Shown here: positions 1 through 64,000 of the stretch, piece after piece | How positions within the stretch are numbered: position 1 is the stretch's first letter | How the letters are laid out: each line of letters starts with the position of its first letter | Source of the DNA: Bacillus subtilis subsp. subtilis str. 168 | GTDB lineage: Bacteria > Bacillota > Bacilli > Bacillales > Bacillaceae | NCBI RefSeq assembly: GCF_000009045.1 | Contig: NC_000964.3 | Coordinates: forward strand, 2,728,001-2,792,000 | Direction of reading: 5' to 3' | Length of the DNA stretch: 64,000 nt | Notes under the pieces: generated by a model | Databases searched by the model: none | The model's input: the letters and a program-made list of their open reading frames with translations, nothing else | Told to the model about the DNA's origin: nothing | Position numbers and translations under genes: made by a program

Positions 1-482
1 AATGTCAGCTTAATTGGCGTCAAAAATTTACCAACTATATCAATGATTTTTGAAGGATTGAGTGATAACAAGCATGCCAATGCGAAAAATAATATTGTAA
101 ATATGATCAATGAGACAGGGCTTGCATCATTTGATAAAAAAGGTTTTACCCCAATTTCAAACGATACGTTTCCTGATCTCGGGATAGCGAAAAAAGGCCC
201 GATTGCCAAATAGAGAATCGTCGTAAATACAATGCCAAACACCGGGTGAACACGGCTGGCTAACGACTGTAAGTTTTGTTTACCCGAAAAAACAAATGCT
301 GTTATAGCCAGTAATGGCAATCCAACTCCGGTCACTAAGAAACCTGCATTAGCGACCCATACATTTTTCCCGGCCAATTGACCAAGCATAGGCGGAAAAA
401 TGAGATTTCCTGCTCCAAAAAACAATGCAAATAGCATTAATCCTATAATGATGATATAGGAAGCAGACACTTTTTTTGACAT
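1..482 (-). CDS. brnQ: Branched-chain amino acid:cation symporter BrnQ (5' part; gene runs off the left edge)
   Basis: Manual translation from ATG at 482 (GGAGG SD at 489-493): MSKKVSASYIIIIGLMLFALFFGAGNLIFPP..., the LIVCS-family N-terminal motif; not in the ORF track because it is truncated. Confidence 0.95.
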   Translation of the reverse strand, partial: MSKKVSASYIIIIGLMLFALFFGAGNLIFPPMLGQLAGKNVWVANAGFLVTGVGLPLLAITAFVFSGKQNLQSLASRVHPVFGIVFTTILYLAIGPFFAIPRSGNVSFEIGVKPFLSNDASPVSLIIFTILFFALACLLSLNPSKIIDIVGKFLTPIKLT

Positions 483-646
483 TATATATCCTCCGATTAA
501 AGTAGACACTTCTTGAATAGCCAGGAAACATTACAGATGCTATTTGCACTGGCACAGTGTTGATTCCAAAATAAGCTTGTGTCAGTTTTATATATTTTTA
601 TCAAGTTAAATAAAAGCATGATCATTTTGATCGTTTCCGATATCGG

Positions 647-979
647 TTAAAAAACCAATTGCACCAAAACCATATAAACAACGGTTCCCCCCGCTATGGA
701 AAGAAGCATATTTTTCTTCCACAAGTGAAGCAGTACAACAGCAGCTGCTCCAACCAATTCAGGAATGCCATGACTTCCAGAAAGTAGACTCACATCTTTC
801 AAACAATAAATGACTAAAAGCCCGATTACCGCTGATGGCAGCACTTTACCAAGATACTGTACATATTTCGGTGTCGGTTTGCCAGACGGGAAAATCATGA
901 ATGGAAGGAACCGTGTCAGCATTGTTCCAAGCACGACCATTGCGATGGTGATCATTTGCTGCGTCATAGTCATCGTCAT
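647..979 (-). CDS. azlD: AzlD branched-chain amino acid exporter, small subunit
   Basis: 110-aa hydrophobic ORF with TRFLPF motif; start overlaps the azlC stop. Confidence 0.93.
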
Positions 980-1740
980 ACGGAAACCTCAGCTTTCTCC
1001 AATGGTTTTCTCAGAACAGTCAGTACCCCTAAAATGGCGAGCATAGCAGGAATAATAAATTGGTTTCCGCCAAAAAGGATAAGACTGGCTACTGAAAGTC
1101 CAAGTCCCGTGAGAGCACTGTAATGCTTTTTCTCTTTCATCCATTGTTCTATGAATATCACAATAAACAGAGCAGTCATCACAAAATCAAGCCCTTCGGT
1201 ATTAAACTTCACGTACGACCCAAAAATACCTCCTATCGCTGCCCCCGCGACCCAATATAAATGATTAAGCAGTGTCACAAAAAACATAAACCAGCCCTTA
1301 TCAACATTCGCCGGAACATTAGCGGTATAATTGATAGAAAATGATTCATCGCACATTCCGAAAATCAGATAAAGCTTTTTCTTTCCAGTCCCCCTGTACT
1401 TATCCAACATGGAAATTCCATAAAACAAATGCCGGGCATTGACCATTAACGTCAAAAAAAGAGCATTCATAGGGTTGAACGCACCAAGTAAAAAATTCGC
1501 TGCAACAAACTCCATTGAGCCCGCAAATATCATAAAACTCATGATGATTGGATAGATTGCGCTAAATCCCAAAGAATGCATAAAGATCCCATAAGCTATC
1601 CCCAAAAATAAAAACCCCGCAAAAATCGGAATGGTATATGGGAATGCAGAACGAAATGCAGCCCATATTTGACTTCTCTTATTCATATGAGTGTTTATAG
1701 CAGGAGAGCTTAAATGTAACGATTCTTTATTTTTATTCAA
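976..1740 (-). CDS. azlC: AzlC branched-chain amino acid exporter, permease subunit
   Basis: Motifs [16 protein letters not shown] and CDESF; multiple TM segments. Confidence 0.95.
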
Positions 1741-1752
1741 ATCAACAACCTC

Positions 1753-2226
1753 CTACATTTCATCAATTGGCACACTGACAGTTCTTTTTTCTGTACTCAT
1801 GACTATGCTTGTGTCAACTCCACTAATAGCAGGGTTCTGCATTAATGAATCAATGATAAAATTCCGATAACTCTCCATGTCCTTCGCCACAATCTTAAGC
1901 ATATAGTCATGGCTTCCTGTAAGTGTGTAGCATTCTTGAACCTGTGGGAATTTGTTTATATCCTCTAAAAATGAATGAATTGTCTCCCTATTTAAGGGTG
2001 ATAAGTTGATGAGAGCTAGTGCTGTGACTTCGATTCCAAGTTTTTTCTCATCAACAATAGTCGTAAACTTTTTAATTATACCTGCTTCTACTAGGTTCTT
2101 TGTTCTTGCAAGGCAAGCTGATGGTGAAAGCCCAATTTTCTTAGATAAATTTAAATTTGATATTGAAGCATCTTCCTGCAAATCTCTTAAGATGGCCTTA
2201 TCAGTTTCGTCAAGCATAATACCCAT
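1753..2226 (-). CDS. azlB: Lrp/AsnC-family repressor AzlB
   Basis: LDETDKAILRDLQEDASISNLNLSKKIGLSPS HTH plus AsnC C-terminal domain (TGSHDY). Confidence 0.95.
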   Translation of the reverse strand: MGIMLDETDKAILRDLQEDASISNLNLSKKIGLSPSACLARTKNLVEAGIIKKFTTIVDEKKLGIEVTALALINLSPLNRETIHSFLEDINKFPQVQECYTLTGSHDYMLKIVAKDMESYRNFIIDSLMQNPAISGVDTSIVMSTEKRTVSVPIDEM

Positions 2227-2279
2227 TTCACAACCCCCAATACAACTTAACAGAATTATATTTCATACAATTTAAATAA

Positions 2280-2299
2280 TAACGAATTTTTATTCGTTA
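2280..2299. promoter_or_regulatory. Perfect 8-bp inverted repeat TAACGAAT-N4-ATTCGTTA; candidate Lrp-type (AzlB) operator
   Basis: Seen directly upstream of azlB; GAAT(W)nATTC core resembles Lrp-family sites; similar half-sites near 2251 and 2342. Confidence 0.4.
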
Positions 2300-2559
2300 A
2301 TCAAATATTATTTAAATTTAAATCCTTTTAAAGTATTATTCACAGAATAAAATTATCCTCGCGATTAACTCATAATGAAATTAACTTACATCAGAAAGAA
2401 GTCATGGGAGAGTTATGTACTTGTGTGACTTGATACCAACATCATAAGAAACTTATCAGAAGCCAAAAAGTTATTGCGGTCTCACCGAAAATTGAATTTG
2501 CGGTGCCCTATTGCCTTTTTCCGCGAACGAAAATTGTTAAAATTCGCAAAACAGAAAGT

Positions 2560-2835
2560 CTACTCTATTATTATTTTAAATTCGTCCTTTAGTTCTTCTT
2601 GAGCCTCTTGTATAACTTCTAATACATCGTCAGCGTATGAACCTAAAAATGTATTGCTGAACTCAAAATTTTTCAAGACTAAAGTGAGCGGCAAATCCAC
2701 CCACCCTGTCAGGCAATCCCATAAAGCGTCTAAATTTCTCCCATAGTAGTCTGGGAAGTCTAGTTTATCTTTTAAATCATCATGTAAAACTTCTATATTT
2801 TCAAAGTCTCTTCCATCTATTATTATTTTTCTCAT
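2560..2835 (-). CDS. yrdF: Barstar-family ribonuclease inhibitor
   Basis: Barstar signature YYGRNLDALWDCLTG; 91 aa, acidic C-terminus. Confidence 0.92.
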   Translation of the reverse strand: MRKIIIDGRDFENIEVLHDDLKDKLDFPDYYGRNLDALWDCLTGWVDLPLTLVLKNFEFSNTFLGSYADDVLEVIQEAQEELKDEFKIIIE

Positions 2836-2853
2836 TAGAAACTATGCCCTCCA

Positions 2854-2919
2854 TTATTTTATCTTAACAAACGTTTACTATGTAACAGCTGTTTGTCCAA
2901 ATGAGGCTGAAAACAAATA
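2854..2919 (-). pseudogene. Possible decayed 3' end of a barnase-like RNase gene
   Basis: Minus strand reads ...TAA-T-F-V-K-I-K-stop just before the yrdF SD, like the barnase C-terminus (DHYQTFTKIR); upstream codons give LFS...LIW..T across shifts. Confidence 0.4.
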
Positions 2920-2952
2920 AAAAACACCGATAGGATGAAACTATTGGTGTTT
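2919..2952 (-). terminator. Intrinsic terminator downstream of cypA
   Basis: AAACACCGATAG...CTATTGGTGTTT stem with a U-run on the minus strand. Confidence 0.6.
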
Positions 2953-3106
2953 GCAAGACATCTTCATACCCGGTAGGCATAAATAATGCTAAACTTTGTT
3001 TTTAAAAAGCTATCATATCAAATTTTTATGTTACAGCTTTTACTATCGTTTAATCTAATTGAGGAGTAAAACAAGATATGTTTGAAAATCACATATCCCC
3101 TAAAAA

Positions 3107-4339
3107 TTAAAAACTAATCGGCAGTTCTTCGAGTGCTCTCATCAGAAAATTCCCTTTCCATTTCATTTGTTTCTTTTCGCCTTTTAACTGTATATTTGGA
3201 CAGCGGCGTAATAAGGTGGAAATCGCAATCTTTGCTTCTAAGCGGGCTAGCTGTGCACCAAGACAAAAATGATTGCCATGGCCAAAAGCAATATGGCGGT
3301 TGTTCTTTCTTTCAATATCAAATATGTCGGCATTTGGAAATATCTTTTCATCACGGTTTGCTGATGCTAAAGAAATGATGATCACATCTTTCCGTTTAAT
3401 CTCCTGCCCATGCAGTATAAACGGTTCAGCCGTCCAGCGAATTGTCGTTAGCTCAACAGGGCTGTGAAACCGCAATGCTTCTTCTATGGCTGAATTCATC
3501 AAGTCCGGCTGCTGGCGGAGCTTTTCTAGTTGATCATGGTGACACATCAGAGCATATGTCATATTGGTGATTAAGTTTACGGTTGTTTCATGACCTGCAA
3601 CGATAAGCAGCATAATCATCGAGTACAATTCTTCTGTACTTAATTGTGTGCCTTCACTTTCCGCTTGAATTAATGCACTGATTAAATCTCCTGCAGGTTC
3701 TCTCCTTTTTTTGCGAACTAAGGATTCCAGATATTCAACAAACTCCCCTAACAAGTGGTCATTCTCCTGAAGTCTTTCAGGGGCATCTGAAAAATCAATA
3801 ATTGCTTGCGACCATACTCTGAATTTTTGACGATCTTCCAAGGGAATGCCGAGCATTTCACTTATCACGATAATCGGCAATGGAAACGCATAATCGTCTA
3901 CTAGGTTCATGAATTTGTTGGGCTGCACTTTATCCAATAAAGAATCTGCGATATGCTGGATTTTGTCTTCCAACTGCAAAATCATCCGATGCGTAAATGC
4001 TTTTTGAACAAGAGTTCGCAAGCGGTTGTGATCAGGGGGATCTGAATTAAGCATATGTTTTGTTAAAGTCTCTTCATTCTTCAATAGAGCAGGACGTTTT
4101 TCTTTTGCGGTAAATACATTTTCATAGTTTTTCTTTAATTTTTCATTCTTTAATAAATGTATTGCATCATCATATCTCGATATGAGCCAGCCTTTCCCCA
4201 GAGCTCCTAAAGATAATGGGTAGAGAGCCTGTGATTTTCGCAATTCTTTATAAAATTCATACGCTTCATCTTTAAATGCTCTCGAAGACAATTGACTTTC
4301 CGTCAAAATGGTTACACTCTTTTTTTCTTTTGAAGACAT
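3107..4339 (-). CDS. cypA: Cytochrome P450 (CYP107-like)
   Basis: AGHETT I-helix, EALR (ExxR), heme motif FGHGNHFCLG. Confidence 0.95.
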   Translation of the reverse strand: MSSKEKKSVTILTESQLSSRAFKDEAYEFYKELRKSQALYPLSLGALGKGWLISRYDDAIHLLKNEKLKKNYENVFTAKEKRPALLKNEETLTKHMLNSDPPDHNRLRTLVQKAFTHRMILQLEDKIQHIADSLLDKVQPNKFMNLVDDYAFPLPIIVISEMLGIPLEDRQKFRVWSQAIIDFSDAPERLQENDHLLGEFVEYLESLVRKKRREPAGDLISALIQAESEGTQLSTEELYSMIMLLIVAGHETTVNLITNMTYALMCHHDQLEKLRQQPDLMNSAIEEALRFHSPVELTTIRWTAEPFILHGQEIKRKDVIIISLASANRDEKIFPNADIFDIERKNNRHIAFGHGNHFCLGAQLARLEAKIAISTLLRRCPNIQLKGEKKQMKWKGNFLMRALEELPISF

Positions 4340-4881
4340 TCATTCGACCTCCATCTTTGAAAGGTTATGATAATCTTTAAATATAAAATCAGGACGATTT
4401 GTAAAATGATCCATTGAGATCAGTATTCATGATAAGGGCCAAAATGCCGTCCCCGCATTTTGAAATAAAAGATATGAGACAGTCATTAATCATTTTGCTG
4501 CCTAAACTCTTTCCCTGATAAAATGGCGAAACTCCTAATACTTCTATGCCGGCTCTTTTAAGGATTTGGAAAATTTTTTAGCCCCATTTTGATTAATGTT
4601 ATCCCCCCTGCTGCTATATAATCGATCAAGTTTAATGTCGGGTTTATCACGATGTTTTAATAGAGCGGCAACAACCATTTCACCATTCTGAATGCCAACA
4701 AAAAAGAAATGCTTTTTAAAATATGCTCTTGTCAGTACTTTATGCATTTCAAAAATAAATGAATGATCTTTTTTTCGCGTTTTACGAGTAAATCCATAAA
4801 AGGATATTGATTGAAAGATTGATGGAATAGCTTTGCCACTTTGCTTACTTCATCTGCTCTTGCTTGTCGATAAAGAAACAT
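4340..4881 (-). pseudogene. yrdD: Multiply frameshifted GNAT acetyltransferase
   Basis: SD GGAGGTG with ATG at 4881 (MFLYRQARADEV...); shift at the A7 run 4769-4775; later frame gives IEVLGVSPFYQGKSLGSKMI...NTDLNGSFYK (GNAT motif A/B). Confidence 0.7.
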
Positions 4882-4924
4882 TGATGCACCTCCTCTGAGC
4901 AGTAAAGCAGGAAATCGAATTAAA

Positions 4925-4948
4925 GCGCCCTTCCTATTGGAAAGGCGC
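4925..4948 (-). terminator. Hairpin terminator after yrdC
   Basis: GCGCCTTTCC-AATA-GGAAGGGCGC followed by TTTAATT on the minus strand. Confidence 0.55.
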
Positions 4949-4979
4949 CTGCCGTTTTACTGTGCCAAAATGTTTTTCA

Positions 4980-5543
4980 TCAGTGAGTTTTTATAAAATC
5001 ATTTATTAATTGATCAGTTGTCAATATTGTGGCAAATTCATCATGCAATGTAGCTAGAGATATATTATGAATAGTCGCCGCATCATAATATGTATCATTT
5101 TGGTCTCTCATTCCGAAGGCTGCTGTTGCATCTGAAATCAGGTATGTATCAAACCCTAAATTACCACTCATTCTTGTGGTGGTTGATACACAGTGAGGCG
5201 TGGTTAAACCAGTTATGACTACAGTGGTTATTTCATTTAATTTTAAGAATTCTTCTAAATTCGTACCAATAAAGCTGCTATTTACTGTCTTGGTTATAAT
5301 GACTTCTTCATCCATAGGCTTAACTATTTCCTTTATTGCAAACCCTTCATTCTTTGGATGGAATAAAGAATGAGGTTTATCAGAAGTGTGTTGTATGTAT
5401 ATGACTGTCCATCCTTTTTCTCTCCATAATTCTAGTATTTTACTAATGTTTTCTTCCGCCTTTACGTTATTCCGTTCCCCCCATTTTTTATCATCGAAGG
5501 CTTTTTGTACATCCACAATGATTAAAGCTTTCTTTTCTTCCAC
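4980..5543 (-). CDS. yrdC: Isochorismatase-family cysteine hydrolase
   Basis: ALIIVDVQ, K..NSSF and GLTTPHCV catalytic motifs. Confidence 0.9.
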   Translation of the reverse strand: MEEKKALIIVDVQKAFDDKKWGERNNVKAEENISKILELWREKGWTVIYIQHTSDKPHSLFHPKNEGFAIKEIVKPMDEEVIITKTVNSSFIGTNLEEFLKLNEITTVVITGLTTPHCVSTTTRMSGNLGFDTYLISDATAAFGMRDQNDTYYDAATIHNISLATLHDEFATILTTDQLINDFIKTH

Positions 5544-5771
5544 AAGATACCCTCCTACGTAGAATTTCTATTTATTACTACATTCTAAATACAAATTTTA
5601 CTTTTGTACAATTGTTTAATGATGAATTTCAAATGAGCGCCTTCTTTATTGGAAAATGCGTTCTATACTGCAACTGTGCCCAAGCCGTTAACCTTCAAAT
5701 CTAATCTGAGAATCACTGGCTCTACAGAGAATAATAAAAAACACTCTAATAACGAGTGCTGAAATGAAAAA

Positions 5772-6161
5772 CTATTGATTTAGAAGCCATTTGATACGCT
5801 CAGCTGAAATGATGTAGTGGAGTATTATAAGACATAAAAAGACAATACTAACTGGTTTTAAATAACTAAAATAAAGCGCTGCAACAGCCATTGCAAAGAT
5901 CAATAATTCAATAACTAACCTTGTTACTCCGTTTACAGCTATTACAGTTTGTCCGCTTCGACTAGGATCATGAGGTACTGCAAATACAGACCAGACAATC
6001 ATAACTGCAATAGGTAAAACCAAAGTTAAAACATATTTAAAATAACCATTAAAGCTTATCCAAGCATACACCCCTAAGGAGATTAGTGCAGCAATTTCAA
6101 GGGTGAATCTTAAAAGTAAATTAGTCTGATTCAGTTTTTCCAACTCCTCTATAAAAAACAC
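5772..6161 (-). CDS. yrdB: YrdB-family small membrane protein (start uncertain)
   Basis: NLLLRFTLE...WSVFAVP..D...RLVIELLIF pattern; 3-4 TM segments. Confidence 0.8.
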   Translation of the reverse strand: MFFIEELEKLNQTNLLLRFTLEIAALISLGVYAWISFNGYFKYVLTLVLPIAVMIVWSVFAVPHDPSRSGQTVIAVNGVTRLVIELLIFAMAVAALYFSYLKPVSIVFLCLIILHYIISAERIKWLLNQ

Positions 6162-6188
6162 CCCCGCAGGAGATGCTCTTTCTCTGCT

Positions 6189-6343
6189 TTATTTCAGCGT
6201 ATAAAAACTTTTCTGTTCTTCCTCTTTAGATTCTATTGTAGTTTTCGGCGAGATTACCTCTACTTTTGAAGAGATGATACCGACTGCTGCTGTTACCAAT
6301 GCTCCGATAATAGAACGATGATAAGTATAATGAAATATGACAA
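6189..6343 (-). pseudogene. Frameshifted ~51-aa single-TM mini-protein
   Basis: SD GGAGGGG with TTG; MSYFIILIIVLLS then, after a 1-nt shift, GALVTAAVGIISSKVEVISPKTTIESKEEEQKSFYTLK*; span is 155 nt, one short of a whole-codon ORF. Confidence 0.45.
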
Positions 6344-6398
6344 CTTTTCCCCTCCTATTCAGTTAATTATCCAAATAATCAGGAAGTTGTCTACAATT

Positions 6399-6414
6399 TG
6401 CAGAATTTGTCGAA
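6399..6414 (+). promoter_or_regulatory. Tandem Spo0A-box-like sites (TGCAGAA, TGTCGAA)
   Basis: TGTCGAA at 6408-6414 matches TGNCGAA; an imperfect copy lies 9 bp upstream. Confidence 0.35.
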
Positions 6415-6560
6415 CGAAGTAAAGATTATACCTGGGAGGCTTTACTCATTGTATGAATTACAGTAAATAAATTGCCTTCCCTTTTGAGAAGACGTTCCAA
6501 CTCAGCTAGACTCTTCCAATAGGCTTCCTTTTGGCGCAGCTGCTTTTATTCAAAAATTGA

Positions 6561-6725
6561 GCAACACCTGAATGTTTCATTGGAATTTCTGAACCATCGA
6601 TCGCTGCTGAATTTGTTGCAAATGCATACGTAGGAGTAGTCGAATGGTGGTTGAAAAATGAAATGCCTTCCCCACCTCGAGTGATGGCAGAAAAAGCGGG
6701 GGTTTTGTTAGAGAGGAATCTATAG
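6561..6725 (+). pseudogene. C-terminal remnant of a TetR-family regulator
   Basis: Open stretch ...SIAAEFVANAYVGVVEWWLKNEMPSPPRVMAEKAGVLLERNL*; no start codon or HTH; WW...M..P..MA pattern typical of Firmicute TetR C-termini. Confidence 0.6.
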
Positions 6726-6952
6726 ATATGTGTATCGAAGATTTGACAGCATTAAAAATTATACTTACATCGTTGGGAACAGGCCAACAATAAAGCGGAA
6801 GAACGTTGTCATTTGAAGTGGTTTGGAATAAAAATGATTCGAATATGTTCTTATCATTGTAAACGAACAAAAAAAGAACATGTTTTGAAAAAAGATTGAT
6901 CAAAACATCTTCTTATATGTTGTCATAGCGTAACTTTTTATAAAAAGGTTAA

Positions 6953-7456
6953 TTACATTTTCGGGGCTTCCAAACCAAATTTTGCCCATTCTTCTTTTGC
7001 TGGACCATAAATACCTGGAACAGTTAAACCTGCTTGTCTCATAAGAACAGTCATTTGTCCCCGATGGTGGTTTTGATGTTGAATTAAAAACATCAAAAGT
7101 GAACCGTTAGGCATTTGTTGTCCAATAAAGTTGATACGTTCTTGAAGTGTATGGTCAGTCCATTGGGTTTTTAATGCCTGTACAAATGCATTACTGGCTT
7201 GATGATAGCTGTCAGCTATAAACTGAGCAGAAGTTGGAACAGGATAATCTTCAGCTGGGGCTTGGAACGTTAAGTCTGTGTTTGAGGTAATGATGCCAAT
7301 GGCAGCAACAGTATGCCAAGCAATACGGCCTAGAGTCCAATTTTGTGAAGTTATTTCTTGTTTAAGTGATTCATCAGTCAGACTATTTAATAGTTTCTGT
7401 GTAGCATCTGCTTCGAACTCCCAAGATTTCAAAAAATGGTCTAAGGTTTGAAACAC
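6953..7456 (-). CDS. yrdA: DinB/YfiT-family protein (putative bacillithiol S-transferase superfamily)
   Basis: GTG at 7456 with GGAGG SD; WH...HQNHHRGQM metal-binding motif. Confidence 0.9.
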   Translation of the reverse strand: MFQTLDHFLKSWEFEADATQKLLNSLTDESLKQEITSQNWTLGRIAWHTVAAIGIITSNTDLTFQAPAEDYPVPTSAQFIADSYHQASNAFVQALKTQWTDHTLQERINFIGQQMPNGSLLMFLIQHQNHHRGQMTVLMRQAGLTVPGIYGPAKEEWAKFGLEAPKM

Positions 7457-7681
7457 AAAAATCCTCCTTTTCATTCTTTTGTTTTTTCAATGTGCTTATA
7501 GGTTAATTATAATGCCTCCTTTCGTTAAAAAGAACAAAAATTTCGGACAAGAATAATCATAGTAAAATGCGTAGACATTCTTAAACGTAACGATTTACGC
7601 ATCTTTTTACAAACATCTGACTACTTGGTCTCCATTGTCAGCGAGAATCAAATATCATATGAAGACAATCCTATATTCTTA

Positions 7682-8536
7682 TCACTTTACTGAGCAATAA
7701 ATACCTTCCGTATACTTAGTAATACCTTCATCGTAATCAGGATACTTATATGCAAGACCTTCTGATACAGCTTTTGAATACTTTCTAAATAATGCATAGC
7801 AAGTAAATAAAGACTTCCACATTTCCTGATACCCATTCACAGAATATGTAGACATGAGTTCCTCCCATTCTTTATTTGAAAGGTACCGCTTCATAAATTT
7901 ATAGTTCTTCCCCATACTAAATGAATACCCTTTCTGAGATGCGATATGCCAGGCCATCATTCTCAATAAATTAGGACGTACAATTTCATTTAAATGGTCA
8001 ATGGCAAAAAGGATTTCATTTCTTGCTAGTCCTTTTACTACGTAAGTCGAAACCATCCAGAACTCATTACAGCAATCATCAAATTCCCTTGCAGTCGGCC
8101 TTTTTATCCAGTATTGGCGATCATTTGGGGTCACTTTATAGTTGATGAACGAATCCTTATCAAGCAATACCTTAACCAAACCATCGTTATTAGCAAAATA
8201 ATCTTCTGCTTCACGAATTGGAATAAGGGTTAGATCTAATTTGTTGCCATCCTCAAAAAGAATAATGTATGAAAACCAATTACCTAATTCGGGAGGAAAA
8301 AGCTCCATATCTTCTGGTTTTTGCATCATAATGCGCTTCCCAAAGATTTCGAGCCACTGATCATTTTCTTTAAAAGATTCTACATCAGTTACAAAATACG
8401 AGATGTCATAATCTTGGAAGTTGTCAGGAGGGATATTTCTGTTTGTACGTGACCCTTCCAAAGTGACCAATCGGATTCTCTCATCGTTCAAAGCAAAGTC
8501 CAAAAAAATGTCCATCATTTCCTGCTCACTTCGCAT
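7682..8536 (-). CDS. aadK: Aminoglycoside 6-adenylyltransferase (streptomycin resistance)
   Basis: LEGSR...DNFQDYDISY nucleotidyltransferase motif; ANT(6) family. Confidence 0.96.
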   Translation of the reverse strand: MRSEQEMMDIFLDFALNDERIRLVTLEGSRTNRNIPPDNFQDYDISYFVTDVESFKENDQWLEIFGKRIMMQKPEDMELFPPELGNWFSYIILFEDGNKLDLTLIPIREAEDYFANNDGLVKVLLDKDSFINYKVTPNDRQYWIKRPTAREFDDCCNEFWMVSTYVVKGLARNEILFAIDHLNEIVRPNLLRMMAWHIASQKGYSFSMGKNYKFMKRYLSNKEWEELMSTYSVNGYQEMWKSLFTCYALFRKYSKAVSEGLAYKYPDYDEGITKYTEGIYCSVK

Positions 8537-8914
8537 TACATGTTCCTCCGTTTCAGCCTTAATATCTAACTGTAAAACGTCTTATAGATTTTTTTACTCT
8601 TGAATGTGATGTATTCTTCTAAGCTTTATTTTACATGATGTTCTCCTATATATCATTCAATATTAAGATGCAAGACATCTCAAAATCAGATATCAACTAT
8701 GACGGACTACATGAATATTCAGTTTTTTGTAGAGCCGCCATGGGACGACACTATCTTTGACACACTTTAATCCCCCCTGCTTTATCGACATGTTAACTGG
8801 TATGAGAGATTGACAAAAAGAAGGAAAACGATATATTTAAGCGAATACGAGTTTTTGAGTAAATTTTAAAATGACACTTTTTTCAAAAATCATGTCTTAA
8901 CGGGAGGATTCGGT

Positions 8915-9958
8915 ATGAATGAATTTATGAAAAAGTTTTCTTTAACAAAACCGATTATTCAAGCTCCAATGGCTGGCGGTATTACAAAGCCCCGACTTGC
9001 ATCTGCAGTTTCGAATCAAGGTGCTCTTGGCAGCTTAGCATCGGGGTATCTTACGCCAGACCTCCTAGAACAACAAATAAAAGAAATATTTGAGCTGACA
9101 GACGCTCCTTTTCAAATTAATGTGTTTGTTCCGCTAGGTCTAGAGATGCCACCAAAAGATCAGATTAAAAAGTGGAAAGAAAACATACCGTTAGCTAATC
9201 AAGTAAATCAATTCACATCTGTACAAGAAGAGTGGGATGACTTCTATCAAAAAATTGATCTAATTTTAAAATACAAGGTTAAGGCTTGCTCATTCACTTT
9301 TGATCTGCCGCCTGAAGACGCAGTAAAGGAGCTAAAAACCGCTGGATGCTGTTTAATAGGAACCGCTTCAACAGTAGAAGAAGCATTGTTAATGGAAGAA
9401 CGGGGAATGGATATAGTAGTCCTTCAAGGAAGTGAAGCCGGTGGACATCGCGGAGCATTCTTACCTTCCAAAGGTGAATCTGCCGTAGGTTTAATGGCTC
9501 TGATTCCACAAGCAGCAGATGCACTGAGCGTACCTGTCATAGCTGCTGGGGGAATGATAGACCACAGAGGAGTAAAAGCAGCTTTAACCCTCGGAGCCCA
9601 AGGCGTTCAAATCGGTTCTGCCTTTTTAATTTGTCACGAGAGTAACGCACATCCAGTGCATAAACAGAAAATACTAGAAGCAAACGAAGCAGATACAAAG
9701 CTTACGACATTATTTTCAGGTAAAGAGGCCAGAGGAATCGTAAATAAATGGATGGAAGAAAATGAACAGTTTGAGACACAAACCCTTCCGTACCCTTATC
9801 AAAATACACTAACGAAGGCAATGAGACAGAAGGCTTCACTTCAAAATAACCATGATCAGATGTCTTTATGGGCAGGTCAAGGGATACGGTCATTGACTGA
9901 GGAAATTTCGGTTAAGCAGCTTTTAAATCAGCTTTGCCAAGAGGATATAAAAATATAG
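8915..9958 (+). CDS. yrpB: Nitronate monooxygenase / 2-nitropropane dioxygenase-family flavoprotein
   Basis: PIIQAPMAGG, QGSEAGGH and PVIAAGG motifs. Confidence 0.92.
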   Translation: MNEFMKKFSLTKPIIQAPMAGGITKPRLASAVSNQGALGSLASGYLTPDLLEQQIKEIFELTDAPFQINVFVPLGLEMPPKDQIKKWKENIPLANQVNQFTSVQEEWDDFYQKIDLILKYKVKACSFTFDLPPEDAVKELKTAGCCLIGTASTVEEALLMEERGMDIVVLQGSEAGGHRGAFLPSKGESAVGLMALIPQAADALSVPVIAAGGMIDHRGVKAALTLGAQGVQIGSAFLICHESNAHPVHKQKILEANEADTKLTTLFSGKEARGIVNKWMEENEQFETQTLPYPYQNTLTKAMRQKASLQNNHDQMSLWAGQGIRSLTEEISVKQLLNQLCQEDIKI

Positions 9959-9978
9959 GCGCACCTCATTGATAGAGC

Positions 9979-10015
9979 AAAAAGCAAACTTTGACAGGCA
10001 GTTTGCTTTTTTTTT
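9979..10015 (+). terminator. Intrinsic terminator of yrpB
   Basis: AAAAAGCAAACT/AGTTTGCTTTT stem plus T-run. Confidence 0.75.
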
Positions 10016-10307
10016 CGTAATTTCATCCACTGACTCTGGAAATCTAAATACTCCTACATTTTCAAAGCTAATTTGAATCGGGTTATCAATCATCACATTG
10101 ATACGATGCGATCTTGATAATTTCACCACAACCACAATACATTACCAACATTTCGATCTTATCTCCCCTTCTCAAGTTTTGCTCCCTATTCGAATAATCG
10201 ATAGCTCCCATATTAAATTTGAATAGTAAAATGGTTCTTTTTCGTTTGATTCAGATGATATAAAGTCATATGATAAAAAAAGAATGAGACAGAAAGCGTG
10301 AGAAGTG

Positions 10308-11105
10308 ATGAAAATAGGATTTTTTGATTCAGGAATTGGTGGCATGACTGTATTGTATGAGGCCATAAAAGTTCTTCCTTATGAAGATTACATTTTTTAT
10401 GCAGATACGTTAAACGTTCCATACGGTGAAAAATCAAAGGGTAAAGTTAAAGAATATATTTTCAATGCAGCTGAATTTCTGGCCAGTCAAAATATCAAAG
10501 CTCTTGTTATTGCGTGTAATACAGCTACTAGCATTGCGATAGAGGATCTTCGGAGAAACTTCGACTTTCCGATAATCGGAATCGAACCCGCTGTAAAGCC
10601 TGCTATAAATAAATGTACAGAGGAAAGAAAAAGAGTTCTGGTAGTTGCTACTAATTTGACGCTTAAAGAAGAGAAATTTCATAATCTAGTTAAAGAAATT
10701 GATCACCATGACCTTGTTGATTGCTTAGCTCTTCCAGGACTAGTTGAATTTGCTGAGAACTTTGATTTTAGTGAAGACAAAATCATTAAATATCTAAAGA
10801 ACGAACTATCTTCTTTTGATCTGAAACAATATGGAACGATTGTGTTAGGATGCACTCATTTTCCGTTTTTCAAAAACAGTTTTGAAAAACTGTTTGGGAT
10901 AAAAGTTGATATGATTTCAGGCAGTGTCGGTACTGCAAAACAGTTGAAAAAAGTTCTTGCAGATCGTAACCAGCTTGGTAAAGGATCGGGCTCAATCACC
11001 TTTTTCAATTCTGGCCATAAAATTGTGGACCAAGAAGTCATATCAAAGTACAAAAGATTGTTTGAAATATTAGATGAAACTCAAAGGAGTCATGTTGGAC
11101 ATTGA
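10308..11105 (+). CDS. yrpC: Glutamate racemase (second copy, MurI paralogue)
   Basis: FDSGIGG, IACNTA and LGCTHF two-cysteine catalytic motifs. Confidence 0.95.
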   Translation: MKIGFFDSGIGGMTVLYEAIKVLPYEDYIFYADTLNVPYGEKSKGKVKEYIFNAAEFLASQNIKALVIACNTATSIAIEDLRRNFDFPIIGIEPAVKPAINKCTEERKRVLVVATNLTLKEEKFHNLVKEIDHHDLVDCLALPGLVEFAENFDFSEDKIIKYLKNELSSFDLKQYGTIVLGCTHFPFFKNSFEKLFGIKVDMISGSVGTAKQLKKVLADRNQLGKGSGSITFFNSGHKIVDQEVISKYKRLFEILDETQRSHVGH

Positions 11106-11150
11106 ATGTAAATGAAAAAGACAATCTCCTGAAGAGAAACATGAACTAAG

Positions 11151-11178
11151 AAGCGGGCTTAAAAAGCCCACTTTTTTT
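11151..11178 (+). terminator. Intrinsic terminator of yrpC
   Basis: GGGCTT-AAA-AAGCCC plus T7. Confidence 0.7.
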
Positions 11179-11482
11179 CTAACAAACAATTGAGTTATAC
11201 ACACATATCTGATTACAGTGTTTTCTCTCTTTCCCCTCTTATTTCTCCCCCCTCTCTATAGCTTTTCTATTTCAATAAAACACAAGTCTCGATTGAAAAG
11301 TTATCGTAACATTTACACTTCACAGGAGATTTTTCACGATTGCGAATCGACCGTTTGCCAGATGCACAAAGTCATAATGTGTAAATTCTGTATCTATGTG
11401 CATGTTTATTATGGAATTATTTTCATAATGTTTTATAATACAAGATGATAGCGTTTTCTAATTATAATGATAGGGGGAAATA

Positions 11483-12193
11483 ATGATGATGAAAAAAGGT
11501 CTGCTTGCGGGTGCGCTTACGGCAACCGTGCTTTTTGGCACATGTGCAGTAGATGTACCGGGTATTATTAGTCCAAAAACCGCAGAAGCTGCATCACAGC
11601 TAACTGATGGAATCGGCGGGAGGGCTTACTTGAACAGTAATGGTGCCATTCTTGTTACGAAAATCCAGCTTCCTAGCTCCACTCAGGTTTCAAATGGGAC
11701 AGCCTACATCTACTCTGGTTTTAGCGGAGGCACAGAATCCGATATCGGGTTTCAGTACAGTGATAAATATAATGTATGGAAACCATATATGAAAGTCGGT
11801 TCAAAAGGACAGGATCAGGTTCAGTACCTCGAAGGAGGAAGCCAATTCACGAATACGAAAGGCTTCCGTCCCGGCAGCACCGTACAACTTACCATCTACA
11901 AAAACCTTAACGGCAATACCCGCGCTACATACTGGGGCACGAACAATGCCGGATACAACGGCCGTCTCATTTCAGAAATCAGCAAAACAAATGTCGGCTC
12001 CATCTCAAAATGGAAAGCGCTCGCTACAGTTGCAACAACAGGGTCACGCCAATCTATCAAATCAAACTTTTCAACATCTTTTACAAACATCACCATCGAC
12101 AACAAAGCAATAACACCTGTAATTGATACACAAGACTTCGCTAAAGTAACAGTCTCAGGCAACAGTGTCAGTTTATCCGTTGTCAAAAATTAA
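11483..12193 (+). CDS. yrpD: Secreted beta-rich protein of unknown function (YrpD/YncM family)
   Basis: N-terminal [18 protein letters not shown] signal-like segment ending AEA; mature part rich in G/S/T/N. Confidence 0.85.
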
Positions 12194-12768
12194 AACATGT
12201 TAAACATACAATGCGTTAGGCTATTGAGAAGCTCTCGATAGTCTTAAAGGGGGCTTAACATGCCCCTTTTTTCATTTCAATTTAACTTTCAGTTAGCTTC
12301 GGTACATGCCGTCTATCCCCGTCTTTTATCTGGGTGAAGTAAGGGCAGCTCGCCCCTTCTGAACCTGTTCCATTTGCTCAACGCAAAAGGTGTGCATCAC
12401 TGTCTTAAAAATGTTAAAACAAATAGCAGATGGTGCACTTTATTTTTAGATGAGGCATGCTTACGCTCGATATGCAAGTCAAATGATTAAGGGTCTGCAA
12501 GAGAGAGAAGTTTTGGGTGTACTTTCATAAAAGAGGGATGGCTTCATATAGCTCGATTGCATCAGGAAGATTAGCCAACGATTGGCCGAGAACAACACAT
12601 CACTTTGAAACGGATTCATTCCAAAATCATAAGTATGATCCAATAACTAATAAAGATCAGTTAGCAGTCCAGCCTTAAAAATATTTTTACATCAATTAAA
12701 CTAGCATCACTATCGAATAAGCTCGATCTGCATATCATGTACTATCCTCTTTTAAGGAAGGTGATGTT

Positions 12769-12846
12769 ATGAGGTCATTTCCATTAATCGTAGTTCTATT
12801 CATCCTATTAATCATCGTTGGGACATCTTTCTTTGGTGGCTATTAA
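12769..12846 (+). CDS. 25-aa YjcZ/SscA-family sporulation membrane peptide
   Basis: SD AAGGAAGGTGA; MRSFPLIVVLFILLIIVGTSFFGGY* carries the family motif F.LIVVLFILLIIVG; own terminator follows. Confidence 0.85.
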   Translation: MRSFPLIVVLFILLIIVGTSFFGGY

Positions 12847-12870
12847 GAACACACCTTACCTCATATCCAT

Positions 12871-12907
12871 CAGACGCCATAAGAAATCTTTATGGCGTCT
12901 GTTTTTT
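12871..12907 (+). terminator. Terminator after the YjcZ-family mini-gene
   Basis: CAGACGCCATAA/TTATGGCGTCTG stem plus T-run. Confidence 0.8.
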
Positions 12908-13076
12908 ATTAGATTTAAACAAAACCATTAAAGTGGGCCATGCAAACACACCTATGGAGATTACTGCCACGACTTCTTTGTGAGGGAATTATTCTTCCCT
13001 TTATGGACTATTGTCGATCAAAAGAGAAAGTTGAAATGCATTTTTATGGTGAGATGAATCGAGGCTTAGACATATA

Positions 13077-13116
13077 AAAAACCGCAAAGCTTTCTTGAAG
13101 AAGCTTTGCGGTTTTT
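13077..13116. terminator. Bidirectional terminator-like hairpin
   Basis: AAAAACCGCAAAGCTT/AAGCTTTGCGGTTTTT. Confidence 0.7.
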
Positions 13117-13356
13117 GGGTCTCTTCTTTGCTTCATATAAGCCAATAGATTTCAAGCGTAATCCACTGCCATACATCCAATGATTTTTTATTTTGAAATA
13201 GGTTTCTTCTACTCTTCATGTGAGATGACTCAAGGTATGCCACGTCACAATAATATGGCGGATACTGAATGGTCTCAATCAGTTTTTTCCCCATTCTATC
13301 AATTCTCCACAGAAAAAATGGCTATGGCAGAACAACTTTCATAGAGTAATCATCAT

Positions 13357-14112
13357 TTAATGAGCCATCATCTCATGGGCAATATCGTGTCCATCCATTT
13401 TTGACGGGTAGTAAGTAGGCCAGTTTTTGACTTCATCAAGTAAAGCTTCACGGTCGTCCCCCCAATAGAGATGGTAATGACTAGCTTTAGTCGGGTAAAT
13501 ACTATGATCACTAAACTGAATATACTGAGGCAGCCCTTCTGCTTTTTTAGCTAGTTTGAATATGTATCTTACCCCTCTATTGCCCGCATCATAGGTTAGA
13601 ATTTCGTATCCGTCATACGTATACTTACCAGAATATTCTTTTCCATTTTTGAAGAACGTTACAGTATCTTTCTGGATTACAATACGGTCAACATCTGTTT
13701 GATAGCCTTTTTTATAATACTCTTTATATTCTTCAGCTGTCTTGCCGCCTTCGTGTTCTGATTTATATGAAAACACTTCGTCAAGAGTACCATCTTGCAG
13801 GTATGGATATACAGATTGCCAATCTCCTTCCCAATCAGAAAGTAAGCGATCCTTTACTTGGCTGTTTTTAAAATAGCCTTCATATATTTTTTCTGTTTCT
13901 TCATCATGCGCATGACTATGATCGTGAGAATGTTCGTGTGTATGACTGTCAGATGTTTGCTCTTGCGTTTTGGAAGAGTCTTCTTCAACTGCTGAGGATG
14001 ATGTTGTTTGATTAGACTCACCTGCAGAAGAACCGGAAGTCTGACATCCTGCCAAAACTAGTAATGAACCAATCGTTAATATGCCTAGCCGTTTTGAAAA
14101 TAAAATGTTCAT
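13357..14112 (-). CDS. yrpE: ZinT/AdcA-C-type zinc-binding lipoprotein
   Basis: Lipobox LAGC, His-rich HTHEHSHDHSHAH segment, ZinT motifs LSDWEGDWQSVYPYL, QFSDH and NWPTYYP. Confidence 0.92.
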   Translation of the reverse strand: MNILFSKRLGILTIGSLLVLAGCQTSGSSAGESNQTTSSSAVEEDSSKTQEQTSDSHTHEHSHDHSHAHDEETEKIYEGYFKNSQVKDRLLSDWEGDWQSVYPYLQDGTLDEVFSYKSEHEGGKTAEEYKEYYKKGYQTDVDRIVIQKDTVTFFKNGKEYSGKYTYDGYEILTYDAGNRGVRYIFKLAKKAEGLPQYIQFSDHSIYPTKASHYHLYWGDDREALLDEVKNWPTYYPSKMDGHDIAHEMMAH

Positions 14113-14132
14113 TCCAACACTCCTTTTTTATT

Positions 14133-14153
14133 AAATCGAAAACATTACGATTT
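14133..14153. promoter_or_regulatory. Zur box just downstream of the yrpE sigmaA -10 element
   Basis: AAATCGAAAACATTACGATTT vs consensus AAATCGTAATNATTACGATTT (2 mismatches); minus-strand TTGATG-17-TATAAT at 14182-14154. Confidence 0.85.
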
Positions 14154-14243
14154 ATTATACATACATCTCTTGCAAACATCAAAGGAAAAATGCTCTTCAT
14201 GCGGATGGCCTATTTTAAAGGAATAACTGACTATGTTCATCAG

Positions 14244-14774
14244 TTATTCCTTTAAAATACGAAAGTCTACGATATTTCCATATCGATCCGCTTCAATGTG
14301 ACAGCACCCCTCAAGCAGCTGTTTTAATTTTCCACGTCCGCGTTGTACCCTTGATTTTGCTCCGGAGTAAGAAATGCCGAGCTTTTCACTCAACTCTTTT
14401 TGTGATAACCCCTGGAAATCAGTTAACTCGAGCGCCTCTCGATACTTTTCAGGCAACCGTTTGATGGTCGATCGAATACACACAGTTGCTTCCTTGGTGA
14501 AATTTTCTTCCTCTGCACTGTCATTAAAATGTAGAACATCAGGCAATATTTCGCTTGTTTTTTTTGTACGGTAAAAATCAATAATCGTATTTCTAGTGAT
14601 CCGATAAATCCAGCTGTCGATCTTTTGTTCATCGATCAGATTTGGGAGATGCACTTGTATTTTCATAAATACGATTTGCAAGAGGTCATCAACGATAGAT
14701 TGATCGTTAACCCTATGTGAAATATATGTTTTTAACGGCTGATGAAATTGATCCCATAGATCCTCTATATTCAT
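14244..14774 (-). CDS. sigZ: ECF sigma factor SigZ
   Basis: Region 2 (DDLLQIVFMK...WIYRITRN) and region 4 (LPEKYREAL...KSRVQRGR); C-terminal CCHIEADRYGN tail. Confidence 0.93.
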   Translation of the reverse strand: MNIEDLWDQFHQPLKTYISHRVNDQSIVDDLLQIVFMKIQVHLPNLIDEQKIDSWIYRITRNTIIDFYRTKKTSEILPDVLHFNDSAEEENFTKEATVCIRSTIKRLPEKYREALELTDFQGLSQKELSEKLGISYSGAKSRVQRGRGKLKQLLEGCCHIEADRYGNIVDFRILKE

Positions 14775-14908
14775 TTGAAAAAACCTCCTATAATTTTGCG
14801 TCTGCTTTACATTTGCTTCGTCTTTTTAATCGTAACAAAGAGCAAACAATTGTTGAATCAATTGTATTGCAGCTGTTGCCAAAAATAATGATAAAGGAGA
14901 GGTTTGTT

Positions 14909-15889
14909 GTGGAGTATACCTATTTAGGGAGAACAGGATTGCGGGTGAGCCGTTTATGTTTAGGCACGATGAATTTTGGAGTTGATACAGACGAAAAGAC
15001 TGCGTTCCGTATCATGGATGAAGCACTTGATAACGGCATTCAATTTTTTGATACTGCCAATATTTACGGCTGGGGCAAAAACGCAGGATTGACAGAGAGC
15101 ATCATTGGAAAATGGTTTGCACAAGGAGGACAGCGCCGCGAGAAAGTTGTTCTGGCGACAAAAGTATATGAACCGATTTCTGATCCGAATGACGGACCAA
15201 ATGATATGAGGGGCTTGTCTCTATACAAAATCAGACGTCATCTGGAAGGATCACTGAAGCGGCTTCAGACAGATCATATCGAATTGTACCAAATGCATCA
15301 TATCGATAGGCGGACACCGTGGGATGAGATATGGGAAGCTTTTGAGACTCAGGTTCGCTCCGGCAAAGTAGACTATATTGGATCCAGTAATTTTGCAGGC
15401 TGGCATTTAGTTAAAGCGCAAGCTGAAGCTGAAAAACGGCGATTCATGGGACTCGTCACTGAACAGCATAAGTATAGTTTATTAGAACGAACAGCTGAAA
15501 TGGAAGTGCTGCCGGCTGCACGGGATCTTGGTTTAGGAGTAGTGGCGTGGAGTCCCCTTGCAGGAGGGCTTCTTGGCGGGAAGGCATTGAAAAGCAATGC
15601 CGGAACTCGTACAGCAAAAAGAGCAGATTTAATTGAAAAACATCGTTTGCAACTCGAGAAATTTTCAGATTTATGCAAAGAACTAGGAGAAAAAGAAGCA
15701 AATGTGGCTTTGGCATGGGTGCTGGCAAATCCAGTTTTAACTGCGCCGATCATCGGACCACGAACGGTTGAGCAGCTGCGTGATACGATAAAAGCCGTTG
15801 AAATCAGTCTGGATAAGGAGATTCTCCGCATGTTAAATGATATCTTTCCCGGACCTGGAGGAGAGACACCTGAGGCATACGCCTGGTGA
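14909..15889 (+). CDS. yrpG: Aldo-keto reductase
   Basis: GTG at 14909 with AAGGAGAGG SD; LGTMNFG, DTANIYG, LATK and LYQMH motifs. Confidence 0.92.
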   Translation: MEYTYLGRTGLRVSRLCLGTMNFGVDTDEKTAFRIMDEALDNGIQFFDTANIYGWGKNAGLTESIIGKWFAQGGQRREKVVLATKVYEPISDPNDGPNDMRGLSLYKIRRHLEGSLKRLQTDHIELYQMHHIDRRTPWDEIWEAFETQVRSGKVDYIGSSNFAGWHLVKAQAEAEKRRFMGLVTEQHKYSLLERTAEMEVLPAARDLGLGVVAWSPLAGGLLGGKALKSNAGTRTAKRADLIEKHRLQLEKFSDLCKELGEKEANVALAWVLANPVLTAPIIGPRTVEQLRDTIKAVEISLDKEILRMLNDIFPGPGGETPEAYAW

Positions 15890-16162
15890 TACATTCATTA
15901 CTCAATACTGACATTTTTCTTAAATATTTATACTGAACTATCATATTAAGAAAGACAAGAGCATGTTTGTCTCTTGTCTTTTCCACATCGTGCTGAAAAT
16001 GCTGGCTAAACATCGACAAAAATGCTGCCGCTTAAAAAAGAACCCTAAACAATAGAGTAACTGGAAAGACAACTGGCTTGATCAGCTTGGGACCCCTTTC
16101 AGCTGTATTTAAATCAATCAAACTAATGATTCATTGGCAGTCTAAATATTATTATTGTTTCT

Positions 16163-17479
16163 TTACAAAATAGTAATAGCCCCTGTAATGATTGCTAACA
16201 ACGTAATAACTAATGATGTAATTACAGCCCACTTAACGGCAAACCTTTGAAATGACCCCAAGTCCATTTTAAGCATGCTTACTAGCAATACTGTTGACGC
16301 AACCAATGGACTCATCAGATGAACCGGCTGCCCCATTATAGAAGCCCTTGCAATTTCTACTGGTTCTATACCATATGCTGAGGCAGCTTCTGCAAAGATA
16401 GGTACCATACCAAAGTAATATGCATCATTTGATAAAACAAAAGTAAACGGAATACTAGTGAGTGCTACAATAACGGGGAAAAACCCTCCCATTGATGAGG
16501 GGATGATGGATATTAATGATCCTGCTATGGCATCCACCATCTTTGTCCCGGATAATATACCAGCAAATACTCCTGCTGAAAATACCAATAATACCACGGT
16601 TATGGCATTACCAGAATGCTCGGCGATTCGCTCCTTCTGCATTTTTACATTCGGATAATTTATAGTAAGGGCAAGAACAAAACCAATTAAAAATAAAACT
16701 GACGGATGCTTAGTTCCAAGCACAATAAACACCATGATACTTATAACGAGGAATAAATTAAGATATATTAAGCGTGGCCTTTTCAATTGTTCGCTCTCCA
16801 AAGTAGCAGCCATATAAGATTGAGAGCTGTCCTTTGTTATATGTCTAGGCTCTAATTGAACGATGCCTATTCGATTCCTCTCTTTCCTTCCCATTAGAAA
16901 AGCCAGAAATATCACACAAGCAATACCTCCAAGCATGGTCGGAAGTAATGGCACAAAGAAATCTGAAGGATCCAAACCCAGCACTGAAATCGCTCTTGTA
17001 GCTGGTCCGCCCCATGGAGTCATTCCGCTAACGATACTCAACGACAGCATTGCTAATGTCGCCATAACCATGGGATTCATACCAATTCTTTTATACAAAG
17101 GTAACATTGCTGAGACTGTTATCATATAGGTTGTTGTACCGTCCCCATCTAAAGCGATAAGCATTGCCAAGACGGCAGACCCTATCGCTATTTTCACAGG
17201 GTCTCCCTTTACTATAGATAAAATTTTTTCTATTAGCGGATCAAATAAACCTGCATCAATTAAAATTCCGAAAAAAAGAATAGCAAACAATAGCAATGCC
17301 GCTGAACTTGCAACTGTTTGAATTCCTTCTAAAATCATGTCGCCAATACCCTTACCAAAACCTCCAATAAGAGCAAAAACAATGGGAGTGATGGTCAAGG
17401 CAACAATAGGCGAGACTTTCTTTGTCATTATTAATATTGTAAAAACAGTTACCATCGAAAAACCTAAAATAGTAAGCAT
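16163..17479 (-). CDS. yraO: CitMHS-family citrate/tricarboxylate:H+ symporter
   Basis: ATG at 17479 with GGAGGTG SD; LDGDGTTT and PWGGP motifs; many TM segments. Confidence 0.9.
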   Translation of the reverse strand: MLTILGFSMVTVFTILIMTKKVSPIVALTITPIVFALIGGFGKGIGDMILEGIQTVASSAALLLFAILFFGILIDAGLFDPLIEKILSIVKGDPVKIAIGSAVLAMLIALDGDGTTTYMITVSAMLPLYKRIGMNPMVMATLAMLSLSIVSGMTPWGGPATRAISVLGLDPSDFFVPLLPTMLGGIACVIFLAFLMGRKERNRIGIVQLEPRHITKDSSQSYMAATLESEQLKRPRLIYLNLFLVISIMVFIVLGTKHPSVLFLIGFVLALTINYPNVKMQKERIAEHSGNAITVVLLVFSAGVFAGILSGTKMVDAIAGSLISIIPSSMGGFFPVIVALTSIPFTFVLSNDAYYFGMVPIFAEAASAYGIEPVEIARASIMGQPVHLMSPLVASTVLLVSMLKMDLGSFQRFAVKWAVITSLVITLLAIITGAITIL

Positions 17480-17593
17480 ATTACACCTCCAAGAATGCGC
17501 TTTCAAATGACTTTTGATTAACATATCTTATACGGTGTAATAAGTTAAATAAATATTTTTTTACTGTGTTTCAAAAAAAATTCTATCATAACT

Positions 17594-18463
17594 TTAAATG
17601 GTTACCATTTGTTCACCCTTTAAAAAATCAATGAATGCTTTAACGAGTTTGATTCCTAATGATTTTTGATCGTACATTAGCCAAGTATCTCTCATTAGAG
17701 GCTTACCCTTAGCATTATACAGTTCCATTGTGTACAAATGATCAGATTCCTGCAGGCAAATTTCTGGTGCTATGGAGTAACCAAGACCATGCTTTACCAT
17801 CTCTTTGCAAGTCTCTTGTCGATCCACTTCCATTGCAATAATGGGGGCTTGTTTTAGATTCGTATGCATCCAATCTTCTATAATCGTTTTTAAAGAAGCA
17901 TCCGTTTTATATTTGATAAAAGGTAAAAAAGGAAGTTGCTCTATCGTTATTGGTTTTTTTGAGATGATATGTAATTTTTCCCGTGTCAGCCGTTCCTCCA
18001 CCCCTTTCCAGCGATGGCTTCCTCTCAGTATACCGACTTGTACAATACCAGCATCTAATAATTTCATGACATCTGTGCTCCAGCCTGTTTGTACACTATA
18101 TTGGACATTAGGATACATAGTGGAAAATTCCCTTAATAACTTAGGGAGCTTATATTGAGCGAAATTGCTTGATACCCCCAGCCTTAGATGTCCTTGCACC
18201 TCTTTGCTTAGATTAGAGATATGATCTTTGGTATCTTGAAGTTCCTGTAGCATTCTTCTTGCATAAGCAACCAAGTGTTCTCCTTCCGCAGTAAAGGTAA
18301 TTCCTTTATGCCTTTTGGTGAATAATTCAATTCCGAAAATCTCCTCAATCTTTTTCAACCGATAAGTGATGGAAGGCTGTGATGTAAATAATCGTTCTGC
18401 TGTTTTTGTTACACTTTGTTCTTCGTGAAGAATTTTCAATAAAATCCAATCTTTCTCATCCAT
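17594..18463 (-). CDS. yraN: LysR-family transcriptional regulator
   Basis: SVTKTAERLFTSQPSITYRLKKIE HTH plus LysR substrate domain. Confidence 0.93.
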   Translation of the reverse strand: MDEKDWILLKILHEEQSVTKTAERLFTSQPSITYRLKKIEEIFGIELFTKRHKGITFTAEGEHLVAYARRMLQELQDTKDHISNLSKEVQGHLRLGVSSNFAQYKLPKLLREFSTMYPNVQYSVQTGWSTDVMKLLDAGIVQVGILRGSHRWKGVEERLTREKLHIISKKPITIEQLPFLPFIKYKTDASLKTIIEDWMHTNLKQAPIIAMEVDRQETCKEMVKHGLGYSIAPEICLQESDHLYTMELYNAKGKPLMRDTWLMYDQKSLGIKLVKAFIDFLKGEQMVTI

Positions 18464-18607
18464 TTTCATCTTCCTTTCTAGTCCTTCTTTCACAATTATA
18501 AAAGTTTTTTTATCGAATATTAAGAAAACTTATATTTTATTTTTATTTTTTTACCTTCTACACTAAAAAACATAAAAAATACTACCTTTAAGATGAGGAT
18601 GATGACG

Positions 18608-19711
18608 ATGGTCAAGACGAATGTAACAATCATGAGAGGCGGAACAAGCAAAGGCGTTTTTTTCCACGAATCAGCCATGCCTAACAATAAAAACGAATGG
18701 GAGCCCTTTTTGCTTGATGTCATGGGAAGTCCTGATAAAAGACAAATAGATGGTTTGGGTGGCGGTAATTCCCTTACTAGTAAAGTGGCAATAATAAAGA
18801 AAGCATATACTTCGGATATTGATGTTCACTATACTTTCGGTCAAGTCAGCATTTCGGAAGAAAAGGTGGACTTTAAGGGGAACTGCGGAAATATCTCCGC
18901 TGCTGTTGGTCCATTTGCTATTGAAGAAGGACTTGTAAAAGCGAAAGAACCAATGACTGCGGTAAGGATCCTGAATACCAATACGAATAAAATGATCATT
19001 GCGGAAGTAGAAGTGGAAGACGGTCAGGTCAAATATGACGGAGATGTTACGATATCTGGAGTACCTGGATCTGGATCTCCAATCTATTTAAACTTTCATG
19101 ATGCCGCTGGTTCAGTTACCGGTCATTTATTGCCTACTGGAAATAGTTCGGAGTTTTTAGATACAAGTCAAGGCCAAATAGAGGTGTCTATTATCGACTA
19201 TGCAAATCCATTAGTTTTTGTGGAAGCGAGCAGTATCGGCCTGGATGGAACGGAACTTGCAGAAGAATTTACTGATCTACAGTTGGCTCAATTTGAAGAA
19301 TTAAGATCCATTGCGGCAGAGAAATGCGGCTTTGCCAGTCGATTTTCAGCTACAAAGTTATCGCCGGCTGTCCCCAAACTGGCTATAGTAGCAAAACCAG
19401 AGAAATATAAAGATAGTACAGGTGCTTGGCATTCAAGCGTTGAGATGGACTTACACATCAGGATGATGTCCATGCAAAAGCCACATCAAGCACTGGCTGT
19501 CACTGGAGCGATATGTACAACAAGAGCCCTTTCAGTGGAAGGTGCAATCCCTGCAAGAATAGCAAAAAACCACTCTACAAAGGTTCGGCTAGCTCATTCT
19601 TCTGGTATTATTGAAACAATGGTGGAGCCCACTGGTATAAAGATCGTCCGTACCGCACGACGTATTATGGACGGAACAGTTTATACGCATGGAGACTATC
19701 AAATGATGTAG
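18608..19711 (+). CDS. yraM: PrpF-family isomerase
   Basis: MRGGTSKG, GSPDKRQIDGLGGGNSLTSK and GNCGNISAAVG (catalytic Cys) motifs. Confidence 0.92.
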   Translation: MVKTNVTIMRGGTSKGVFFHESAMPNNKNEWEPFLLDVMGSPDKRQIDGLGGGNSLTSKVAIIKKAYTSDIDVHYTFGQVSISEEKVDFKGNCGNISAAVGPFAIEEGLVKAKEPMTAVRILNTNTNKMIIAEVEVEDGQVKYDGDVTISGVPGSGSPIYLNFHDAAGSVTGHLLPTGNSSEFLDTSQGQIEVSIIDYANPLVFVEASSIGLDGTELAEEFTDLQLAQFEELRSIAAEKCGFASRFSATKLSPAVPKLAIVAKPEKYKDSTGAWHSSVEMDLHIRMMSMQKPHQALAVTGAICTTRALSVEGAIPARIAKNHSTKVRLAHSSGIIETMVEPTGIKIVRTARRIMDGTVYTHGDYQMM

Positions 19712-19915
19712 ATGGACTGTGCAAAAAGCCTCCCCCCTTTCCATCGTTAATAGATGGATTGAATGCGCCTTCTTGCACAGATCCATTGTAATCTTGCATG
19801 GCTTTAAAAAAGCCTCTATATTGTTTTTTATGAAATCGCCAAGGTCCTTTCATGTATCTGCCTCAAGCATGACATAATCATTATAGAGAAAATTGAATAC
19901 TTTTTACTGCAAATA

Positions 19916-19944
19916 AAAAGATACCAACATCATTGGTATCTTTT
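19916..19944 (-). terminator. Terminator of csn
   Basis: AAAAAGATACCAA/TTGGTATCTTTT. Confidence 0.7.
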
Positions 19945-19983
19945 AGATTGAGTTCATCTGCAGCGGTTTCTTTTCCTCACTGC

Positions 19984-20817
19984 TTATTTGATTACAAAAT
20001 TACCGTACTCGTTTGAACGAACATGAATCGGTCCGTTTAGATTATAGTTGTTCTCCTTGGCGATAGAGCGAAGCACGTCCACACGGGCAACTGATTCTCT
20101 CCATTCGTCACGGGTGTCATGATTGGCCGGATTCATCAGATCGTCATAGCGTACGTCCAAGAATTTATTCAACCACTTCTTCTCGTCTATTCCGTCTTTA
20201 GGTGATCCGCCCGCTTTTTTGTTCGTACGTTTAATCAAGGCATAAAAAGAGTCAGGGTCATCACCATCGCCATGCTGAATAACCGTATCGTACATCACAG
20301 CTCTTGCCAATGCTGTTTTTAGTCCGGCATTATCCGATCGTTTCATGGCAGGCTGATAATACAAATGGTCATTTACTTTGTCTTGAGCGGCGCGAAATTC
20401 CTTATCATTTGCAAGCGACTTCCAGGCAGAAGCGAATCCCTTGAGATTGCTTGTATCATCGCTTTCTTCCTTGGCCAGACGGCGCAATTCAGGCAGATAC
20501 TTTTTCAGTTTGTTATTCGGAACTGCCTTTGTGTATACTTCCACTACTTCCAATGCATCCCCGGTAGCCGTTGTAAAGCCTGCCCGTCCGCATGTATAGC
20601 CTCGCCCGTCATCCAATCGCTCTACATATCCATATTGGATCTCCGTTGTGCCGTTTTCAAAGATACTTGTCAGCTGTTCCGCCCGGCGCTTTTGATCTTT
20701 ATTCAGTCCCGCCGCAAAAACCGTTTCGCTCATCATCAGGGTAAAAAACATGGTGAAAACAAGTAATGAGATCGCTGCTTTTTTCCAAAAATCTGCTTTT
20801 TGCATACTGATTTTCAT
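19984..20817 (-). CDS. csn: Secreted chitosanase (GH46)
   Basis: Signal peptide; SIFENGTT (Glu) and DDGRGYT.G..GF (Asp) catalytic motifs. Confidence 0.97.
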   Translation of the reverse strand: MKISMQKADFWKKAAISLLVFTMFFTLMMSETVFAAGLNKDQKRRAEQLTSIFENGTTEIQYGYVERLDDGRGYTCGRAGFTTATGDALEVVEVYTKAVPNNKLKKYLPELRRLAKEESDDTSNLKGFASAWKSLANDKEFRAAQDKVNDHLYYQPAMKRSDNAGLKTALARAVMYDTVIQHGDGDDPDSFYALIKRTNKKAGGSPKDGIDEKKWLNKFLDVRYDDLMNPANHDTRDEWRESVARVDVLRSIAKENNYNLNGPIHVRSNEYGNFVIK

Positions 20818-21089
20818 TTCACTTCCCCTTTCTAAATATTGTAAATACAGACTCAGTATACATGAAGAAACTGCCCTATTGTTGAAAATACATCAATTTG
20901 TCAATATTTTGAATCTAAAGTAATATAGCTTGAATCTTACTCTATTCATTGCCAATCAGCCTTAGCCCCTCTCACTGGGAAGGTCCCTTGATTTTCATAC
21001 TGCTTCAACTTTCATTAACAAGATGCCATAAGGCTTTACTCTATTTTATAATGGAAGTGATCATCGAAAATCGTTAGGGAGGTGATGTA

Positions 21090-21173
21090 ATGGCAAGCAA
21101 GATGAGAATGCCAGATTCCGCAACGTCCCATGCAAAGCCTACTATTGGGAAGGCGATACTTTGCATGGGGTAG
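21090..21173 (+). CDS. 27-aa leader ORF upstream of yraL
   Basis: Strong SD GGGAGGTGA at 21077-21085; MASKMRMPDSATSHAKPTIGKAILCMG*; TATAAT at 21047-21052 upstream. Confidence 0.5.
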   Translation: MASKMRMPDSATSHAKPTIGKAILCMG

Positions 21174-21248
21174 ACTTTCTAAAAGATCGCCCAAGTAAGC
21201 TTTTCTGATATAGTGGCTTTGCACCTTATTTGACATAAAAAAATAAGG
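21127..21248 (+). promoter_or_regulatory. Structured leader with alternative helices and an SD-sequestering stem
   Basis: Helix A 21127-37/21159-69 (11 bp); competing helix B 21131-45/21210-23 (14 bp, one bulge); helix C 21224-31/21241-48 covers AAGG of the yraL SD. Confidence 0.55.
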
Positions 21249-21259
21249 AGCTGGCAGAA

Positions 21260-21523
21260 ATGGCATATGTAAAAGCAACCGCTATTTTACCTGAAAAGCT
21301 GATATCGGAAATTCAAAAGTATGTTCAAGGAAAAACAATATATATCCCTAAACCTGAATCCTCTCATCAAAAATGGGGTGCGTGTTCAGGAACAAGAAAG
21401 CTGATCGATGACAGAAACGCTTCTATTAAAAAAGCATTTAAAAACGGCAAAACCATTCATCAATTATCTGATGAATATCACCTCTCTATTGAAACAATAA
21501 AAAAAATTGTCTACTCTAAATAA
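21260..21523 (+). CDS. yraL: Small Mor-like HTH protein (CD3324 family)
   Basis: LPEKLISEIQKYVQGKTIYIPK...LSDEYHLSIETIKKIVY. Confidence 0.85.
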   Translation: MAYVKATAILPEKLISEIQKYVQGKTIYIPKPESSHQKWGACSGTRKLIDDRNASIKKAFKNGKTIHQLSDEYHLSIETIKKIVYSK

Positions 21524-21659
21524 ACAAAACGGAAGCACTGATAAAAAATAATCAGTGCTTTTTATATGGCGAGTTTGTTTCTTAGTTATTTCCTGCATAT
21601 GATACCATTGGCCAATTGTGTAAAGTTAAGGGAGATGAGAAGAAAGGAAGGTCCTACAA

Positions 21660-22475
21660 ATGACGATAAACAATGGAACGTTGCAAGTACCCGGCGCGAA
21701 CATCCACTATCAGGTGCGTGGCTCTGGTCCAATCATTCTTTTGGTCCACGGAGGAGGCGGTGATGCCGACAAGTTCCATCATGTTGCCAATCATCTGGCT
21801 AACTGGTACACGGTTGTTACTTATGATCGCCGCGGCCATTCCCGCAGCAATCTCGCCAATCAGATTGAGGGTTACCGTGTGGAAACACACAGTGACGATG
21901 CTCACCGTCTTCTAGCCAAAATCACCAATAAGCCGGCCTATGTATTTGGAAGCAGCTCCGGGGCTGTTATCGGGCTTGATCTGTGCATACGCCATCCCGA
22001 ACAAGTACATGTCATGATCCCACACGAACCAATCTTATTGCAGCTTCTGCATGGAAATGAGCTGAAACAAGCCGAGCAATTCATGGAAGACCTTAAGAAA
22101 AATCATCGAAGTGAAGTCATTAAATTAATGTCAAGATTAGAGACAGACGAACAATCAAAGGCTGTCCTGACAAAGCGGCTTCTCGGCAATTCAACGTATT
22201 TCACTGAGTATGAAATTCAAGGAATTCTCAGCTATACATTAGATTTCGAAGCATTAAAAACTGTGTTTACATCTTCACCGATGAAGATACTCCCAGCTGG
22301 CGGAAGTGCTTCTCGGGAGCTTTTTCCTTATCGTTGCGCGAACGCCCTAGCGGAACAATTGGAAACAGAATGGGTTGAATTCCCCGGAAATCATACGGGG
22401 TACACAATGTACCATAAAGAATTTTCTGAGAGGTTACACGACATGTTAGAAAAAGAAAAGAAACATACGTGTTAA
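21660..22475 (+). CDS. yraK: Alpha/beta-fold hydrolase
   Basis: LVHGG, YDRRGHSRS, nucleophile elbow GSSSG, C-terminal PGNH. Confidence 0.92.
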   Translation: MTINNGTLQVPGANIHYQVRGSGPIILLVHGGGGDADKFHHVANHLANWYTVVTYDRRGHSRSNLANQIEGYRVETHSDDAHRLLAKITNKPAYVFGSSSGAVIGLDLCIRHPEQVHVMIPHEPILLQLLHGNELKQAEQFMEDLKKNHRSEVIKLMSRLETDEQSKAVLTKRLLGNSTYFTEYEIQGILSYTLDFEALKTVFTSSPMKILPAGGSASRELFPYRCANALAEQLETEWVEFPGNHTGYTMYHKEFSERLHDMLEKEKKHTC

Positions 22476-22882
22476 GGATTGATTAAAATTTTCAAAATAG
22501 GACAGGTGAAACTAACTATGGAATTGGAGAAGATTTCACGAAGCGTAAAAAGAACTTTTCACTAACGAGAACGCAATGTGAGATGTTTAACCAAAGTGAT
22601 ATTAGGGATTTCATCGAAAAATAGGTTTGTACATTACGTTCTCCTATTGATTATTTCCTATCTTAATTCCGTATTTTATACCATTAGATACAACTCTAAA
22701 GCGGCTCGTTATTTTGTCCTCAACAACAACCAGTGTCTAACATCATGAATCTCTTTTGAAAATCACCACAAATGCAGGTATGGAAGACTTCATCGCAGCA
22801 AAAACCATACCAACTATTGTTGTTGGTATGGTTCGTCCTAGATAGGCCCTTAAGAAGAGATTCTATTGTACGGAGTATTTAG

Positions 22883-23245
22883 CTAATTGCATTTGTAACC
22901 GACAGGGCCGTCTGAACCTGTGTACACATATGTGTCAGACACATATCCAATATTCACGACACCCCGGGAATCTTTCCACTGGATTTGGTCCCAGATATTA
23001 CTCGTTCCATACTTCCCTGTAACAGTCGTTCCATAAGCGTAACAATAATAAGGAACACGGGAGCCACTCGGAATGGAAAGCATAATAGGATAATTTGTAC
23101 CAGGACCGCTGCGCATATTGACAGGCGCACCGCTGCTTGTTGAGACAGTAAAGTACTGAACGGCAAGTGCCTGACTGGAAAAAATGAATAAAGATGCAAT
23201 CATCACGGTTAACATACTCAGCATTTTCAGTTTAGTCAATGTCAT
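22883..23245 (-). CDS. yraJ: Secreted SH3b-domain protein (TTG at 23239 is an alternative start)
   Basis: Signal peptide ending ALA; VNMRSGPGT..., W..., GYVSDTYV; two Cys. Confidence 0.9.
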   Translation of the reverse strand: MTLTKLKMLSMLTVMIASLFIFSSQALAVQYFTVSTSSGAPVNMRSGPGTNYPIMLSIPSGSRVPYYCYAYGTTVTGKYGTSNIWDQIQWKDSRGVVNIGYVSDTYVYTGSDGPVGYKCN

Positions 23246-23291
23246 CCCTCTTTCTTCAATTCCTTCATTTTAAGAAACGATAGAACATAGG

Positions 23292-23726
23292 CTACCAGCT
23301 GCATTTAGGAACAACCGGACCGTCTGAGCCTGTATACATATATGTATCAGAGACAAATCCAGGAACGATCTCCCCGCTGGCAAGCGTCCGCTCTGTGTAA
23401 TTCCAAATATTGCTCGTTCCATACTTTCCAGTTACAGTTGTACCGGTTTTGTAGCAATAGATCGGGATGCGGGTTCCGCTCGGAATGGTCGTTACAATTC
23501 CCCAACTTGTACCTGGGCCGCTGCGCATGTTGACAGGAGCACCGCTGCTTGTTGAAACCGTATAATACTGAGCCGCAAGTGCATGGCTAGAAAAAATGAA
23601 CACAGATGCAATCATCACCGTTAGCATACTTAGCCTCTTTAACTTATTCACCTTATACCCTCCCCTTATAAATGCCGTACGTTTGACTTTCTTACATCCA
23701 GTTAAGGATTTACTTTCAGATACCAT
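23292..23726 (-). CDS. yraI: Secreted SH3b-domain protein, paralogue of YraJ (second in-frame GTG start at 23651)
   Basis: Same signal peptide and VNMRSGPGT/GFVSDTYM pattern; two Cys. Confidence 0.9.
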   Translation of the reverse strand: MVSESKSLTGCKKVKRTAFIRGGYKVNKLKRLSMLTVMIASVFIFSSHALAAQYYTVSTSSGAPVNMRSGPGTSWGIVTTIPSGTRIPIYCYKTGTTVTGKYGTSNIWNYTERTLASGEIVPGFVSDTYMYTGSDGPVVPKCSW

Positions 23727-23799
23727 GCCCCCTCCCCTCCCATATATTTATCAATGTACCATAAACTAGATCTTTCAAAAGTGGAATTATTCCTATGTT

Positions 23800-23806
23800 T
23801 TCGACA
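23800..23806 (-). promoter_or_regulatory. Spo0A box upstream of yraI
   Basis: TGTCGAA on the minus strand. Confidence 0.35.
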
Positions 23807-24166
23807 ATTAAGGATACAAAATAAATGGTAGTCAGGCTTGATATTGATGGTGTGTTACATTTGGCTCTTAATCATTTGTCCAGTCGGTAATCACGATTGA
23901 CAATCAGGAAAAAGGACATGGATCAAGCGGCTTCGTTTCCACCAATTAACTCAATCAGTGTACTGCTTCCTTGTATCCACGCTTCTTCTCGATTCATAGA
24001 TACTCCACCTTTTTCACCAATCAAAAACGGACACCATACAAATCAGCGTAAATGCTGCAAGTTCAGTGTCCGCAACCTATTATGACTTTGCTTTCTTTTA
24101 CCAGGGCGTGTAAAAATGATTAGGTACGTTATCAAACGTTATTCTATGATTTTGCGAGTCAAAAAA

Positions 24167-24553
24167 TCATAACATTTTATATATTTCAATCAGATTATGA
24201 TCTGGATCTCTGAAGTGAGCAACTCGGGCACTCCATTCCTTGCGATCATGCGGTTTATTCTCACATTTAACTCCTTTTTCGTGTAAATCGTCATACGTTT
24301 TATCAACATCTTCTACCTTAAACTGAAGCAAAAATTTTGATTGAGCTTCTCCTTCCAAGGACTTTTTTTCCTCTCCAACGATTTCAGCCATCGTTTCTCG
24401 AGATAAAAGCTCTATTTTCGTTTCCCCATTATCAAAGAGTGCATATTCCATTTCATTCTCTAACCAACTTATTGGAAGTCCTAATGAATCTTTATAAAAC
24501 TCGACGCTTTTCTTAAAATCATTCACCAACAGTCTAATTTGTAACAGCTTCAT
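24167..24553 (-). CDS. yraH: VOC/glyoxalase-family protein
   Basis: IRLLVNDFKKSVEFY...AHFRDPDHNLIEI. Confidence 0.92.
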   Translation of the reverse strand: MKLLQIRLLVNDFKKSVEFYKDSLGLPISWLENEMEYALFDNGETKIELLSRETMAEIVGEEKKSLEGEAQSKFLLQFKVEDVDKTYDDLHEKGVKCENKPHDRKEWSARVAHFRDPDHNLIEIYKML

Positions 24554-24801
24554 ATCGAGTGCCTCCTATAAAACCATACTTTTACTGGTCATCCAATTTA
24601 ATGATACCAAAGAAACCTGACAGCACTATGTCAAGTTTCCATACTTCACCCTTATTTCAGATTTAAGTGCAGTTTAGTCCATGTCATAAGAACGAGCAAA
24701 AACAGCGATTCTTAAAACAAAAAATGATACCGAGTGTATTTTCTGTATGCTTCAACTTCATTTCGGGAAATGTAACGTTGATAAAAGGAGGTTACATCAA
24801 T

Positions 24802-25047
24802 ATGGATCATCAAACATTGGCAGCTCATGAGGCTGTTGACTTACATGAAATCGTGAACTTTAAAACACTTTGTATAGCGAAATCAAAGTTAATGCAAGGG
24901 CTTGTGTTTGACCAAGAACTGAAGGACTTGATGGAAAAAGATGTACAGCAATCCATTCAAGACCTTACTGAATTACAAGCGGTTTATGAGCGTGCCTCAT
25001 TTCAGGCCCCTGTCCCTCAAAGCCGCCCAACGCCAATCATCAATTGA
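24802..25047 (+). CDS. yraG: CotF-like spore protein (N-half type)
   Basis: ATG at 24802 with AAAGGAGG SD; HEAVDLHE..FKTLC..KSK.M; paralogue of yraE. Confidence 0.88.
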   Translation: MDHQTLAAHEAVDLHEIVNFKTLCIAKSKLMQGLVFDQELKDLMEKDVQQSIQDLTELQAVYERASFQAPVPQSRPTPIIN

Positions 25048-25064
25048 AAGGGAGGTAAGCCTCT

Positions 25065-25433
25065 TTGAATAATGATCATTTAGACCCCATTAATTCGCTG
25101 AATGTGCCTGAACTAGCAGACACTACATTCGCGATGGATTTTCTTATACGAGCTAAGGAAGGCGTAAGGAATACTGCTGTAGCTTTGACAGAAACCGCTT
25201 CACCAGATGTAAGAGCACTGCTTCGGAAACAGCTGATGCAAGGAATTGCGATGCACCAAGAGATTACGGAACTGATGATCAGCAAAAAGTGGTTCCATCC
25301 ATATGAGCTGAGCGAACAGTATAAGCTGGATCAGCTCTCTGCAAAAAACACGATCATGGTCGGCAATATGAACCTCTTTCCTGATGAAACAAATCGCAAA
25401 GGGATGTTTGACCGGACACCTGATGAACACTAA
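25065..25433 (+). CDS. yraF: CotF-like spore protein (C-half type)
   Basis: [14 protein letters not shown]...MH...WFHPY; paralogue of yraD. Confidence 0.9.
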
Positions 25434-25451
25434 CACTGGAGGTTTTACAGC

Positions 25452-26588
25452 ATGAAGGCAGTAACGTATCAAGGCATTAAAAATGTTGTTGTCAAAGATG
25501 TCCCCGATCCAAAGATTGAAAAATCCGATGACATGATTATCAAAGTCACCAGTACAGCCATTTGCGGATCAGATTTACATTTAATCCATGGATTCATTCC
25601 GAATATGCAAGAAGACTATGTCATCGGCCATGAACCGATGGGAATCGTCGAAGAAGTTGGTTCTGGGGTGACTAAACTAAAAAAGGGAGATCGGGTAATT
25701 ATTCCCTTTAATATAGCATGCGGGGAATGCTTTTTTTGTAAAAACCAGCTGGAAAGCCAATGTGATCAGTCTAATGACAATGGGGAAATGGGTGCTTATT
25801 TCGGCTATTCAGGGCAAACTGGCGGTTATCCAGGCGGGCAAGCTGAATATTTAAGAGTGCCGTTTGCGAATTTTACCCATTTTAAAATCCCTGAATCTTG
25901 TGAGGAACCCGATGAGAAATTAAGCGTGATTGCCGATGCCATGACCACCGGCTTTTGGAGTGTGGATAATGCCGGCGTAAAAAAAGGCGATACAGTTATC
26001 GTTCTCGGCTGCGGACCAGTCGGCCTGTTTGCTCAAAAGTTTTGTTGGCTAAAAGGCGCAAAACGCGTCATAGCAGTTGACTATGTAAACTATCGCTTAC
26101 AGCATGCGAAACGTACAAACAAAGTAGAAATCGTTAATTTTGAAGACCATGAGAATACAGGGAATTATTTAAAGGAAATCACGAAAGGCGGAGCGGATGT
26201 AGTCATTGACGCTGTTGGGATGGATGGTAAAATGAGCGATCTCGAGTTCCTTGCCAGCGGCTTAAAGCTTCATGGCGGAACGATGAGTGCATTGGTCATT
26301 GCTTCCCAAGCTGTTCGCAAAGGAGGAACCATACAAATTACAGGTGTGTATGGAGGCAGATATAACGGTTTTCCGTTAGGAGATATTATGCAGCGAAACG
26401 TCAATATACGCTCTGGACAGGCTCCAGTGATCCACTATATGCCGTACATGTTTGAACTAGTATCGACAGGCAAAATTGATCCGGGAGATGTTGTCAGCCA
26501 TGTCCTGCCGCTTAGTGAAGCCAAGCATGGCTATGACATTTTTGATTCAAAAATGGATGATTGTATCAAAGTTGTGTTAAAGCCTTAA
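25452..26588 (+). CDS. adhB: Zn-dependent alcohol/formaldehyde dehydrogenase
   Basis: CGSDLH, GHE, CGECFFC...C and GCGPVG motifs. Confidence 0.93.
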   Translation: MKAVTYQGIKNVVVKDVPDPKIEKSDDMIIKVTSTAICGSDLHLIHGFIPNMQEDYVIGHEPMGIVEEVGSGVTKLKKGDRVIIPFNIACGECFFCKNQLESQCDQSNDNGEMGAYFGYSGQTGGYPGGQAEYLRVPFANFTHFKIPESCEEPDEKLSVIADAMTTGFWSVDNAGVKKGDTVIVLGCGPVGLFAQKFCWLKGAKRVIAVDYVNYRLQHAKRTNKVEIVNFEDHENTGNYLKEITKGGADVVIDAVGMDGKMSDLEFLASGLKLHGGTMSALVIASQAVRKGGTIQITGVYGGRYNGFPLGDIMQRNVNIRSGQAPVIHYMPYMFELVSTGKIDPGDVVSHVLPLSEAKHGYDIFDSKMDDCIKVVLKP

Positions 26589-26606
26589 AAAACGGAGGTT
26601 ACAGAA

Positions 26607-26804
26607 ATGGAATACGCCTTACACGAAGTGCTTGAGGTTCAGGAAATGACTGCATTTAAGACACTTTGTTTGACGAAATCTAAAACAATGAAAGCACTGG
26701 TATCTGATCCGAAGCTGAAAGAAATCATGCAGCAAGATGTTGATATCACCACACGCCAGTTGCAGGAATTTGCCTCTATTTTATCTAATGCAAAGCAAGA
26801 ATGA
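26607..26804 (+). CDS. yraE: CotF-like spore protein (N-half type)
   Basis: HEVLEVQE..FKTLC..KSK.M. Confidence 0.88.
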   Translation: MEYALHEVLEVQEMTAFKTLCLTKSKTMKALVSDPKLKEIMQQDVDITTRQLQEFASILSNAKQE

Positions 26805-26819
26805 GGAGATGAATAAATC

Positions 26820-27119
26820 ATGAATCCTATCATAGAATATCTGACTGGCATGAATGTTCTAACAGACCAAATCATTGCTATGGACTTATTAATTTCAGCA
26901 AAGAACGGAGTCAGAAATTATGCGATGGCAGCCACTGAAGCCGGAACGCCTGAAGTAAAAGAGGTCCTTATCCGCCATTTGGAAGAAGCACTCGATATGC
27001 ACGAACAACTCTCAAGCTATATGATGGAAAAAGGCTGGTACCATCCTTGGAACCCTGACGAACAAGTCAAGCTGAATTTAAAAAATATTGATACAGCCAT
27101 TCAATTGCCAACCCTTTAA
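26820..27119 (+). CDS. yraD: CotF-like spore protein (C-half type)
   Basis: AMDLLISAKNGVRN...MH...WYHPW. Confidence 0.9.
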   Translation: MNPIIEYLTGMNVLTDQIIAMDLLISAKNGVRNYAMAATEAGTPEVKEVLIRHLEEALDMHEQLSSYMMEKGWYHPWNPDEQVKLNLKNIDTAIQLPTL

Positions 27120-27136
27120 CATACAATGACTGATTT

Positions 27137-27176
27137 GCTGAGGAACAGTATTGATTGGCCACAACTGTTCCTCAGC
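27137..27176. other. Perfect 13-bp stem between convergent yraD and adhR, without a clear U-tract
   Basis: GCTGAGGAACAGT/ACTGTTCCTCAGC. Confidence 0.6.
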
Positions 27177-27381
27177 TTCAAAATGAGCACTGTTTGTTCG
27201 GGTCCTATGACCGTAAATAGATTAACCGCTTTTCTCCATCTGATCTCCGATAATGTTTGCAAATTCTCCAATCCAAATAAGGAATCGTAACCACCTCTTT
27301 TTATGCGATCTCTTGATGGAGAAAACAGGCCAGAAACAAAATCCTTCGTTTTTGACCTGCCCTCTTCACACGCAAAGAATG

Positions 27382-27804
27382 CTACCTTCTTTGCTCCACT
27401 GATCCGTGAAGACTTTCCGTTTTAGGCCTGCTTTTGAGCTTTGCCTCATTTTCACGCAATTTCCCATCATAATCTTTAATTTTTGTGTCTAATCTCTTAA
27501 TTGTTTCATCAATTTCTTTCCGCTTCTCTATCAGCCGCTGTCGTTCGTCAGCCAGGATATTTTTTCGAGCTTCTACCGTACGGTCACCTTCGGTAAATAA
27601 TGTTGTATATTCAATTAGCGCTTCTATCGATAGTCCCGCATTTCGCATGCATTTAATGAATTCAATCCATTTGATATCTTCTTCATCATAGTCGCGAATG
27701 CCGCTGTCTTTTCGTTTTACAGGCGGGATTAATCCTACACGTTCGTAATATCGGAGTGTTGCGGCTGTCAGGCCAAACTGCTTTGCCACCTGAGCAATAT
27801 TCAT
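27382..27804 (-). CDS. adhR: MerR-family aldehyde-stress activator AdhR
   Basis: NIAQVAKQFGLTAATLRYYERVGL HTH; conserved IKCMR Cys. Confidence 0.93.
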   Translation of the reverse strand: MNIAQVAKQFGLTAATLRYYERVGLIPPVKRKDSGIRDYDEEDIKWIEFIKCMRNAGLSIEALIEYTTLFTEGDRTVEARKNILADERQRLIEKRKEIDETIKRLDTKIKDYDGKLRENEAKLKSRPKTESLHGSVEQRR

Positions 27805-27834
27805 GATCTTCACCTCTCTATCCTGTATGTTGTG

Positions 27835-27865
27835 AAGGTAACACTTAAAGTTAACTTTAAGTCAA
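27835..27865 (-). promoter_or_regulatory. adhR promoter with MerR-type 19-bp spacer and operator CTTAAAG-N4-CTTTAAG
   Basis: TTGACT-19-TACCTT; perfect palindrome 27844-27861. Confidence 0.85.
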
Positions 27866-27914
27866 GCTCAAAACAAGTGGTTAGCTGCTGAATCTGGGTT
27901 TATATATTCGGGAC

Positions 27915-27945
27915 TTGCCTTAAAGCACACTTTAAACTCTATACT
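27915..27945 (+). promoter_or_regulatory. MerR-type promoter of yrzP with a second AdhR box
   Basis: TTGCCT-19-TATACT; CTTAAAG-CACA-CTTTAAA at 27919-27936. Confidence 0.8.
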
Positions 27946-27986
27946 TCTCCATGCACTAAAAACAGTGTAGTTGGAGGGATTGCTGA

Positions 27987-28181
27987 ATGGCAAATAAACA
28001 CACTGCCGGAAGAGAACAATTAGGAGAATTTGCGCCAAAGTTTGCTGAACTTCATGATGATGTTCTATTCGGTGACATTTGGGCAAGAGAAGAAGAACTT
28101 TCATCCCGGGATCGCAGCATGATTACAGTTTCTGCATTAATTACTGACTGTTTCTCAGCTTATAAATCAGGTTCATTTTAA
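27987..28181 (+). pseudogene. yrzP: Truncated carboxymuconolactone decarboxylase (CMD/AhpD) family gene
   Basis: FAPKFAELHDDVLFGDIW...RDRSMITVSAL, then an abrupt stop; no continuation before the adhA promoter. Confidence 0.75.
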
Positions 28182-28201
28182 ATGGTTTTTTTAAAAAACC
28201 C

Positions 28202-28232
28202 TTGCCTTAAAGCAGACTTTAAGGTTTATCGT
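28202..28232 (+). promoter_or_regulatory. adhA promoter with a third AdhR box
   Basis: TTGCCT-19-TATCGT; CTTAAAG-CAGA-CTTTAAG at 28206-28223. Confidence 0.85.
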
Positions 28233-28311
28233 TATGTTGAAGACACCATAAAACATAAATAAGTGCATGTTTTTATTTACAACACTTATGATGAAGAAAG
28301 GATAGGTTCGT

Positions 28312-29361
28312 ATGTGTAATCAACATCAAACCCGTGTATTAAGCGTGTCACATGCAAAAGCCAAATTTGAACAAACGACGATTGAGCGAAGAGGATTACG
28401 GCCGCACGATGTCTTAATCGATATTAAATTCAGCGGCATTTGCCATTCAGACATTCATAGCGCTTTTGATGAATGGGGCGGTGGCATCTTCCCAATGGTG
28501 CCTGGACATGAAATAGCCGGTGTTGTAACAGCCGTTGGAACAAAAGTCACCAAGTTGGCTGTCGGGGACCGCGTTGGTGTCGGCTGTTTTGTTGACTCTT
28601 GCGGAGAATGCGAATACTGTCTCAACGCAGAGGAACAATTCTGCACGAAGGGTGTTGTTCAAACGTATAACTCAGTAGACTACGACGGAAACCCCACTTA
28701 TGGCGGGTACAGCCAAAAAATCGTTGTCACTGACAGATTTGTTGTTCGCATACCAGATCGTTTGGAAATGGATGTTGCCAGTCCGCTGTTGTGTGCAGGT
28801 ATCACAACGTATTCCCCGCTGAAACACTGGAATGTTGGCCCTGGTAAAAAGGTTGCGATTGTAGGCGTAGGTGGCCTTGGACATTTGGCAATTCAATTTG
28901 CACATGCGATGGGTGCAGAAGTAACCGTCCTGAGCCGTTCCATGAATAAGAAAGAGGAAGCTCTGGAACTCGGTGCAAATCATTACTTTGCAACAAGTGA
29001 CCCAGCCACATTCACTGCATTGGCCGGGCGTTTTGACGTGATCTTAAATACGGTATCGGCAAATCTCGATGTAGATGCCTATTTATCAATGCTTCGTATA
29101 GACGGGACACTTGTAAGCGTTGGAGCTCCTGCCAAGCCGGACACATACAGTGTGTTTTCCCTAATCATGGGGCGCCGCAGCATTGCAGGTTCTCTAGTCG
29201 GCGGAATTCAAGAAACTCAAGAGATGCTGGATTTCGCAGCTGAGCATGGCATCGAACCTAAAATCGAAGTCATCGGAGCTGACCAAGTGGACGAGGCATA
29301 CGAACGTATCCTCCGAAGCGATGTCCGTTATCGATTTGTGATTGATATTTCCACATTGTAA
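28312..29361 (+). CDS. adhA: Zn-dependent aldehyde reductase/alcohol dehydrogenase (CAD-like)
   Basis: ICHSD, GHEIAG, CGECEYC...C, GVGGLG and RYRFVID motifs. Confidence 0.95.
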
Positions 29362-29491
29362 TAGGTTAGTCCTTATATGGGCTGCCGCTTTTATTGAAAC
29401 TCACGAAAAATGATCTCTTTAAGCAAATATTTTGAAGGCCGGTCAATCTTCCTGTTATTCTATGAATAGAGAGTTATTAGGAGGGTTTTTT

Positions 29492-30001
29492 ATGAGCAAA
29501 AAAATTGCAGTTCTTGTTACAGACCAATTCGAAGACATCGAATATACAAGTCCGGTAAAAGCATACGAAGAAGCTGGCTACAGTGTTGTGGCTATCGATT
29601 TGGAAGCCGGCAAAGAAGTTACCGGTAAGCATGGCGAGAAAGTAAAGATTGACAAAGCCATCTCTGATGTGGATGCAAGTGACTTTGATGCACTTTTAAT
29701 TCCTGGGGGATTCTCTCCGGATTTGCTTCGTGCAGATGACCGTCCGGGTGAATTCGCAAAAGCATTTGTCGAAAACAAAAAACCTGTTTTCGCAATTTGC
29801 CACGGCCCGCAAGTACTGATTGATACGGATCTTCTAAAAGGCAAAGATATCACAGGCTACCGCAGCATCCGCAAAGATTTAATCAATGCCGGTGCAAACT
29901 ACAAAGATGCAGAAGTAGTCGTCAGCCACAACATTGTCACAAGCAGAACACCTGATGATTTGGAAGCATTTAACCGCGAATCTTTAAACTTGTTAAAATA
30001 A
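29492..30001 (+). CDS. yraA: DJ-1/PfpI-family glyoxalase III/deglycase
   Basis: ATG at 29492 with GGAGG SD; FEDIE, PGGFSPD and ICHG motifs. Confidence 0.93.
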   Translation: MSKKIAVLVTDQFEDIEYTSPVKAYEEAGYSVVAIDLEAGKEVTGKHGEKVKIDKAISDVDASDFDALLIPGGFSPDLLRADDRPGEFAKAFVENKKPVFAICHGPQVLIDTDLLKGKDITGYRSIRKDLINAGANYKDAEVVVSHNIVTSRTPDDLEAFNRESLNLLK

Positions 30002-30005
30002 CAAG

Positions 30006-30038
30006 AAGGCACAGACTGTTCGGGTCTGTGCCTTTTTT
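30006..30038. terminator. Bidirectional terminator between yraA and sacC
   Basis: AAGGCACAGAC/GTCTGTGCCTT plus T-run. Confidence 0.8.
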
Positions 30039-30042
30039 AAAA

Positions 30043-32076
30043 TTAAGACTCCTTCGTTACATTCTGAAAGACAGCAGTCGCGTCCCACACATTCAAGCCA
30101 AATTGGCCTTCTGAAAATACGGAATCATGTGCATCAATCACAAGACGATCATCTAAATAGATTTTAAAGCGATCGCCCTCGGCCTCTGTTTTCAGATGAT
30201 ACTTTTTATTAACGTCTATCGGTGTTTTGTATTCAGCAATGACAGAAGCAGCACCGTTCTCAAATTTAAAGAATTTCACTAGGTCATGCTTCGCATCCAC
30301 ATTGGCAAGGTAACCGTTTTTGGCATCTTTGTCAGAGCGAAACATTAGTGCTCCTGCCCCTCTTCCGTTTCCATCCTTAATGGTGATATCAGATTCATAA
30401 GTGAAGTCTGACCCGGATGCTGAAGACAAGATAAAGGAATCGCCGTCCGACCTCCCTTGTTTCCCCTCAATTGTGTCTGCCCACGTGCCATTTACAGTCG
30501 TCCAGCCAGTCATATTGGACATAAAAGGTGTCGTTCCCCATACCTTTTTTAAAGGGTGTATCGTTAAAGATTTTACCTTTACACCGCCATTTGCAGCATA
30601 TAATTCAAGCCCTTTGCTTGATCGGTCTGGGAGAATAATATCCGTTATGACCTGCTTTCCGTCATTCCCAAATACTTCAACCGAGGAGCGGTCAACAAAA
30701 ATGCGCAACTTAACCTTCCCATTTACCGGCTTCAACGGGGCTGTTTCTTTTCCGGTGTTAAAGGCCGGATTAAAGGTGTCGTTGCCTGACTCGCTCCGGT
30801 CAACGAACAATTTGGCGTTCCTTCGGTCATAGCCGACCTTCGTAAATTGATTTTCACCTGTTCGGACCTTAAAACCAAATTCAGCAGCTGAACCAGGGCT
30901 TACTTTAAATTCTGCATTTATTTCATAGGCATCTCCAGATTGCCCCGCTAACACATTATGACTTGCAGGCGATATGGTCAGATTCTTCCACTTCTTAGAG
31001 GTTCCGCGAATGGTTTCCAGCTCTTTCACCGGTGTTTGGACCACTCTAACCCCTTCGGTAAACGCTTTCAATTTTAACTCTCTTGGAATGGACGTTGCAC
31101 TTCTCCATGGGGATGTCGGAACATCATTCGCATATTGCCAATTGCTCATCCACCCTAACCATAGCCGGCGGCTGTCTGTGGATGGAATATCAGACCAGGA
31201 TACAGCCGCATAAAAGTCTCTGCCGTAATCCGTCCAGAGAACTTTGTTTGGCGGGTTTTCATTTTTAAAATGAGTTCCATCAAAGTCCCCTACAAAATAT
31301 TGCATGCCTGATCCTCCCGAGACCGCTCCGTTTCCGACACTGACCTGCATGACCCATTTCTTTTGATTCGGATTGCCGTCTACCGGAAGCTCAAATAAAT
31401 CCGGGCATTCCCATACTCCCCCGTGGCTTCCTTGATCCTGTCCAAATTCACTTGCATACGTCCACTGCTTCAGATTTTTTGATGTATAAATGAGGATTCG
31501 GTCACCGGCCGCAAGCACCATCACCCACTTTTTTTCTTTCTCATACCAAAAGACTTTTGGATCGCGAAAATCTTTTTTACCCGGGTTTGGAATGACAGGG
31601 TTGCCAGCGTACTTCGTCCATGTTCTTCCTTTGTCGTTGCTATAGGCAATACTTTGCACTTGATGGCCTTCCCGATCCTGTGTATAAATGGCCACAAGCG
31701 GCTTCTCTTTGCCTGTTTGAAAACCGCTTGTGTTATTTTTATCTACAACTGCGCTTCCAGAAAAGATCGTGCCTTTTTCATCCGGATACAGCGCAACAGG
31801 AAGGTGTTCCCATGTAACCAAATCTTTGCTGACGGCATGCCCCCAATGCATGGGCCCCCACTGAAGCCCGTATGGATGGTATTGATAGAACAAGTGATAT
31901 TCCCCAGCATAATATACCATTCCGTTTGGGTCATTCATCCAGTTTGCCTCCGGTGTGAAGTGATATTGAGGACGGTAATCCTCATCATAGTAGCTTGAAT
32001 CGGCTGCATCTGCCGAAAATGCCATAGTCAACAGCAGGGTGAACATGATCATGACTTGAATCAGTCTCTTTTTCAT
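30043..32076 (-). CDS. sacC: Levanase (GH32) with C-terminal carbohydrate-binding domain
   Basis: Signal peptide; WMNDPNG, FRDP and WECP motifs. Confidence 0.97.
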   Translation of the reverse strand: MKKRLIQVMIMFTLLLTMAFSADAADSSYYDEDYRPQYHFTPEANWMNDPNGMVYYAGEYHLFYQYHPYGLQWGPMHWGHAVSKDLVTWEHLPVALYPDEKGTIFSGSAVVDKNNTSGFQTGKEKPLVAIYTQDREGHQVQSIAYSNDKGRTWTKYAGNPVIPNPGKKDFRDPKVFWYEKEKKWVMVLAAGDRILIYTSKNLKQWTYASEFGQDQGSHGGVWECPDLFELPVDGNPNQKKWVMQVSVGNGAVSGGSGMQYFVGDFDGTHFKNENPPNKVLWTDYGRDFYAAVSWSDIPSTDSRRLWLGWMSNWQYANDVPTSPWRSATSIPRELKLKAFTEGVRVVQTPVKELETIRGTSKKWKNLTISPASHNVLAGQSGDAYEINAEFKVSPGSAAEFGFKVRTGENQFTKVGYDRRNAKLFVDRSESGNDTFNPAFNTGKETAPLKPVNGKVKLRIFVDRSSVEVFGNDGKQVITDIILPDRSSKGLELYAANGGVKVKSLTIHPLKKVWGTTPFMSNMTGWTTVNGTWADTIEGKQGRSDGDSFILSSASGSDFTYESDITIKDGNGRGAGALMFRSDKDAKNGYLANVDAKHDLVKFFKFENGAASVIAEYKTPIDVNKKYHLKTEAEGDRFKIYLDDRLVIDAHDSVFSEGQFGLNVWDATAVFQNVTKES

Positions 32077-32232
32077 TTGTTCCTTCGCTCCTCTCTTCAT
32101 GTTTGAACACTTTCAAAAGAGACTGCTGCGCAAGCTGGTCCGTTTCTGGCAATTCTCCTCTGTTTCACTGTTATCCGAATGATTTATATATGAAAAGACT
32201 GCTGCAGTTTCTCTCTCTTTCCTTCACACACC

Positions 32233-33060
32233 TTATGCTAAGAATCCAGCCCAATACCCGAGAATCCCGATGACAAAGATGCCGCAAATAATGAGAAGTG
32301 GATTCACCCCTTTGCGAAGCATCCATGCCACCAATAACGTTAATCCGAGAGGCAGCGCCCCCGGCATAATGCTATCTAGCACGTTTTGTACCGTTTGAAC
32401 ATCTACTTTTCCGCTTTCATCCTTAATCCTGGATACAACGATTGGAATGTTGATGGTGGTCCATTTGGACACGAGAGCCCCCATAACAAATAACCCGAGA
32501 ATCGAAGCGCCCTCTGTAAGCTTTTGAATGCGATTCCCCGCTAAATCCTGAAGAATCTCCATTCCTTTCACATAGCCATACTTTAATCCGTAATATTTTG
32601 TGCTTAATCTTATGGCATTCAGCAAGAAAAAGAATAGCAAAGGACCGGCAATGTTTCCTCCTAAAGCAAGGGAGGCTCCTAGCGCAGCTAAGACAGGACG
32701 AATCGTTCCCCAAAAAATTGGATCGCCTACGCCCGCTATTGGTCCCATCAAACCGATTTTCATTCCGCTTATCGCTTTTCCGTCAATTCCTTTATTGTTC
32801 GCCATTTCTTCTTCCATGGCTGCCGTCACGCCAAATATAGGCGCTGTCAGCCACGGATGTGTATTAAACCATTCCAAATGCCGCTGTAAGGCTTCGTTTC
32901 TTTTCGCTCCGGGACCGTACAATTTTTTGATCGCCGGTATCATGACATAACAATATCCCATTGCCTGCACACGTTCGAAGTTAAAGGAACCGAGTAAAAA
33001 ATTTGAACGAATAAACATGCTGAAAATTTCTTTCTTCGTTAATCGTTTTTCTTTCTCCAT
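32233..33060 (-). CDS. levG: PTS mannose/fructose family EIID
   Basis: SFNFERVQAMG, FNTHP and GVGDP motifs. Confidence 0.96.
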   Translation of the reverse strand: MEKEKRLTKKEIFSMFIRSNFLLGSFNFERVQAMGYCYVMIPAIKKLYGPGAKRNEALQRHLEWFNTHPWLTAPIFGVTAAMEEEMANNKGIDGKAISGMKIGLMGPIAGVGDPIFWGTIRPVLAALGASLALGGNIAGPLLFFFLLNAIRLSTKYYGLKYGYVKGMEILQDLAGNRIQKLTEGASILGLFVMGALVSKWTTINIPIVVSRIKDESGKVDVQTVQNVLDSIMPGALPLGLTLLVAWMLRKGVNPLLIICGIFVIGILGYWAGFLA

Positions 33061-33080
33061 TTTTTCTTCCCCCTCATCGT

Positions 33081-33890
33081 TTAGGCATCAAGATCATCAT
33101 CATCGTCATCATAAACAGCAACACTGCCACTGTCTGATGCGGCCGCGACTGCTCCGTGAGCGCTTTGTTTTTGCATCACCTGCTGGTATAAAAGCGCCAG
33201 ACAGAGACCAAGGGCTCCAAATCCCACTAAGTTAAAATCGGTAAACGCCGCTAATAAGAAACCAATATAGAAAAATGGCTTTAAATAAGGAATATTCATC
33301 ATATTGATCACCATGGCATACCCGACAACCACAATAATGCCTCCGCCTATTTGCAGTCCTTTTGTAATGACATCAGGAATATTTCCCAGGAACGCCTGAA
33401 CAGCGCTGACACTAATTAAAGCAACAATCAATGTAGGAATCATGACGCGCAAAGCTTGAAACACCATCGCGGTAATATGCATAATTTCAATTCCTTTTAT
33501 ATTTCCCGCTTTTGCATATTGATCAGCGCGGTGGATGAAAAAGACAGTGATCGTCCGAACAAAAATCGTCAGCGCCTGACCCGCAGCTGCTAAAGCAACA
33601 GCGACAGCAATCCCTTCGCCAATTCCTTGATCAGCGGTAATAACTAAAATGGTTGAGATGACAGAGGCGATCGCTGTATCAGGTGCCATGGCAAGCCCGA
33701 CGTTCATCCAGCCGAGCGCCATCAGCTCCAGTGTGCCTCCAAGAATAATTCCCGTTTTTAAGTCCCCGAGCACCAAGCCAACCAACGTACAGGCCACTAG
33801 CGGCCGGTGTGTCTGCCCTTCATCCAATACACTTGCGATTCCGGTGATTGCTGCAATGATTAACAACAAAATAATTTGTAATGAAGACAT
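33081..33890 (-). CDS. levF: PTS mannose/fructose family EIIC
   Basis: RPLVACTLVGL...GGTLEL...GW; multiple TM segments. Confidence 0.96.
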   Translation of the reverse strand: MSSLQIILLLIIAAITGIASVLDEGQTHRPLVACTLVGLVLGDLKTGIILGGTLELMALGWMNVGLAMAPDTAIASVISTILVITADQGIGEGIAVAVALAAAGQALTIFVRTITVFFIHRADQYAKAGNIKGIEIMHITAMVFQALRVMIPTLIVALISVSAVQAFLGNIPDVITKGLQIGGGIIVVVGYAMVINMMNIPYLKPFFYIGFLLAAFTDFNLVGFGALGLCLALLYQQVMQKQSAHGAVAAASDSGSVAVYDDDDDDLDA

Positions 33891-33906
33891 ATTCTCATCC
33901 CCTTGA

Positions 33907-34398
33907 TTATTTTGTTACGTTCCGTAAAATCTGTACAAAATCCTCACTGGCATCTGAAGGCAGCTGCCTCAATTCCAGTTTCACGCCCTTGTCACTTAAT
34001 GTTTCAAATGCCTTTATATCTTGTTCTGTGACACTGACTGATTTTGTGATTTGCCTGCGATGATTTTCAAAACGCATTCCCCCGACGTTTACGGTTTTGA
34101 TCGGTACACCTGCTTCTATAAGAGATACAATATCGGACGGATTTTCAAACAAGAGCATTGCCGTTACCCCTTCGTAGCGCGGACTATGAAATGCTTTTGC
34201 CATTTTAGAAACCGAGACGGCACTCGCCTTTACATTTGAAGGCGCAACAGAAAGGATCAGCGTTTTTCTCATTTCGTCCTGAGCAATATCGTCGGAGACA
34301 ACGATGATTCGGTCGGCTGCATGGACTTTTATCCACCTTGTCAGGATTTGGCCGTGAATAAAGCGGTCATCAATTCTTGCTAACACAATGTTCATCAT
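33907..34398 (-). CDS. levE: PTS mannose/fructose family EIIB
   Basis: RIDDRFIHGQ phosphohistidine motif. Confidence 0.96.
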   Translation of the reverse strand: MMNIVLARIDDRFIHGQILTRWIKVHAADRIIVVSDDIAQDEMRKTLILSVAPSNVKASAVSVSKMAKAFHSPRYEGVTAMLLFENPSDIVSLIEAGVPIKTVNVGGMRFENHRRQITKSVSVTEQDIKAFETLSDKGVKLELRQLPSDASEDFVQILRNVTK

Positions 34399-34835
34399 AA
34401 TTCATCCTCTCTTGTATCTTGATTGGCTGTTTTTACTTTTTCTAAATGTTCACTGCACACTTGAAAGCTTTGCTGACTCATTGCTTTTAAGTTGTTCAGC
34501 AAATCTTTGAGAGCCAGATGTTCTCTCAGGCTTAATACCTCCAGCAGAATCGGCAGGTTTACGCCGGCAGCCATATCCATTCTTTGATCCTCAGCAATAA
34601 AGGAAGCTGCCGCGTTATATGGCGTCCCTCCAAAAATATCGACTAAAAAAAGCACTTCATGTTCTTCCGGGATATCCTTGAGCGCCTGATGATATTTTTC
34701 TTGCAGCGTTTGTATTCCTTCCCCTTTGAAAAACGGCACTGCAATCAGGTTATTTTCTTCACCGAATATCATCCCTGAAGACTCTTTTAATGCTATGGGA
34801 AAATCTCCATGACCGCTGATAATAACTGAAATCAT
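34395..34835 (-). CDS. levD: PTS mannose/fructose family EIIA
   Basis: IISGHG, LVDIFGGTPYN and GVNLP motifs; ATG at 34835. Confidence 0.96.
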   Translation of the reverse strand: MISVIISGHGDFPIALKESSGMIFGEENNLIAVPFFKGEGIQTLQEKYHQALKDIPEEHEVLFLVDIFGGTPYNAAASFIAEDQRMDMAAGVNLPILLEVLSLREHLALKDLLNNLKAMSQQSFQVCSEHLEKVKTANQDTREDEL

Positions 34836-34874
34836 ATCTATTGCTCCTTTCCTGTTTTGTACATCCATATATAA

Positions 34875-34890
34875 TGCAAGGATCGTGCCA
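34875..34890 (-). promoter_or_regulatory. SigL (sigma54) -24/-12 promoter of the lev operon
   Basis: TGGCACGATCCTTGCA matches TGGCAC-N5-TTGC. Confidence 0.95.
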
Positions 34891-34899
34891 ACACAGTTG

Positions 34900-34914
34900 T
34901 GTTAAGCGTTTTCA
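34900..34914 (-). promoter_or_regulatory. cre site (CcpA) upstream of the lev promoter
   Basis: TGAAAACGCTTAACA resembles the cre consensus. Confidence 0.8.
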
Positions 34915-34968
34915 TTGTTATTTCAGCCAATAGCAATTTGTTGTTGAAACACTTAAAACGAAAAAAAT

Positions 34969-35006
34969 AAACCTGTATTAAAATGGTGTTCCATTTAATA
35001 CAGGTT
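34969..35006 (-). terminator. Long palindrome after levR (terminator and/or LevR upstream activating region)
   Basis: AACCTGTATTAAAATGG/CCATTTAATACAGGTT; T-run follows on the minus strand. Confidence 0.65.
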
Positions 35007-35024
35007 CATATGAAAAAACTGTTT

Positions 35025-37841
35025 TTAAAACAGCTGGCCATGCACTTCTTCAGCAAATATGGCGGCTATAAATAATTTTTCATCATCACTTATGCGAAGT
35101 CCGAGCTTTTCTTCATAAGGGGCTAATGTTCGCTCTGTCACGTACACCATTTCCTTCAGCTGATCATTGATCTCTTCTTCCTCTGAGAAAGCGATCGGAT
35201 TCTGCTTAATTACCCTTTCAAAGGCGAAAGCCGTGTGCATAATGACTTTGATCAAAACCGCATTATTGAAAATGACCCCCAGCTCATCCTGAACGGTTTG
35301 CAGCCACTCCAATAACATGTCGATCACATGGTGGGGATTCAAGAAGACAAGGTATTTTTTCAGGCTATCCTCGCAAAGCTCCCTGACAATAATATTTGCT
35401 TCGTTCAATCCATTGCTCAAGGAGATGCTTCCTTTTGTAATCGCCTGTTGAATCAGCTTCTCTCCCTCCCCTTCAATTAACACTTCTAAAGATACATGCG
35501 GAGCATTGATTTTAGGGTCTTTCGTTCCGACTGTCGCAAGGATTTCATACTCTTTTTCGATTTCTTTTATGCTGTTGGCCAGCTTAATCGATGATACGGT
35601 CAATATGTGAATGGGGGTATCGGAGGCCTTGTTTACGATCGTGGTTAGAATGTCTTCCAGCTTTTTGGCCGTTCCGCTACCCGTCGTGCAGATGGATACC
35701 AATGCCTTCTTTTTGCCGGATGCCGCTGGCTGACGCTCCCACAACTCGATAAAATCCTTCGTGACCGATTGATAGATCGCATGCAAATTTAAATTCAAAT
35801 AGTTGACCTTTCTGACAGCATCCAGCACCATTGAAGTCGTAACATTGCTGATCGTTTTAATAGAAATGCCTGTCTTTTCCTCCAGCCTGCTTTCCAGCAT
35901 TGCAAGCGACCCCATATCTACCAGCATTAAAACACCTTCACCTTCATCAACCTGTTTCATTTTTTCTGCTACGCATTCAAGAATGTCCGAAGGTGAAACA
36001 GTAAGCGGCATGTCAACTGCTGCAATCGGCGTACTCCCTAGCAGTTCTGTCGCGACTTCAACCATTGAACTCGCCGTGCTGTTTCCATGAGCTGCCACGA
36101 TAATACCGACTCTTTTGTTCTCCTTTAACGATTTGATGGAATGAATTAACATCGTTAAGTAGATGACTTCTATTTCAGGAATAGCCACTTTAAAATATTC
36201 CTGAATTTTATCTTTAAAAATCATCGCCACCCGATATTCTTTCACATGGGTATCACGAATTTCATCTGTCTCCTGTGTATTCAAAACATCAATTTGCTTT
36301 CCTCGCTTTAAAAATGCGTCAATATGCATACTCAAGAAATAAATAAACTTACGGTCAAATGTGCAATCCAGCTCATGTTCAGCTATTTCTTTTAACTGTT
36401 TTGTCATTTGAATCACATCGTCTTCAACGAATGTCAGCAGGTTGTCTTTTTGAAAAGCTTGATGATGAAAAAAACTTCTGACATGCAAATGGACATCAGT
36501 CAAGATGTACTGGTTAATATCCTTTTTGGATAAACCTTCTTTCATAAGCGTTTTCACTTTTTCCTCAATCAAATGATATAAGTTAAATGAGAGGTCTTCG
36601 TCAATTTTTGTTGTTTCATCTTCTACAATCGGAGAGATAATCGTTGTAATATTGACATATTCAGAAATGGCTTTGCTTCTTTGCATGTTTTTGCTGCTGG
36701 ACATCCATTCTTGCTTGATTTCATCAGGCAGATCGCGAACAGTCAGTTCAATAACTTCATTTCTGTCAAGGTTATGCAAAAATCCGTGTGCGCAAACTAA
36801 CTGAACATTTGATTTCAGCTGTCCGACATTCCCAAATTTCGCAGAGTGAATAAGCGCATTATAGACATCGATATGCACACTCAGATTCTTCTTAATTCGC
36901 TCTGCTTCTTTCCCTAATAAAAACGTCGTCAGATCCACTCTTTCATTAAGCGATCGTTCTTCAAGCGAAGGAATATGAATGGTCATTGGGATTCTTCGCA
37001 AAAACGTTTTCAATAGTGCAGAACTCGGATTTTCTGTAGTCGCACAAATAAACAATACGTTCGATGTTCGTTTATGTTCAGATTCTCCAAGCCTGTTATA
37101 AGAACCGCTGTCAATAAAATAAAACAGCATTTCTTGTCCCTCGGGAGGGAGACGGTGGATTTCATCCATAAAAAGAATGCCCCCATTGGCCTGTTCGACT
37201 AAACCCGCCTTATCCTCGGCAGCACCTGTAAATGAACCTTTTTTGTGTCCGAATAATTGAGAAAGCAATAATTGAGGGTTGTTGTAGTAGTCTGCACAGT
37301 TAAATGTAATAAATGGTGCGCCGGCCTTCAATATGTCAGAGTAAATGGCAAACTGGTAAATTCGGTTCGCAAAAAGGGATTTACCGGAACCAGTCGGCCC
37401 TAGGAGGAGCATATGCAGACCGTTCGGCGGATAAAAGACAGCTGCTTTTGCCTGGGAGATCGCTTTCTTCAAACTCCCTTTTGCCCCTATCATAAGCTCT
37501 AGGGGATTCGTGGAAATGTGTTGATGATTTTGCTTTGAATTTCCGGAAAACGCCTGAAGGTCTTTCACTTCCATCATCTCTGTATCCCATTTCTTGTTGA
37601 ATAATTTTTCTGCTATCTCGACTGGGATGTATCTTACAGGAAATGTTTTAATTTTGATGACCTTTTTGGACCGGACGAGATTGTTCAATTCAAAGCTGAC
37701 ATTGGACCGCTCCATTTTCAGCTGCTCGGCAATCTCCTTTGCTGAATTCCCTTGTATTTTTAAAAGATGATCTAAGGTTGAATCATGAAAATTATGCTTG
37801 AGCTGATGGTATATTTTATCTATTCTTCTCACGTCTATCAT
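35025..37841 (-). CDS. levR: Sigma54-dependent PRD-containing activator LevR
   Basis: GPTGSGKS Walker A, GSFTGA, MDEIH; AHGNSTA EIIA-like and CTTGSGTA EIIB-like segments; two PRDs. Confidence 0.97.
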   Translation of the reverse strand: MIDVRRIDKIYHQLKHNFHDSTLDHLLKIQGNSAKEIAEQLKMERSNVSFELNNLVRSKKVIKIKTFPVRYIPVEIAEKLFNKKWDTEMMEVKDLQAFSGNSKQNHQHISTNPLELMIGAKGSLKKAISQAKAAVFYPPNGLHMLLLGPTGSGKSLFANRIYQFAIYSDILKAGAPFITFNCADYYNNPQLLLSQLFGHKKGSFTGAAEDKAGLVEQANGGILFMDEIHRLPPEGQEMLFYFIDSGSYNRLGESEHKRTSNVLFICATTENPSSALLKTFLRRIPMTIHIPSLEERSLNERVDLTTFLLGKEAERIKKNLSVHIDVYNALIHSAKFGNVGQLKSNVQLVCAHGFLHNLDRNEVIELTVRDLPDEIKQEWMSSSKNMQRSKAISEYVNITTIISPIVEDETTKIDEDLSFNLYHLIEEKVKTLMKEGLSKKDINQYILTDVHLHVRSFFHHQAFQKDNLLTFVEDDVIQMTKQLKEIAEHELDCTFDRKFIYFLSMHIDAFLKRGKQIDVLNTQETDEIRDTHVKEYRVAMIFKDKIQEYFKVAIPEIEVIYLTMLIHSIKSLKENKRVGIIVAAHGNSTASSMVEVATELLGSTPIAAVDMPLTVSPSDILECVAEKMKQVDEGEGVLMLVDMGSLAMLESRLEEKTGISIKTISNVTTSMVLDAVRKVNYLNLNLHAIYQSVTKDFIELWERQPAASGKKKALVSICTTGSGTAKKLEDILTTIVNKASDTPIHILTVSSIKLANSIKEIEKEYEILATVGTKDPKINAPHVSLEVLIEGEGEKLIQQAITKGSISLSNGLNEANIIVRELCEDSLKKYLVFLNPHHVIDMLLEWLQTVQDELGVIFNNAVLIKVIMHTAFAFERVIKQNPIAFSEEEEINDQLKEMVYVTERTLAPYEEKLGLRISDDEKLFIAAIFAEEVHGQLF

Positions 37842-38557
37842 CCTTTGTCCTTATTAGATAAGCCATTAACAAGAATATTTCGAAACTTTATAGTCCGCGT
37901 TGAGATTTACACGTTTAAAAAGGTCTCTATAGCAGATTGACAAAGCTGGCTTTTATGCGTATATGTTTACATGTTGAATCATTTGCACCTCATATTAGTA
38001 TGATAGATGCTCAGTTCTGGAGGGCCAGTCCCCTTCAAAAGTAATAATCAGTAAACAGTTTATCATTCTCGGGGAATGTAATGATGTCAAAATAATCAAT
38101 GACAAAAAATGAATCTTATAGATCATGACAAATTACCCAAATATAACCCCTTAAGTTCGTTCACAACTAAAAAGACGGACACTCTATGTGACCGCCACAG
38201 TATTACAATTTGCAAAACTTCGTCATTTTTGCAATCCACATTGGAGGTTAAGGAATCTGTAAGCTTAAAAACTTTATCTCCGATCCTATCGATTTGATCC
38301 CCCTGCCGGCCTCAATCATAGTGGGTATGCAATTATACAAATCGTTACCGATTAAAACTAGCCTGTCAGATTGTCCAAATGACTTTCCTGTTTTACTCTG
38401 CTATTCAGGTAGAATCACGAGTGAAAAATAGAGCCACAAGACATGTAACAGCACTTAAAATAGTTTTAAAATTTAAAAATAAAAGTATCTATTCTTTTAA
38501 ATGTTATAATATCCGATAAAACTTTACTCATCTTTTTATTACTGGAGGAAAATAAAA

Positions 38558-39946
38558 TTGATAGGCAATTCTAGCAAAGACAATTTTGGCCAGCAACAGA
38601 AATTGTCTAGAGGCCTTAAAAACAGGCATATACAATTAATGGCGATTGGAGGTGCAATCGGTACAGGTTTATTTTTAGGTTCAGGTAAATCCATCCATTT
38701 TGCAGGACCATCCATTTTATTTGCTTACTTGATCACCGGCGTATTTTGCTTTTTCATTATGCGTTCGCTCGGAGAACTGCTCTTATCAAATGCGGGATAC
38801 CACTCTTTTGTTGATTTTGTAAGGGACTATTTAGGAAACATGGCAGCATTTATCACTGGGTGGACCTACTGGTTCTGTTGGATTTCCCTCGCGATGGCTG
38901 ATTTAACGGCGGTCGGCATTTATACGCAATATTGGCTTCCCGATGTGCCTCAATGGCTGCCGGGTCTTCTTGCGCTTATTATCCTGCTGATCATGAACCT
39001 TGCCACCGTTAAACTTTTCGGAGAATTAGAATTTTGGTTTGCATTGATCAAAGTCATTGCCATACTGGCTCTGATCGTAACTGGTATTCTCCTGATTGCG
39101 AAAGGTTTTTCCGCAGCTTCCGGCCCTGCCAGCCTCAACAACCTTTGGAGCCACGGCGGCATGTTCCCAAATGGATGGCATGGGTTTATCCTATCTTTCC
39201 AAATGGTCGTCTTCGCTTTCGTGGGTATTGAACTTGTTGGACTGACAGCAGGTGAAACAGAAAATCCCCAAAAAGTGATCCCTAAAGCCATCAATCAAAT
39301 TCCTGTCCGGATTTTACTTTTTTATGTTGGCGCACTTTTCGTGATTATGTGTATCTATCCTTGGAATGTGTTGAATCCAAACGAAAGCCCATTTGTTCAG
39401 GTCTTCTCTGCAGTAGGCATCGTTGTGGCTGCCAGTTTGATCAATTTTGTTGTATTAACATCAGCCGCATCAGCTGCAAATAGCGCTTTATTCAGCACAA
39501 GCCGAATGGTCTATTCACTTGCAAAGGATCATCACGCACCTGGACTATTAAAGAAATTAACTTCTTCTAACGTGCCAAGCAATGCGCTGTTCTTTTCATC
39601 CATCGCCATTCTGATTGGCGTTAGTCTGAATTATTTAATGCCCGAGCAAGTCTTCACGCTGATTACAAGTGTTTCAACAATATGCTTCATTTTTATTTGG
39701 GGCATCACGGTGATTTGCCATTTGAAATATCGAAAAACAAGGCAGCATGAAGCGAAAGCAAACAAATTTAAAATGCCTTTTTACCCATTATCCAACTATT
39801 TAACACTTGCATTTCTCGCGTTCATTCTTGTCATATTGGCACTGGCGAATGATACACGTATTGCTTTGTTTGTCACCCCGGTCTGGTTTGTTTTATTGAT
39901 TATTTTGTATAAGGTGCAAACCCGCAGAGGACATAAGGTGAAATAA
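38558..39946 (+). CDS. aapA: APC-family amino acid permease
   Basis: RHIQLMAIGGAIGTGLF, GELEFWFA and GIELVG motifs; TTG start with GGAGG SD. Confidence 0.95.
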   Translation: MIGNSSKDNFGQQQKLSRGLKNRHIQLMAIGGAIGTGLFLGSGKSIHFAGPSILFAYLITGVFCFFIMRSLGELLLSNAGYHSFVDFVRDYLGNMAAFITGWTYWFCWISLAMADLTAVGIYTQYWLPDVPQWLPGLLALIILLIMNLATVKLFGELEFWFALIKVIAILALIVTGILLIAKGFSAASGPASLNNLWSHGGMFPNGWHGFILSFQMVVFAFVGIELVGLTAGETENPQKVIPKAINQIPVRILLFYVGALFVIMCIYPWNVLNPNESPFVQVFSAVGIVVAASLINFVVLTSAASAANSALFSTSRMVYSLAKDHHAPGLLKKLTSSNVPSNALFFSSIAILIGVSLNYLMPEQVFTLITSVSTICFIFIWGITVICHLKYRKTRQHEAKANKFKMPFYPLSNYLTLAFLAFILVILALANDTRIALFVTPVWFVLLIILYKVQTRRGHKVK

Positions 39947-39947
39947 A

Positions 39948-39982
39948 AAAAAGACAAGGGATACTCACTCCCTTGTCTTTTT
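39948..39982. terminator. Bidirectional terminator between aapA and yrhP
   Basis: AAAAAGACAAGGG/CCCTTGTCTTTTT. Confidence 0.8.
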
Positions 39983-40041
39983 ATATGTGTCAAACACTAA
40001 ATTAAACTTTGGTTTCAAATTTCATTCACTTCATTTAAGTG

Positions 40042-40674
40042 TTAACTCAAACCAGTTTTGATGCCGAAACCTACTAATATTATTCCGGTAATTTTTTGAA
40101 ACACTTTCTGGAACTTCGAGTTTTTCATCCATTTTTTTGCGTAATCAATAATATAAACAAGAAACAGGAACCACAACACCGCTAATAAGGTTAGGATTGA
40201 AGCTAAAATGATGAGCTGCTGGTTTATATTTCCGTTCAAATTGATAAATTGGGGCATGATTGTAACATACACCAAAACAGTTTTAGGATTGAGAATGTTA
40301 CTGAGTGATCCCTGCATAAAGGAAGTTTTATAATAACGTTTCGGAGAACTTGCCATATTTTTTGCTTGGGATTGCATGTCATCTAACGAAAACATACTTT
40401 TAGCAAAAAAACTTTTTACACCTAAATAAATTAAGTATGCCGCTCCCAAATATTTGATCGTTGTGAAAAGAATCACTGACTTTGCGATTACCACTGATAA
40501 TCCTAAAATGGCAATCACCGTCCAAAAGGAAAGTCCTGTCGCCAATCCGAGAATGTTATAACGGCCGGCTTTCGGACCATACCTAAGCGTATTTTTCATC
40601 ACAAGCATCGTATCTGCCCCCGGTATGATAACCATCATGGCAGCGATCGGTATGTATGCGAGTAAGCTGTGCAT
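40042..40674 (-). CDS. yrhP: LysE/RhtB-family amino acid exporter
   Basis: PGAD, KYLGAAYLIYLG and NILNPK motifs. Confidence 0.92.
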   Translation of the reverse strand: MHSLLAYIPIAAMMVIIPGADTMLVMKNTLRYGPKAGRYNILGLATGLSFWTVIAILGLSVVIAKSVILFTTIKYLGAAYLIYLGVKSFFAKSMFSLDDMQSQAKNMASSPKRYYKTSFMQGSLSNILNPKTVLVYVTIMPQFINLNGNINQQLIILASILTLLAVLWFLFLVYIIDYAKKWMKNSKFQKVFQKITGIILVGFGIKTGLS

Positions 40675-40826
40675 TGTTCTCTCCCCCTTTAAAAATCCCC
40701 TCAATCATATAGTGACTACAAAAGTAACTACTTATAAAAGTGTATCAATGCGTTTGGAATAAATCAATATGATTTGTTAAAATAGCGATTACTAAGGCAG
40801 CGATTGCTCTTTATATTGGAGGATAT

Positions 40827-41654
40827 ATGAAAGAAAATATGTTAGACATTTTAAAAAACCTCAATTTTACAGAATATGAATCGAAAGCGTATTTAGCATT
40901 ATTGCAAGAATCACCTTTAACAGGCTATGCCGTTGCCAAAAAATCCGGAGTGCCCCGTTCTAAAATTTATGAAGTATTGGAAAGTCTTGTCATAAGGGGA
41001 GATGTTTTTGTCAGTCATGGAAATACGCCTCAGTATGTTCCAGTCCCCGCAAAAGAACTGATTAAAAACCGCCGGCTCAAAGCGGAAGAGCATTTTGATC
41101 AGGCTGAGAAATATTTTGAAAAGTTCGAGCAGACCGCAAATGACCGGGAAAACATCTGGAATATCACCGGCCGCAGTGAAATTCTTGAAAAGGTGAAGGC
41201 TTGTATCTTATCTGCCAAAAAAAGAATCCTCTTAGAAATATGGAAAGAGGATTTTAAGGAGATAGAAGCAGAGCTCAAACAGGCGGCAGAACAAGGCGTT
41301 ATTGTCACCATTATTGCGTACGGAGACATCGTATCTGATTTTGCCAATGTTTACCTTCATGATATGAGCAGTGAAATTACAGAAGAGTATGACGGACGGT
41401 GGCTTGTCTATAGCGGAGATGATTCAGAAGTAGTAGCGGGCATTGTCTCACTTGGCAACGACAGCCGTGCTGCATGGACGATGCATGTAGGGTTAGTCAT
41501 GCCTATTACTGAAGTGATCATTCATGATCTGTACCTCATGGAAATTCTGAAAAAGCATAGAGAGCTTTTAGAAGAGAGCTTCGGGAAAAATCTCATCCAG
41601 TTGCGCCGTAAATTTTCTATTCACTCAGATTTCAAAAAACATTATTTGGAATAA
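40827..41654 (+). CDS. yrhO: TrmB-family transcriptional regulator
   Basis: FTEYESKAYLALL...SGVPRSKIYEVLESL winged HTH. Confidence 0.9.
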   Translation: MKENMLDILKNLNFTEYESKAYLALLQESPLTGYAVAKKSGVPRSKIYEVLESLVIRGDVFVSHGNTPQYVPVPAKELIKNRRLKAEEHFDQAEKYFEKFEQTANDRENIWNITGRSEILEKVKACILSAKKRILLEIWKEDFKEIEAELKQAAEQGVIVTIIAYGDIVSDFANVYLHDMSSEITEEYDGRWLVYSGDDSEVVAGIVSLGNDSRAAWTMHVGLVMPITEVIIHDLYLMEILKKHRELLEESFGKNLIQLRRKFSIHSDFKKHYLE

Positions 41655-41766
41655 TGTTTGTCATCTCTTACCCCAAAAACAAGGCTTGTACAAAACAAGC
41701 CTTGTTTTTTTATGCATAAACCCCCCATGCTGATTTACTTCTCTCTTTTAAAAAATGTGATTCTGC

Positions 41767-41793
41767 GCAAACTATTTTTCAGCCTGCCGCGTC
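41767..41793 (+). promoter_or_regulatory. ECF (sigmaV) autoregulatory promoter
   Basis: GCAAAC-N17-CGTC with a T-tract after the -35 element. Confidence 0.8.
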
Positions 41794-41849
41794 TATCCTA
41801 GGTAACAGCCTACGATATACGTATATTCAAAAAGGAGCCCTTTATTGCA

Positions 41850-42350
41850 ATGAAGAAAAAACAAACAACAAAAGCGTTGCTTGTCACATGCATAACTGAC
41901 CATAAGCAAGATTTCTACAGGTTGGCTTTCAGTTATGTGAAAAATCAAGATGACGCATTAGATATTGTTCAGGAATCTATAAAAAAAGCGCTGAGCTCAG
42001 TTGAAACGGTCAGGAACCCTGAGACGATAAAAAGCTGGTTTTATAAAATTTTAGTACGGACAGCCATTGACTTTTTGCGCAAACAAAAAAAGATAAGAGT
42101 GATGGACGACGAAACGATAGAATTTTTAAGCAAAGGAAAGGAAGACCATTACAAGGATACTGATCTCCATGAAGCGCTTGACGAATTGCCGTACCGCTAT
42201 AAAACCATTATTATTTTACGTTTTTTTGAAGACCTCAAATTAGAAGAAATTGCGGAAATTACAGGAGAAAACACGAATACCGTCAAAACGCGCCTATACA
42301 GAGCATTGAAGCTGATGCGCATTCAGTTGACGAAGGAGGATCTTTCTTAA
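41850..42350 (+). CDS. sigV: ECF sigma factor SigV
   Basis: ECF regions 2 and 4; overlaps the anti-sigma start. Confidence 0.96.
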   Translation: MKKKQTTKALLVTCITDHKQDFYRLAFSYVKNQDDALDIVQESIKKALSSVETVRNPETIKSWFYKILVRTAIDFLRKQKKIRVMDDETIEFLSKGKEDHYKDTDLHEALDELPYRYKTIIILRFFEDLKLEEIAEITGENTNTVKTRLYRALKLMRIQLTKEDLS

Positions 42351-43207
42351 TGGATAAGAGATTACAGCAATTAAGAGAAGAATATAAAAATGTTCAGATT
42401 CCTAAAGAATTGGATATCATTGTTGAAAAAGCCCTTCAGCAAGAACCAAAAAAGAAAAGAATCGTTATGTGGCCGACATCAGCAGCAATCGCTGCAGCTA
42501 TTTTATTCACTGCGCTTGTTAATATCAACCCGGACGCCGCTCAGGCTATGTCAAAGATCCCTGTCATCGGCAAAATCGTCAAAGCGATCACCTTTATTGA
42601 AATCAAAGAGGAAAAAGACCAATCAAGCATTGATGTCAAAACACCTGCTTTGTCCGGGCTTTCTAATAAAGAGCTTGAAAACAGCATTAACGAGAAATAC
42701 TTGAAAGAAAGCCAGCAGCTGTATAAAGAGTTTATACAGTCCACATCCAAAAACAAAAAAGGGCATCTCAGCATCTACAGTGATTACGAGACGGTCACAG
42801 ACACGCCAGATTTACTCTCTATCCGGCGCAATATTGAAACAACACAAGCATCTTCCTACACACAAAGCCGTTATATTACAATTGACAAAAAGAATGATAT
42901 TTTACTTACATTAAAAAGCTTATTCAAAGATGAGCGCTATATCAAAGTCATCAGTCAAAACATCAAAGAACAAATGAAACAGCAAATGAAGGAAGATCCA
43001 AATAAAATATATTGGCTCACTGACGAAGATGCAGAACCGTTCAAAACGATTCTTCCTGATCAGACGTTTTACATTACTGAAGACCATAAACTTGTGATCT
43101 CATTTGACGAATATGAAGTCGCCCCCGGCTATATGGGCGTTACAGAGTTTACAATTCCAACCGGCGTCATTTCAAACTTGCTCGTGGGAGAACGTTATAT
43201 TCGATAA
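42350..43207 (+). CDS. rsiV: Anti-sigma factor / lysozyme receptor RsiV
   Basis: N-terminal TM/signal-like segment plus extracellular domain ending FDEYEVAPGYMG. Confidence 0.95.
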   Translation: MDKRLQQLREEYKNVQIPKELDIIVEKALQQEPKKKRIVMWPTSAAIAAAILFTALVNINPDAAQAMSKIPVIGKIVKAITFIEIKEEKDQSSIDVKTPALSGLSNKELENSINEKYLKESQQLYKEFIQSTSKNKKGHLSIYSDYETVTDTPDLLSIRRNIETTQASSYTQSRYITIDKKNDILLTLKSLFKDERYIKVISQNIKEQMKQQMKEDPNKIYWLTDEDAEPFKTILPDQTFYITEDHKLVISFDEYEVAPGYMGVTEFTIPTGVISNLLVGERYIR

Positions 43208-43317
43208 AATAAAAACATCCATCTAAGATTATGGATGTTTTCTCTCTTCTCTATTCGAGGTCGTAACCCCGCTATCAAAAACAACGAGAATATTTGCATA
43301 CTATTGGAGGAATACCC

Positions 43318-45222
43318 ATGTATCACAAGACACAGCATCATCGATACATTCCTGGACTTGATGGCCTTCGGGCTTTCGCCGTCCTGTCAGTTATCACTTA
43401 TCACCTAAATTTCAATTGGGCTAACGGTGGTTTTATCGGGGTTGATATCTTTTTTGTTTTATCCGGATATTTGATTACATCTATTCTATTACCGGCATAT
43501 GGAAATGATATCAATCTTGATTTTCGGGATTTTTGGGTGCGCCGCATTCGGCGGCTTCTCCCGGCAGCGTACCTTATGATCTTTTCCACTGTTGTGTGGG
43601 TCGTATTGTTTGATCGAGAACTATTGCACACTGTACGTGGAGATGCGATCTCTTCTCTCTTTTATATGAGCAATTGGTGGTTTATTTTTCACAAGCTATC
43701 ATATTTTGATAGTTTCGGTTCCCCATCACCTCTAAAAAACCTTTGGTCGCTGGCGATTGAAGAACAATTTTATATCATATGGCCGATGTTTTTAGTTGTT
43801 GGAATGTACATAATGAAAAGCCGCGCCAGATTGGCTGCGGTGATATCATTGCTTGTGCTTTGTTCAGCCGTGATGATGAGCGTACTGTATGAACCTGGCG
43901 GAGATCCGAGCCGCGTTTACTATGGCACAGACACTCGTTCGTTTGAACTTCTCATCGGATGTGCCTTGGCTTTGGTATGGCCGATGAAAAGGCTGTCTTC
44001 CAACAGGCTGCCAAGCAAACTGAAGCACACTTTGCACGCCACTGAATTTTTGGCATTTTGTATTTTAGTGTTGTGTGTCTATTTCACAGATGAATACGAG
44101 CCTTTTCTTTACAGAGGCGGAATGCTATTCATTAGCGTGACTGCCGCAATCCTTATTGCATGTGTTTGCCATCCGAGCAGCTTTTTAGGCAATCTGCTTT
44201 CATGGAGGCCGCTTCGGTGGCTTGGAACGAGGTCTTACGGAATTTATCTTTGGCACTACCCTGTTATTGTGTTAAGCACGCCAGTTCAAGAAATCGGAAA
44301 CCCTGTTTTTTGGCATATCGTGCTAAAGGTCATTGTGACATGTATACTTGCCGAGCTCTCCTACCATTTTATTGAGAAGCCGATACGGACACAGGGATTT
44401 AGGTCATTTTCCCGCCGTGTTTTTATACATAGAATCAAGGAATGGAAAACGACATCTGTCATCAGCAAAATGTCAATTGGTTTCATTATTTTCGCTATAC
44501 TTATTTTTGCAGGCGGGCTGTCAGGGCTAGCCGGCGAGCAAAAGCACCCTACCAAATGGACCTATAGCTCACAAGAAACAAATGCTGACACCAGCCAGGC
44601 TTCTGGGGATAAAAAGAACGCTGCAGCAGATAAAAAACACAATCCTGAACAAAAGACAACAGATTCCAATCAGGGTCAAAAGGAAAACAAAGATAGTGGG
44701 CAAGAGACTCATAAAAAGAAAGACACGCAATCCCAACAGTTGAAAAAACCAGCAGACACTGCGAAAGAAGTTTTAGCTATAGGAGATTCCGTCATGCTTG
44801 ATATTTCTTCACACCTGCGTCAGTCATTTTCAAATGTGACGATTGATGGAAAGGTAGGGAGACAAATGTCTCAAGCTTTGGAACTCGCAAGGGAATACAA
44901 GTCTTTTAATCAGCCGAACAAGGCTGTCATCATTGAGCTTGGAACCAATGGCTATTTTACAAACAGCCAAATCGAACAACTGCTTCAATCTTTCTCAAAA
45001 GCTCATATTTATCTTGTCAATACACGGGTTCCCCGCCAATGGGAAAGCAAGGTAAATGAATCTTTGCAGCAACAGGCCCACGCACATCAAAATGTTACGT
45101 TAGTTGACTGGCATACAGAAGCTCTTCAGCATCCGGAATATTTTACCCCTGATGGTGTTCACTTGGTTCCTAAAGGGGCAAAAACTTTGACTGCTCTTAT
45201 TGTTCAGGCGATGAAATCGTAA
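43318..45222 (+). CDS. oatA: Peptidoglycan O-acetyltransferase OatA
   Basis: AT3 domain (GLDGLRA, GVDIFF, WSLAIEEQFY), low-complexity linker, SGNH domain (GDSV...GTN...DGVH). Confidence 0.96.
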   Translation: MYHKTQHHRYIPGLDGLRAFAVLSVITYHLNFNWANGGFIGVDIFFVLSGYLITSILLPAYGNDINLDFRDFWVRRIRRLLPAAYLMIFSTVVWVVLFDRELLHTVRGDAISSLFYMSNWWFIFHKLSYFDSFGSPSPLKNLWSLAIEEQFYIIWPMFLVVGMYIMKSRARLAAVISLLVLCSAVMMSVLYEPGGDPSRVYYGTDTRSFELLIGCALALVWPMKRLSSNRLPSKLKHTLHATEFLAFCILVLCVYFTDEYEPFLYRGGMLFISVTAAILIACVCHPSSFLGNLLSWRPLRWLGTRSYGIYLWHYPVIVLSTPVQEIGNPVFWHIVLKVIVTCILAELSYHFIEKPIRTQGFRSFSRRVFIHRIKEWKTTSVISKMSIGFIIFAILIFAGGLSGLAGEQKHPTKWTYSSQETNADTSQASGDKKNAAADKKHNPEQKTTDSNQGQKENKDSGQETHKKKDTQSQQLKKPADTAKEVLAIGDSVMLDISSHLRQSFSNVTIDGKVGRQMSQALELAREYKSFNQPNKAVIIELGTNGYFTNSQIEQLLQSFSKAHIYLVNTRVPRQWESKVNESLQQQAHAHQNVTLVDWHTEALQHPEYFTPDGVHLVPKGAKTLTALIVQAMKS

Positions 45223-45355
45223 AAAAGAGATCCTATACAGATCACTTTTTTACTTTAGTTTCTGATCGTTGATTATGTCTTCTTTCAGCAAGGCAGCCCT
45301 TATGTTTACATGCCGTTTACGTAAGGGTAAGCCAAAATTGAATGGAGGGATGATA

Positions 45356-45646
45356 ATGAAAGGAAATGAAGAACATGACATCCAAAAAGAGTTGAAACGA
45401 TATGAGCTTTTTTTCAAAAAACGATATAAGGTTCTTTATACAGTAAACGATTTTATCATCGGTGCTATGTTTCTCGTTGGAAGTTTTTTCTTTTTTTATG
45501 ACCGGTTAATGTCGGCAGGGATATGGCTGTTTGCGATCGGAAGTTTGCTGCTGTTAATCAGGCCGACCATTCGGCTGATTCATGACTTTCATTACCGTAA
45601 GCATGTGGAACAGCAATTCAAGCATCAATCTTCAACAGATGACTGA
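45356..45646 (+). CDS. yrhK: YrhK-family small membrane protein
   Basis: NDFIIGAMFLVGSFFFF...WLFAIGS...RPTI. Confidence 0.88.
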   Translation: MKGNEEHDIQKELKRYELFFKKRYKVLYTVNDFIIGAMFLVGSFFFFYDRLMSAGIWLFAIGSLLLLIRPTIRLIHDFHYRKHVEQQFKHQSSTDD

Positions 45647-45855
45647 TCTTAAGGAATAAGAAAGAACAAAATGCCAAAAGCCTGAGTCGAAAATCAAAAA
45701 CAAGACTTTCAGACTATTTATTTTTAAAAACAAGGTAAAAAGAACTAAACTTTTGCCTCTGCATGCCGATATGAATAATAAGGCCGGCGCGATACTCCCT
45801 ATAACATCCTTTTCAGTAGATTTCATTATCGTGCCGGTTTTCTCATATGCAAAGC

Positions 45856-45884
45856 AATCCCGCCAATCAGATTGGCGGGATTTT
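45856..45884. terminator. Terminator between yrhK and cypB
   Basis: AATCCCGCCAAT/ATTGGCGGGATT. Confidence 0.8.
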
Positions 45885-45889
45885 ATATT

Positions 45890-48800
45890 TTACATTCCTG
45901 TCCAAACGTCTTTCACATAACGTCTTTGATCTTGCAGCTTTTGCAGCCATACAGCTGATTCTTCCTGACTTGCTGCTTTTTCAGCTTCATATGCCAATCG
46001 CAAAGTTCTCTCTACATCAGGAGCCATTTGCGATCCATCACCGCATACGTAAATATGAGCCCCTTTTTCAATGAGTGTCATCAATTTCTGCGTATCTTGC
46101 TTGAGCAAGTGCTGGACATATCCTTTTGGTTCGTTTTCGACGCGCGAGTAGCATCGGCGGATTGTGACCAAACCGTCCTGTTCCGCTTGATCCAGCTCTT
46201 CTCTGTAAAGGTCGTCATGGTCCGGGCGGCGGCAGCCGAAGTATAAAAGTGCTTCACCAAGGGTGCTTCCTTCCTTCTTCAAAACCGATCTTGCCTGAAT
46301 AAAGCCTCTGAATGGCGCAATTCCTGTGCCCGGCCCGACCATAATCATAGGCGTTTCAGGATCATTCGGCATCTGAAATCCGGACTGCGGCGTACGAATG
46401 AAGCAAGCTGCTGCATCACCTGTATTCAATTCTGCTAAATAATTAGAGGCGACACCCCGGTATTCACCTCGGCCGCTCCATGCTGAGGCTTTCACAACTC
46501 CTACCGTCATGCTCACGATATTTGCATGAACTTTCGGTGAGCTTGAAATGGAATAGTATCTCGGTTTTAGTGATGGCAAAAGTGCTAAAAACCGTTCAAA
46601 CGGCATTTCGCAAGCAGGATAATCCTCTAAAAAATCAAGCATGGTAAGACGTTTTGCAAGTACCTGCTCTTTGTAAATGCCATCATCTGAAACGAGCTGT
46701 TCCAGCTCTTTTTGATGCGGCGGACAAACTGTATAAGAGGCCAGCTCCCGAAGCTGAAGCCTTGATGCCGGTTCCTGCAGCTCTACATAGGACGACAATA
46801 AATCCACTACTTTGATTGGCCGATCCATCGGCAGATGAGCCATATGAGCGCTTCCGCTTACTTTTATCACATGATTGGACTGCAAACCGAATCGGCTGAG
46901 AACCCGCTGAACAAGCTCCCTGCTGTTCTTTGGCAGGATTCCGATATGATCGCCTTCTTTATATGTTTTACCAGCCGGAATTTCCAATTCAATATGGCGG
47001 GTTGAACGCGTGCTGGCAGCTGTCTGGAGTTCTCGATTCTCTAACACAATCCCTTCAAACGCGCCATATGCTTTAGCAACCGGCGTTTCCGTCGCTTCAC
47101 TGAGAAAAGTAATCGATAATGAAGGCCTGTCTTCTTTCTGGGCTATTTCGTTAATATCAAATGCGTCCATCGTTTCCTTCCAGAAGCGGTTTTCCCAAGA
47201 CTCGCGGTGGCTTTCAAAATCATCGGCGGCGTCACCTTCCCCAATCGCTGTTAAACGCGATGCCCCCTTTGCTTTCATCATGTCATCAATCAGGCGGGGA
47301 ATCCGCTGATACGTGCTGGCCCAGCTCCGGTTTCCGCAGCCGAATACCGCATAGGAAACACCTTTCAATTGGCCTTCCTCAAGCTCTTTCAGCCACTCTA
47401 CAAATCCGGCAGCATTATCAGGCGGCGCCCCATTATAAGAAGCCGTTACAATGACGACTGCCCCTTCTTCAGGGAGCTTGCCGATATAATCATCAAGCGG
47501 AGCCGTTTCAGCTGTAAAGCCCATCTGGCGGCCTTGAGCAGCCAGTTCACCGGCTATTCCCTCAGCTGTCCCAAGATTTGAACCAAAAAGAACAAGTAAA
47601 GGTGTGCCGTGTTTAGGTTTGGTTTCTTTTGGCTTTGTTTCTGCTTTGATGTCTGCCTGTTCTTTTCTCTGTACATTGATTGCCGCTGTTTTTCGCGGTT
47701 TCACAGTAATTTTAAAATCATCCGGCTTGATCGTTAATGCTTCTTTGATTTTTAGTTCGTAGCCAGTATGGTTTATCAATTCAAAATGCTTTAATACAAG
47801 ACCGAGAACCATTGTCGCTTCTTGAAGAGCAAACTGCATGCCAATACAAGCGCGCTGTCCGTTTCCAAACGGCTTATACGCATGGTGAGGGATACTTGAA
47901 GGATCCTCAAACCGTTCCGGACGGAAATCTTCCGCATCCGGTCCCCAAGCGTTTTGATCCCGGTGCAGTTTTGGAATTAAAACAGTGACTGGCTGCCCTT
48001 TGCTGATCGGATATTCCCCGCCTAGAACAGTATCCTCCTTCGCATATAGAGAAAAAGCCGGAGCTGTTGGATACAGTCTGAGGGTTTCATTTAAAACCAT
48101 CCGAATGTATTTGAGCTGCTGGATTTGTTTATATTCAGGCGTGTCATCCGTTAACACGCGATCCGCTTCCTCCTGAGCTTTTTTCAGTTTTTCCGGATGT
48201 GTAAGCAGACAATAAATCGCAAAGGATAGCAACCCGCTTGTTGTCTCATGTCCAGCAATTAAAAATGTGATGATTTGGTATCGAATGTTTTCGTCATCCA
48301 GCGTTTCACCCGTTACTGGATCTTTGGCATAAAGCATGAGAGACAAGAGATCCTTAATGTTTTCATCCGGATTCGCCTTTCGCTCCGCTATCATTCTATC
48401 AACCAGGGAGTTCATGACTTCTATATCCTTTTGGAACTGCAGCTTCGTTTTCACCATCATTTTATCTTGCAGGCCCAGTCTTTTCGATTGATTCATCGCC
48501 TCTTTTAAGGCACGGAGCATACTGGTGATAAACGGATGCTGTGAATCACGGTAAAAGCTGTTGAATCGATAGTTAAACCCGCATAACCCAATCGTATCAA
48601 GCGTCAGACGTGTCATATCGTCCGCTACATCAATTTCTTCATTAGGGTTTAACCGGCTCCACTTTTGAATCAGCTGGGTTGCGATATCCAGCATCATAGA
48701 ATGATAGCCTTTCATCGCTTTTTGACTAAAACTCGGCAGCAAAATGCGGTGGGCTTTTTGCCAGTTCGGTTCGTGCGTCCAGCTTGTAAATAAGCCATCT

Positions 48801-49054
48801 CCCCCGAACTCACGCACCTTTTGCAAGCCTTTGCCAAGGTTCTTGTCAAAGCGTTTTTCATCACACACTTCAGCCACAAGATTGTGGCCGGACACAAAAA
48901 CACTGGATACTCCCGGAAAATCAAAACGGAAAATCGGTCCCAATTCATCAGCTATCCGCCATAAGGATTGAGAAAGCTGTTCTTTTTCCAGATGCGGAAG
49001 ATTTTTTAAAGGTCCGTATGTTTTGGGCTGAGGTATTGCGCTTGCCTGTTTCAT
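45890..49054 (-). CDS. cypB: Bifunctional P450/NADPH-P450 reductase (CYP102A3, BM3-like fatty acid hydroxylase)
   Basis: [16 protein letters not shown], flavodoxin [30 protein letters not shown]. Confidence 0.97.
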
Positions 49055-49069
49055 TAACATCTCCCTTTC

Positions 49070-49654
49070 CTATTTTTGTGATGAATGAAGCTTAATGGCG
49101 TCCCAGCAGCATTGTTCCAATTCAGTAATTAAATCAGTGTCCATCTCTATATCACCTGTTTGAACGAGCTGATATATCTTGAGAAACGCCCCTAATACAA
49201 TCGCAATTAACACATTAGAGGGCAGGCTGCGAATCACGCCTTCCGCTTTTCCCTTATTAAAATAGTCATCAAGCATTTGAGTCAGATTTTCTATCATTTT
49301 TTTGCTTGTATGATTTAAGTAATGAGCGTCTTTTTTGGTTTCAAGAAAAAAAAGCGCATAGTCGCTCTCTTTCGTAAACTGAACGAGACAGCAAAATACG
49401 TGGTGAAAGCCTTCTCTGACAGGCAATTCTGAAACGTCTTGCTTCAGTTTTTCCGTAAATCGCTGGATGCTTTCTTGAAACAGTACGTTAACGAGTGTTT
49501 CTTTGCTGTCAAAATAACGATAGATCGTTCCTGTCCCTACATGAGCACGTTCAGCTATCATAGGAATAGTGGTAGCGTCAAAACCCCTTTCCGTAAAAAG
49601 TGAGACTGACGCTTTCATAATCATGTCGTATTTACTGCTGGATGCGGATATCAT
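49070..49654 (-). CDS. fatR: TetR-family repressor FatR (Bm3R1-like)
   Basis: [28 protein letters not shown]; directly upstream of cypB. Confidence 0.93.
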
Positions 49655-49682
49655 GTAATCTGACAACCTCCGATTCGTTTAC

Positions 49683-49700
49683 GGAATGAATATTCATTCC
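49683..49700. promoter_or_regulatory. FatR operator
   Basis: Perfect 18-bp palindrome GGAATGAATATTCATTCC, similar to the Bm3R1 operator. Confidence 0.9.
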
Positions 49701-49876
49701 TTTTGTTCACAAAGAATGTCTGCCCTGTCTGATATCACCTCTTTGTTCTTTCTTCTGTTATAAGTTTATATGAAAAAAACTTTTTTTAATATAAAGTATA
49801 TGCAAAAAATAAAAAATTAAGAAAATATACCCAAATCCTAATACGAGGATCTTGGATATATTTCCCGAGAAATTTT

Positions 49877-50419
49877 TTATTTAACAGCCACAATACATAG
49901 ACAGGAAGCACGCCTGATAACAGAAAGATCCCTGAAATGCTGGTCTTTCAGCAGTTGAATATACGTTTTCTCTTTTTCACCGGTATTTGTGTCAATACTG
50001 ATATAAAACCGGCCGTCAATTTGAAGCACCCTGTAAATTTCTCTTAATGCAAGCCTAATATCGGTGCAGCTTTGAACCGTATGTAAAGAAAAGACTTTAT
50101 TAAAGGTACGGTCATCAAAGGGAATGTCCTCTGGATAGCCATGAAAAACCTCCCCGTTCCCCATGTTCTTTCGATTCGCACGTGATATCTGTCTTACCTT
50201 TCGTTTTGAAGGATCAATGCTTTTTAGGCTACCCTTTTTTAGTTTCTTGGTTATGCTTTTAAAGACAGTGCCGTTTCCAATTCCAATTTCTAAAATTCTG
50301 TCATTTTCTTGTATATCTATAGAGTCAATCATCATATGCTCAATTGTTTTGGTTAGCTTATATTTCCGAGAAAATAATTTCCAAAAATCCGATCGTTTAT
50401 AGAGTCTATTTTCTAGCAT
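49877..50419 (-). CDS. yrhH: Class I SAM-dependent methyltransferase
   Basis: ILEIGIGNG motif I; DIPFDDRTFNKV. Confidence 0.85.
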   Translation of the reverse strand: MLENRLYKRSDFWKLFSRKYKLTKTIEHMMIDSIDIQENDRILEIGIGNGTVFKSITKKLKKGSLKSIDPSKRKVRQISRANRKNMGNGEVFHGYPEDIPFDDRTFNKVFSLHTVQSCTDIRLALREIYRVLQIDGRFYISIDTNTGEKEKTYIQLLKDQHFRDLSVIRRASCLCIVAVK

Positions 50420-50513
50420 TTTAAACACCTGCTTTTGGTTTCCTATGTTTATTTATTATCTTAAAAAAATAAACATCATCTTCATTTCTAAAAGTGAAGG
50501 AAGGTACCAACTA

Positions 50514-50540
50514 GACGGCAATGTATTGAAAAATGTTTCA
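50514..50540 (-). promoter_or_regulatory. ECF (sigmaW/M/X/V-type) promoter of yrhH
   Basis: TGAAAC-N17-CGTC with a T-tract. Confidence 0.8.
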
Positions 50541-50577
50541 ATAGAACTAAACTTTTTCATTTTTTTCCGAAAAAAAA

Positions 50578-50600
50578 GCAGAAAACATAATGTTTTCTGC
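50578..50600 (-). terminator. Terminator ending the yrzI micro-protein cluster
   Basis: GCAGAAAACA/TGTTTTCTGC plus T8 on the minus strand. Confidence 0.75.
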
Positions 50601-50607
50601 CCTCTTT

Positions 50608-50766
50608 CTAATGCCAATGATAAGGGAATACATACAGCCTTTGCTGCTGCATTGCCATCAGCCTCTGCTGTCGGAATGGATTTCCATAACCATGTTTGAA
50701 GGAATGCGGCATGGACGCATAACCATGGCCAATCGACGGCAGTCTTTTTTGATAATCGTTCATCAT
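50608..50766 (-). CDS. 52-aa His/Gly/Tyr/Gln-rich micro-protein
   Basis: SD AGGTGA; MMNDYQKRLPSIGHGYASMPHSFKHGYGNPFRQQRLMAMQQQRLYVFPYHWH*; directly followed by a terminator. Confidence 0.55.
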   Translation of the reverse strand: MMNDYQKRLPSIGHGYASMPHSFKHGYGNPFRQQRLMAMQQQRLYVFPYHWH

Positions 50767-50835
50767 GCCATCACCTGCCTCACAATAACGTTGATTTACT
50801 ATATGCAGGCGCGCATTTTCTTGACAGCTATTTCG

Positions 50836-50889
50836 CTAAACTTGGTCCTTCTCCATTGTATAATGCATCAATAGTTCCATTCTAAGCAT
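50836..50889 (-). CDS. 17-aa micro-ORF in frame with the 52-aa ORF
   Basis: SD GAAGGGGGA; MLRMELLMHYTMEKDQV*. Confidence 0.35.
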   Translation of the reverse strand: MLRMELLMHYTMEKDQV

Positions 50890-50922
50890 ATGCCATTCCC
50901 CCTTCAGTTTTTTTCGTTGCTT

Positions 50923-51072
50923 TTAGCGCCAGTTTGTTAAATAAAGATGCTTTAACTGAGACTCTTTCATTTCATCATAAATTTGTTCAATCTGCTGTTC
51001 TCGTTCGAATTCTTCCAGGCTTTTAAACCGTTTTTTAATCGTTAACGTTAAAAAGAATAGGTTAATCGTCAT
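50923..51072 (-). CDS. yrzI: 49-aa YrzI-family small protein
   Basis: SD AAAGGGGGTGA; MTINLFFLTLTIKKRFKSLEEFEREQQIEQIYDEMKESQLKHLYLTNWR*. Confidence 0.88.
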   Translation of the reverse strand: MTINLFFLTLTIKKRFKSLEEFEREQQIEQIYDEMKESQLKHLYLTNWR

Positions 51073-51112
51073 ATCGCTCACCCCCTTTCAAAGTCCGCAT
51101 CAAGCGAAATAA

Positions 51113-51196
51113 CCCGCGGCACAACCCTTCTGCCGCGGGCAAATAAAAACCGCAGACAAAAGAAGACACCAATGCCTCTACTGCCTGCGGGGAGTT
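51113..51196 (-). terminator. Tandem leader hairpins (attenuator terminator plus a second stem)
   Basis: CCGCAGGCA...TGTCTGCGG plus TTTTTATTT (51190-51150); CCCGCGGCA/TGCCGCGGG perfect 9-bp stem (51139-51113). Confidence 0.75.
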
Positions 51197-51219
51197 GCGT
51201 ATGTCCGACTATTCCGAAT

Positions 51220-51336
51220 TTAATGCGTGCGATAAGCATCGGTTAAGGAAGGACACGAACTCTTCCACAGGCTGAATAAACCATGAACTTTTACATGTGT
51301 ATCACGTACAGGTTGACGTCGTTGTCTCATTGTCAT
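51220..51336 (-). CDS. 38-aa leader peptide upstream of yrzI
   Basis: SD AAAGGAGG; MTMRQRRQPVRDTHVKVHGLFSLWKSSCPSLTDAYRTH*. Confidence 0.65.
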   Translation of the reverse strand: MTMRQRRQPVRDTHVKVHGLFSLWKSSCPSLTDAYRTH

Positions 51337-51373
51337 TTTGGTTCAGCCTCCTTTGCTTTTTTCTTACTTTGTA

Positions 51374-51402
51374 AGTATATCCACCAAATTCCATTTTGTA
51401 AA
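51374..51402 (-). promoter_or_regulatory. SigA promoter of the yrzI leader
   Basis: TTTACA-17-TATACT. Confidence 0.75.
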
Positions 51403-51461
51403 CATCTTTTTCTAAAAATGGACGGAAATTGTGCAAATCATCGAATGGATTTGCCCGTTGG

Positions 51462-52262
51462 TCATGACACCTGCTTCATTTCTTTTCTGGAGCGGTCTTT
51501 CTTATGATATGCAATAAAATAAATGAGACCGACAAATACAGCTCCGCCGATGACATTACCGATAAAAGCCGGAATGATGTTTCCGATGAACTGCCCCCAC
51601 GTGAATGAGCCTGCAAAAATGGCAGCAGGAATCACAAACATGTTGGCGACAACGTGCTGAAATCCGATAGCCACAAAAGCCATGATTGGGAACCAGATGC
51701 CAAGGATTTTTCCTGCTGCGTCTTGGGCGCCGAAAGAAAGCCACACTGCAAGACATACAAGCCAGTTACAGCCGATGGCGGAAATGAGAACCTTGCCAAA
51801 GCTCATATCAAGCTTTCCTTGGGCAACGGCAATCGTTTTTTCTAAATAAGGACCTGTTTCAGTCAATCCAACCAAATGCCCGAAAAAGTAAGCAACAAAC
51901 AATGCGCCGATTAAGTTCATAATTGTGACGATTCCCCAGTTAATCGCTAACTCTTTTACTGATATTTTTCTCGAAAATAACGCCATCGCAACTGACATCA
52001 TATTGCCTGTGATCAGTTCAGCGCCAGCGAGAACGACAAGGATCAGGCCGACTGGAAATACTGCTGCACCAATCAAACTGGACAGGCTCCCCCATTCTTT
52101 CGGAAGATCGCCAATTACCCTGATATCAAGCAAATACCCAAGCGCGATAAATGCACCGCCTAAAAACCCCAGCACAAGCAGTGACGGCAGCGGGAGCTTT
52201 ATTTTTTTCATCCCTGCTTCAATTGCTGCTTCCGCTATTTCATCCGGTTTTCGAAAAGCCAT
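51462..52262 (-). CDS. yrhG: Formate/nitrite transporter (FNT) family channel
   Basis: FPVGL, GAELITGN, AIGCNWLVC and GFQHVVANM motifs. Confidence 0.95.
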   Translation of the reverse strand: MAFRKPDEIAEAAIEAGMKKIKLPLPSLLVLGFLGGAFIALGYLLDIRVIGDLPKEWGSLSSLIGAAVFPVGLILVVLAGAELITGNMMSVAMALFSRKISVKELAINWGIVTIMNLIGALFVAYFFGHLVGLTETGPYLEKTIAVAQGKLDMSFGKVLISAIGCNWLVCLAVWLSFGAQDAAGKILGIWFPIMAFVAIGFQHVVANMFVIPAAIFAGSFTWGQFIGNIIPAFIGNVIGGAVFVGLIYFIAYHKKDRSRKEMKQVS

Positions 52263-52321
52263 AATAAAACGCCTCCATTACTTCTTCTTTTCTCACAGTT
52301 ATGCAAGAAAGGCAATAAAAA

Positions 52322-52370
52322 AGGCAGCACTCAAATAACCTGTGTCAAACCAGGCGTTTGAATGCTGCCT
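52322..52370 (-). terminator. Long terminator-like hairpin in front of yrhG
   Basis: AGGCAGCA/TGCTGCCT outer stem, TCAAA/TTTGA and CCTG/CAGG inner stems; T-run follows on the minus strand. Confidence 0.6.
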
Positions 52371-52524
52371 AACTTGTATGCATACCCATACAACAATATC
52401 AAGCAGTATATAAGATATTGAAAGAGAATATATACAGTTCGTGCATACATTCCATTGCTTTAGCCTTCTATAACTGTAGCAACATCATATCAAATGTGAC
52501 AAATTTGTGTCAATGACAAATATA

Positions 52525-52893
52525 CTAGCTTTGCAGAGCTTCTTTTTGCTCATCTATTTTTCGGTCAAAAACAAATACAGATACAGCGATGTTTTCCTCA
52601 ATTTTAATATCAGAAAACAAATGGACTAGCTTAGCTCCCATAAGTTCCTCCATTCCTTCCGGTGTTTGTTTGGAATAAAGGTCTTGAATTAGGCTTGTCC
52701 GGGCCGCATGTACCATCTCTCTTCCTTCAGGCGTGCGGGCAATAAACTGCTCGCTTGCACTCAGATTTCCGTATAGTGTTGAAACTGCCATGTTTTCTAC
52801 AAATACAGTATGAATTCTCTCAGGCCCTTTTCCGAACAATTCTTTGCGAAGTTTTCGAATAATATCATTGAATTCATGAATTTTTTTAGACAT
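52525..52893 (-). CDS. yrhF: DUF2294/MpsC-like protein
   Basis: KELFGKGPE...LSASE...R..L...HLFSDIKIE...VFVFD pattern. Confidence 0.8.
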   Translation of the reverse strand: MSKKIHEFNDIIRKLRKELFGKGPERIHTVFVENMAVSTLYGNLSASEQFIARTPEGREMVHAARTSLIQDLYSKQTPEGMEELMGAKLVHLFSDIKIEENIAVSVFVFDRKIDEQKEALQS

Positions 52894-53208
52894 GCTGATT
52901 ACCCCTTCCGATATTGCCTTATAAAGGCTTTTCCCGGTTCCCCTCAGGACATTTCACTTGGTTAAAATTTTCCTGCCATATTGTATTATAATAAATATCA
53001 CATTATAATAAAAGCAGTGTTGATGGATTTGTAATAGGATCTTGTTATGAGTCTATCGTTTTATAAAAATCAAGGATTGGTCTGTTAGTAAGACTTGCTA
53101 GTGAACTATTCCGCCATGTGTGTTTACACCTTCTTAGAATTAAGGGCAGGTGTATCTATACATGGCTTTTTTTGACTTCTTGAAAGAAAGATGGAGGGGA
53201 ATATGAAT

Positions 53209-56151
53209 ATGATGGACGTTAAGTCGATCAGTGTCCGTGTAGACGGAACAGAAATTCAAGCACGAGCAGGGGCCACAATTTTAGATATTTTAAATGAAAA
53301 CGGAATTGAGTACCCGCAGATTTGCCACGTACCAGAGGTTGACCCGATTCAAACTTGTGATACTTGCATAGTAGAGGCAAACGGCAAGCTGGTTCGTTCA
53401 TGCGCGACGGTTGCAGAAAACGGGATGTCTATTGATCTTTCAGGAAATCGAGTGAAAGAAGCGCAAACCGAAGCGATGGACCGCCTTCTTGAAAATCATT
53501 TGCTGTATTGTACAGTTTGCGATAACAACAATGGAAACTGTACGCTGCATAATACAGCGGAAATGATGGGGATCGAGCATCAAAAATACCCATACACGCC
53601 AAAAGAAGATCCTTCTTGCGCGGTTGATATGTCTCATCCTTTTTACCGCTATGATCCAAACCAATGTATTGCCTGCGGCCAGTGTGTTGAGGTCTGTCAA
53701 AACCTTCAGGTAAATGAAACACTCTCAATCGACTGGGAACGCGAACGCCCTCGCGTCATTTGGGATGAGGGAGTTCCGATCAATGAATCTTCCTGTGTCA
53801 GCTGCGGTCAGTGTGTAACAGTATGTCCATGTAATGCACTGATGGAAAAATCAATGCTCGGGCAGGCTGGTTTTATGACAGGCATTAAAGAGGACGTCAT
53901 GGAACCGATGATTGATCTCGTGAAAAATGTTGAACCGGGGTATGGCAGCATTTTTGCCATTTCTGAAGTCGAAGCGGCAATGCGTGAAACGAGAACGAAA
54001 AAAACGAAAACTGTATGTACGTTCTGCGGTGTCGGATGTTCATTTGAAGTATGGACAAAAGGACGGGATATTTTAAAGATCCAGCCTGTTTCTGATGCTC
54101 CGGTTAACGCAATTTCCACATGTGTCAAAGGGAAATTCGGCTGGGATTTTGTCAATTCAAAAGAGCGGATCACAAAGCCTTTAATCCGTAAAAACGGAGC
54201 CTTTGTGGAATCTTCTTGGGAAGAAGCCCTCGATCTTGTCGCAAGCAGATTAGGATCAATTAAAGAGCAGTACGGTAAAGGCTCTGTAGGGTTTATTTCT
54301 TCTTCTAAAATTACGAATGAAGAAAACTACGTCATTCAAAAACTAGCGCGTCAGGTATTTGAAACAAACAACGTCGATAACTGCTCACGCTACTGCCAGT
54401 CTCCTGCTACAGACGGATTGTTCCGCACTGTCGGCATGGGCGGTGACGCCGGCACGATTAAAGATATTGCCAAAGCAGGCCTGGTCATCATTGTCGGTGC
54501 CAATCCGGCGGAAGGACACCCAGTGCTCGCAACACGCGTCAAACGGGCACACAAGCTCCACGGTCAAAAACTGATTGTTGCTGACCTGCGTAAAAATGAG
54601 ATGGCTGAGCGATCTGATCTGTTCATCAGCCCTAAACAAGGCACAGACCAAGTTTGGCTGATGGCTGTTACGAAATATATGATCGACCAAGGCTGGCACG
54701 ATCAGGCGTTTATTGATGAGAACGTCAATTACTTTGAAGATTATAAAGAAACCCTTAAAACGTATACGCTTGATTATGCAGAACGCATCACAGGCCTTTC
54801 AAAAGAAAACATCATTCAAATTGCTGAAATGATTCGTGATGCTGACGGCACTTGTGTCCTTTGGGGAATGGGTGTCACACAAAATACAGGCGGTTCTGAT
54901 ACATCAGCAGCCATTTCAAACCTGCTTCTCGCTACGGGCAACTATCGCCGTCCAGGTGCCGGCGCTTATCCTCTGCGCGGACACAATAACGTGCAAGGCG
55001 CATGTGATATGGGAACATTGCCTGGCTGGCTGCCGGGATATCAGCATATTACAGATGACAAAGCACGCGCTAAATTTGAAGAGGCATATGGTGTCGAGAT
55101 TGATGGAAAGCCTGGTTTAGATAATATTCAAATGCTTCATGCCATTGAAGAAGGAAAAATGAAAGCTATGTATCTTGTCGGTGAGGATATGGCACTGGTC
55201 GATTCAAACGCGAACCATGTGCATGATATTTTATCAAGCCTTGATTTCTTCGTGGTACAGGACATCTTCCTGTCAAGAACAGCTCAATATGCTGATGTCG
55301 TCTTGCCGGCCACTCCTTCACTTGAAAAAGACGGAACATTTACCAACACAGAACGCCGTGTCCAGCGATTGTATCAGGCGCTTCCGACGCTTGGTGACGC
55401 AAAACCGGACTGGTGGATTATTCAAGAGGTGGCAAACCGTTTAGGAGCGAATTGGAATTACAGCCATCCAAGTGACATTTTCTCTGAAATGGCGAGTCTT
55501 TCTCCTCTGTTTGCCAAAGCAAGCTATGAGGTGCTTGAAGGCTGGAACAGCTTCCTATGGGGCAGCTTCACAGGTGAAAGCACACCGCTTCTGTATGAAG
55601 ACGGATTTAATTTCCCTGACAAAAAAGCCCGCTTTGCCCTTTCTGATTGGACCGAGCCAGCGGCATTTCCGGAGGAATATGACCTTCATATCAATAACGG
55701 CCGGATGCTGGAGCATTTCCACGAAGGAAACATGACAAATAAATCGAAAGGCATCCAAGCGAAAGTGCCGAATGTATTCGTTGAGATCTCACCTGAGCTT
55801 GCACAAGAGCGAGGTGTTTGTGACGGTTCGCTTGTACGGCTCGTTTCTCCGTTCGGAGCAGTCAAATTGAACGCGCTGATCACAGACCGGGTACGGAAAA
55901 ATGAACTCTATTTGCCAATGAACTCGACAGACAAGGAGTCAGCGATTAACTTCTTGACGGGCCCTGCAGCTGATAAACGGACGAACACGCCTGCTTATAA
56001 ACAGACAAAGGTCCGCATGGAAGTGCTTGGCGGCTGTGAAACAGCGCCGCTTCCAAAAACAAATCCGCGCAACAAAAAACGGCATCCGCAAAACGGAGTC
56101 GAAGCAGAAAGAAAATGGAACCGCCCTGGCTATGTACATCTGACTGATTAA
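53209..56151 (+). CDS. yrhE: Molybdopterin formate dehydrogenase alpha subunit (Cys ligand), with N-terminal Fe-S domains
   Basis: 2Fe-2S (CHVP..CDTC), 4Fe-4S (CIACGQCVEVC, CVSCGQCVTVC, CTFCGVGC), NCSRYCQ, LRGHNNVQG. Confidence 0.95.
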   Translation: MMDVKSISVRVDGTEIQARAGATILDILNENGIEYPQICHVPEVDPIQTCDTCIVEANGKLVRSCATVAENGMSIDLSGNRVKEAQTEAMDRLLENHLLYCTVCDNNNGNCTLHNTAEMMGIEHQKYPYTPKEDPSCAVDMSHPFYRYDPNQCIACGQCVEVCQNLQVNETLSIDWERERPRVIWDEGVPINESSCVSCGQCVTVCPCNALMEKSMLGQAGFMTGIKEDVMEPMIDLVKNVEPGYGSIFAISEVEAAMRETRTKKTKTVCTFCGVGCSFEVWTKGRDILKIQPVSDAPVNAISTCVKGKFGWDFVNSKERITKPLIRKNGAFVESSWEEALDLVASRLGSIKEQYGKGSVGFISSSKITNEENYVIQKLARQVFETNNVDNCSRYCQSPATDGLFRTVGMGGDAGTIKDIAKAGLVIIVGANPAEGHPVLATRVKRAHKLHGQKLIVADLRKNEMAERSDLFISPKQGTDQVWLMAVTKYMIDQGWHDQAFIDENVNYFEDYKETLKTYTLDYAERITGLSKENIIQIAEMIRDADGTCVLWGMGVTQNTGGSDTSAAISNLLLATGNYRRPGAGAYPLRGHNNVQGACDMGTLPGWLPGYQHITDDKARAKFEEAYGVEIDGKPGLDNIQMLHAIEEGKMKAMYLVGEDMALVDSNANHVHDILSSLDFFVVQDIFLSRTAQYADVVLPATPSLEKDGTFTNTERRVQRLYQALPTLGDAKPDWWIIQEVANRLGANWNYSHPSDIFSEMASLSPLFAKASYEVLEGWNSFLWGSFTGESTPLLYEDGFNFPDKKARFALSDWTEPAAFPEEYDLHINNGRMLEHFHEGNMTNKSKGIQAKVPNVFVEISPELAQERGVCDGSLVRLVSPFGAVKLNALITDRVRKNELYLPMNSTDKESAINFLTGPAADKRTNTPAYKQTKVRMEVLGGCETAPLPKTNPRNKKRHPQNGVEAERKWNRPGYVHLTD

Positions 56152-56169
56152 ACGATAGGAGGAAAACGA

Positions 56170-56652
56170 ATGGCCACTCCGATTACGACGATCAAAAAAG
56201 AAACAAAAACAGCTGAGCAAATTAAGCTTGAAAAAATAGAAGAACTGAAAGAGCTGCTGGCGGAAAATGAGGACGCCGTCTCTAAAACGATGACGTTAAT
56301 GAATGAACTCAATGATCTTGGAATTTTTGATGCGGCAACAAGCATGCTCAGAGCGAAGGAAGACATTGCCAAGATTGCGCTTGGCCAAGTTTCCCGCGAG
56401 CCTGTCACCAACCTCATCAACACGATGATGGCCGCCGGAGGCGCATTGACAAAAGCCGATCCTGAGTTTACAGCAAAGCTTTTAGAAAGCGTAATGGCTG
56501 GGACTGAACAGGCACAAAGCTTTTTAAAAGAAGACAAGAAAGTCGGGATTCTCGACCTGTTAAAAGCAATGAACGATCCTGACATCAACAGAGCCGTCGG
56601 GTTCGGCCTTCAGTTTTTAAAAGGCATGGGAAAAGAACTTCGAGAACAATAA
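56170..56652 (+). CDS. yrhD: DUF1641-family protein, FDH-associated
   Basis: C-terminal GILDLLKAMNDPDINRAVGF..FLKGMG. Confidence 0.85.
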   Translation: MATPITTIKKETKTAEQIKLEKIEELKELLAENEDAVSKTMTLMNELNDLGIFDAATSMLRAKEDIAKIALGQVSREPVTNLINTMMAAGGALTKADPEFTAKLLESVMAGTEQAQSFLKEDKKVGILDLLKAMNDPDINRAVGFGLQFLKGMGKELREQ

Positions 56653-56655
56653 CAG

Positions 56656-56689
56656 AAAAACAGCCATCTCTGATGATGGCTGTTTTTTT
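56656..56689. terminator. Bidirectional terminator between yrhD and yrhC
   Basis: AAAAACAGCCATC/GATGGCTGTTTTT. Confidence 0.8.
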
Positions 56690-56918
56690 ATTCGTCGGCT
56701 TCTTCCAGACGCTTCTTGTAAATAAGTGAACGGTCAGCGCAAAAGAAGGCACCGGCTAAAAATACGCAATCCGCTAAAAACATCGTCGATTTCTGGCCTA
56801 ATGTTAAGCCTTGATCAGGGAGAACTGCGCCTATATATAAAAAAGTGCTGACTGCAAGCAATGTAAAAGCAAAATGCTTGTAGTCTTCTTTTAAAGATTT
56901 CATTCTATTTTTGTTCAA
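56688..56918 (-). CDS. yrhC: YrhC-family small membrane protein
   Basis: DYKHFAFTLLAVSTFLYIG; two TM segments; TTG start after AGGTG. Confidence 0.8.
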   Translation of the reverse strand: MNKNRMKSLKEDYKHFAFTLLAVSTFLYIGAVLPDQGLTLGQKSTMFLADCVFLAGAFFCADRSLIYKKRLEEADE

Positions 56919-57000
56919 AAGAATCACCTGCCAGATTCATAGTATACGACTATTATAATATAATCCGGCGGCTTACAGAGAAAGTAATTCTATCCATTTG

Positions 57001-59065
<2,065 letters not shown>

Positions 59066-59129
59066 ATATGTCCTCCTCCTTAATAGAGGTTGTTTTTAGA
59101 GAAAAACGGAGGAGAACGTTCTCCCCGTT

Positions 59130-59825
59130 TTAATGAATTCGTTTGATCACCTTTAACACAAGCTCTGTTGAATGAACAGCCGCCTGCTCTAAAAATTGGT
59201 CAAATGAAACATGTGATTCTTTGCCTGCGATATCTGATAACGCTCTGATGACGACAAACGGCGTTTTAAATTGATGGCATACTTGAGCCACTGCCGCAGC
59301 CTCCATTTCAACCGCGTACAGATCAGAAAATCTCGCACGCACCTCTTCAACCCGCTTCGGATCGTTCATGAAAGAATCGCCTGTTGCAATCGTTCCTTTT
59401 GCAACCTGAATGCCGTCGAGTTCAGATACCGCTTCTTCAGTGATGCTGATCAGCTTTTCATCCGCCGCATAAGCAGCCGGAAGACCCGGCACTTGGCCGT
59501 ATTCATAGTCAAAAGCCGTTACGTCTACATCATGGTGGCGAACGTCAGTGGAAATGACGACATCCCCTACATTCAATGTATGATGAAATCCGCCGGCTGA
59601 GCCTGTGTTAATGACATAATCAGGCTTGTAACGGTCAAGCAGAAGCGTCGTGCTGATAGCAGCATTTACTTTTCCAATTCCTGATTTTAAAAGAATCACT
59701 TCAGTTCCTTCATATTCGCCTGTTGTAAATTCACAGTGTGCGATCGTTTCTGTTTTTGCATTTTCAAGTTTGTTTCTTAAGATGGTAACTTCCTCTTCCA
59801 TTGCTCCGATGACTGCTAGTCTCAT
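59130..59825 (-). CDS. mtnN: MTA/SAH nucleosidase
   Basis: [23 protein letters not shown] and RALSD motifs. Confidence 0.97.
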
Positions 59826-59845
59826 CTATTCACATTCCCTTCACT

Positions 59846-60487
59846 TTACCGTTTGATCGCCTCCATTATCCACACGAAGTCGTTTTGCTGAGTGAATCGG
59901 ACTGCAAAACCTTCAGCTGTAAACATTTCTTTCAACGCATCCAATGTAGGATAATGCTCTGTCTCTAAATCATTTGCAAGCTGATAAAAGCCTTGAGAAC
60001 GGGCTTTATCGATAGCCTGTTGATACGCTTGCGCATTTTCAAAGACGGTATCGGCAAACACTATTTTATCATGCAAGTGAAGGTATTTGCCATATTGCTT
60101 TATGGCAGCCCGCTTTTCTTCGTCAGTCAAATGATGAAAAGCATATGAACTGACAATCGTATCAGCCTGAAATGGCGGCTCAGGGAATGTCAGGAAGTCT
60201 CCATCAACGATTTCCGTCCTGCCTGAGAGCTTGTCAGAAGCCAGTTTACGCATTGCTGGAGAAGGTTCGATTCCAAATACAGTTTTGCCTGCATCGAGCA
60301 GCTTAGCTGTCAAATTCCCGGTCCCCGGGCCAAATTCTAACACATGCGTTCCAGATTTTCTGACGATGGCATCAAGGATATGATCGTAGCCTCTGAACGC
60401 TTCTTTATACTGAATATCTAAACCTTGTACTGTTTGATCATAAGTTGCTGCCCAATCTTCAAAGAGAGGGATAAATTCACGGCCCAT
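59846..60487 (-). CDS. yrrT: SAM-dependent methyltransferase
   Basis: VLEFGPGTG; SSYAFHHL. Confidence 0.92.
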   Translation of the reverse strand: MGREFIPLFEDWAATYDQTVQGLDIQYKEAFRGYDHILDAIVRKSGTHVLEFGPGTGNLTAKLLDAGKTVFGIEPSPAMRKLASDKLSGRTEIVDGDFLTFPEPPFQADTIVSSYAFHHLTDEEKRAAIKQYGKYLHLHDKIVFADTVFENAQAYQQAIDKARSQGFYQLANDLETEHYPTLDALKEMFTAEGFAVRFTQQNDFVWIMEAIKR

Positions 60488-60509
60488 ATTTGTCACACTC
60501 CATATTTAA

Positions 60510-60535
60510 TAATTCCTATAAGTATACTATGGATT
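60510..60535. promoter_or_regulatory. Candidate CymR operator upstream of the yrrT-mtnN-mccAB operon
   Basis: Imperfect inverted repeat AATTCCTATA...TATGGATT; operon function (Met to Cys) fits CymR control. Confidence 0.5.
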
Positions 60536-60679
60536 AATGATGGAACAGTTCCTATAATACCACATATTCTGAAAAGCAGGTACTAAAACACTTTGTGTAT
60601 TTTATGCCATCTCATATTGCGCATTGACCGCAAAAAAGCTTATACTTCATATGACTTGTGAAAGCTGGAGGGTCAAGAC

Positions 60680-60883
60680 ATGAATTTTCAATTAGATCTG
60701 ATTAAAGACAAAGTGGAATTTTTTGAAGCGGCTTCATTGCAGGAGCTTGAAAAGAAAATCAATACACAAATTGAAAACAATAAAGCCATCATGCTCCGGG
60801 TGAAATCTGTTTCACACCAAACTCTTGTGGCAGAAGGAAGAATATTGTACAGCGCGGTGGTTCATTTCTCAGCTGAAGCCTAA
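60680..60883 (+). CDS. yrzA: YrzA-family small protein
   Basis: 67 aa, GGAGGG SD, own terminator. Confidence 0.85.
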   Translation: MNFQLDLIKDKVEFFEAASLQELEKKINTQIENNKAIMLRVKSVSHQTLVAEGRILYSAVVHFSAEA

Positions 60884-60921
60884 AACAAAAGCAGCCGGTT
60901 TTAACCCGGCTGCTTTTGTTT
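60884..60921. terminator. Bidirectional terminator between yrzA and yrrS
   Basis: AACAAAAGCAGCCGG/CCGGCTGCTTTTGTT. Confidence 0.85.
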
Positions 60922-61621
60922 ATTTTAGCTTTTCTACTTTTGTCGGCTTCCAGCCTTTTTCATCGACCCATGTAATCGTGACTTGATATTTATTCCCAGT
61001 CGCCTTGTCCAAAATCTTGCCTTTGGCATCCTGAGGGCTGCCGTTATTTCCAAGCCAGAGCACCGTCATGTTATCTGTTGAGACACCAGTTGCGTACGAA
61101 ATGGCTTTCAGCATCTCAGCCCAGTCTTGTGAGCTTGAATCATAAGTAGCGGCATGCTCGCCAGTCTGCTCAGTTCCGACTGCTTTCCAGTCAGGATTTT
61201 CATACGTTTTTTCCACATCGCTCGATGAGCCGCCTTCTGTTACTTTTGCATCTTTAAGCCCGTCACCGGCTGAATCTGAGCTTGAATCTGAATCAGAGTC
61301 ATCTTTTTTAGAAGAAGAATCATCTTTTTTGGAATCAGAGTCAGAAGACTTCTCAGAATCCTTTTCGCTGTCAGATGTATCTTTCTTGCTGTCTTTTATA
61401 TCCTCATCCGATTTCTTTTCCGTCTTTCCTGAAGCCGGAGATTCCTGTTTTTGCGCCGTTTCAGAATCCTTGCTGACATCTTTGCTAGAAGGACTGTTAA
61501 TGAAGAGATTCGCTGCTACTACGACAATTAGTATGGATACGATTGCGATTAAAATGTTAAGCACTAAATTGGCTTTTCTGCGTTTATCACGATTTTCATA
61601 ACGAGATTGATTATTGCTCAA
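60920..61621 (-). CDS. yrrS: YrrS (DUF1510) membrane-anchored protein with Ser/Asp/Lys-rich linker
   Basis: SRYENRDKRRK, one TM, low-complexity linker, C-terminal W.AVGTEQ...WKPTKV. Confidence 0.9.
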   Translation of the reverse strand: MSNNQSRYENRDKRRKANLVLNILIAIVSILIVVVAANLFINSPSSKDVSKDSETAQKQESPASGKTEKKSDEDIKDSKKDTSDSEKDSEKSSDSDSKKDDSSSKKDDSDSDSSSDSAGDGLKDAKVTEGGSSSDVEKTYENPDWKAVGTEQTGEHAATYDSSSQDWAEMLKAISYATGVSTDNMTVLWLGNNGSPQDAKGKILDKATGNKYQVTITWVDEKGWKPTKVEKLK

Positions 61622-61685
61622 TAATTCTGCACTCCTTTATCCCTCTTGGCTCAGCATATATTTTAACATGTGCTGAGAAGTTGTT

Positions 61686-63440
61686 CTATTTCTGATTGAT
61701 TTCAATTTCGTGTACTTTTTTAACAATATCATAAAACACCGAATTTGTCAGAGCCTTATCTCCCGGTGTATCCATGTGTAAAACAACTAGAGCGTATTTC
61801 GGCTTATCCGCGGGAAAATATCCGGCAAACCATTTTTCGTAGAGCGTTTCCTTCTCTTTTGAAAGCTTGCCTGTCTGGGCTGTGCCCGACTTCCCTGCTA
61901 CAGTATACGGAAGATCTTGAAACCTTCTGCCCGTTCCGGAAGGAGATTCTACTACCCGCCGCAGTATTTTTTGAAGCTGCTGTGACGTATATTTGTCTAT
62001 CGTTTCCCCTTTGAGCTTCTGATCTTTAAACGTAACGAGCGTTGTGCCGTTCTTATACTCAATTTGTTCGGCAATTTTCACCTGCCGTTTTTCTCCGCCG
62101 CGGGCGATTGTCGCCATCATATTGGCTACCTCCAGCGGCGTTACCTTTACATTTTTCTGCCCGATTGCTGTTTGCGCAATGGCTTTTTTGACTGATTTGT
62201 CTTTTTCATCCCCCCAAATCACGCCGCTTTTTTCGTTATACAGCTGGCGGAAATCGGTTTCGTGGTACAGTTTTCCCTCCCAGCCTGCCCGATCAGTGAG
62301 AGCCAGCTTCTCGGACATATCTTCAATAACCGAGCTGTCTTTTTTCATTAATTGTTCTGCAAGACTCGTAAATGTGTAATTACAGCTTTGGGCAAAACTT
62401 TCATCAAAAGACAAGGTGCCTTTGTCGTCCCCCGGTTCCCCGTACAGGTTTAAATTGCAATTAAAGGTTTGACTAGGCTTCACCATATTATTTTCGATTG
62501 CAGCTGCGGCAATGACTGTTTTAAAAACTGATCCGGGATAGATTGGCGTCAGCATATAATTTTGAAGTGTGTTTTGCCGGGACACGTCTGCATCTGGTTT
62601 GCTTACAATTCCCAGAACACTGCTATTTTCGATGTCCAGCAGCACAGCTCCTCCCTTTTTCAGCCCCTGTTCATCCAATACCTCCTCCATCGCTTTTTGA
62701 ATGCTTTGATCGATCGTTGTTTTGATCTGGAGCGGATAAAATGTATTGGCTTCAGCTGTATATTTGACGTCCATGCCAAACAAAGGGTTTCCTTTTCCGT
62801 CCACATGATATAAAAGCTTTGTGTCTTGTTCCGGAAGCAAAAACTCGTCAAATGTCCGTTCTAAACCGGTTGTTCCGATTTCTGTTGTAATCGGAAGGCT
62901 CTCCTTGTCAGGATATTTCTTGCGAAGCAGCGCCGGATCTTGGTTCGTGCTCCCTATCGTATGTGAAGCAAGGCTGGGCTTGTCTTCATTCTCCATATAT
63001 ACGCCGTAAATGCCGGGATATTTCAAAGAATTGATTTTTGTGATAGATTGTTTTGAAAGTGTTTTGATTTTCTTTTGCTGCAAAATGACCGGTTTTTTTG
63101 CCTGACCTAGTGTCTGGCGCAAATCATCTTCAGACATGCCGAGGATGTCCGCAACTTTTTTGATCGGCCAATCCTGCGTCAGCAGAAAAGGGAACAAAAC
63201 AACCGCAGGCTCGCTTTGTCCTGTCAGCGCCCGCCCGTTTCGATCTAAAAAAGAGCCTCTTCCATCTGAAATGAGCACTTCCTCCGTCCGCTGTTTCACA
63301 CTTTCTTGAATCAAATTAATTTTCTTTTTAGAAAATGATTCTGTGAAAAACAGCTGGATTTCTGCAAGTCTCAGCAGAAGCAGAAAAAATACAATCAAAA
63401 AAGCGATGACTGCCAGCTTCATTCGTTTCGATATCTTCAT
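61686..63440 (-). CDS. pbpI: Class B penicillin-binding protein (PBP4b)
   Basis: PGSVFK (SxxK), SCN (SxN) and KSGTAQ (KxG) motifs; N-terminal TM. Confidence 0.93.
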
Positions 63441-63493
63441 AAAAAAACACCTCACCCACATTGTGGACGAGGTGTTTCGCTGCTAAACAGATA

Positions 63494-63967
63494 TTATGAA
63501 ATTTTCACAATTTTCACGAGCATTTCTCCGCCCGGTGTTTGTACTGTGACTTCTTCATCTACTTTTTTGCCCAAGAGGCTTTTTGCGATCGGTGAATCGT
63601 TTGAGATTTTCCCTTCAAACGGGTCAGCTTCCGCGCTTCCGACGATCGTATATGATTCTTCATCACCGTCAGGCAGTTCGACGAAAGTGACGGTTTTACC
63701 CAAACCGACAACGTTAGAGCCGCCGTCATCTTCAATGATTTTCGCATTGCGAATCATATTTTCAAGAGTCGTCACGCGGCCCTCTACAAATGCCTGCTCT
63801 TCTTTCGCTGAATCGTATTCAGAGTTCTCGGAAAGGTCTCCGAAGCTTCTCGCAATTTTGATTCGCTCTACTACTTCTTTTCGTTTAACCGTTTTCAAAT
63901 ATTCTAATTCTTGTTCAAGTTTTTGTTTTCCTTCTGCAGTCATAGGAAAAACTTTCTCTTGTGCCAT
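63494..63967 (-). CDS. greA: Transcription elongation factor GreA
   Basis: GDLSENSEY and [11 protein letters not shown] motifs. Confidence 0.98.
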
Positions 63968-64000
63968 GTCCCTTCACTCCTTCTGGTTGTCCCTCAACAT

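Follow-up and report, generated by a model that had tools for sequence, protein, structure and literature searches.

The yraL locus of Bacillus subtilis subsp. subtilis str. 168 lies in a window of 64,000 nt (NC_000964.3, positions 2,728,001 to 2,792,000; coordinates below count from the first letter of the window, and every feature is on the + strand). Two genes follow one another here: yraL (21260-21523), for an 87-aa CD3324-family or Mor-like HTH protein, and yraK (21660-22475), for an alpha/beta-fold serine hydrolase (Pfam Abhydrolase_1, 1e-17) whose closest solved relative is S. aureus FphE (2.4e-19). The 200-nt region in front of yraL probably forms the 5' leader of its mRNA and a translational attenuator, an RNA switch worked by the ribosome. 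The -10 box of the leader-yraL transcript is TATAAT (21047-21052), its -35 is weak, and a TATAAT-like box recurs 10-45 nt 5' of the leader Shine-Dalgarno sequence (SD) among relatives (A3 consensus). This SD, GGGAGGTGA at 21077-85 (GGGAGGTGAT at 21077-21086 when taken as segment a of the leader), contains a GGAGGTG that is near-invariant in 123 sequences, with an ATG 7 nt further on; the leader ORF (21090-21173) has 27 codons followed by TAG, and its product is MASKMRMPDSATSHAKPTIGKAILCMG. Box, SD and ORF all stand where the initial annotation had placed them. A terminator scan found no intrinsic terminator in 21047-21260, and there is no T-run behind any leader helix.

The leader RNA is a succession of segments that can pair in alternative ways. 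A start-codon-proximal hairpin, P0, joins UGGCA (21091-95) to UGCCA (21109-13); it is paired in 94% of the A1 and 85% of the A3 sequences and covaries (GC/AU/GU and CG/UA). The pivot strand, segment c (21127-21145; CCCAUGCAAAGCC, then ACUAU past a bulged U at 21140), lies within the leader ORF, which also spans the linker and segments d and e. With its proximal partner e (CUUUGCAUGGGG, 21159-21170), which corresponds to the final leader ORF codons, c forms a perfect 11-bp helix (21127-37/21159-69). With its distal partner h (GGCUUUGCA, 21215-21223) and segment g it forms a 14-bp long-range helix (21131-39 and 21141-45 with 21210-23), as previously noted from the sequence, although the single bulged U21140 makes it interrupted rather than continuous. 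Segment g (GCUUUUCUGAUAUAGU, 21199-21214) pairs with the linker and the extension of c in this long-range fold or, when free, with the region around the yraL start (21256-64); many clades have CAUUUCUG and CAGAAAUG as exact reverse complements of each other. Hairpin i (CCUUAUUU/AAAUAAGG, 21224-21248), paired at 95-98%, has a perfect 8-bp stem (21224-31/21241-48) that buries the AAGG of the yraL SD. The yraL initiation region (21245-21262) consists of this SD, AAGGAG (21245-50), the spacer GCUGGCAGAA (segment j) and the AUG at 21260. A free h can extend the hairpin stem by way of 21250-55, through G21221-C21251 and C21222-G21250, and the same h nucleotides pair with c in the alternative fold. 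The two c helices with their exclusivity, and the SD stem with its extension, had been correctly recognised before; missing from that anatomy were segment g, the phylogenetic breadth of the leader, and a further helix between d (GGCGAU, 21152-21157) and f (AUCGCC, 21186-21191). Helix d:f is interleaved with c:e in an H-type pseudoknot topology, both stems of which covary; their simultaneous formation is predicted, from nested-structure tools only. The pseudoknot loops measure 10-15 nt (L1), 1 nt in 122/123 sequences (L2) and 11-23 nt (L3), and stems and junction (GGCGAUACUUUGCAUGGGG) are extremely conserved. Segment a is complementary to f with one G-U; this leader SD:f pairing, although chosen by RNAalifold, shows no covariation, both strands being fixed for other reasons, and was set aside.

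The strongest argument that the leader is a genuine element comes from its conservation. The same leader precedes yraL homologues in at least 166 loci of Bacillaceae, Paenibacillaceae, Brevibacillus/Aneurinibacillus and Thermoactinomycetaceae: at the nucleotide level, the whole 200-nt leader is kept at 81/81 yraL-homologue loci in genomes spanning more than 15 genera, and 85 further loci from other sources carry it, including loci of Brevibacillus, Aneurinibacillus and Risungbinella and plasmid copies. Among metagenome loci, it is found in 78/80. Of ~800 matching loci, 425 + 370 of them confirmed, 160 were fetched for analysis. This conservation is decisive in showing that the element goes beyond chance, which the statistics of the single sequence also support: the MFE z-score of the leader is -2.87, with 1/200 shuffles equally good, and the window holds a single instance of the c...e pattern, against 0 in 100 shuffles. 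A scan of viral contigs for the c...e...h pattern returned 21 matches, all in unrelated coding or other sequence and 0 adjoining a CD3324 gene. At a threshold as loose as E<=10, the Rfam 15 covariance models gave nothing but noise, with no match within 21040-21260, and we found no publication on the regulation of yraL, yraK, CD3324 or BSU26870-80 or on the leader element, in keeping with the earlier remark that no named element was known here.

Examination of the regions upstream of CD3324-family genes, the check that had been suggested from the B. subtilis sequence, showed that the ORF and the paired segments are kept with compensatory changes. Over 123 non-redundant sequences, the pairings c:e and c:h, the h extension of the SD hairpin and hairpin i are 95-100% kept, through compensatory and wobble-only changes, with individual h:j pairs at 88-98%. 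Helix c:e is 99.8% paired, with double-sided changes at 4 pairs; d:f is 99.5% paired, with double-sided changes at 4/6 pairs (compensatory variants GGCGAA/UUCGCC, GGUGAU/AUCACC, AGCGUUA/UAACGCU and GGCGGU/ACCGCC); and the c:h core is ~99% paired, with CG->UA three times and GC->AU once. Both mutually exclusive helices are thus preserved by covariation, as where c changes from G to A together with C to U in both e and h (L158/159/162), or from C to U together with G to A in h (L088/L160/L163). Single-sided changes are nearly all wobble-compatible (such as C->U or A->G in e opposite an unaltered c). Judged from these alignments, the constraint acts on RNA pairing, not on peptide or DNA, and a threefold constraint, from the two pairings and from coding, accounts for the invariance of c, e and h. 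Because of register shifts between clades, MAFFT-column counts were uninformative for linker:g and for g with the start region, and per-sequence folding was used instead; the register of the g:start-region pairing differs among clades, without clean covariation.

The leader ORF is found in 123/123 relatives with 27-32 codons, and in 120/123 the SD and start set the HAKP frame through c although indels are frequent. Segment c lies inside the ORF in all sequences, and c, d and e together in ~90%. The stop codon falls 2-14 nt past e in ~80% of sequences; over all relatives, the stop may lie as early as the linker or as late as beyond f, and in ~9% the ORF stops in the linker, 5' of d (L070, L079, L088, L118, L129, L130, L151). 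A conserved arrest peptide was considered and rejected: L160/163 read c in another frame, and the frame 3' of c is not conserved in Peribacillus, where an indel causes e and d to be read in another frame while their nucleotides are kept. Since the frame after c is free to change, e and d must be constrained as RNA; the conservation of HAKP is explained by the RNA constraints on c, and, on the evidence of L160/163, the peptide sequence itself appears dispensable.

Folding predictions suggest two states of comparable stability. Nested folding gave the long-range fold as the MFE structure of 109/123 sequences; it lies ~6.6 kcal/mol below the c:e fold when d:f is not counted; the d:f duplex, at -10 kcal/mol, offsets this gap, so that the two states would be nearly balanced. 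As the nested MFE is the putative ON state, the OFF state must be stabilised kinetically or by the pseudoknot, which we assume. By itself, hairpin i is worth -5.6 kcal/mol, and the GC extension brings this to -8.1. Opening the yraL initiation region is predicted to cost 13.6 kcal/mol when g and h are free, 6.9 when they are sequestered or removed, and 11.2 when they are shuffled. In the full-length RNA, this opening cost is 1.9 kcal/mol higher with c:e forced than with a ribosome on e (59/81 sequences); the difference is modest when the whole leader is free to fold, since segments further 5' are able to pair with the spacer as well.

The organization downstream of the leader bears on which gene is controlled. 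YraL scores 27.2 bits against Pfam Mor (PF08765; cut-off 24.9) and 114.4 bits against NCBIfam CD3324_fam (cut-off 65), a family of 720 clusters at 50% identity. Its AF2 model has a pLDDT of 82, rising above 90 in the C-terminal HTH; a fold search with it gave no significant match, the best hits being HTH domains, with Mu C at E 0.31. The weak Mor match and the HTH model suggest that YraL may bind DNA. Behind yraL stands an intrinsic terminator (AAGCACUGAU...AUCAGUGCUU and a U-run, 21533-21565; stem 21533-60), whose stem sequence is kept across genera, followed by a conserved promoter-like block (21565-21632; TATGGCGAGTTTGTTTCTTAGTTATTTCCTGCAT, then TGTAAAGT ~25 nt on) 5' of the next gene. The block is kept whether a FusB-like protein or a hydrolase is encoded there, and an imperfect, conserved dyad lies 5' of that gene's -10-like boxes; the block could be a YraL-dependent promoter. 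A small ORF past the terminator (21566-21763) is not conserved (ATG TAA in L009) and was discarded. The initial annotation had treated yraL-yraK as one unit whose translation the leader toggles. The attenuator anatomy supports this for yraL; the terminator with its T-run separates the two genes, and given the conserved terminator and promoter-like block between them, yraK is probably controlled indirectly, more likely via YraL.

The nature of this next gene, hereafter the cargo, hints at what the leader might sense. At ~107 of the loci examined it encodes a FusB-type EF-G-binding protein; elsewhere it encodes Abhydrolase_1 or _3 esterases, an APH phosphotransferase, a nucleotidyltransferase, an MBL-fold hydrolase or YebC. 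The FusB-like proteins exceed the cut-offs of both Pfam EF-G-binding_N and FBP_C and score 110-144 bits with NCBIfam fusB/D/F, far under the cut-offs of 375-450; by these scores they are homologues of FusB/FusC/FusD/FusF and not equivalogs. FusB-type or drug-modifying-type enzymes at the equivalent position in most relatives strengthen the earlier guess that YraK is a drug-related hydrolase. This context also suggests induction by drug-stalled ribosomes, and stalled ribosomes probably switch on yraL, a regulator adjoining fusidic-acid-type and other resistance genes. Given the diversity of the cargo, fusidic acid as the specific inducer is a guess.

We propose the following mechanism. The strongly initiated leader ORF of ~27 codons runs through c and ends just past e, and three pairings would compete: c:e with the d:f pseudoknot, the long-range pairing of c and the linker with h and g, and that of h and g with the yraL initiation region, which would lengthen the 8-bp SD hairpin to a stem of ~13 bp and also cover the AUG. 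By default, e would hold c, leaving h and g free to lock the SD, spacer and start codon, so that yraL is OFF. Upon induction, a ribosome lingering at the last codons or the stop of the leader would mask e and d and leave c exposed; c and the linker could then pair with h and g, the initiation region would keep no more than the weak AU-rich hairpin, and yraL would be translated. Fusidic acid, which slows translocation and recycling, would be expected to make ribosomes linger in this way, as may other translation inhibitors. In a second tier, YraL would activate the promoter-like block past its own terminator and turn on the cargo next to it: in most species this is a FusB-type EF-G-binding protein, in B. 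subtilis the esterase-like YraK, which possibly deacylates drugs. Where the ORF stops in the linker (~9% of sequences), a ribosome at the stop would cover c and not e, so stalling over e is not a universal trigger.

One alternative keeps the anatomy and differs only in the trigger. Ribosome traffic through c might by itself reset the RNA to c:e (OFF), reduced traffic allowing relaxation to c:h (ON); the leader would then sense ribosome flux, or translation capacity, with no position-specific stall, and would respond to any translation inhibitor, to amino-acid starvation or to a ribosome stalled early in the ORF. We give this a fairly low probability, although much is consistent with it: the long-range fold is the thermodynamically favoured one in 109/123 sequences, traversal of c is the sole universal feature of an ORF whose stops are scattered and whose peptide is not conserved in L160/163, the cargo types span many drug classes, and the whiB7 uORF senses general translation stress (PMC10274678). 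However, a stop so close to e in ~80% of sequences looks positioned, and stalling on c itself would prevent the ON fold from forming. In a ligand- or protein-binding reading, the c:e/d:f pseudoknot could be a small-molecule aptamer or the site of an RNA-binding protein, possibly YraL in autoregulation, with the ORF incidental or auxiliary. The conserved stems and junction, the near-fixed L2 loop, a pseudoknot topology that covaries in both stems and an SD-sequestering expression platform would suit a riboswitch; but a pure riboswitch needs none of the SD, start and in-frame ORF through c that are retained despite indels, the triple constraints already account for the invariance of c, e and h, the Rfam scan was blank, and the cargo genes indicate translation or drug stress rather than a metabolite pathway. 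We hold this reading to be unlikely.

Still less likely, in our view, is the opposite polarity, where the long-range fold would be OFF, with c:h stacking on hairpin i and b'/CUGCAGC paired to the spacer from further 5', local c:e would be ON, and active leader translation would promote yraL translation. It draws on several MFE structures in which the spacer GCUGGCAG pairs with the leader 5' of c and closes a three-way junction, a pairing (b':j, b' being 21109-14) that is possible in 84% of sequences. But b':j shows no covariation and is lost uncompensated in several close relatives, for which reason it was not adopted; for most sequences the initiation region is computed to be more accessible when the long-range fold is formed, and the conserved pairs between h and the spacer need an h free of c. 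Finally, the three TGCAAAG/CTTTGCA copies (inverted in c, direct in e and h) could be DNA operators bound by YraL or another repressor 3' of the promoter, given that YraL is an HTH protein and that the three copies of the 9-bp motif co-vary in L158. We reject this reading as highly improbable on the wobble-only substitution pattern: single-sided changes almost only preserve G-U pairs, an RNA signature (column 105/149 has UG 84, UA 21, CG 18 and 0 unpaired), d:f and hairpin i covary with unrelated sequences, and the strand-specific ORF and SD are conserved. Switching by a ribosome paused at the end of the leader ORF is the reading that we hold to be probable.

If so, the module would have consequences beyond B. 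subtilis. One extension, which we put forward tentatively and hold to be possible rather than probable, is that RNA switch, YraL and the YraL target promoter form a portable, hitherto undescribed sensor-activator cassette of Bacillales, flipped only by ribosomes dwelling at the end or stop of the mini-ORF and so reporting EF-G/RRF-dependent translocation and recycling. Such a cassette would have been placed before FusB-type factors, esterases, phosphotransferases, nucleotidyltransferases and MBL hydrolases, and YraK would be an inducible esterase inactivating fusidane-type or other acylated antibiotics. According to a 2025 review, the regulation of FusB homologues is unknown (PMC12493156); the module, standing before ~107 of them, offers a directly testable answer. 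It would also provide a function for the uncharacterised CD3324 family and for yraL/yraK, a Firmicute counterpart of the two-tier whiB7 logic, and a new wiring for ribosome-mediated attenuation, in which the pivot strand lies 5', a pseudoknot is involved and read-out occurs at the ORF end. In practice, a compact biosensor of translation inhibitors could be built on the conserved leader, and the module flags candidate intrinsic resistance genes in soil bacilli.

Resistance control by stalled leader ribosomes is not unprecedented. Staphylococcal fusB is described in PMC4838388 and PMC12493156 as induced when fusidic acid stalls ribosomes on a leader of 20 codons, the proposed stall site being the stop codon of that leader; the attenuator on pUB101 is credited there to O'Neill & Chopra 2006. 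Like the yraL leader, the fusB leader has a short ORF with a near-perfect SD (GGGAGGTGATGA); as those papers present it, a ribosome stalled by fusidic acid rearranges the RNA and frees the downstream ribosome-binding site, and a FusB-family gene is associated in both cases. The pUB101 leader, MLKDITYLKLLDLEYKMLCS, however, shares no sequence or architectural homology with that of yraL: its complementary segments lie 3' of the ORF and it stands directly 5' of fusB, whereas the yraL leader, which would control an HTH regulator instead of the FusB-like gene, places its pivot c 5' of both alternative partners and adds the pseudoknot helix d:f. Peptide, segment order and position thus separate it from the staphylococcal fusB leader family.

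The leader combines anatomical features of attenuators of the ermC/cat/fusB kind: an ORF with its own SD, mutually exclusive SD-sequestering helices, a switching segment within the ORF and no terminator. With ermC, cat and cmlA it shares the four-segment logic, in which ribosome occupancy of the leader ORF sets the helices and the sequestration of the second SD and start, also with no terminator involved. The wiring differs, being 1:2, 2:3, 3:4 in those systems and 1:2, 1:3, 3:4 here (c:e, c:h, and h with the translation initiation region), from which we predict that the ribosome needed for induction sits not on segment 1 but on segment 2, where the ORF reaches its 3' end or stop. The apparently dispensable peptide (L160/163) and a transcription factor as target set it further apart. 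Closer in phylogeny, the B. subtilis leader-peptide attenuators of bmrB-bmrCD, vmlR, tlrB and ytbDE use antibiotic-stalled uORF ribosomes to induce resistance genes (PMC13689557, PMC9226507), some with SD-sequestering stems; they work mainly through intrinsic terminators, and the resistance gene itself is their direct target. The described loci of this type do not include yraL, which shares neither sequence similarity nor an Rfam family with them.

For the second tier, the nearest parallels are transcription activators. YraL resembles Mor and C of phage Mu, activators of middle and late transcription (PF08765), in scoring above the Mor cut-off, in its C-terminal HTH and in the dyad 5' of the cargo; it differs in being chromosomal and not phage-borne and in belonging to a separate NCBIfam subfamily, CD3324, and the fold match to Mu C is not significant. 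In whiB7, a uORF sensor is coupled to an activator of resistance (PMC10274678), and the two-tier logic would be common to both systems: a uORF that senses translation stress governs the production of a small transcription activator, by which intrinsic resistance genes are switched on. This logic is all that they would share, since whiB7 employs a uORF-controlled terminator/antiterminator, hence transcription attenuation, and a WhiB-type Fe-S protein, while the yraL system has no leader terminator, is predicted to control translation initiation, uses a Mor/CD3324-type HTH protein and would serve a single adjacent cargo gene. The yraL leader would therefore follow an ermC- and fusB-like logic with a new wiring, in a two-tier layout that resembles whiB7.

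The gap between csn and yraL lies on a Bacillus subtilis-group chromosome segment, in a neighbourhood comprising a yraN-like LysR regulator, yraM/PrpF, csn (GH46 chitosanase, 19984-20817, minus strand), yraL (21260-21523), yraK (21660-22475) and yraJ/yraI; the yraJ/yraI-like genes (22883-23245 and 23292-23726, minus strand) encode paralogous secreted SH3_3-domain proteins, in tandem downstream of yraK, and are unrelated to the leader switch. Every element listed by the initial annotation is found in the gap: a -10-type box TATAAT (21047-52), a leader SD GGGAGGTGA (segment a, 21077-85), a leader ORF of 27 codons (21090-21173), an 11-bp helix (21127-37/21159-69), a 14-bp helix (21131-45/21210-23), which is in fact interrupted by one bulged U, and an 8-bp hairpin (segment i, 21224-31/21241-48) that buries AAGG of the yraL SD and can be lengthened by two G-C pairs (21221-22/21250-51). 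The other segments are b/b' (P0, 21091-95/21109-13), c (21127-39, or to 45), d (21152-57), e (21159-70), f (21186-91), g (21199-21214), h (21215-23) and j, the spacer GCUGGCAGAA preceding the yraL AUG. The leader region folds better than shuffled sequences (z = -2.87); it contains no terminator-like site in a terminator scan and has no Rfam 15 match, E<=10 included.

Comparative evidence bears out the proposal that two mutually exclusive helices compete for c. In an alignment of 123 leader sequences from upstream of yraL homologues (A3, dereplicated at 97.5%), the c:e, c:h and hairpin i pairings are kept: c:e is paired in 99.8% of cells, with double-sided changes in four pairs, the c:h core in ~99% (CG to UA three times, GC to AU once) and hairpin i in 95-98%, while P0 covaries (GC/AU/GU and CG/UA). 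Moreover, c changes together with either partner: in L158/159/162, c becomes CAUACAAAG, e CUUUGUAUG and h GGCUUUGUU; in L088 and L160/163, c becomes GCAAAGUC, paired with h as GACUUUGC; and in L151, c and e are altered and h retains a G-U pair. Selection thus acts on both alternative partners of c, making the helices a real switch.

The original set of helices was nevertheless incomplete, missing d:f, linker:g and the pairing of h and g with the yraL initiation region. Helix d:f is 99.5% paired, with four of six pairs compensated (GC to AU eight times, AU to UA six times, AU to GC twice); together with c:e it has an H-type pseudoknot topology, loops L2 and L3 measuring 1 nt (122/123 sequences) and 11-23 nt. 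The linker 3' of c (10 to 15 nt among relatives) pairs with g, so that c:h grows into a long-range helix about 22 bp long, with a predicted duplex energy of -27 kcal/mol versus -19.6 for c:e. Free h and g are predicted to pair onto the yraL initiation region; the resulting 3' domain of the window combines 21199-206 with 21256-64 (AUG included), 21216-18 with 21253-55, 21221-22 with 21250-51 and hairpin i, at a predicted -16.2 kcal/mol versus -5.6 for hairpin i alone. The h:spacer pairs are retained in 88-98% of sequences, which accounts for GCUGGC conservation 3' of the yraL SD, and the register of g:start pairing shifts between clades. In many clades CAUUUCUG and CAGAAAUG are exactly complementary; Gottfriedia combines h CUUUGC with spacer GCAAAG, and the licheniformis group UUUGCC with GGCAAA. 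The leader SD (GGUGAU, 21081-86) is also complementary to f (AUCGCC, 21186-91), as is d (GGCGAU), and RNAalifold chose a:f; no covariation was found for this pairing. With a ribosome over d, f could close the leader SD, ending further loading.

The energetics are folding predictions, for which p-values would be inflated by sequence relatedness. In 109/123 sequences c:h is part of the nested MFE structure, and the forced c:e fold lies a median 6.6 kcal/mol above that structure; since this gap leaves out d:f, whose duplex energy is -10 kcal/mol, the states are plausibly close to balance. Opening SD..AUG+5 is predicted to cost 6.9 kcal/mol when g+h are removed (sequestered by c), 13.6 when they are free and 11.2 when they are shuffled, real g+h costing more than shuffled in 79% of the 123 sequences. 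For the full leader, the predicted opening cost under forced c:e exceeds that with e masked by a 'ribosome' by a median of 1.9 kcal/mol (59/81 sequences).

Judged by its conservation, the leader ORF is genuine: 120/123 sequences have a near-perfect SD and a start codon whose frame translates c as H-A-K-P, and this frame survives several frame-preserving indels (3 and 6 nt) between start codon and c. The ORF mostly spans 27-32 codons; its stop lies 2-14 nt 3' of e in most sequences, inside e in three, and already in the linker, before d, in about 9% (L070, L079, L088, L118, L129, L130, L151). Given this variable stop and the different frame in which L160/163 read c, a specific arrest peptide is unlikely. 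The alignment also indicates that conservation of e and d is not due to the peptide; the Peribacillus clade, with a 2-nt indel after c, reads GGCGAUACUUUGCAUGGGG in another frame (GDTLHG versus KAILCMG) with the same nucleotides. Segment d (AAGGCGAU) looks like an SD, and an AUG lies within e (21165-67; both in 21150-21173); at that AUG a putative second mini-ORF could start in the linker-stop relatives.

A YraL search over one genome per species gave 425 relatives, and all of the best 80, whose upstream regions were compared, carry the leader upstream of the yraL homologue (Bacillus, Metabacillus, Priestia, Peribacillus, Neobacillus, Gottfriedia, Oceanobacillus, Rossellomorea, Cytobacillus, Domibacillus, Sporosarcina and others). 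Copies also occur in Brevibacillus, Aneurinibacillus and Risungbinella, on plasmids of Paenibacillus, B. mycoides and Pseudalkalibacillus, and at 78/80 metagenome loci, the remaining two being cut off by contig ends. One of two Priestia megaterium copies (L007:2803-3015) is a natural variant without d:f: a 5-nt deletion takes out most of d (GGAAGG-----CTTTGC), the leader ORF is extended, c, e and h are intact, and an alpha/beta hydrolase adjoins. The c/e/h RNA is absent upstream of a CD3324 homologue (51% identical) on a C. butyricum megaplasmid (L086:2340-2512), where an 18-codon mini-ORF with a strong SD, MCKLEMYIINKSYRGLSL, different from the yraL leader ORF, lies in a structured leader (fold z = -3.8) that pairs and buries the homologue's start codon. 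Across the CD3324 family, control by a uORF may be a general trait, the RNA differing by lineage.

The gene 3' of the module, its cargo, varies: a FusB/C/D/F-family EF-G-binding protein at about 107 loci (both Pfam domains; NCBIfam scores below equivalog cut-offs), a YraK-like Abhydrolase_1 protein, the window's type, at about 17 (nearest solved relative S. aureus FphE), a YetF/DUF421 membrane protein at 15, an HSL-type Abhydrolase_3 esterase at five (resembling chloramphenicol hydrolase, below cut-off), an APH-family phosphotransferase and a nucleotidyltransferase at two each, an MBL-fold hydrolase at one and, at a single locus in Domibacillus antri (L065:3354-4082), a YebC/TACO1-family protein behind the leader-yraL module. 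Members of that family have been linked to relief of ribosome stalling, and this cargo fits a translation-stress theme. Three features between yraL and cargo are kept regardless of cargo type (window 21533-21632; equivalents in L001-L084): (i), the yraL terminator stem AGCACUGAU/AUCAGUGCU, its sequence kept across genera with loops of 4-18 nt; (ii), 3' of it, a conserved block TATGGCGAGTTTGTTTCTTAGTYATTTYCTGCAT holding an imperfect dyad ATGGCGA-N10-TAGTYAT; (iii), a conserved TGTAAAGT about 25 nt beyond that block. Leader, yraL, terminator and block therefore travel as one cassette, and the TATGGCGAGTTTGTTTCTTAGTYATTTYCTGCAT/TGTAAAGT region looks like a YraL-dependent promoter or other regulatory element. 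YraL itself scores 27.2 bits for Mor (cut-off 24.9) and 114 for CD3324_fam (cut-off 65); its structure model has a confident C-terminal HTH, and a fold search with the model gave no significant match. The CD3324 family comprises 720 clusters at 50% identity, some members being 200-450 aa fusions with the domain N-terminal (P0142, P0151, P0171, P0176, P0189 and others). On P. megaterium plasmid pBMV_2 (L171:1-3017), a FusB-like gene is flanked by a macrolide-family glycosyltransferase on one side and, on the other, by an alpha/beta hydrolase not close to YraK (BLASTP E 0.017), the yraL module being absent.

How might the switch be thrown? The wiring would be c:e, c:h and h:TIR (1:2, 1:3, 3:4), such that the yraL translation initiation region (TIR) would be freed only if c captures h, e having first been removed from c. 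A ribosome at the leader's last codons or stop would cover d and e with c already outside it, and most leaders place the stop codon at exactly the position where a ribosome would mask d and e. Fusidic acid slows translocation and stop-codon recycling, markedly in short ORFs, as put forward for the fusB leader of staphylococci (PMC4838388; PMC12493156). Wiring, stop placement and fusidic acid action lead us to favour, as the probable mechanism, that a ribosome dwelling where the leader ORF ends would promote c:h and yraL translation, YraL then activating the cargo promoter. The linker-stop variants do not fit a simple 'stall over e' trigger; these early stops and the cargo diversity speak for a general ribosome-flux or translation-stress trigger, which we nonetheless regard as rather unlikely. 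The remaining readings fall below end-of-ORF dwell: a ligand- or protein-binding RNA is improbable, a switch of opposite polarity slightly more so, and DNA operators highly improbable, since one-sided substitutions nearly all preserve G-U pairs (column 105/149: UG 84, UA 21, CG 18, unpaired 0), which argues for pairing in RNA.

The yraL leader is a widespread and sharply defined element, testable in a laboratory strain, for which our literature search found no paper; the regulation of FusB homologues is described as unknown in a 2025 review (PMC12493156). It is not among the leader-peptide attenuators described in B. subtilis, bmrCD, vmlR, tlrB and ytbDE (PMC13689557). With ermC, cat and fusB it would share ribosome-mediated translational attenuation of resistance determinants, and with whiB7 (PMC10274678) a two-tier scheme in which a uORF controls a resistance activator; by sequence or architecture it is outside these families, and the pUB101 fusB leader, compared directly, differs in peptide, segment order and position. 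Ribosome-mediated attenuation and two-tier uORF logic are known, and the yraL leader appears to be a new variant of them.

Follow-up and report, generated by a model that had tools for sequence, protein, structure and literature searches.

A proposed ribosome-dependent transcription attenuator in the leader of the Bacillus subtilis yrzI (spyTA) toxin-antitoxin operon

Described attenuators and the yrzI locus

The bmrB leader of the bmrBCD operon is expressed from an AbrB-repressed sigmaA promoter and consists of a translated ORF that carries overlapping anti-antiterminator, antiterminator and terminator segments. A slowed ribosome lets the antiterminator form, and chloramphenicol induces the operon (Reilman et al. 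2014, PMC4191407). The leader found upstream of yrzI, with its ORF S1027, has the same type of promoter and a comparable layout, the model proposed here gives the slowed ribosome the same role, and a small ORF cleaved by Rae1 lies downstream in both operons. The expression of yrzI also correlates at 0.7 with that of bmrBCD. In bmrB, however, the leader ORF itself contains the terminator, and an ABC exporter is produced (PMC4191407), whereas the yrzI leader has its terminator 29 nt past the stop codon, a second weak terminator, and a peptide toxin-antitoxin pair as output. Moreover, attenuation in bmrB was proven by fusions and mutations (PMC4191407), whereas the switch in the yrzI leader is predicted and is likened to it on layout and regulation.

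Other leaders share part of this organization. In vmlR (Takada et al. 2022, PMC9226507), the Shine-Dalgarno (SD) region of the uORF is engaged in an anti-antiterminator helix and an alternative antiterminator can form, as proposed for S1027; an element sequestering the SD of the downstream gene is possibly another common feature. The vmlR terminator and the first terminator of the yrzI leader, T2, belong to the same NusA/NusG-dependent class. The vmlR uORF comprises 3 codons and senses drugs that stall initiation (PMC9226507), whereas S1027 comprises 38 codons and its ribosome must traverse the antiterminator arm. As in Escherichia coli trpL, four segments can be recognized in the yrzI leader (pairings A:B, B:C and C:D), with the position of the leader-ORF ribosome selecting antiterminator or terminator. 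Unlike trpL, the yrzI leader has no regulatory codons, its ORF covers segment B entirely, and for untranslated nascent RNA the prediction is the antiterminator and not super-attenuation. The E. coli toiL uORF, upstream of topAI-yjhQ, responds to ribosome-targeting antibiotics of several classes and controls a toxin-antitoxin operon, not a resistance gene (Baniulyte & Wade, bioRxiv 10.1101/682021), as would S1027. It acts by exposing the topAI RBS and lifting Rho-dependent termination (10.1101/682021), whereas the yrzI leader would act on an intrinsic NusA/NusG-dependent terminator; the two leaders show no sequence relationship and belong to organisms of different phyla.

The window analysed here, a stretch of 64,000 nucleotides, includes the B. 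subtilis yrhG-yrzI-yrhH region, with all the leader elements on the minus strand. The yrzI (spyT) feature (50923..51088, minus strand) has a very strong SD (AAAGGGGGUGA, 51088-51078), an ATG at 51072 and a 49-aa ORF (51072-50923). The remainder of the operon (50568..50889, minus strand) consists of S1025/spyA (50889-50836, 17 aa), which holds the Rae1 site, S1024 (50766-50608, 52 aa) and the terminator T4. An earlier note on this DNA had taken these for tiny proteins without known function, possibly in a yet undescribed module. YrzI and S1025 are in fact the published SpyT/SpyA toxin-antitoxin pair; the toxicity of YrzI and the ribosome protection of the R-T4 RNA have been shown, and the operon is repressed by AbrB and cleaved by Rae1 (PMC12067863). 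yrzI is also one of the two founding substrates of this ribosome-associated RNase.

Several parts of the leader have likewise been published, namely the promoter P3, the translated S1027 ORF, the terminators T2 and T3, the short P3-T2 and P3-T3 RNAs and the read-through P3-T4 mRNA (PMC12067863). The short RNAs, of about 220 nt (P3-T2) and 260 nt (P3-T3), are visible on Northern blots and coexist with P3-T4, and P1 transcripts coming from yrhG likewise end at T2/T3 (PMC12067863). Since no promoter specific to yrzI is in use (PMC12067863), the level of yrzI must depend on read-through. P3 is of the sigmaA type (51374..51402, minus strand), with TTTACA at 51402-51397, a 17-nt spacer and TATACT at 51379-51374, as read beforehand from the sequence. 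Its 5' end has been mapped by primer extension, with an AbrB site upstream (PMC12067863), and the length of the P3-T4 RNA (798 nt), counted from the T4 end at 50571, would place the start near 51368. On its own, the promoter match is at chance level in the region (4 found by a promoter scan versus 4.0 expected), and the promoter is kept in 40 of the 41 orthologous yrzI loci.

Leader ORF, terminators and competing folds

The SD of S1027 (AAAGGAGG, 51347..51354, minus strand) is located 10 nt 5' of the ATG at 51336 and opens a 38-aa ORF, MTMRQRRQPVRDTHVKVHGLFSLWKSSCPSLTDAYRTH (51220..51336 including the stop codon, minus strand); the earlier note had placed the ORF at these positions, with a strong SD. 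Ribosome profiling is cited as evidence for S1027 translation (PMC12067863). The GGAGG of the SD is invariant in the alignments A1 and A2, and the reading frame stays open for 26-41 codons, through the antiterminator arm, in 40/40 loci. A long, conserved and structured 5' leader with a partial terminator could also correspond to a ligand- or protein-binding riboswitch controlling T2 independently of ribosomes, and this leader is listed among the long 5' UTRs of B. licheniformis, beside riboswitches. Such a control looks extremely improbable, given the conserved SD-ORF, reported as translated, and the known inducers, which are translation inhibitors. No Rfam 15 family was matched in the region 50300-51700 even at E = 10 (best scores of 11-23 bits versus thresholds of 38-170); at gathering thresholds over the whole window, only ncr1175 was retrieved, which is located elsewhere.

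The T2 terminator (51141..51190, minus strand) consists of a hairpin (51190-51150) followed by UUUUUAUUU, and folds at -22.8 kcal/mol (z = -4.4). The earlier note had placed a terminator with its U-tract at 51190-51142 and predicted a 3' end near 51142, the absence of which it named as refuting; by Term-seq, the point of termination is at genome position 2779143(-), which is 51143 in the window (PMC8060035). Termination at T2 reaches 47.8% in the wild type and falls to 0% on NusA depletion; it is 18.6% in a second Term-seq dataset, presumably delta-nusG, and T2 is flagged 'NusG-dependent' in supplementary file 4 of this study (PMC8060035). The second terminator, T3 (51104..51139, minus strand), has a hairpin (51139-51113, -21.4 kcal/mol, z = -4.0) followed by UUAUUU, UUAUUUCGC, with a Term-seq end at 51106 and weak termination, 8.3% in the wild type (PMC8060035). 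The second 9-bp stem noticed earlier in front of the yrzI SD is thus present, but it turns out to be this weak terminator (8%). A simple terminator scan missed both T2 and T3, as their loops are long and their U-tracts interrupted.

The comparison with T4 (hairpin 50600-50578 and end at 50571, minus strand) is instructive, since T4 folds at -11 kcal/mol yet terminates at 95% (PMC8060035), whereas T2, with -22.8 kcal/mol and a good U-tract, terminates at 48%, although such Term-seq percentages can be biased where upstream and downstream RNAs differ in stability. Half-efficient, NusA/NusG-dependent termination despite a strong hairpin is what a competing fold would produce. The contending explanation is that there is no regulated switch at all. 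S1027 would then be a small gene, or belong to the end of the yrhG transcript, and the two terminators behind it would be leaky constitutively; the antiterminator-like fold would be a by-product, and chloramphenicol would act through the promoter or through mRNA stabilisation by slowed or stalled ribosomes. This explanation, which is possible though rather unlikely, accommodates the termination of the yrhG P1 transcripts at T2/T3. It fits less well with the unexpected inefficiency of T2 and with the dependence of yrzI on read-through. Furthermore, other species have a separate terminator for the upstream gene ahead of the P3 homologue, so that T2 and T3 are not simply the terminators of that gene.

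A candidate for the competing fold is a long helix between the S1027 coding sequence and the segment that leads into T2. Its 5' arm (51247..51272, minus strand; GCCUGUGG-AA-GAGUUCGU-GUCC-UUCC) covers codons 22-30 of S1027, and its 3' arm (51183..51215, minus strand) reads GGAA..GGAC..ACG.AACUC.CCGCAGGC, the last 8 nt being the base of the T2 5' arm. The pairing first proposed, of GCCUGUGGAAGAGUU (51272-51258) with AACUCCCCGCAGGC (51196-51183) over 13 bp, is exact, as 8 + 5 bp, but the helix is longer and brings together 51272-51247 and 51215-51183. The mutual exclusion claimed for antiterminator and terminator also holds in silico. It is limited to the outer GCCUGUGG of the 5' arm (51272-51265), which pairs with CCGCAGGC (51190-51183) at the T2 base. 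The 90-nt antiterminator stem-loop folds at -32.8 kcal/mol (z = -4.0), only 1 of 200 shuffled sequences folding as well, and in B. subtilis upstream sequence sequesters the T2 5' arm to a greater extent than in any of 100 dinucleotide shuffles. The S1027 stop codon lies inside the apical part of the stem-loop. A replacement for the outer arm GCCUGUGG has been designed, GCCUCACC.

No antiterminator for T3 was found in the B. subtilis folds. The candidate combining the T2 3' arm and the T3 5' arm was rejected, as it amounts to 6 bp only in B. subtilis and T3 persists in the constrained fold. The question is moot because Term-seq puts T3 at only 8%.

Another predicted helix connects the SD region to the antiterminator arm. 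Segment A (AGGCUGAA, 51342..51349, minus strand), a candidate anti-antiterminator arm, overlaps the 3' end of the SD and pairs with segment B (UUCAGCCU, 51269..51276, minus strand), which covers codons 21-23 of S1027 and has its GCCU in common with the antiterminator 5' arm. The minimum free energy (MFE) structure contains the antiterminator in nascent RNAs ending at 51181, 51172 or 51165, and consists of A:B, T2 and T3 in the full leader. Compared with the T2 state, the antiterminator state is less stable by 4.5 kcal/mol, and refolding has to cross a barrier of about 8.4 kcal/mol. An Arrhenius-type estimate from this barrier, with a standard value for the attempt rate, suggests that refolding would take roughly 0.1-1 s, a time comparable with that of a paused polymerase. 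Since T2 is thermodynamically favoured once complete, the attenuator model depends on kinetics.

These folds could also be read in the way of ermC or vmlR. In that variant, A:B and T2 would be the default and the untranslated leader would terminate; only a ribosome arrested near the S1027 start, and covering A, would free B for the antiterminator. Specific stalling would be needed, for instance on an MRQRRQP +x+ motif, and not general slowing. The vmlR leader has this layout of anti-antiterminator, antiterminator and terminator, with its uORF within the first, and A:B, which overlaps both the SD and the GCCU of the antiterminator arm, occurs together with T2 in the full-length MFE. Pairing in this helix is complete (100%) in 20 species and includes one compensatory pair (CG in 10, UG in 6, UA in 4). 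It is replaced by GGUCGAAUA:UAUUCGACC in distant genera, and is thus the sole helix conserved, with a fully changed sequence, in both leader groups. The variant nevertheless appears doubtful. A:B shares only 4 nt with the antiterminator arm, no ribosome is needed for the antiterminator to appear in the MFE of the nascent RNA, and the N-terminal S1027 peptide differs from clade to clade, which speaks against a specific arrest peptide.

Conservation of the leader across Bacillus and distant genera

Within the B. subtilis group (about 20 species), the best-conserved leader segments are the two antiterminator arms and the yrzI SD. The block 51280-51241 shows 97% and 94% identity (15 and 20 species, respectively) versus 73% and 68% for the N-terminal half of the ORF, which is divergent, with in-frame indels, among the 40 loci. 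The antiterminator 3' arm shows 96% and 85% identity in the same two sets. In 15 species from the subtilis, amyloliquefaciens and atrophaeus clades, 51277-51241 contains two variable columns, both changing the amino acid and none synonymous, and in two loci (L010 and L011) the bases of the 5' arm are read in a different frame. Conservation at synonymous sites and in a shifted frame points to a constraint on the RNA. This frame-independent conservation of both arms, among the three most conserved leader parts, argues against a by-product of two leaky terminators.

The conserved block might alternatively serve the 220-260-nt P3-T2/T3 RNA (ncr2184/ncr60) as a functional product in itself, either a trans-acting sRNA or the mRNA of the S1027 peptide, the block being kept for target pairing or for the peptide. 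Small-RNA detection showed this RNA to be discrete and abundant (Irnov 2010), an Hfq-association study lists it, and in the distant leader group the peptide is conserved at the amino-acid level, ending in ..SYxTIYSTKPVINF. It is nonetheless very unlikely to be the main function, as the block of the B. subtilis group is conserved in nucleotides and not in peptide, is exactly complementary to the adjoining T2 arm, and belongs to a leader that is physically linked to yrzI copies in all 40 loci.

Folding of individual sequences supports the antiterminator in several clades. The T2 base is sequestered with a probability of 1.0 in B. subtilis, atrophaeus, velezensis, glycinifermentans, sonorensis and swezeyi, a value matched by 0-1 of 100 shuffles. 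Explicit structures and per-sequence folds were used because RNAalifold, applied to the 20-species alignment, gave a muddled T2/T3 consensus, the licheniformis-clade arms being shifted in the alignment. Two observations count against the attenuator: in the amyloliquefaciens clade, T2 has no U-tract, and in leaders of the B. changyiensis type the antiterminator pairing is weaker. Covariation in the antiterminator is weak and to that extent agrees with the absence of a switch: most pairs are invariant, and 3 of 24 change on both sides, in closely related species that are not independent samples.

The homologous leaders of more distant genera also speak for this explanation. Those of B. timonensis, Fredinandcohnia and Litchfieldia keep the layout of promoter, uORF and two terminators, but an antiterminator that covers the T2 base was not found in them, its probability being at shuffle level, and their consensus consists of four independent hairpins. 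The conservation of the pairing expected in the earlier note is thus observed in about 20 species of the B. subtilis group and does not extend to these genera. Two substitutes were considered there and rejected: CUAUUC-G-ACC pairing with GGU-G-GAAUAG in the T2 loop misses the stem base and is not above shuffles, and CCACAG of the 5' UTR, as a mimic of a terminator arm, is not conserved (CCTTTG, CCTGAG, CCATAG). A pseudoknot could accommodate the first of these, a B:C complementarity. Identical stems in the distant genera allow 3:4 and 2:5 alternatives, which still end in a terminator.

A model for antibiotic induction of the spyTA operon

The evidence available leads us to propose, in agreement with the logic of the earlier note and with a probability of about 0.55, that the P3 leader of about 300 nt is a ribosome-dependent transcription attenuator gating the spyTA (yrzI-S1025-S1024) operon. 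In this attenuator, RNA polymerase would start at the AbrB-repressed P3 and transcribe the translated S1027 ORF. Once the RNA is out to about 51183, the long stem-loop 51272-51183 would be preferred, and its outer 8 bp, GCCUGUGG:CCGCAGGC, would hold the base of the T2 5' arm. A ribosome on codons 20-38, or at the stop codon inside the stem-loop, should prevent the outer helix from forming; T2 would then fold and, helped by NusA and NusG, end transcription at 51143, while the freed GCCU would be captured by the SD-proximal segment A. If instead the pioneering ribosome lags, slowed by chloramphenicol or another inhibitor, the antiterminator may persist as polymerase crosses the U-tract. The polymerase would then read through T2 and the weak T3 to give the toxin-antitoxin mRNA.

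The response of yrzI to translation inhibitors, mentioned in the earlier note, is confirmed by published work. yrzI has served since 2004-2005 as a marker of protein-synthesis inhibition, has been used as a reporter of it, and gives one of the six mRNAs that chloramphenicol induces most. Sub-MIC chloramphenicol strongly raises the steady-state level of yrzI mRNA, independently of Rae1, including the P1-T4 species, which crosses the same terminators, T2 and T3 (PMC10351889). The competing antiterminator probably explains this induction of the operon when antibiotics slow ribosomes; what we infer from the folds and the published responses is that the choice of fold depends on where the ribosome is, and that the induction results from this choice. 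Chloramphenicol could instead raise yrzI mRNA by stabilisation and not by antitermination, as the explanation without a switch would have it. The decay of this mRNA is tightly coupled to translation by Rae1, by ribosomes that protect it from RNase J1, and by 3' exonucleases (PMC12067863), and all yrzI-containing species rise together with chloramphenicol (PMC10351889), whereas the independence from Rae1 argues in the opposite direction.

The attenuator model for the S1027 leader appears new, as it is unmentioned in the yrzI/S1027 literature examined, which did not extend to the Dar 2016 antibiotic Term-seq study. The parts of the leader were already mapped, and the proposed switch would plausibly join the bmrB/vmlR kind and would not be a new kind of module.

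A broader and more speculative reading, which we hold only tentatively, is that S1027 acts as a general sensor of ribosome lag, that is of transcription-translation uncoupling, and not as a drug-specific arrest peptide, and releases the toxin-antitoxin pair when the capacity for translation falls. A C-rich stretch 5' of T2 might in addition pair with the yrzI SD and silence leaky transcripts, and distant Bacillaceae might use a different switch on two identical tandem terminators. If this reading is true, S1027 and bmrBCD share a common design, with an AbrB-gated promoter, a leader-ORF attenuator and Rae1 clean-up of leaky read-through.

The S1027 attenuator itself would supply a mechanism for the chloramphenicol induction of yrzI, which is unexplained in the literature examined, and would account for the half-efficient T2 and its NusA/NusG dependence. 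It would also show that the bmrBCD design has been reused to gate a peptide toxin-antitoxin system and not a resistance gene, and would provide a parallel to E. coli toiL-topAI in a Gram-positive organism.

The yrzI leader and its transcripts

ORFs and sequence assign the window to the cypB-fatR-yrhH-yrzI-yrhG-yrhF/yrhE region of Bacillus subtilis, and the segment considered here is the yrhG-yrzI intergenic region, read on the minus strand. The promoter P3 (TTTACA-17-TATACT, 51402-51374) precedes a Shine-Dalgarno (SD) sequence, AAAGGAGG (51354-51347), and a leader ORF of 38 codons, S1027 (51336-51220). Two hairpins follow, the long T2 with UUUUUAUUU (51190-51141; -22.8 kcal/mol, z -4.4) and a second GC-rich one, T3, with UUAUUU (51139-51104; -21.4 kcal/mol, z -4.0), and then yrzI, with a very strong SD and its ATG at 51072. 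The earlier note, which proposed a ribosome-dependent attenuator before yrzI, had claimed this promoter, SD and ORF, both hairpins and the yrzI SD, and sequence and folding analyses located all of them at the positions it gave.

Most of these elements have been mapped and named (P3, S1027, T2, T3) by Gilet et al. 2025 (PMC12067863). The 5' end at P3 was established by primer extension, AbrB repression was demonstrated, and no active promoter was found immediately upstream of yrzI. Their S1027 probe revealed RNAs of ~220 and ~260 nt (P3-T2 and P3-T3) and a 0.8-kb read-through transcript reaching the operon-end terminator (P3-T4). The short leader RNA had been detected earlier as ncr2184 (Irnov et al. 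2010). That such a short RNA, or a peptide, is itself the functional product seems improbable to us. Another Bacillus sRNA also listed by Irnov 2010, ncr1175, gives the sole Rfam match at gathering score in the window (124.9 bits; 45781-45886, plus strand, between yrhK and cypB).

Three published strain-168 Term-seq 3' ends, converted as window = genome - 2,728,000, coincide exactly with T2, T3 and T4. According to these data (Mandell et al. 2021, PMC8060035), in which RNA stability can bias the efficiencies, termination at T2 is 47.8% in wild type and 0% on NusA depletion, with 8.3% at T3 and 95% at T4. A second data sheet, presumably that of delta-nusG, gives 18.6% for T2, which supplementary file 4 marks as 'NusG-dependent'. 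Two minus-strand motifs, TTCTTT in the T2 3' arm (51164-51159) and TTATTT in the U-tract (51146-51141), fit TTNTTT, the NusG pause motif described for vmlR. For its hairpin and U-tract, a factor-dependent T2 at 48% is unusually weak, which would fit kinetic competition with an antiterminator.

Northern blots show a Rae1-independent increase of every yrzI-containing transcript under sub-MIC chloramphenicol (Deves et al. 2023, PMC10351889), and yrzI and bmrBCD were among the six most induced mRNAs in Lin 2005, as cited there. A yrzI-luciferase fusion is a listed reporter of protein-synthesis inhibition. Constitutively leaky terminators, with the drug acting on mRNA stability, offer another reading of the partial termination and of this induction, a reading that we rate as possible but doubtful.

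Competing folds in the leader

The complementary segments described in the earlier note proved correct base for base. The 13 bp they form make up the outer portion of a longer predicted stem-loop of 90 nt (51272-51183; -32.8 kcal/mol, z -4.0), and competition with T2 is limited to the outer 8 bp (GCCUGUGG:CCGCAGGC), which occupy the base of the T2 stem. This antiterminator belongs to the minimum free energy fold of nascent transcripts ending at 51181, 51172 or 51165, while the complete leader folds into T2, T3 and the SD-proximal helix A:B (51349-51342 with 51276-51269). Once T2 is fully transcribed, the T2 state is more stable by 4.5 kcal/mol in this thermodynamic folding, and the direct refolding path has a heuristically estimated barrier of ~8.4 kcal/mol. 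Kinetics should thus settle the outcome, over times that NusA/NusG-dependent pausing could influence.

The antiterminator 5' arm corresponds to S1027 codons 22-30, and the stem-loop also contains the S1027 stop codon; ribosomes translating the later half of S1027, or positioned at its stop, are predicted to exclude the antiterminator. A ribosome-independent riboswitch looks extremely improbable.

RNAalifold also pairs a C-rich stretch immediately 5' of T2 (CGCAACUCCCC, 51199-51189), which belongs to the antiterminator 3' arm, with sequence around the yrzI SD (GGGGGUGAGCG, 51085-51075, minus strand). In the licheniformis clade this SD changes from GGGGG to GGAGG, partly matched by CUCCCC to CUCCUCC. 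By analogy with SL-4 of vmlR, the pairing might silence translation of leaky read-through RNAs, but chance complementarity of an SD to a pyrimidine-rich stretch would account for it equally well.

Conservation and divergence of the leader

Among 41 loci from one YrzI scan, 40 share the promoter, and in all 40 it is followed by an SD-ORF of 26-41 codons, two hairpin terminators and at least one yrzI copy. A mini-hairpin in the first transcribed bases (51373-51360), UAC-NNN(N)-GUA followed by an A-run, occupies the same position in all loci (UUACAAAGUAAGAAAAAA here, UUACCACAGUAGGAAAAAA in distant genera), its stem fixed and its loop variable.

In an alignment of 20 phylogenetically related species of the B. 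subtilis group, the best-conserved leader segments are both antiterminator arms and the yrzI SD (identity 0.94-0.97, against 0.68-0.73 for the N-terminal half of the ORF). Across 15 species (subtilis, amyloliquefaciens and atrophaeus clades), the 12 codons that span the arm have three changes, each of which alters the amino acid and none of which is synonymous, and in B. changyiensis and one relative a 1-nt deletion causes the identical bases to be read in another frame; judged from these sequences, the constraint thus acts on the RNA. The antiterminator is 87% paired, with scant covariation. In per-sequence ensembles for six species from the subtilis, amyloliquefaciens and licheniformis clades, the antiterminator sequesters the T2 base with a probability of 1.0, a value matched by 0-1 of 100 shuffles; in B. 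changyiensis it does so more weakly. Pairing in the A:B helix is complete (100%) and includes one compensatory pair. In a variant resembling vmlR and ermC, A:B would make the untranslated leader terminate and induction would come from early arrest only, which we think unlikely.

The T2 hairpin and antiterminator are retained in B. velezensis, B. siamensis, B. nakamurai and B. sp. ISL-51 (L012-L015, amyloliquefaciens clade), but the U-tract is gone (GCGG-AUUUAGUCUG). Its loss may leave T2 unable to terminate in this clade, with T3 (UUAUUUUCG) perhaps acting in its stead.

In B. timonensis, Fredinandcohnia and Litchfieldia, the T2-base antiterminator signal of per-sequence ensembles is no higher than in shuffles. 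The consensus of this distant group has an A:B helix built from other complementary segments (GGUCGAAUA:UAUUCGACC), a hairpin that contains the stop codon, and two terminators whose stems are identical. The pairing foreseen in the earlier note is thus kept in the B. subtilis group, but the specific switch does not extend across the whole leader family.

The leaders of this distant group (L020-L041) encode a conserved peptide of 26-33 aa (C-terminal ..SYxTIYSTKPVINF). Their hairpin GUGAUUAAU:GUUAAUCAU, with the stop codon in its loop, adjoins T2, the tandem terminator stems are identical (GCCACAGG/CCUGUGGC), and the conserved T2 loop UGGAAUAGU is complementary to the ORF segment CUAUUCGACC. In two species (L030 and L031), T2 and T3 are set apart by a ~140-nt insertion with hairpins of its own, possibly a small mobile or repeat element. 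In L040 and L041, a single leader precedes two or three tandem yrzI paralogues, consistent with the multi-copy arrangement reported in B. cereus (PMC12067863). A second locus of B. glycinifermentans (L028:2050-2900) carries the end of yrhG, the leader and yrzI once more, in a B. subtilis-like but decayed-looking form. It differs from B. subtilis by -35 TTCATA, -10 TATGCT, SD AAAAGAGG, a first ATG changed to ATT, an internal deletion in the leader ORF and a premature stop shortening yrzI; the downstream sequence is unrelated to the remaining spyTA operon, and the copy is probably a horizontally acquired remnant.

A candidate sensor of ribosome lag

YrzI, as SpyT, is a toxic peptide that the 17-aa S1025 (SpyA) neutralises, and Rae1 cuts within S1025 (PMC12067863). 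With a probability of about 0.55, we read the leader as a bmrB-type sensor of ribosome lag controlling spyTA transcription. Timely translation of S1027 would disrupt the antiterminator, the released arm being captured by A:B, which would partly occlude the S1027 SD, and transcription would end at T2. If the pioneering ribosome is slow or absent, the antiterminator would persist and polymerase would pass T2 and the weak T3 into spyTA. The predicted direction agrees with the known chloramphenicol induction, and the model would explain why P1-T4, which starts at the promoter of the yrhG transcripts and crosses the same terminators, also rises with the drug.

Like the bmrB-bmrCD attenuator, the yrzI leader has an AbrB-repressed promoter, (predicted) anti-antiterminator, antiterminator and terminator structures in a translated leader, an antiterminator that slowed ribosomes would favour, and Rae1 cleavage downstream. 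It shares with the vmlR leader a NusA/NusG-stimulated terminator and, as predicted, a uORF within the anti-antiterminator. Published accounts of the yrzI transcripts and their chloramphenicol induction make no mention of attenuation or an antiterminator; within the literature covered, the operon's parts, function and drug response are already known and the attenuator model appears unpublished. Sequence, folding and published mapping together provide four of the defining features of ribosome-mediated transcription attenuators, making the yrzI leader a candidate member, one that, like E. coli toiL, would gate a toxin-antitoxin pair and not a resistance gene.
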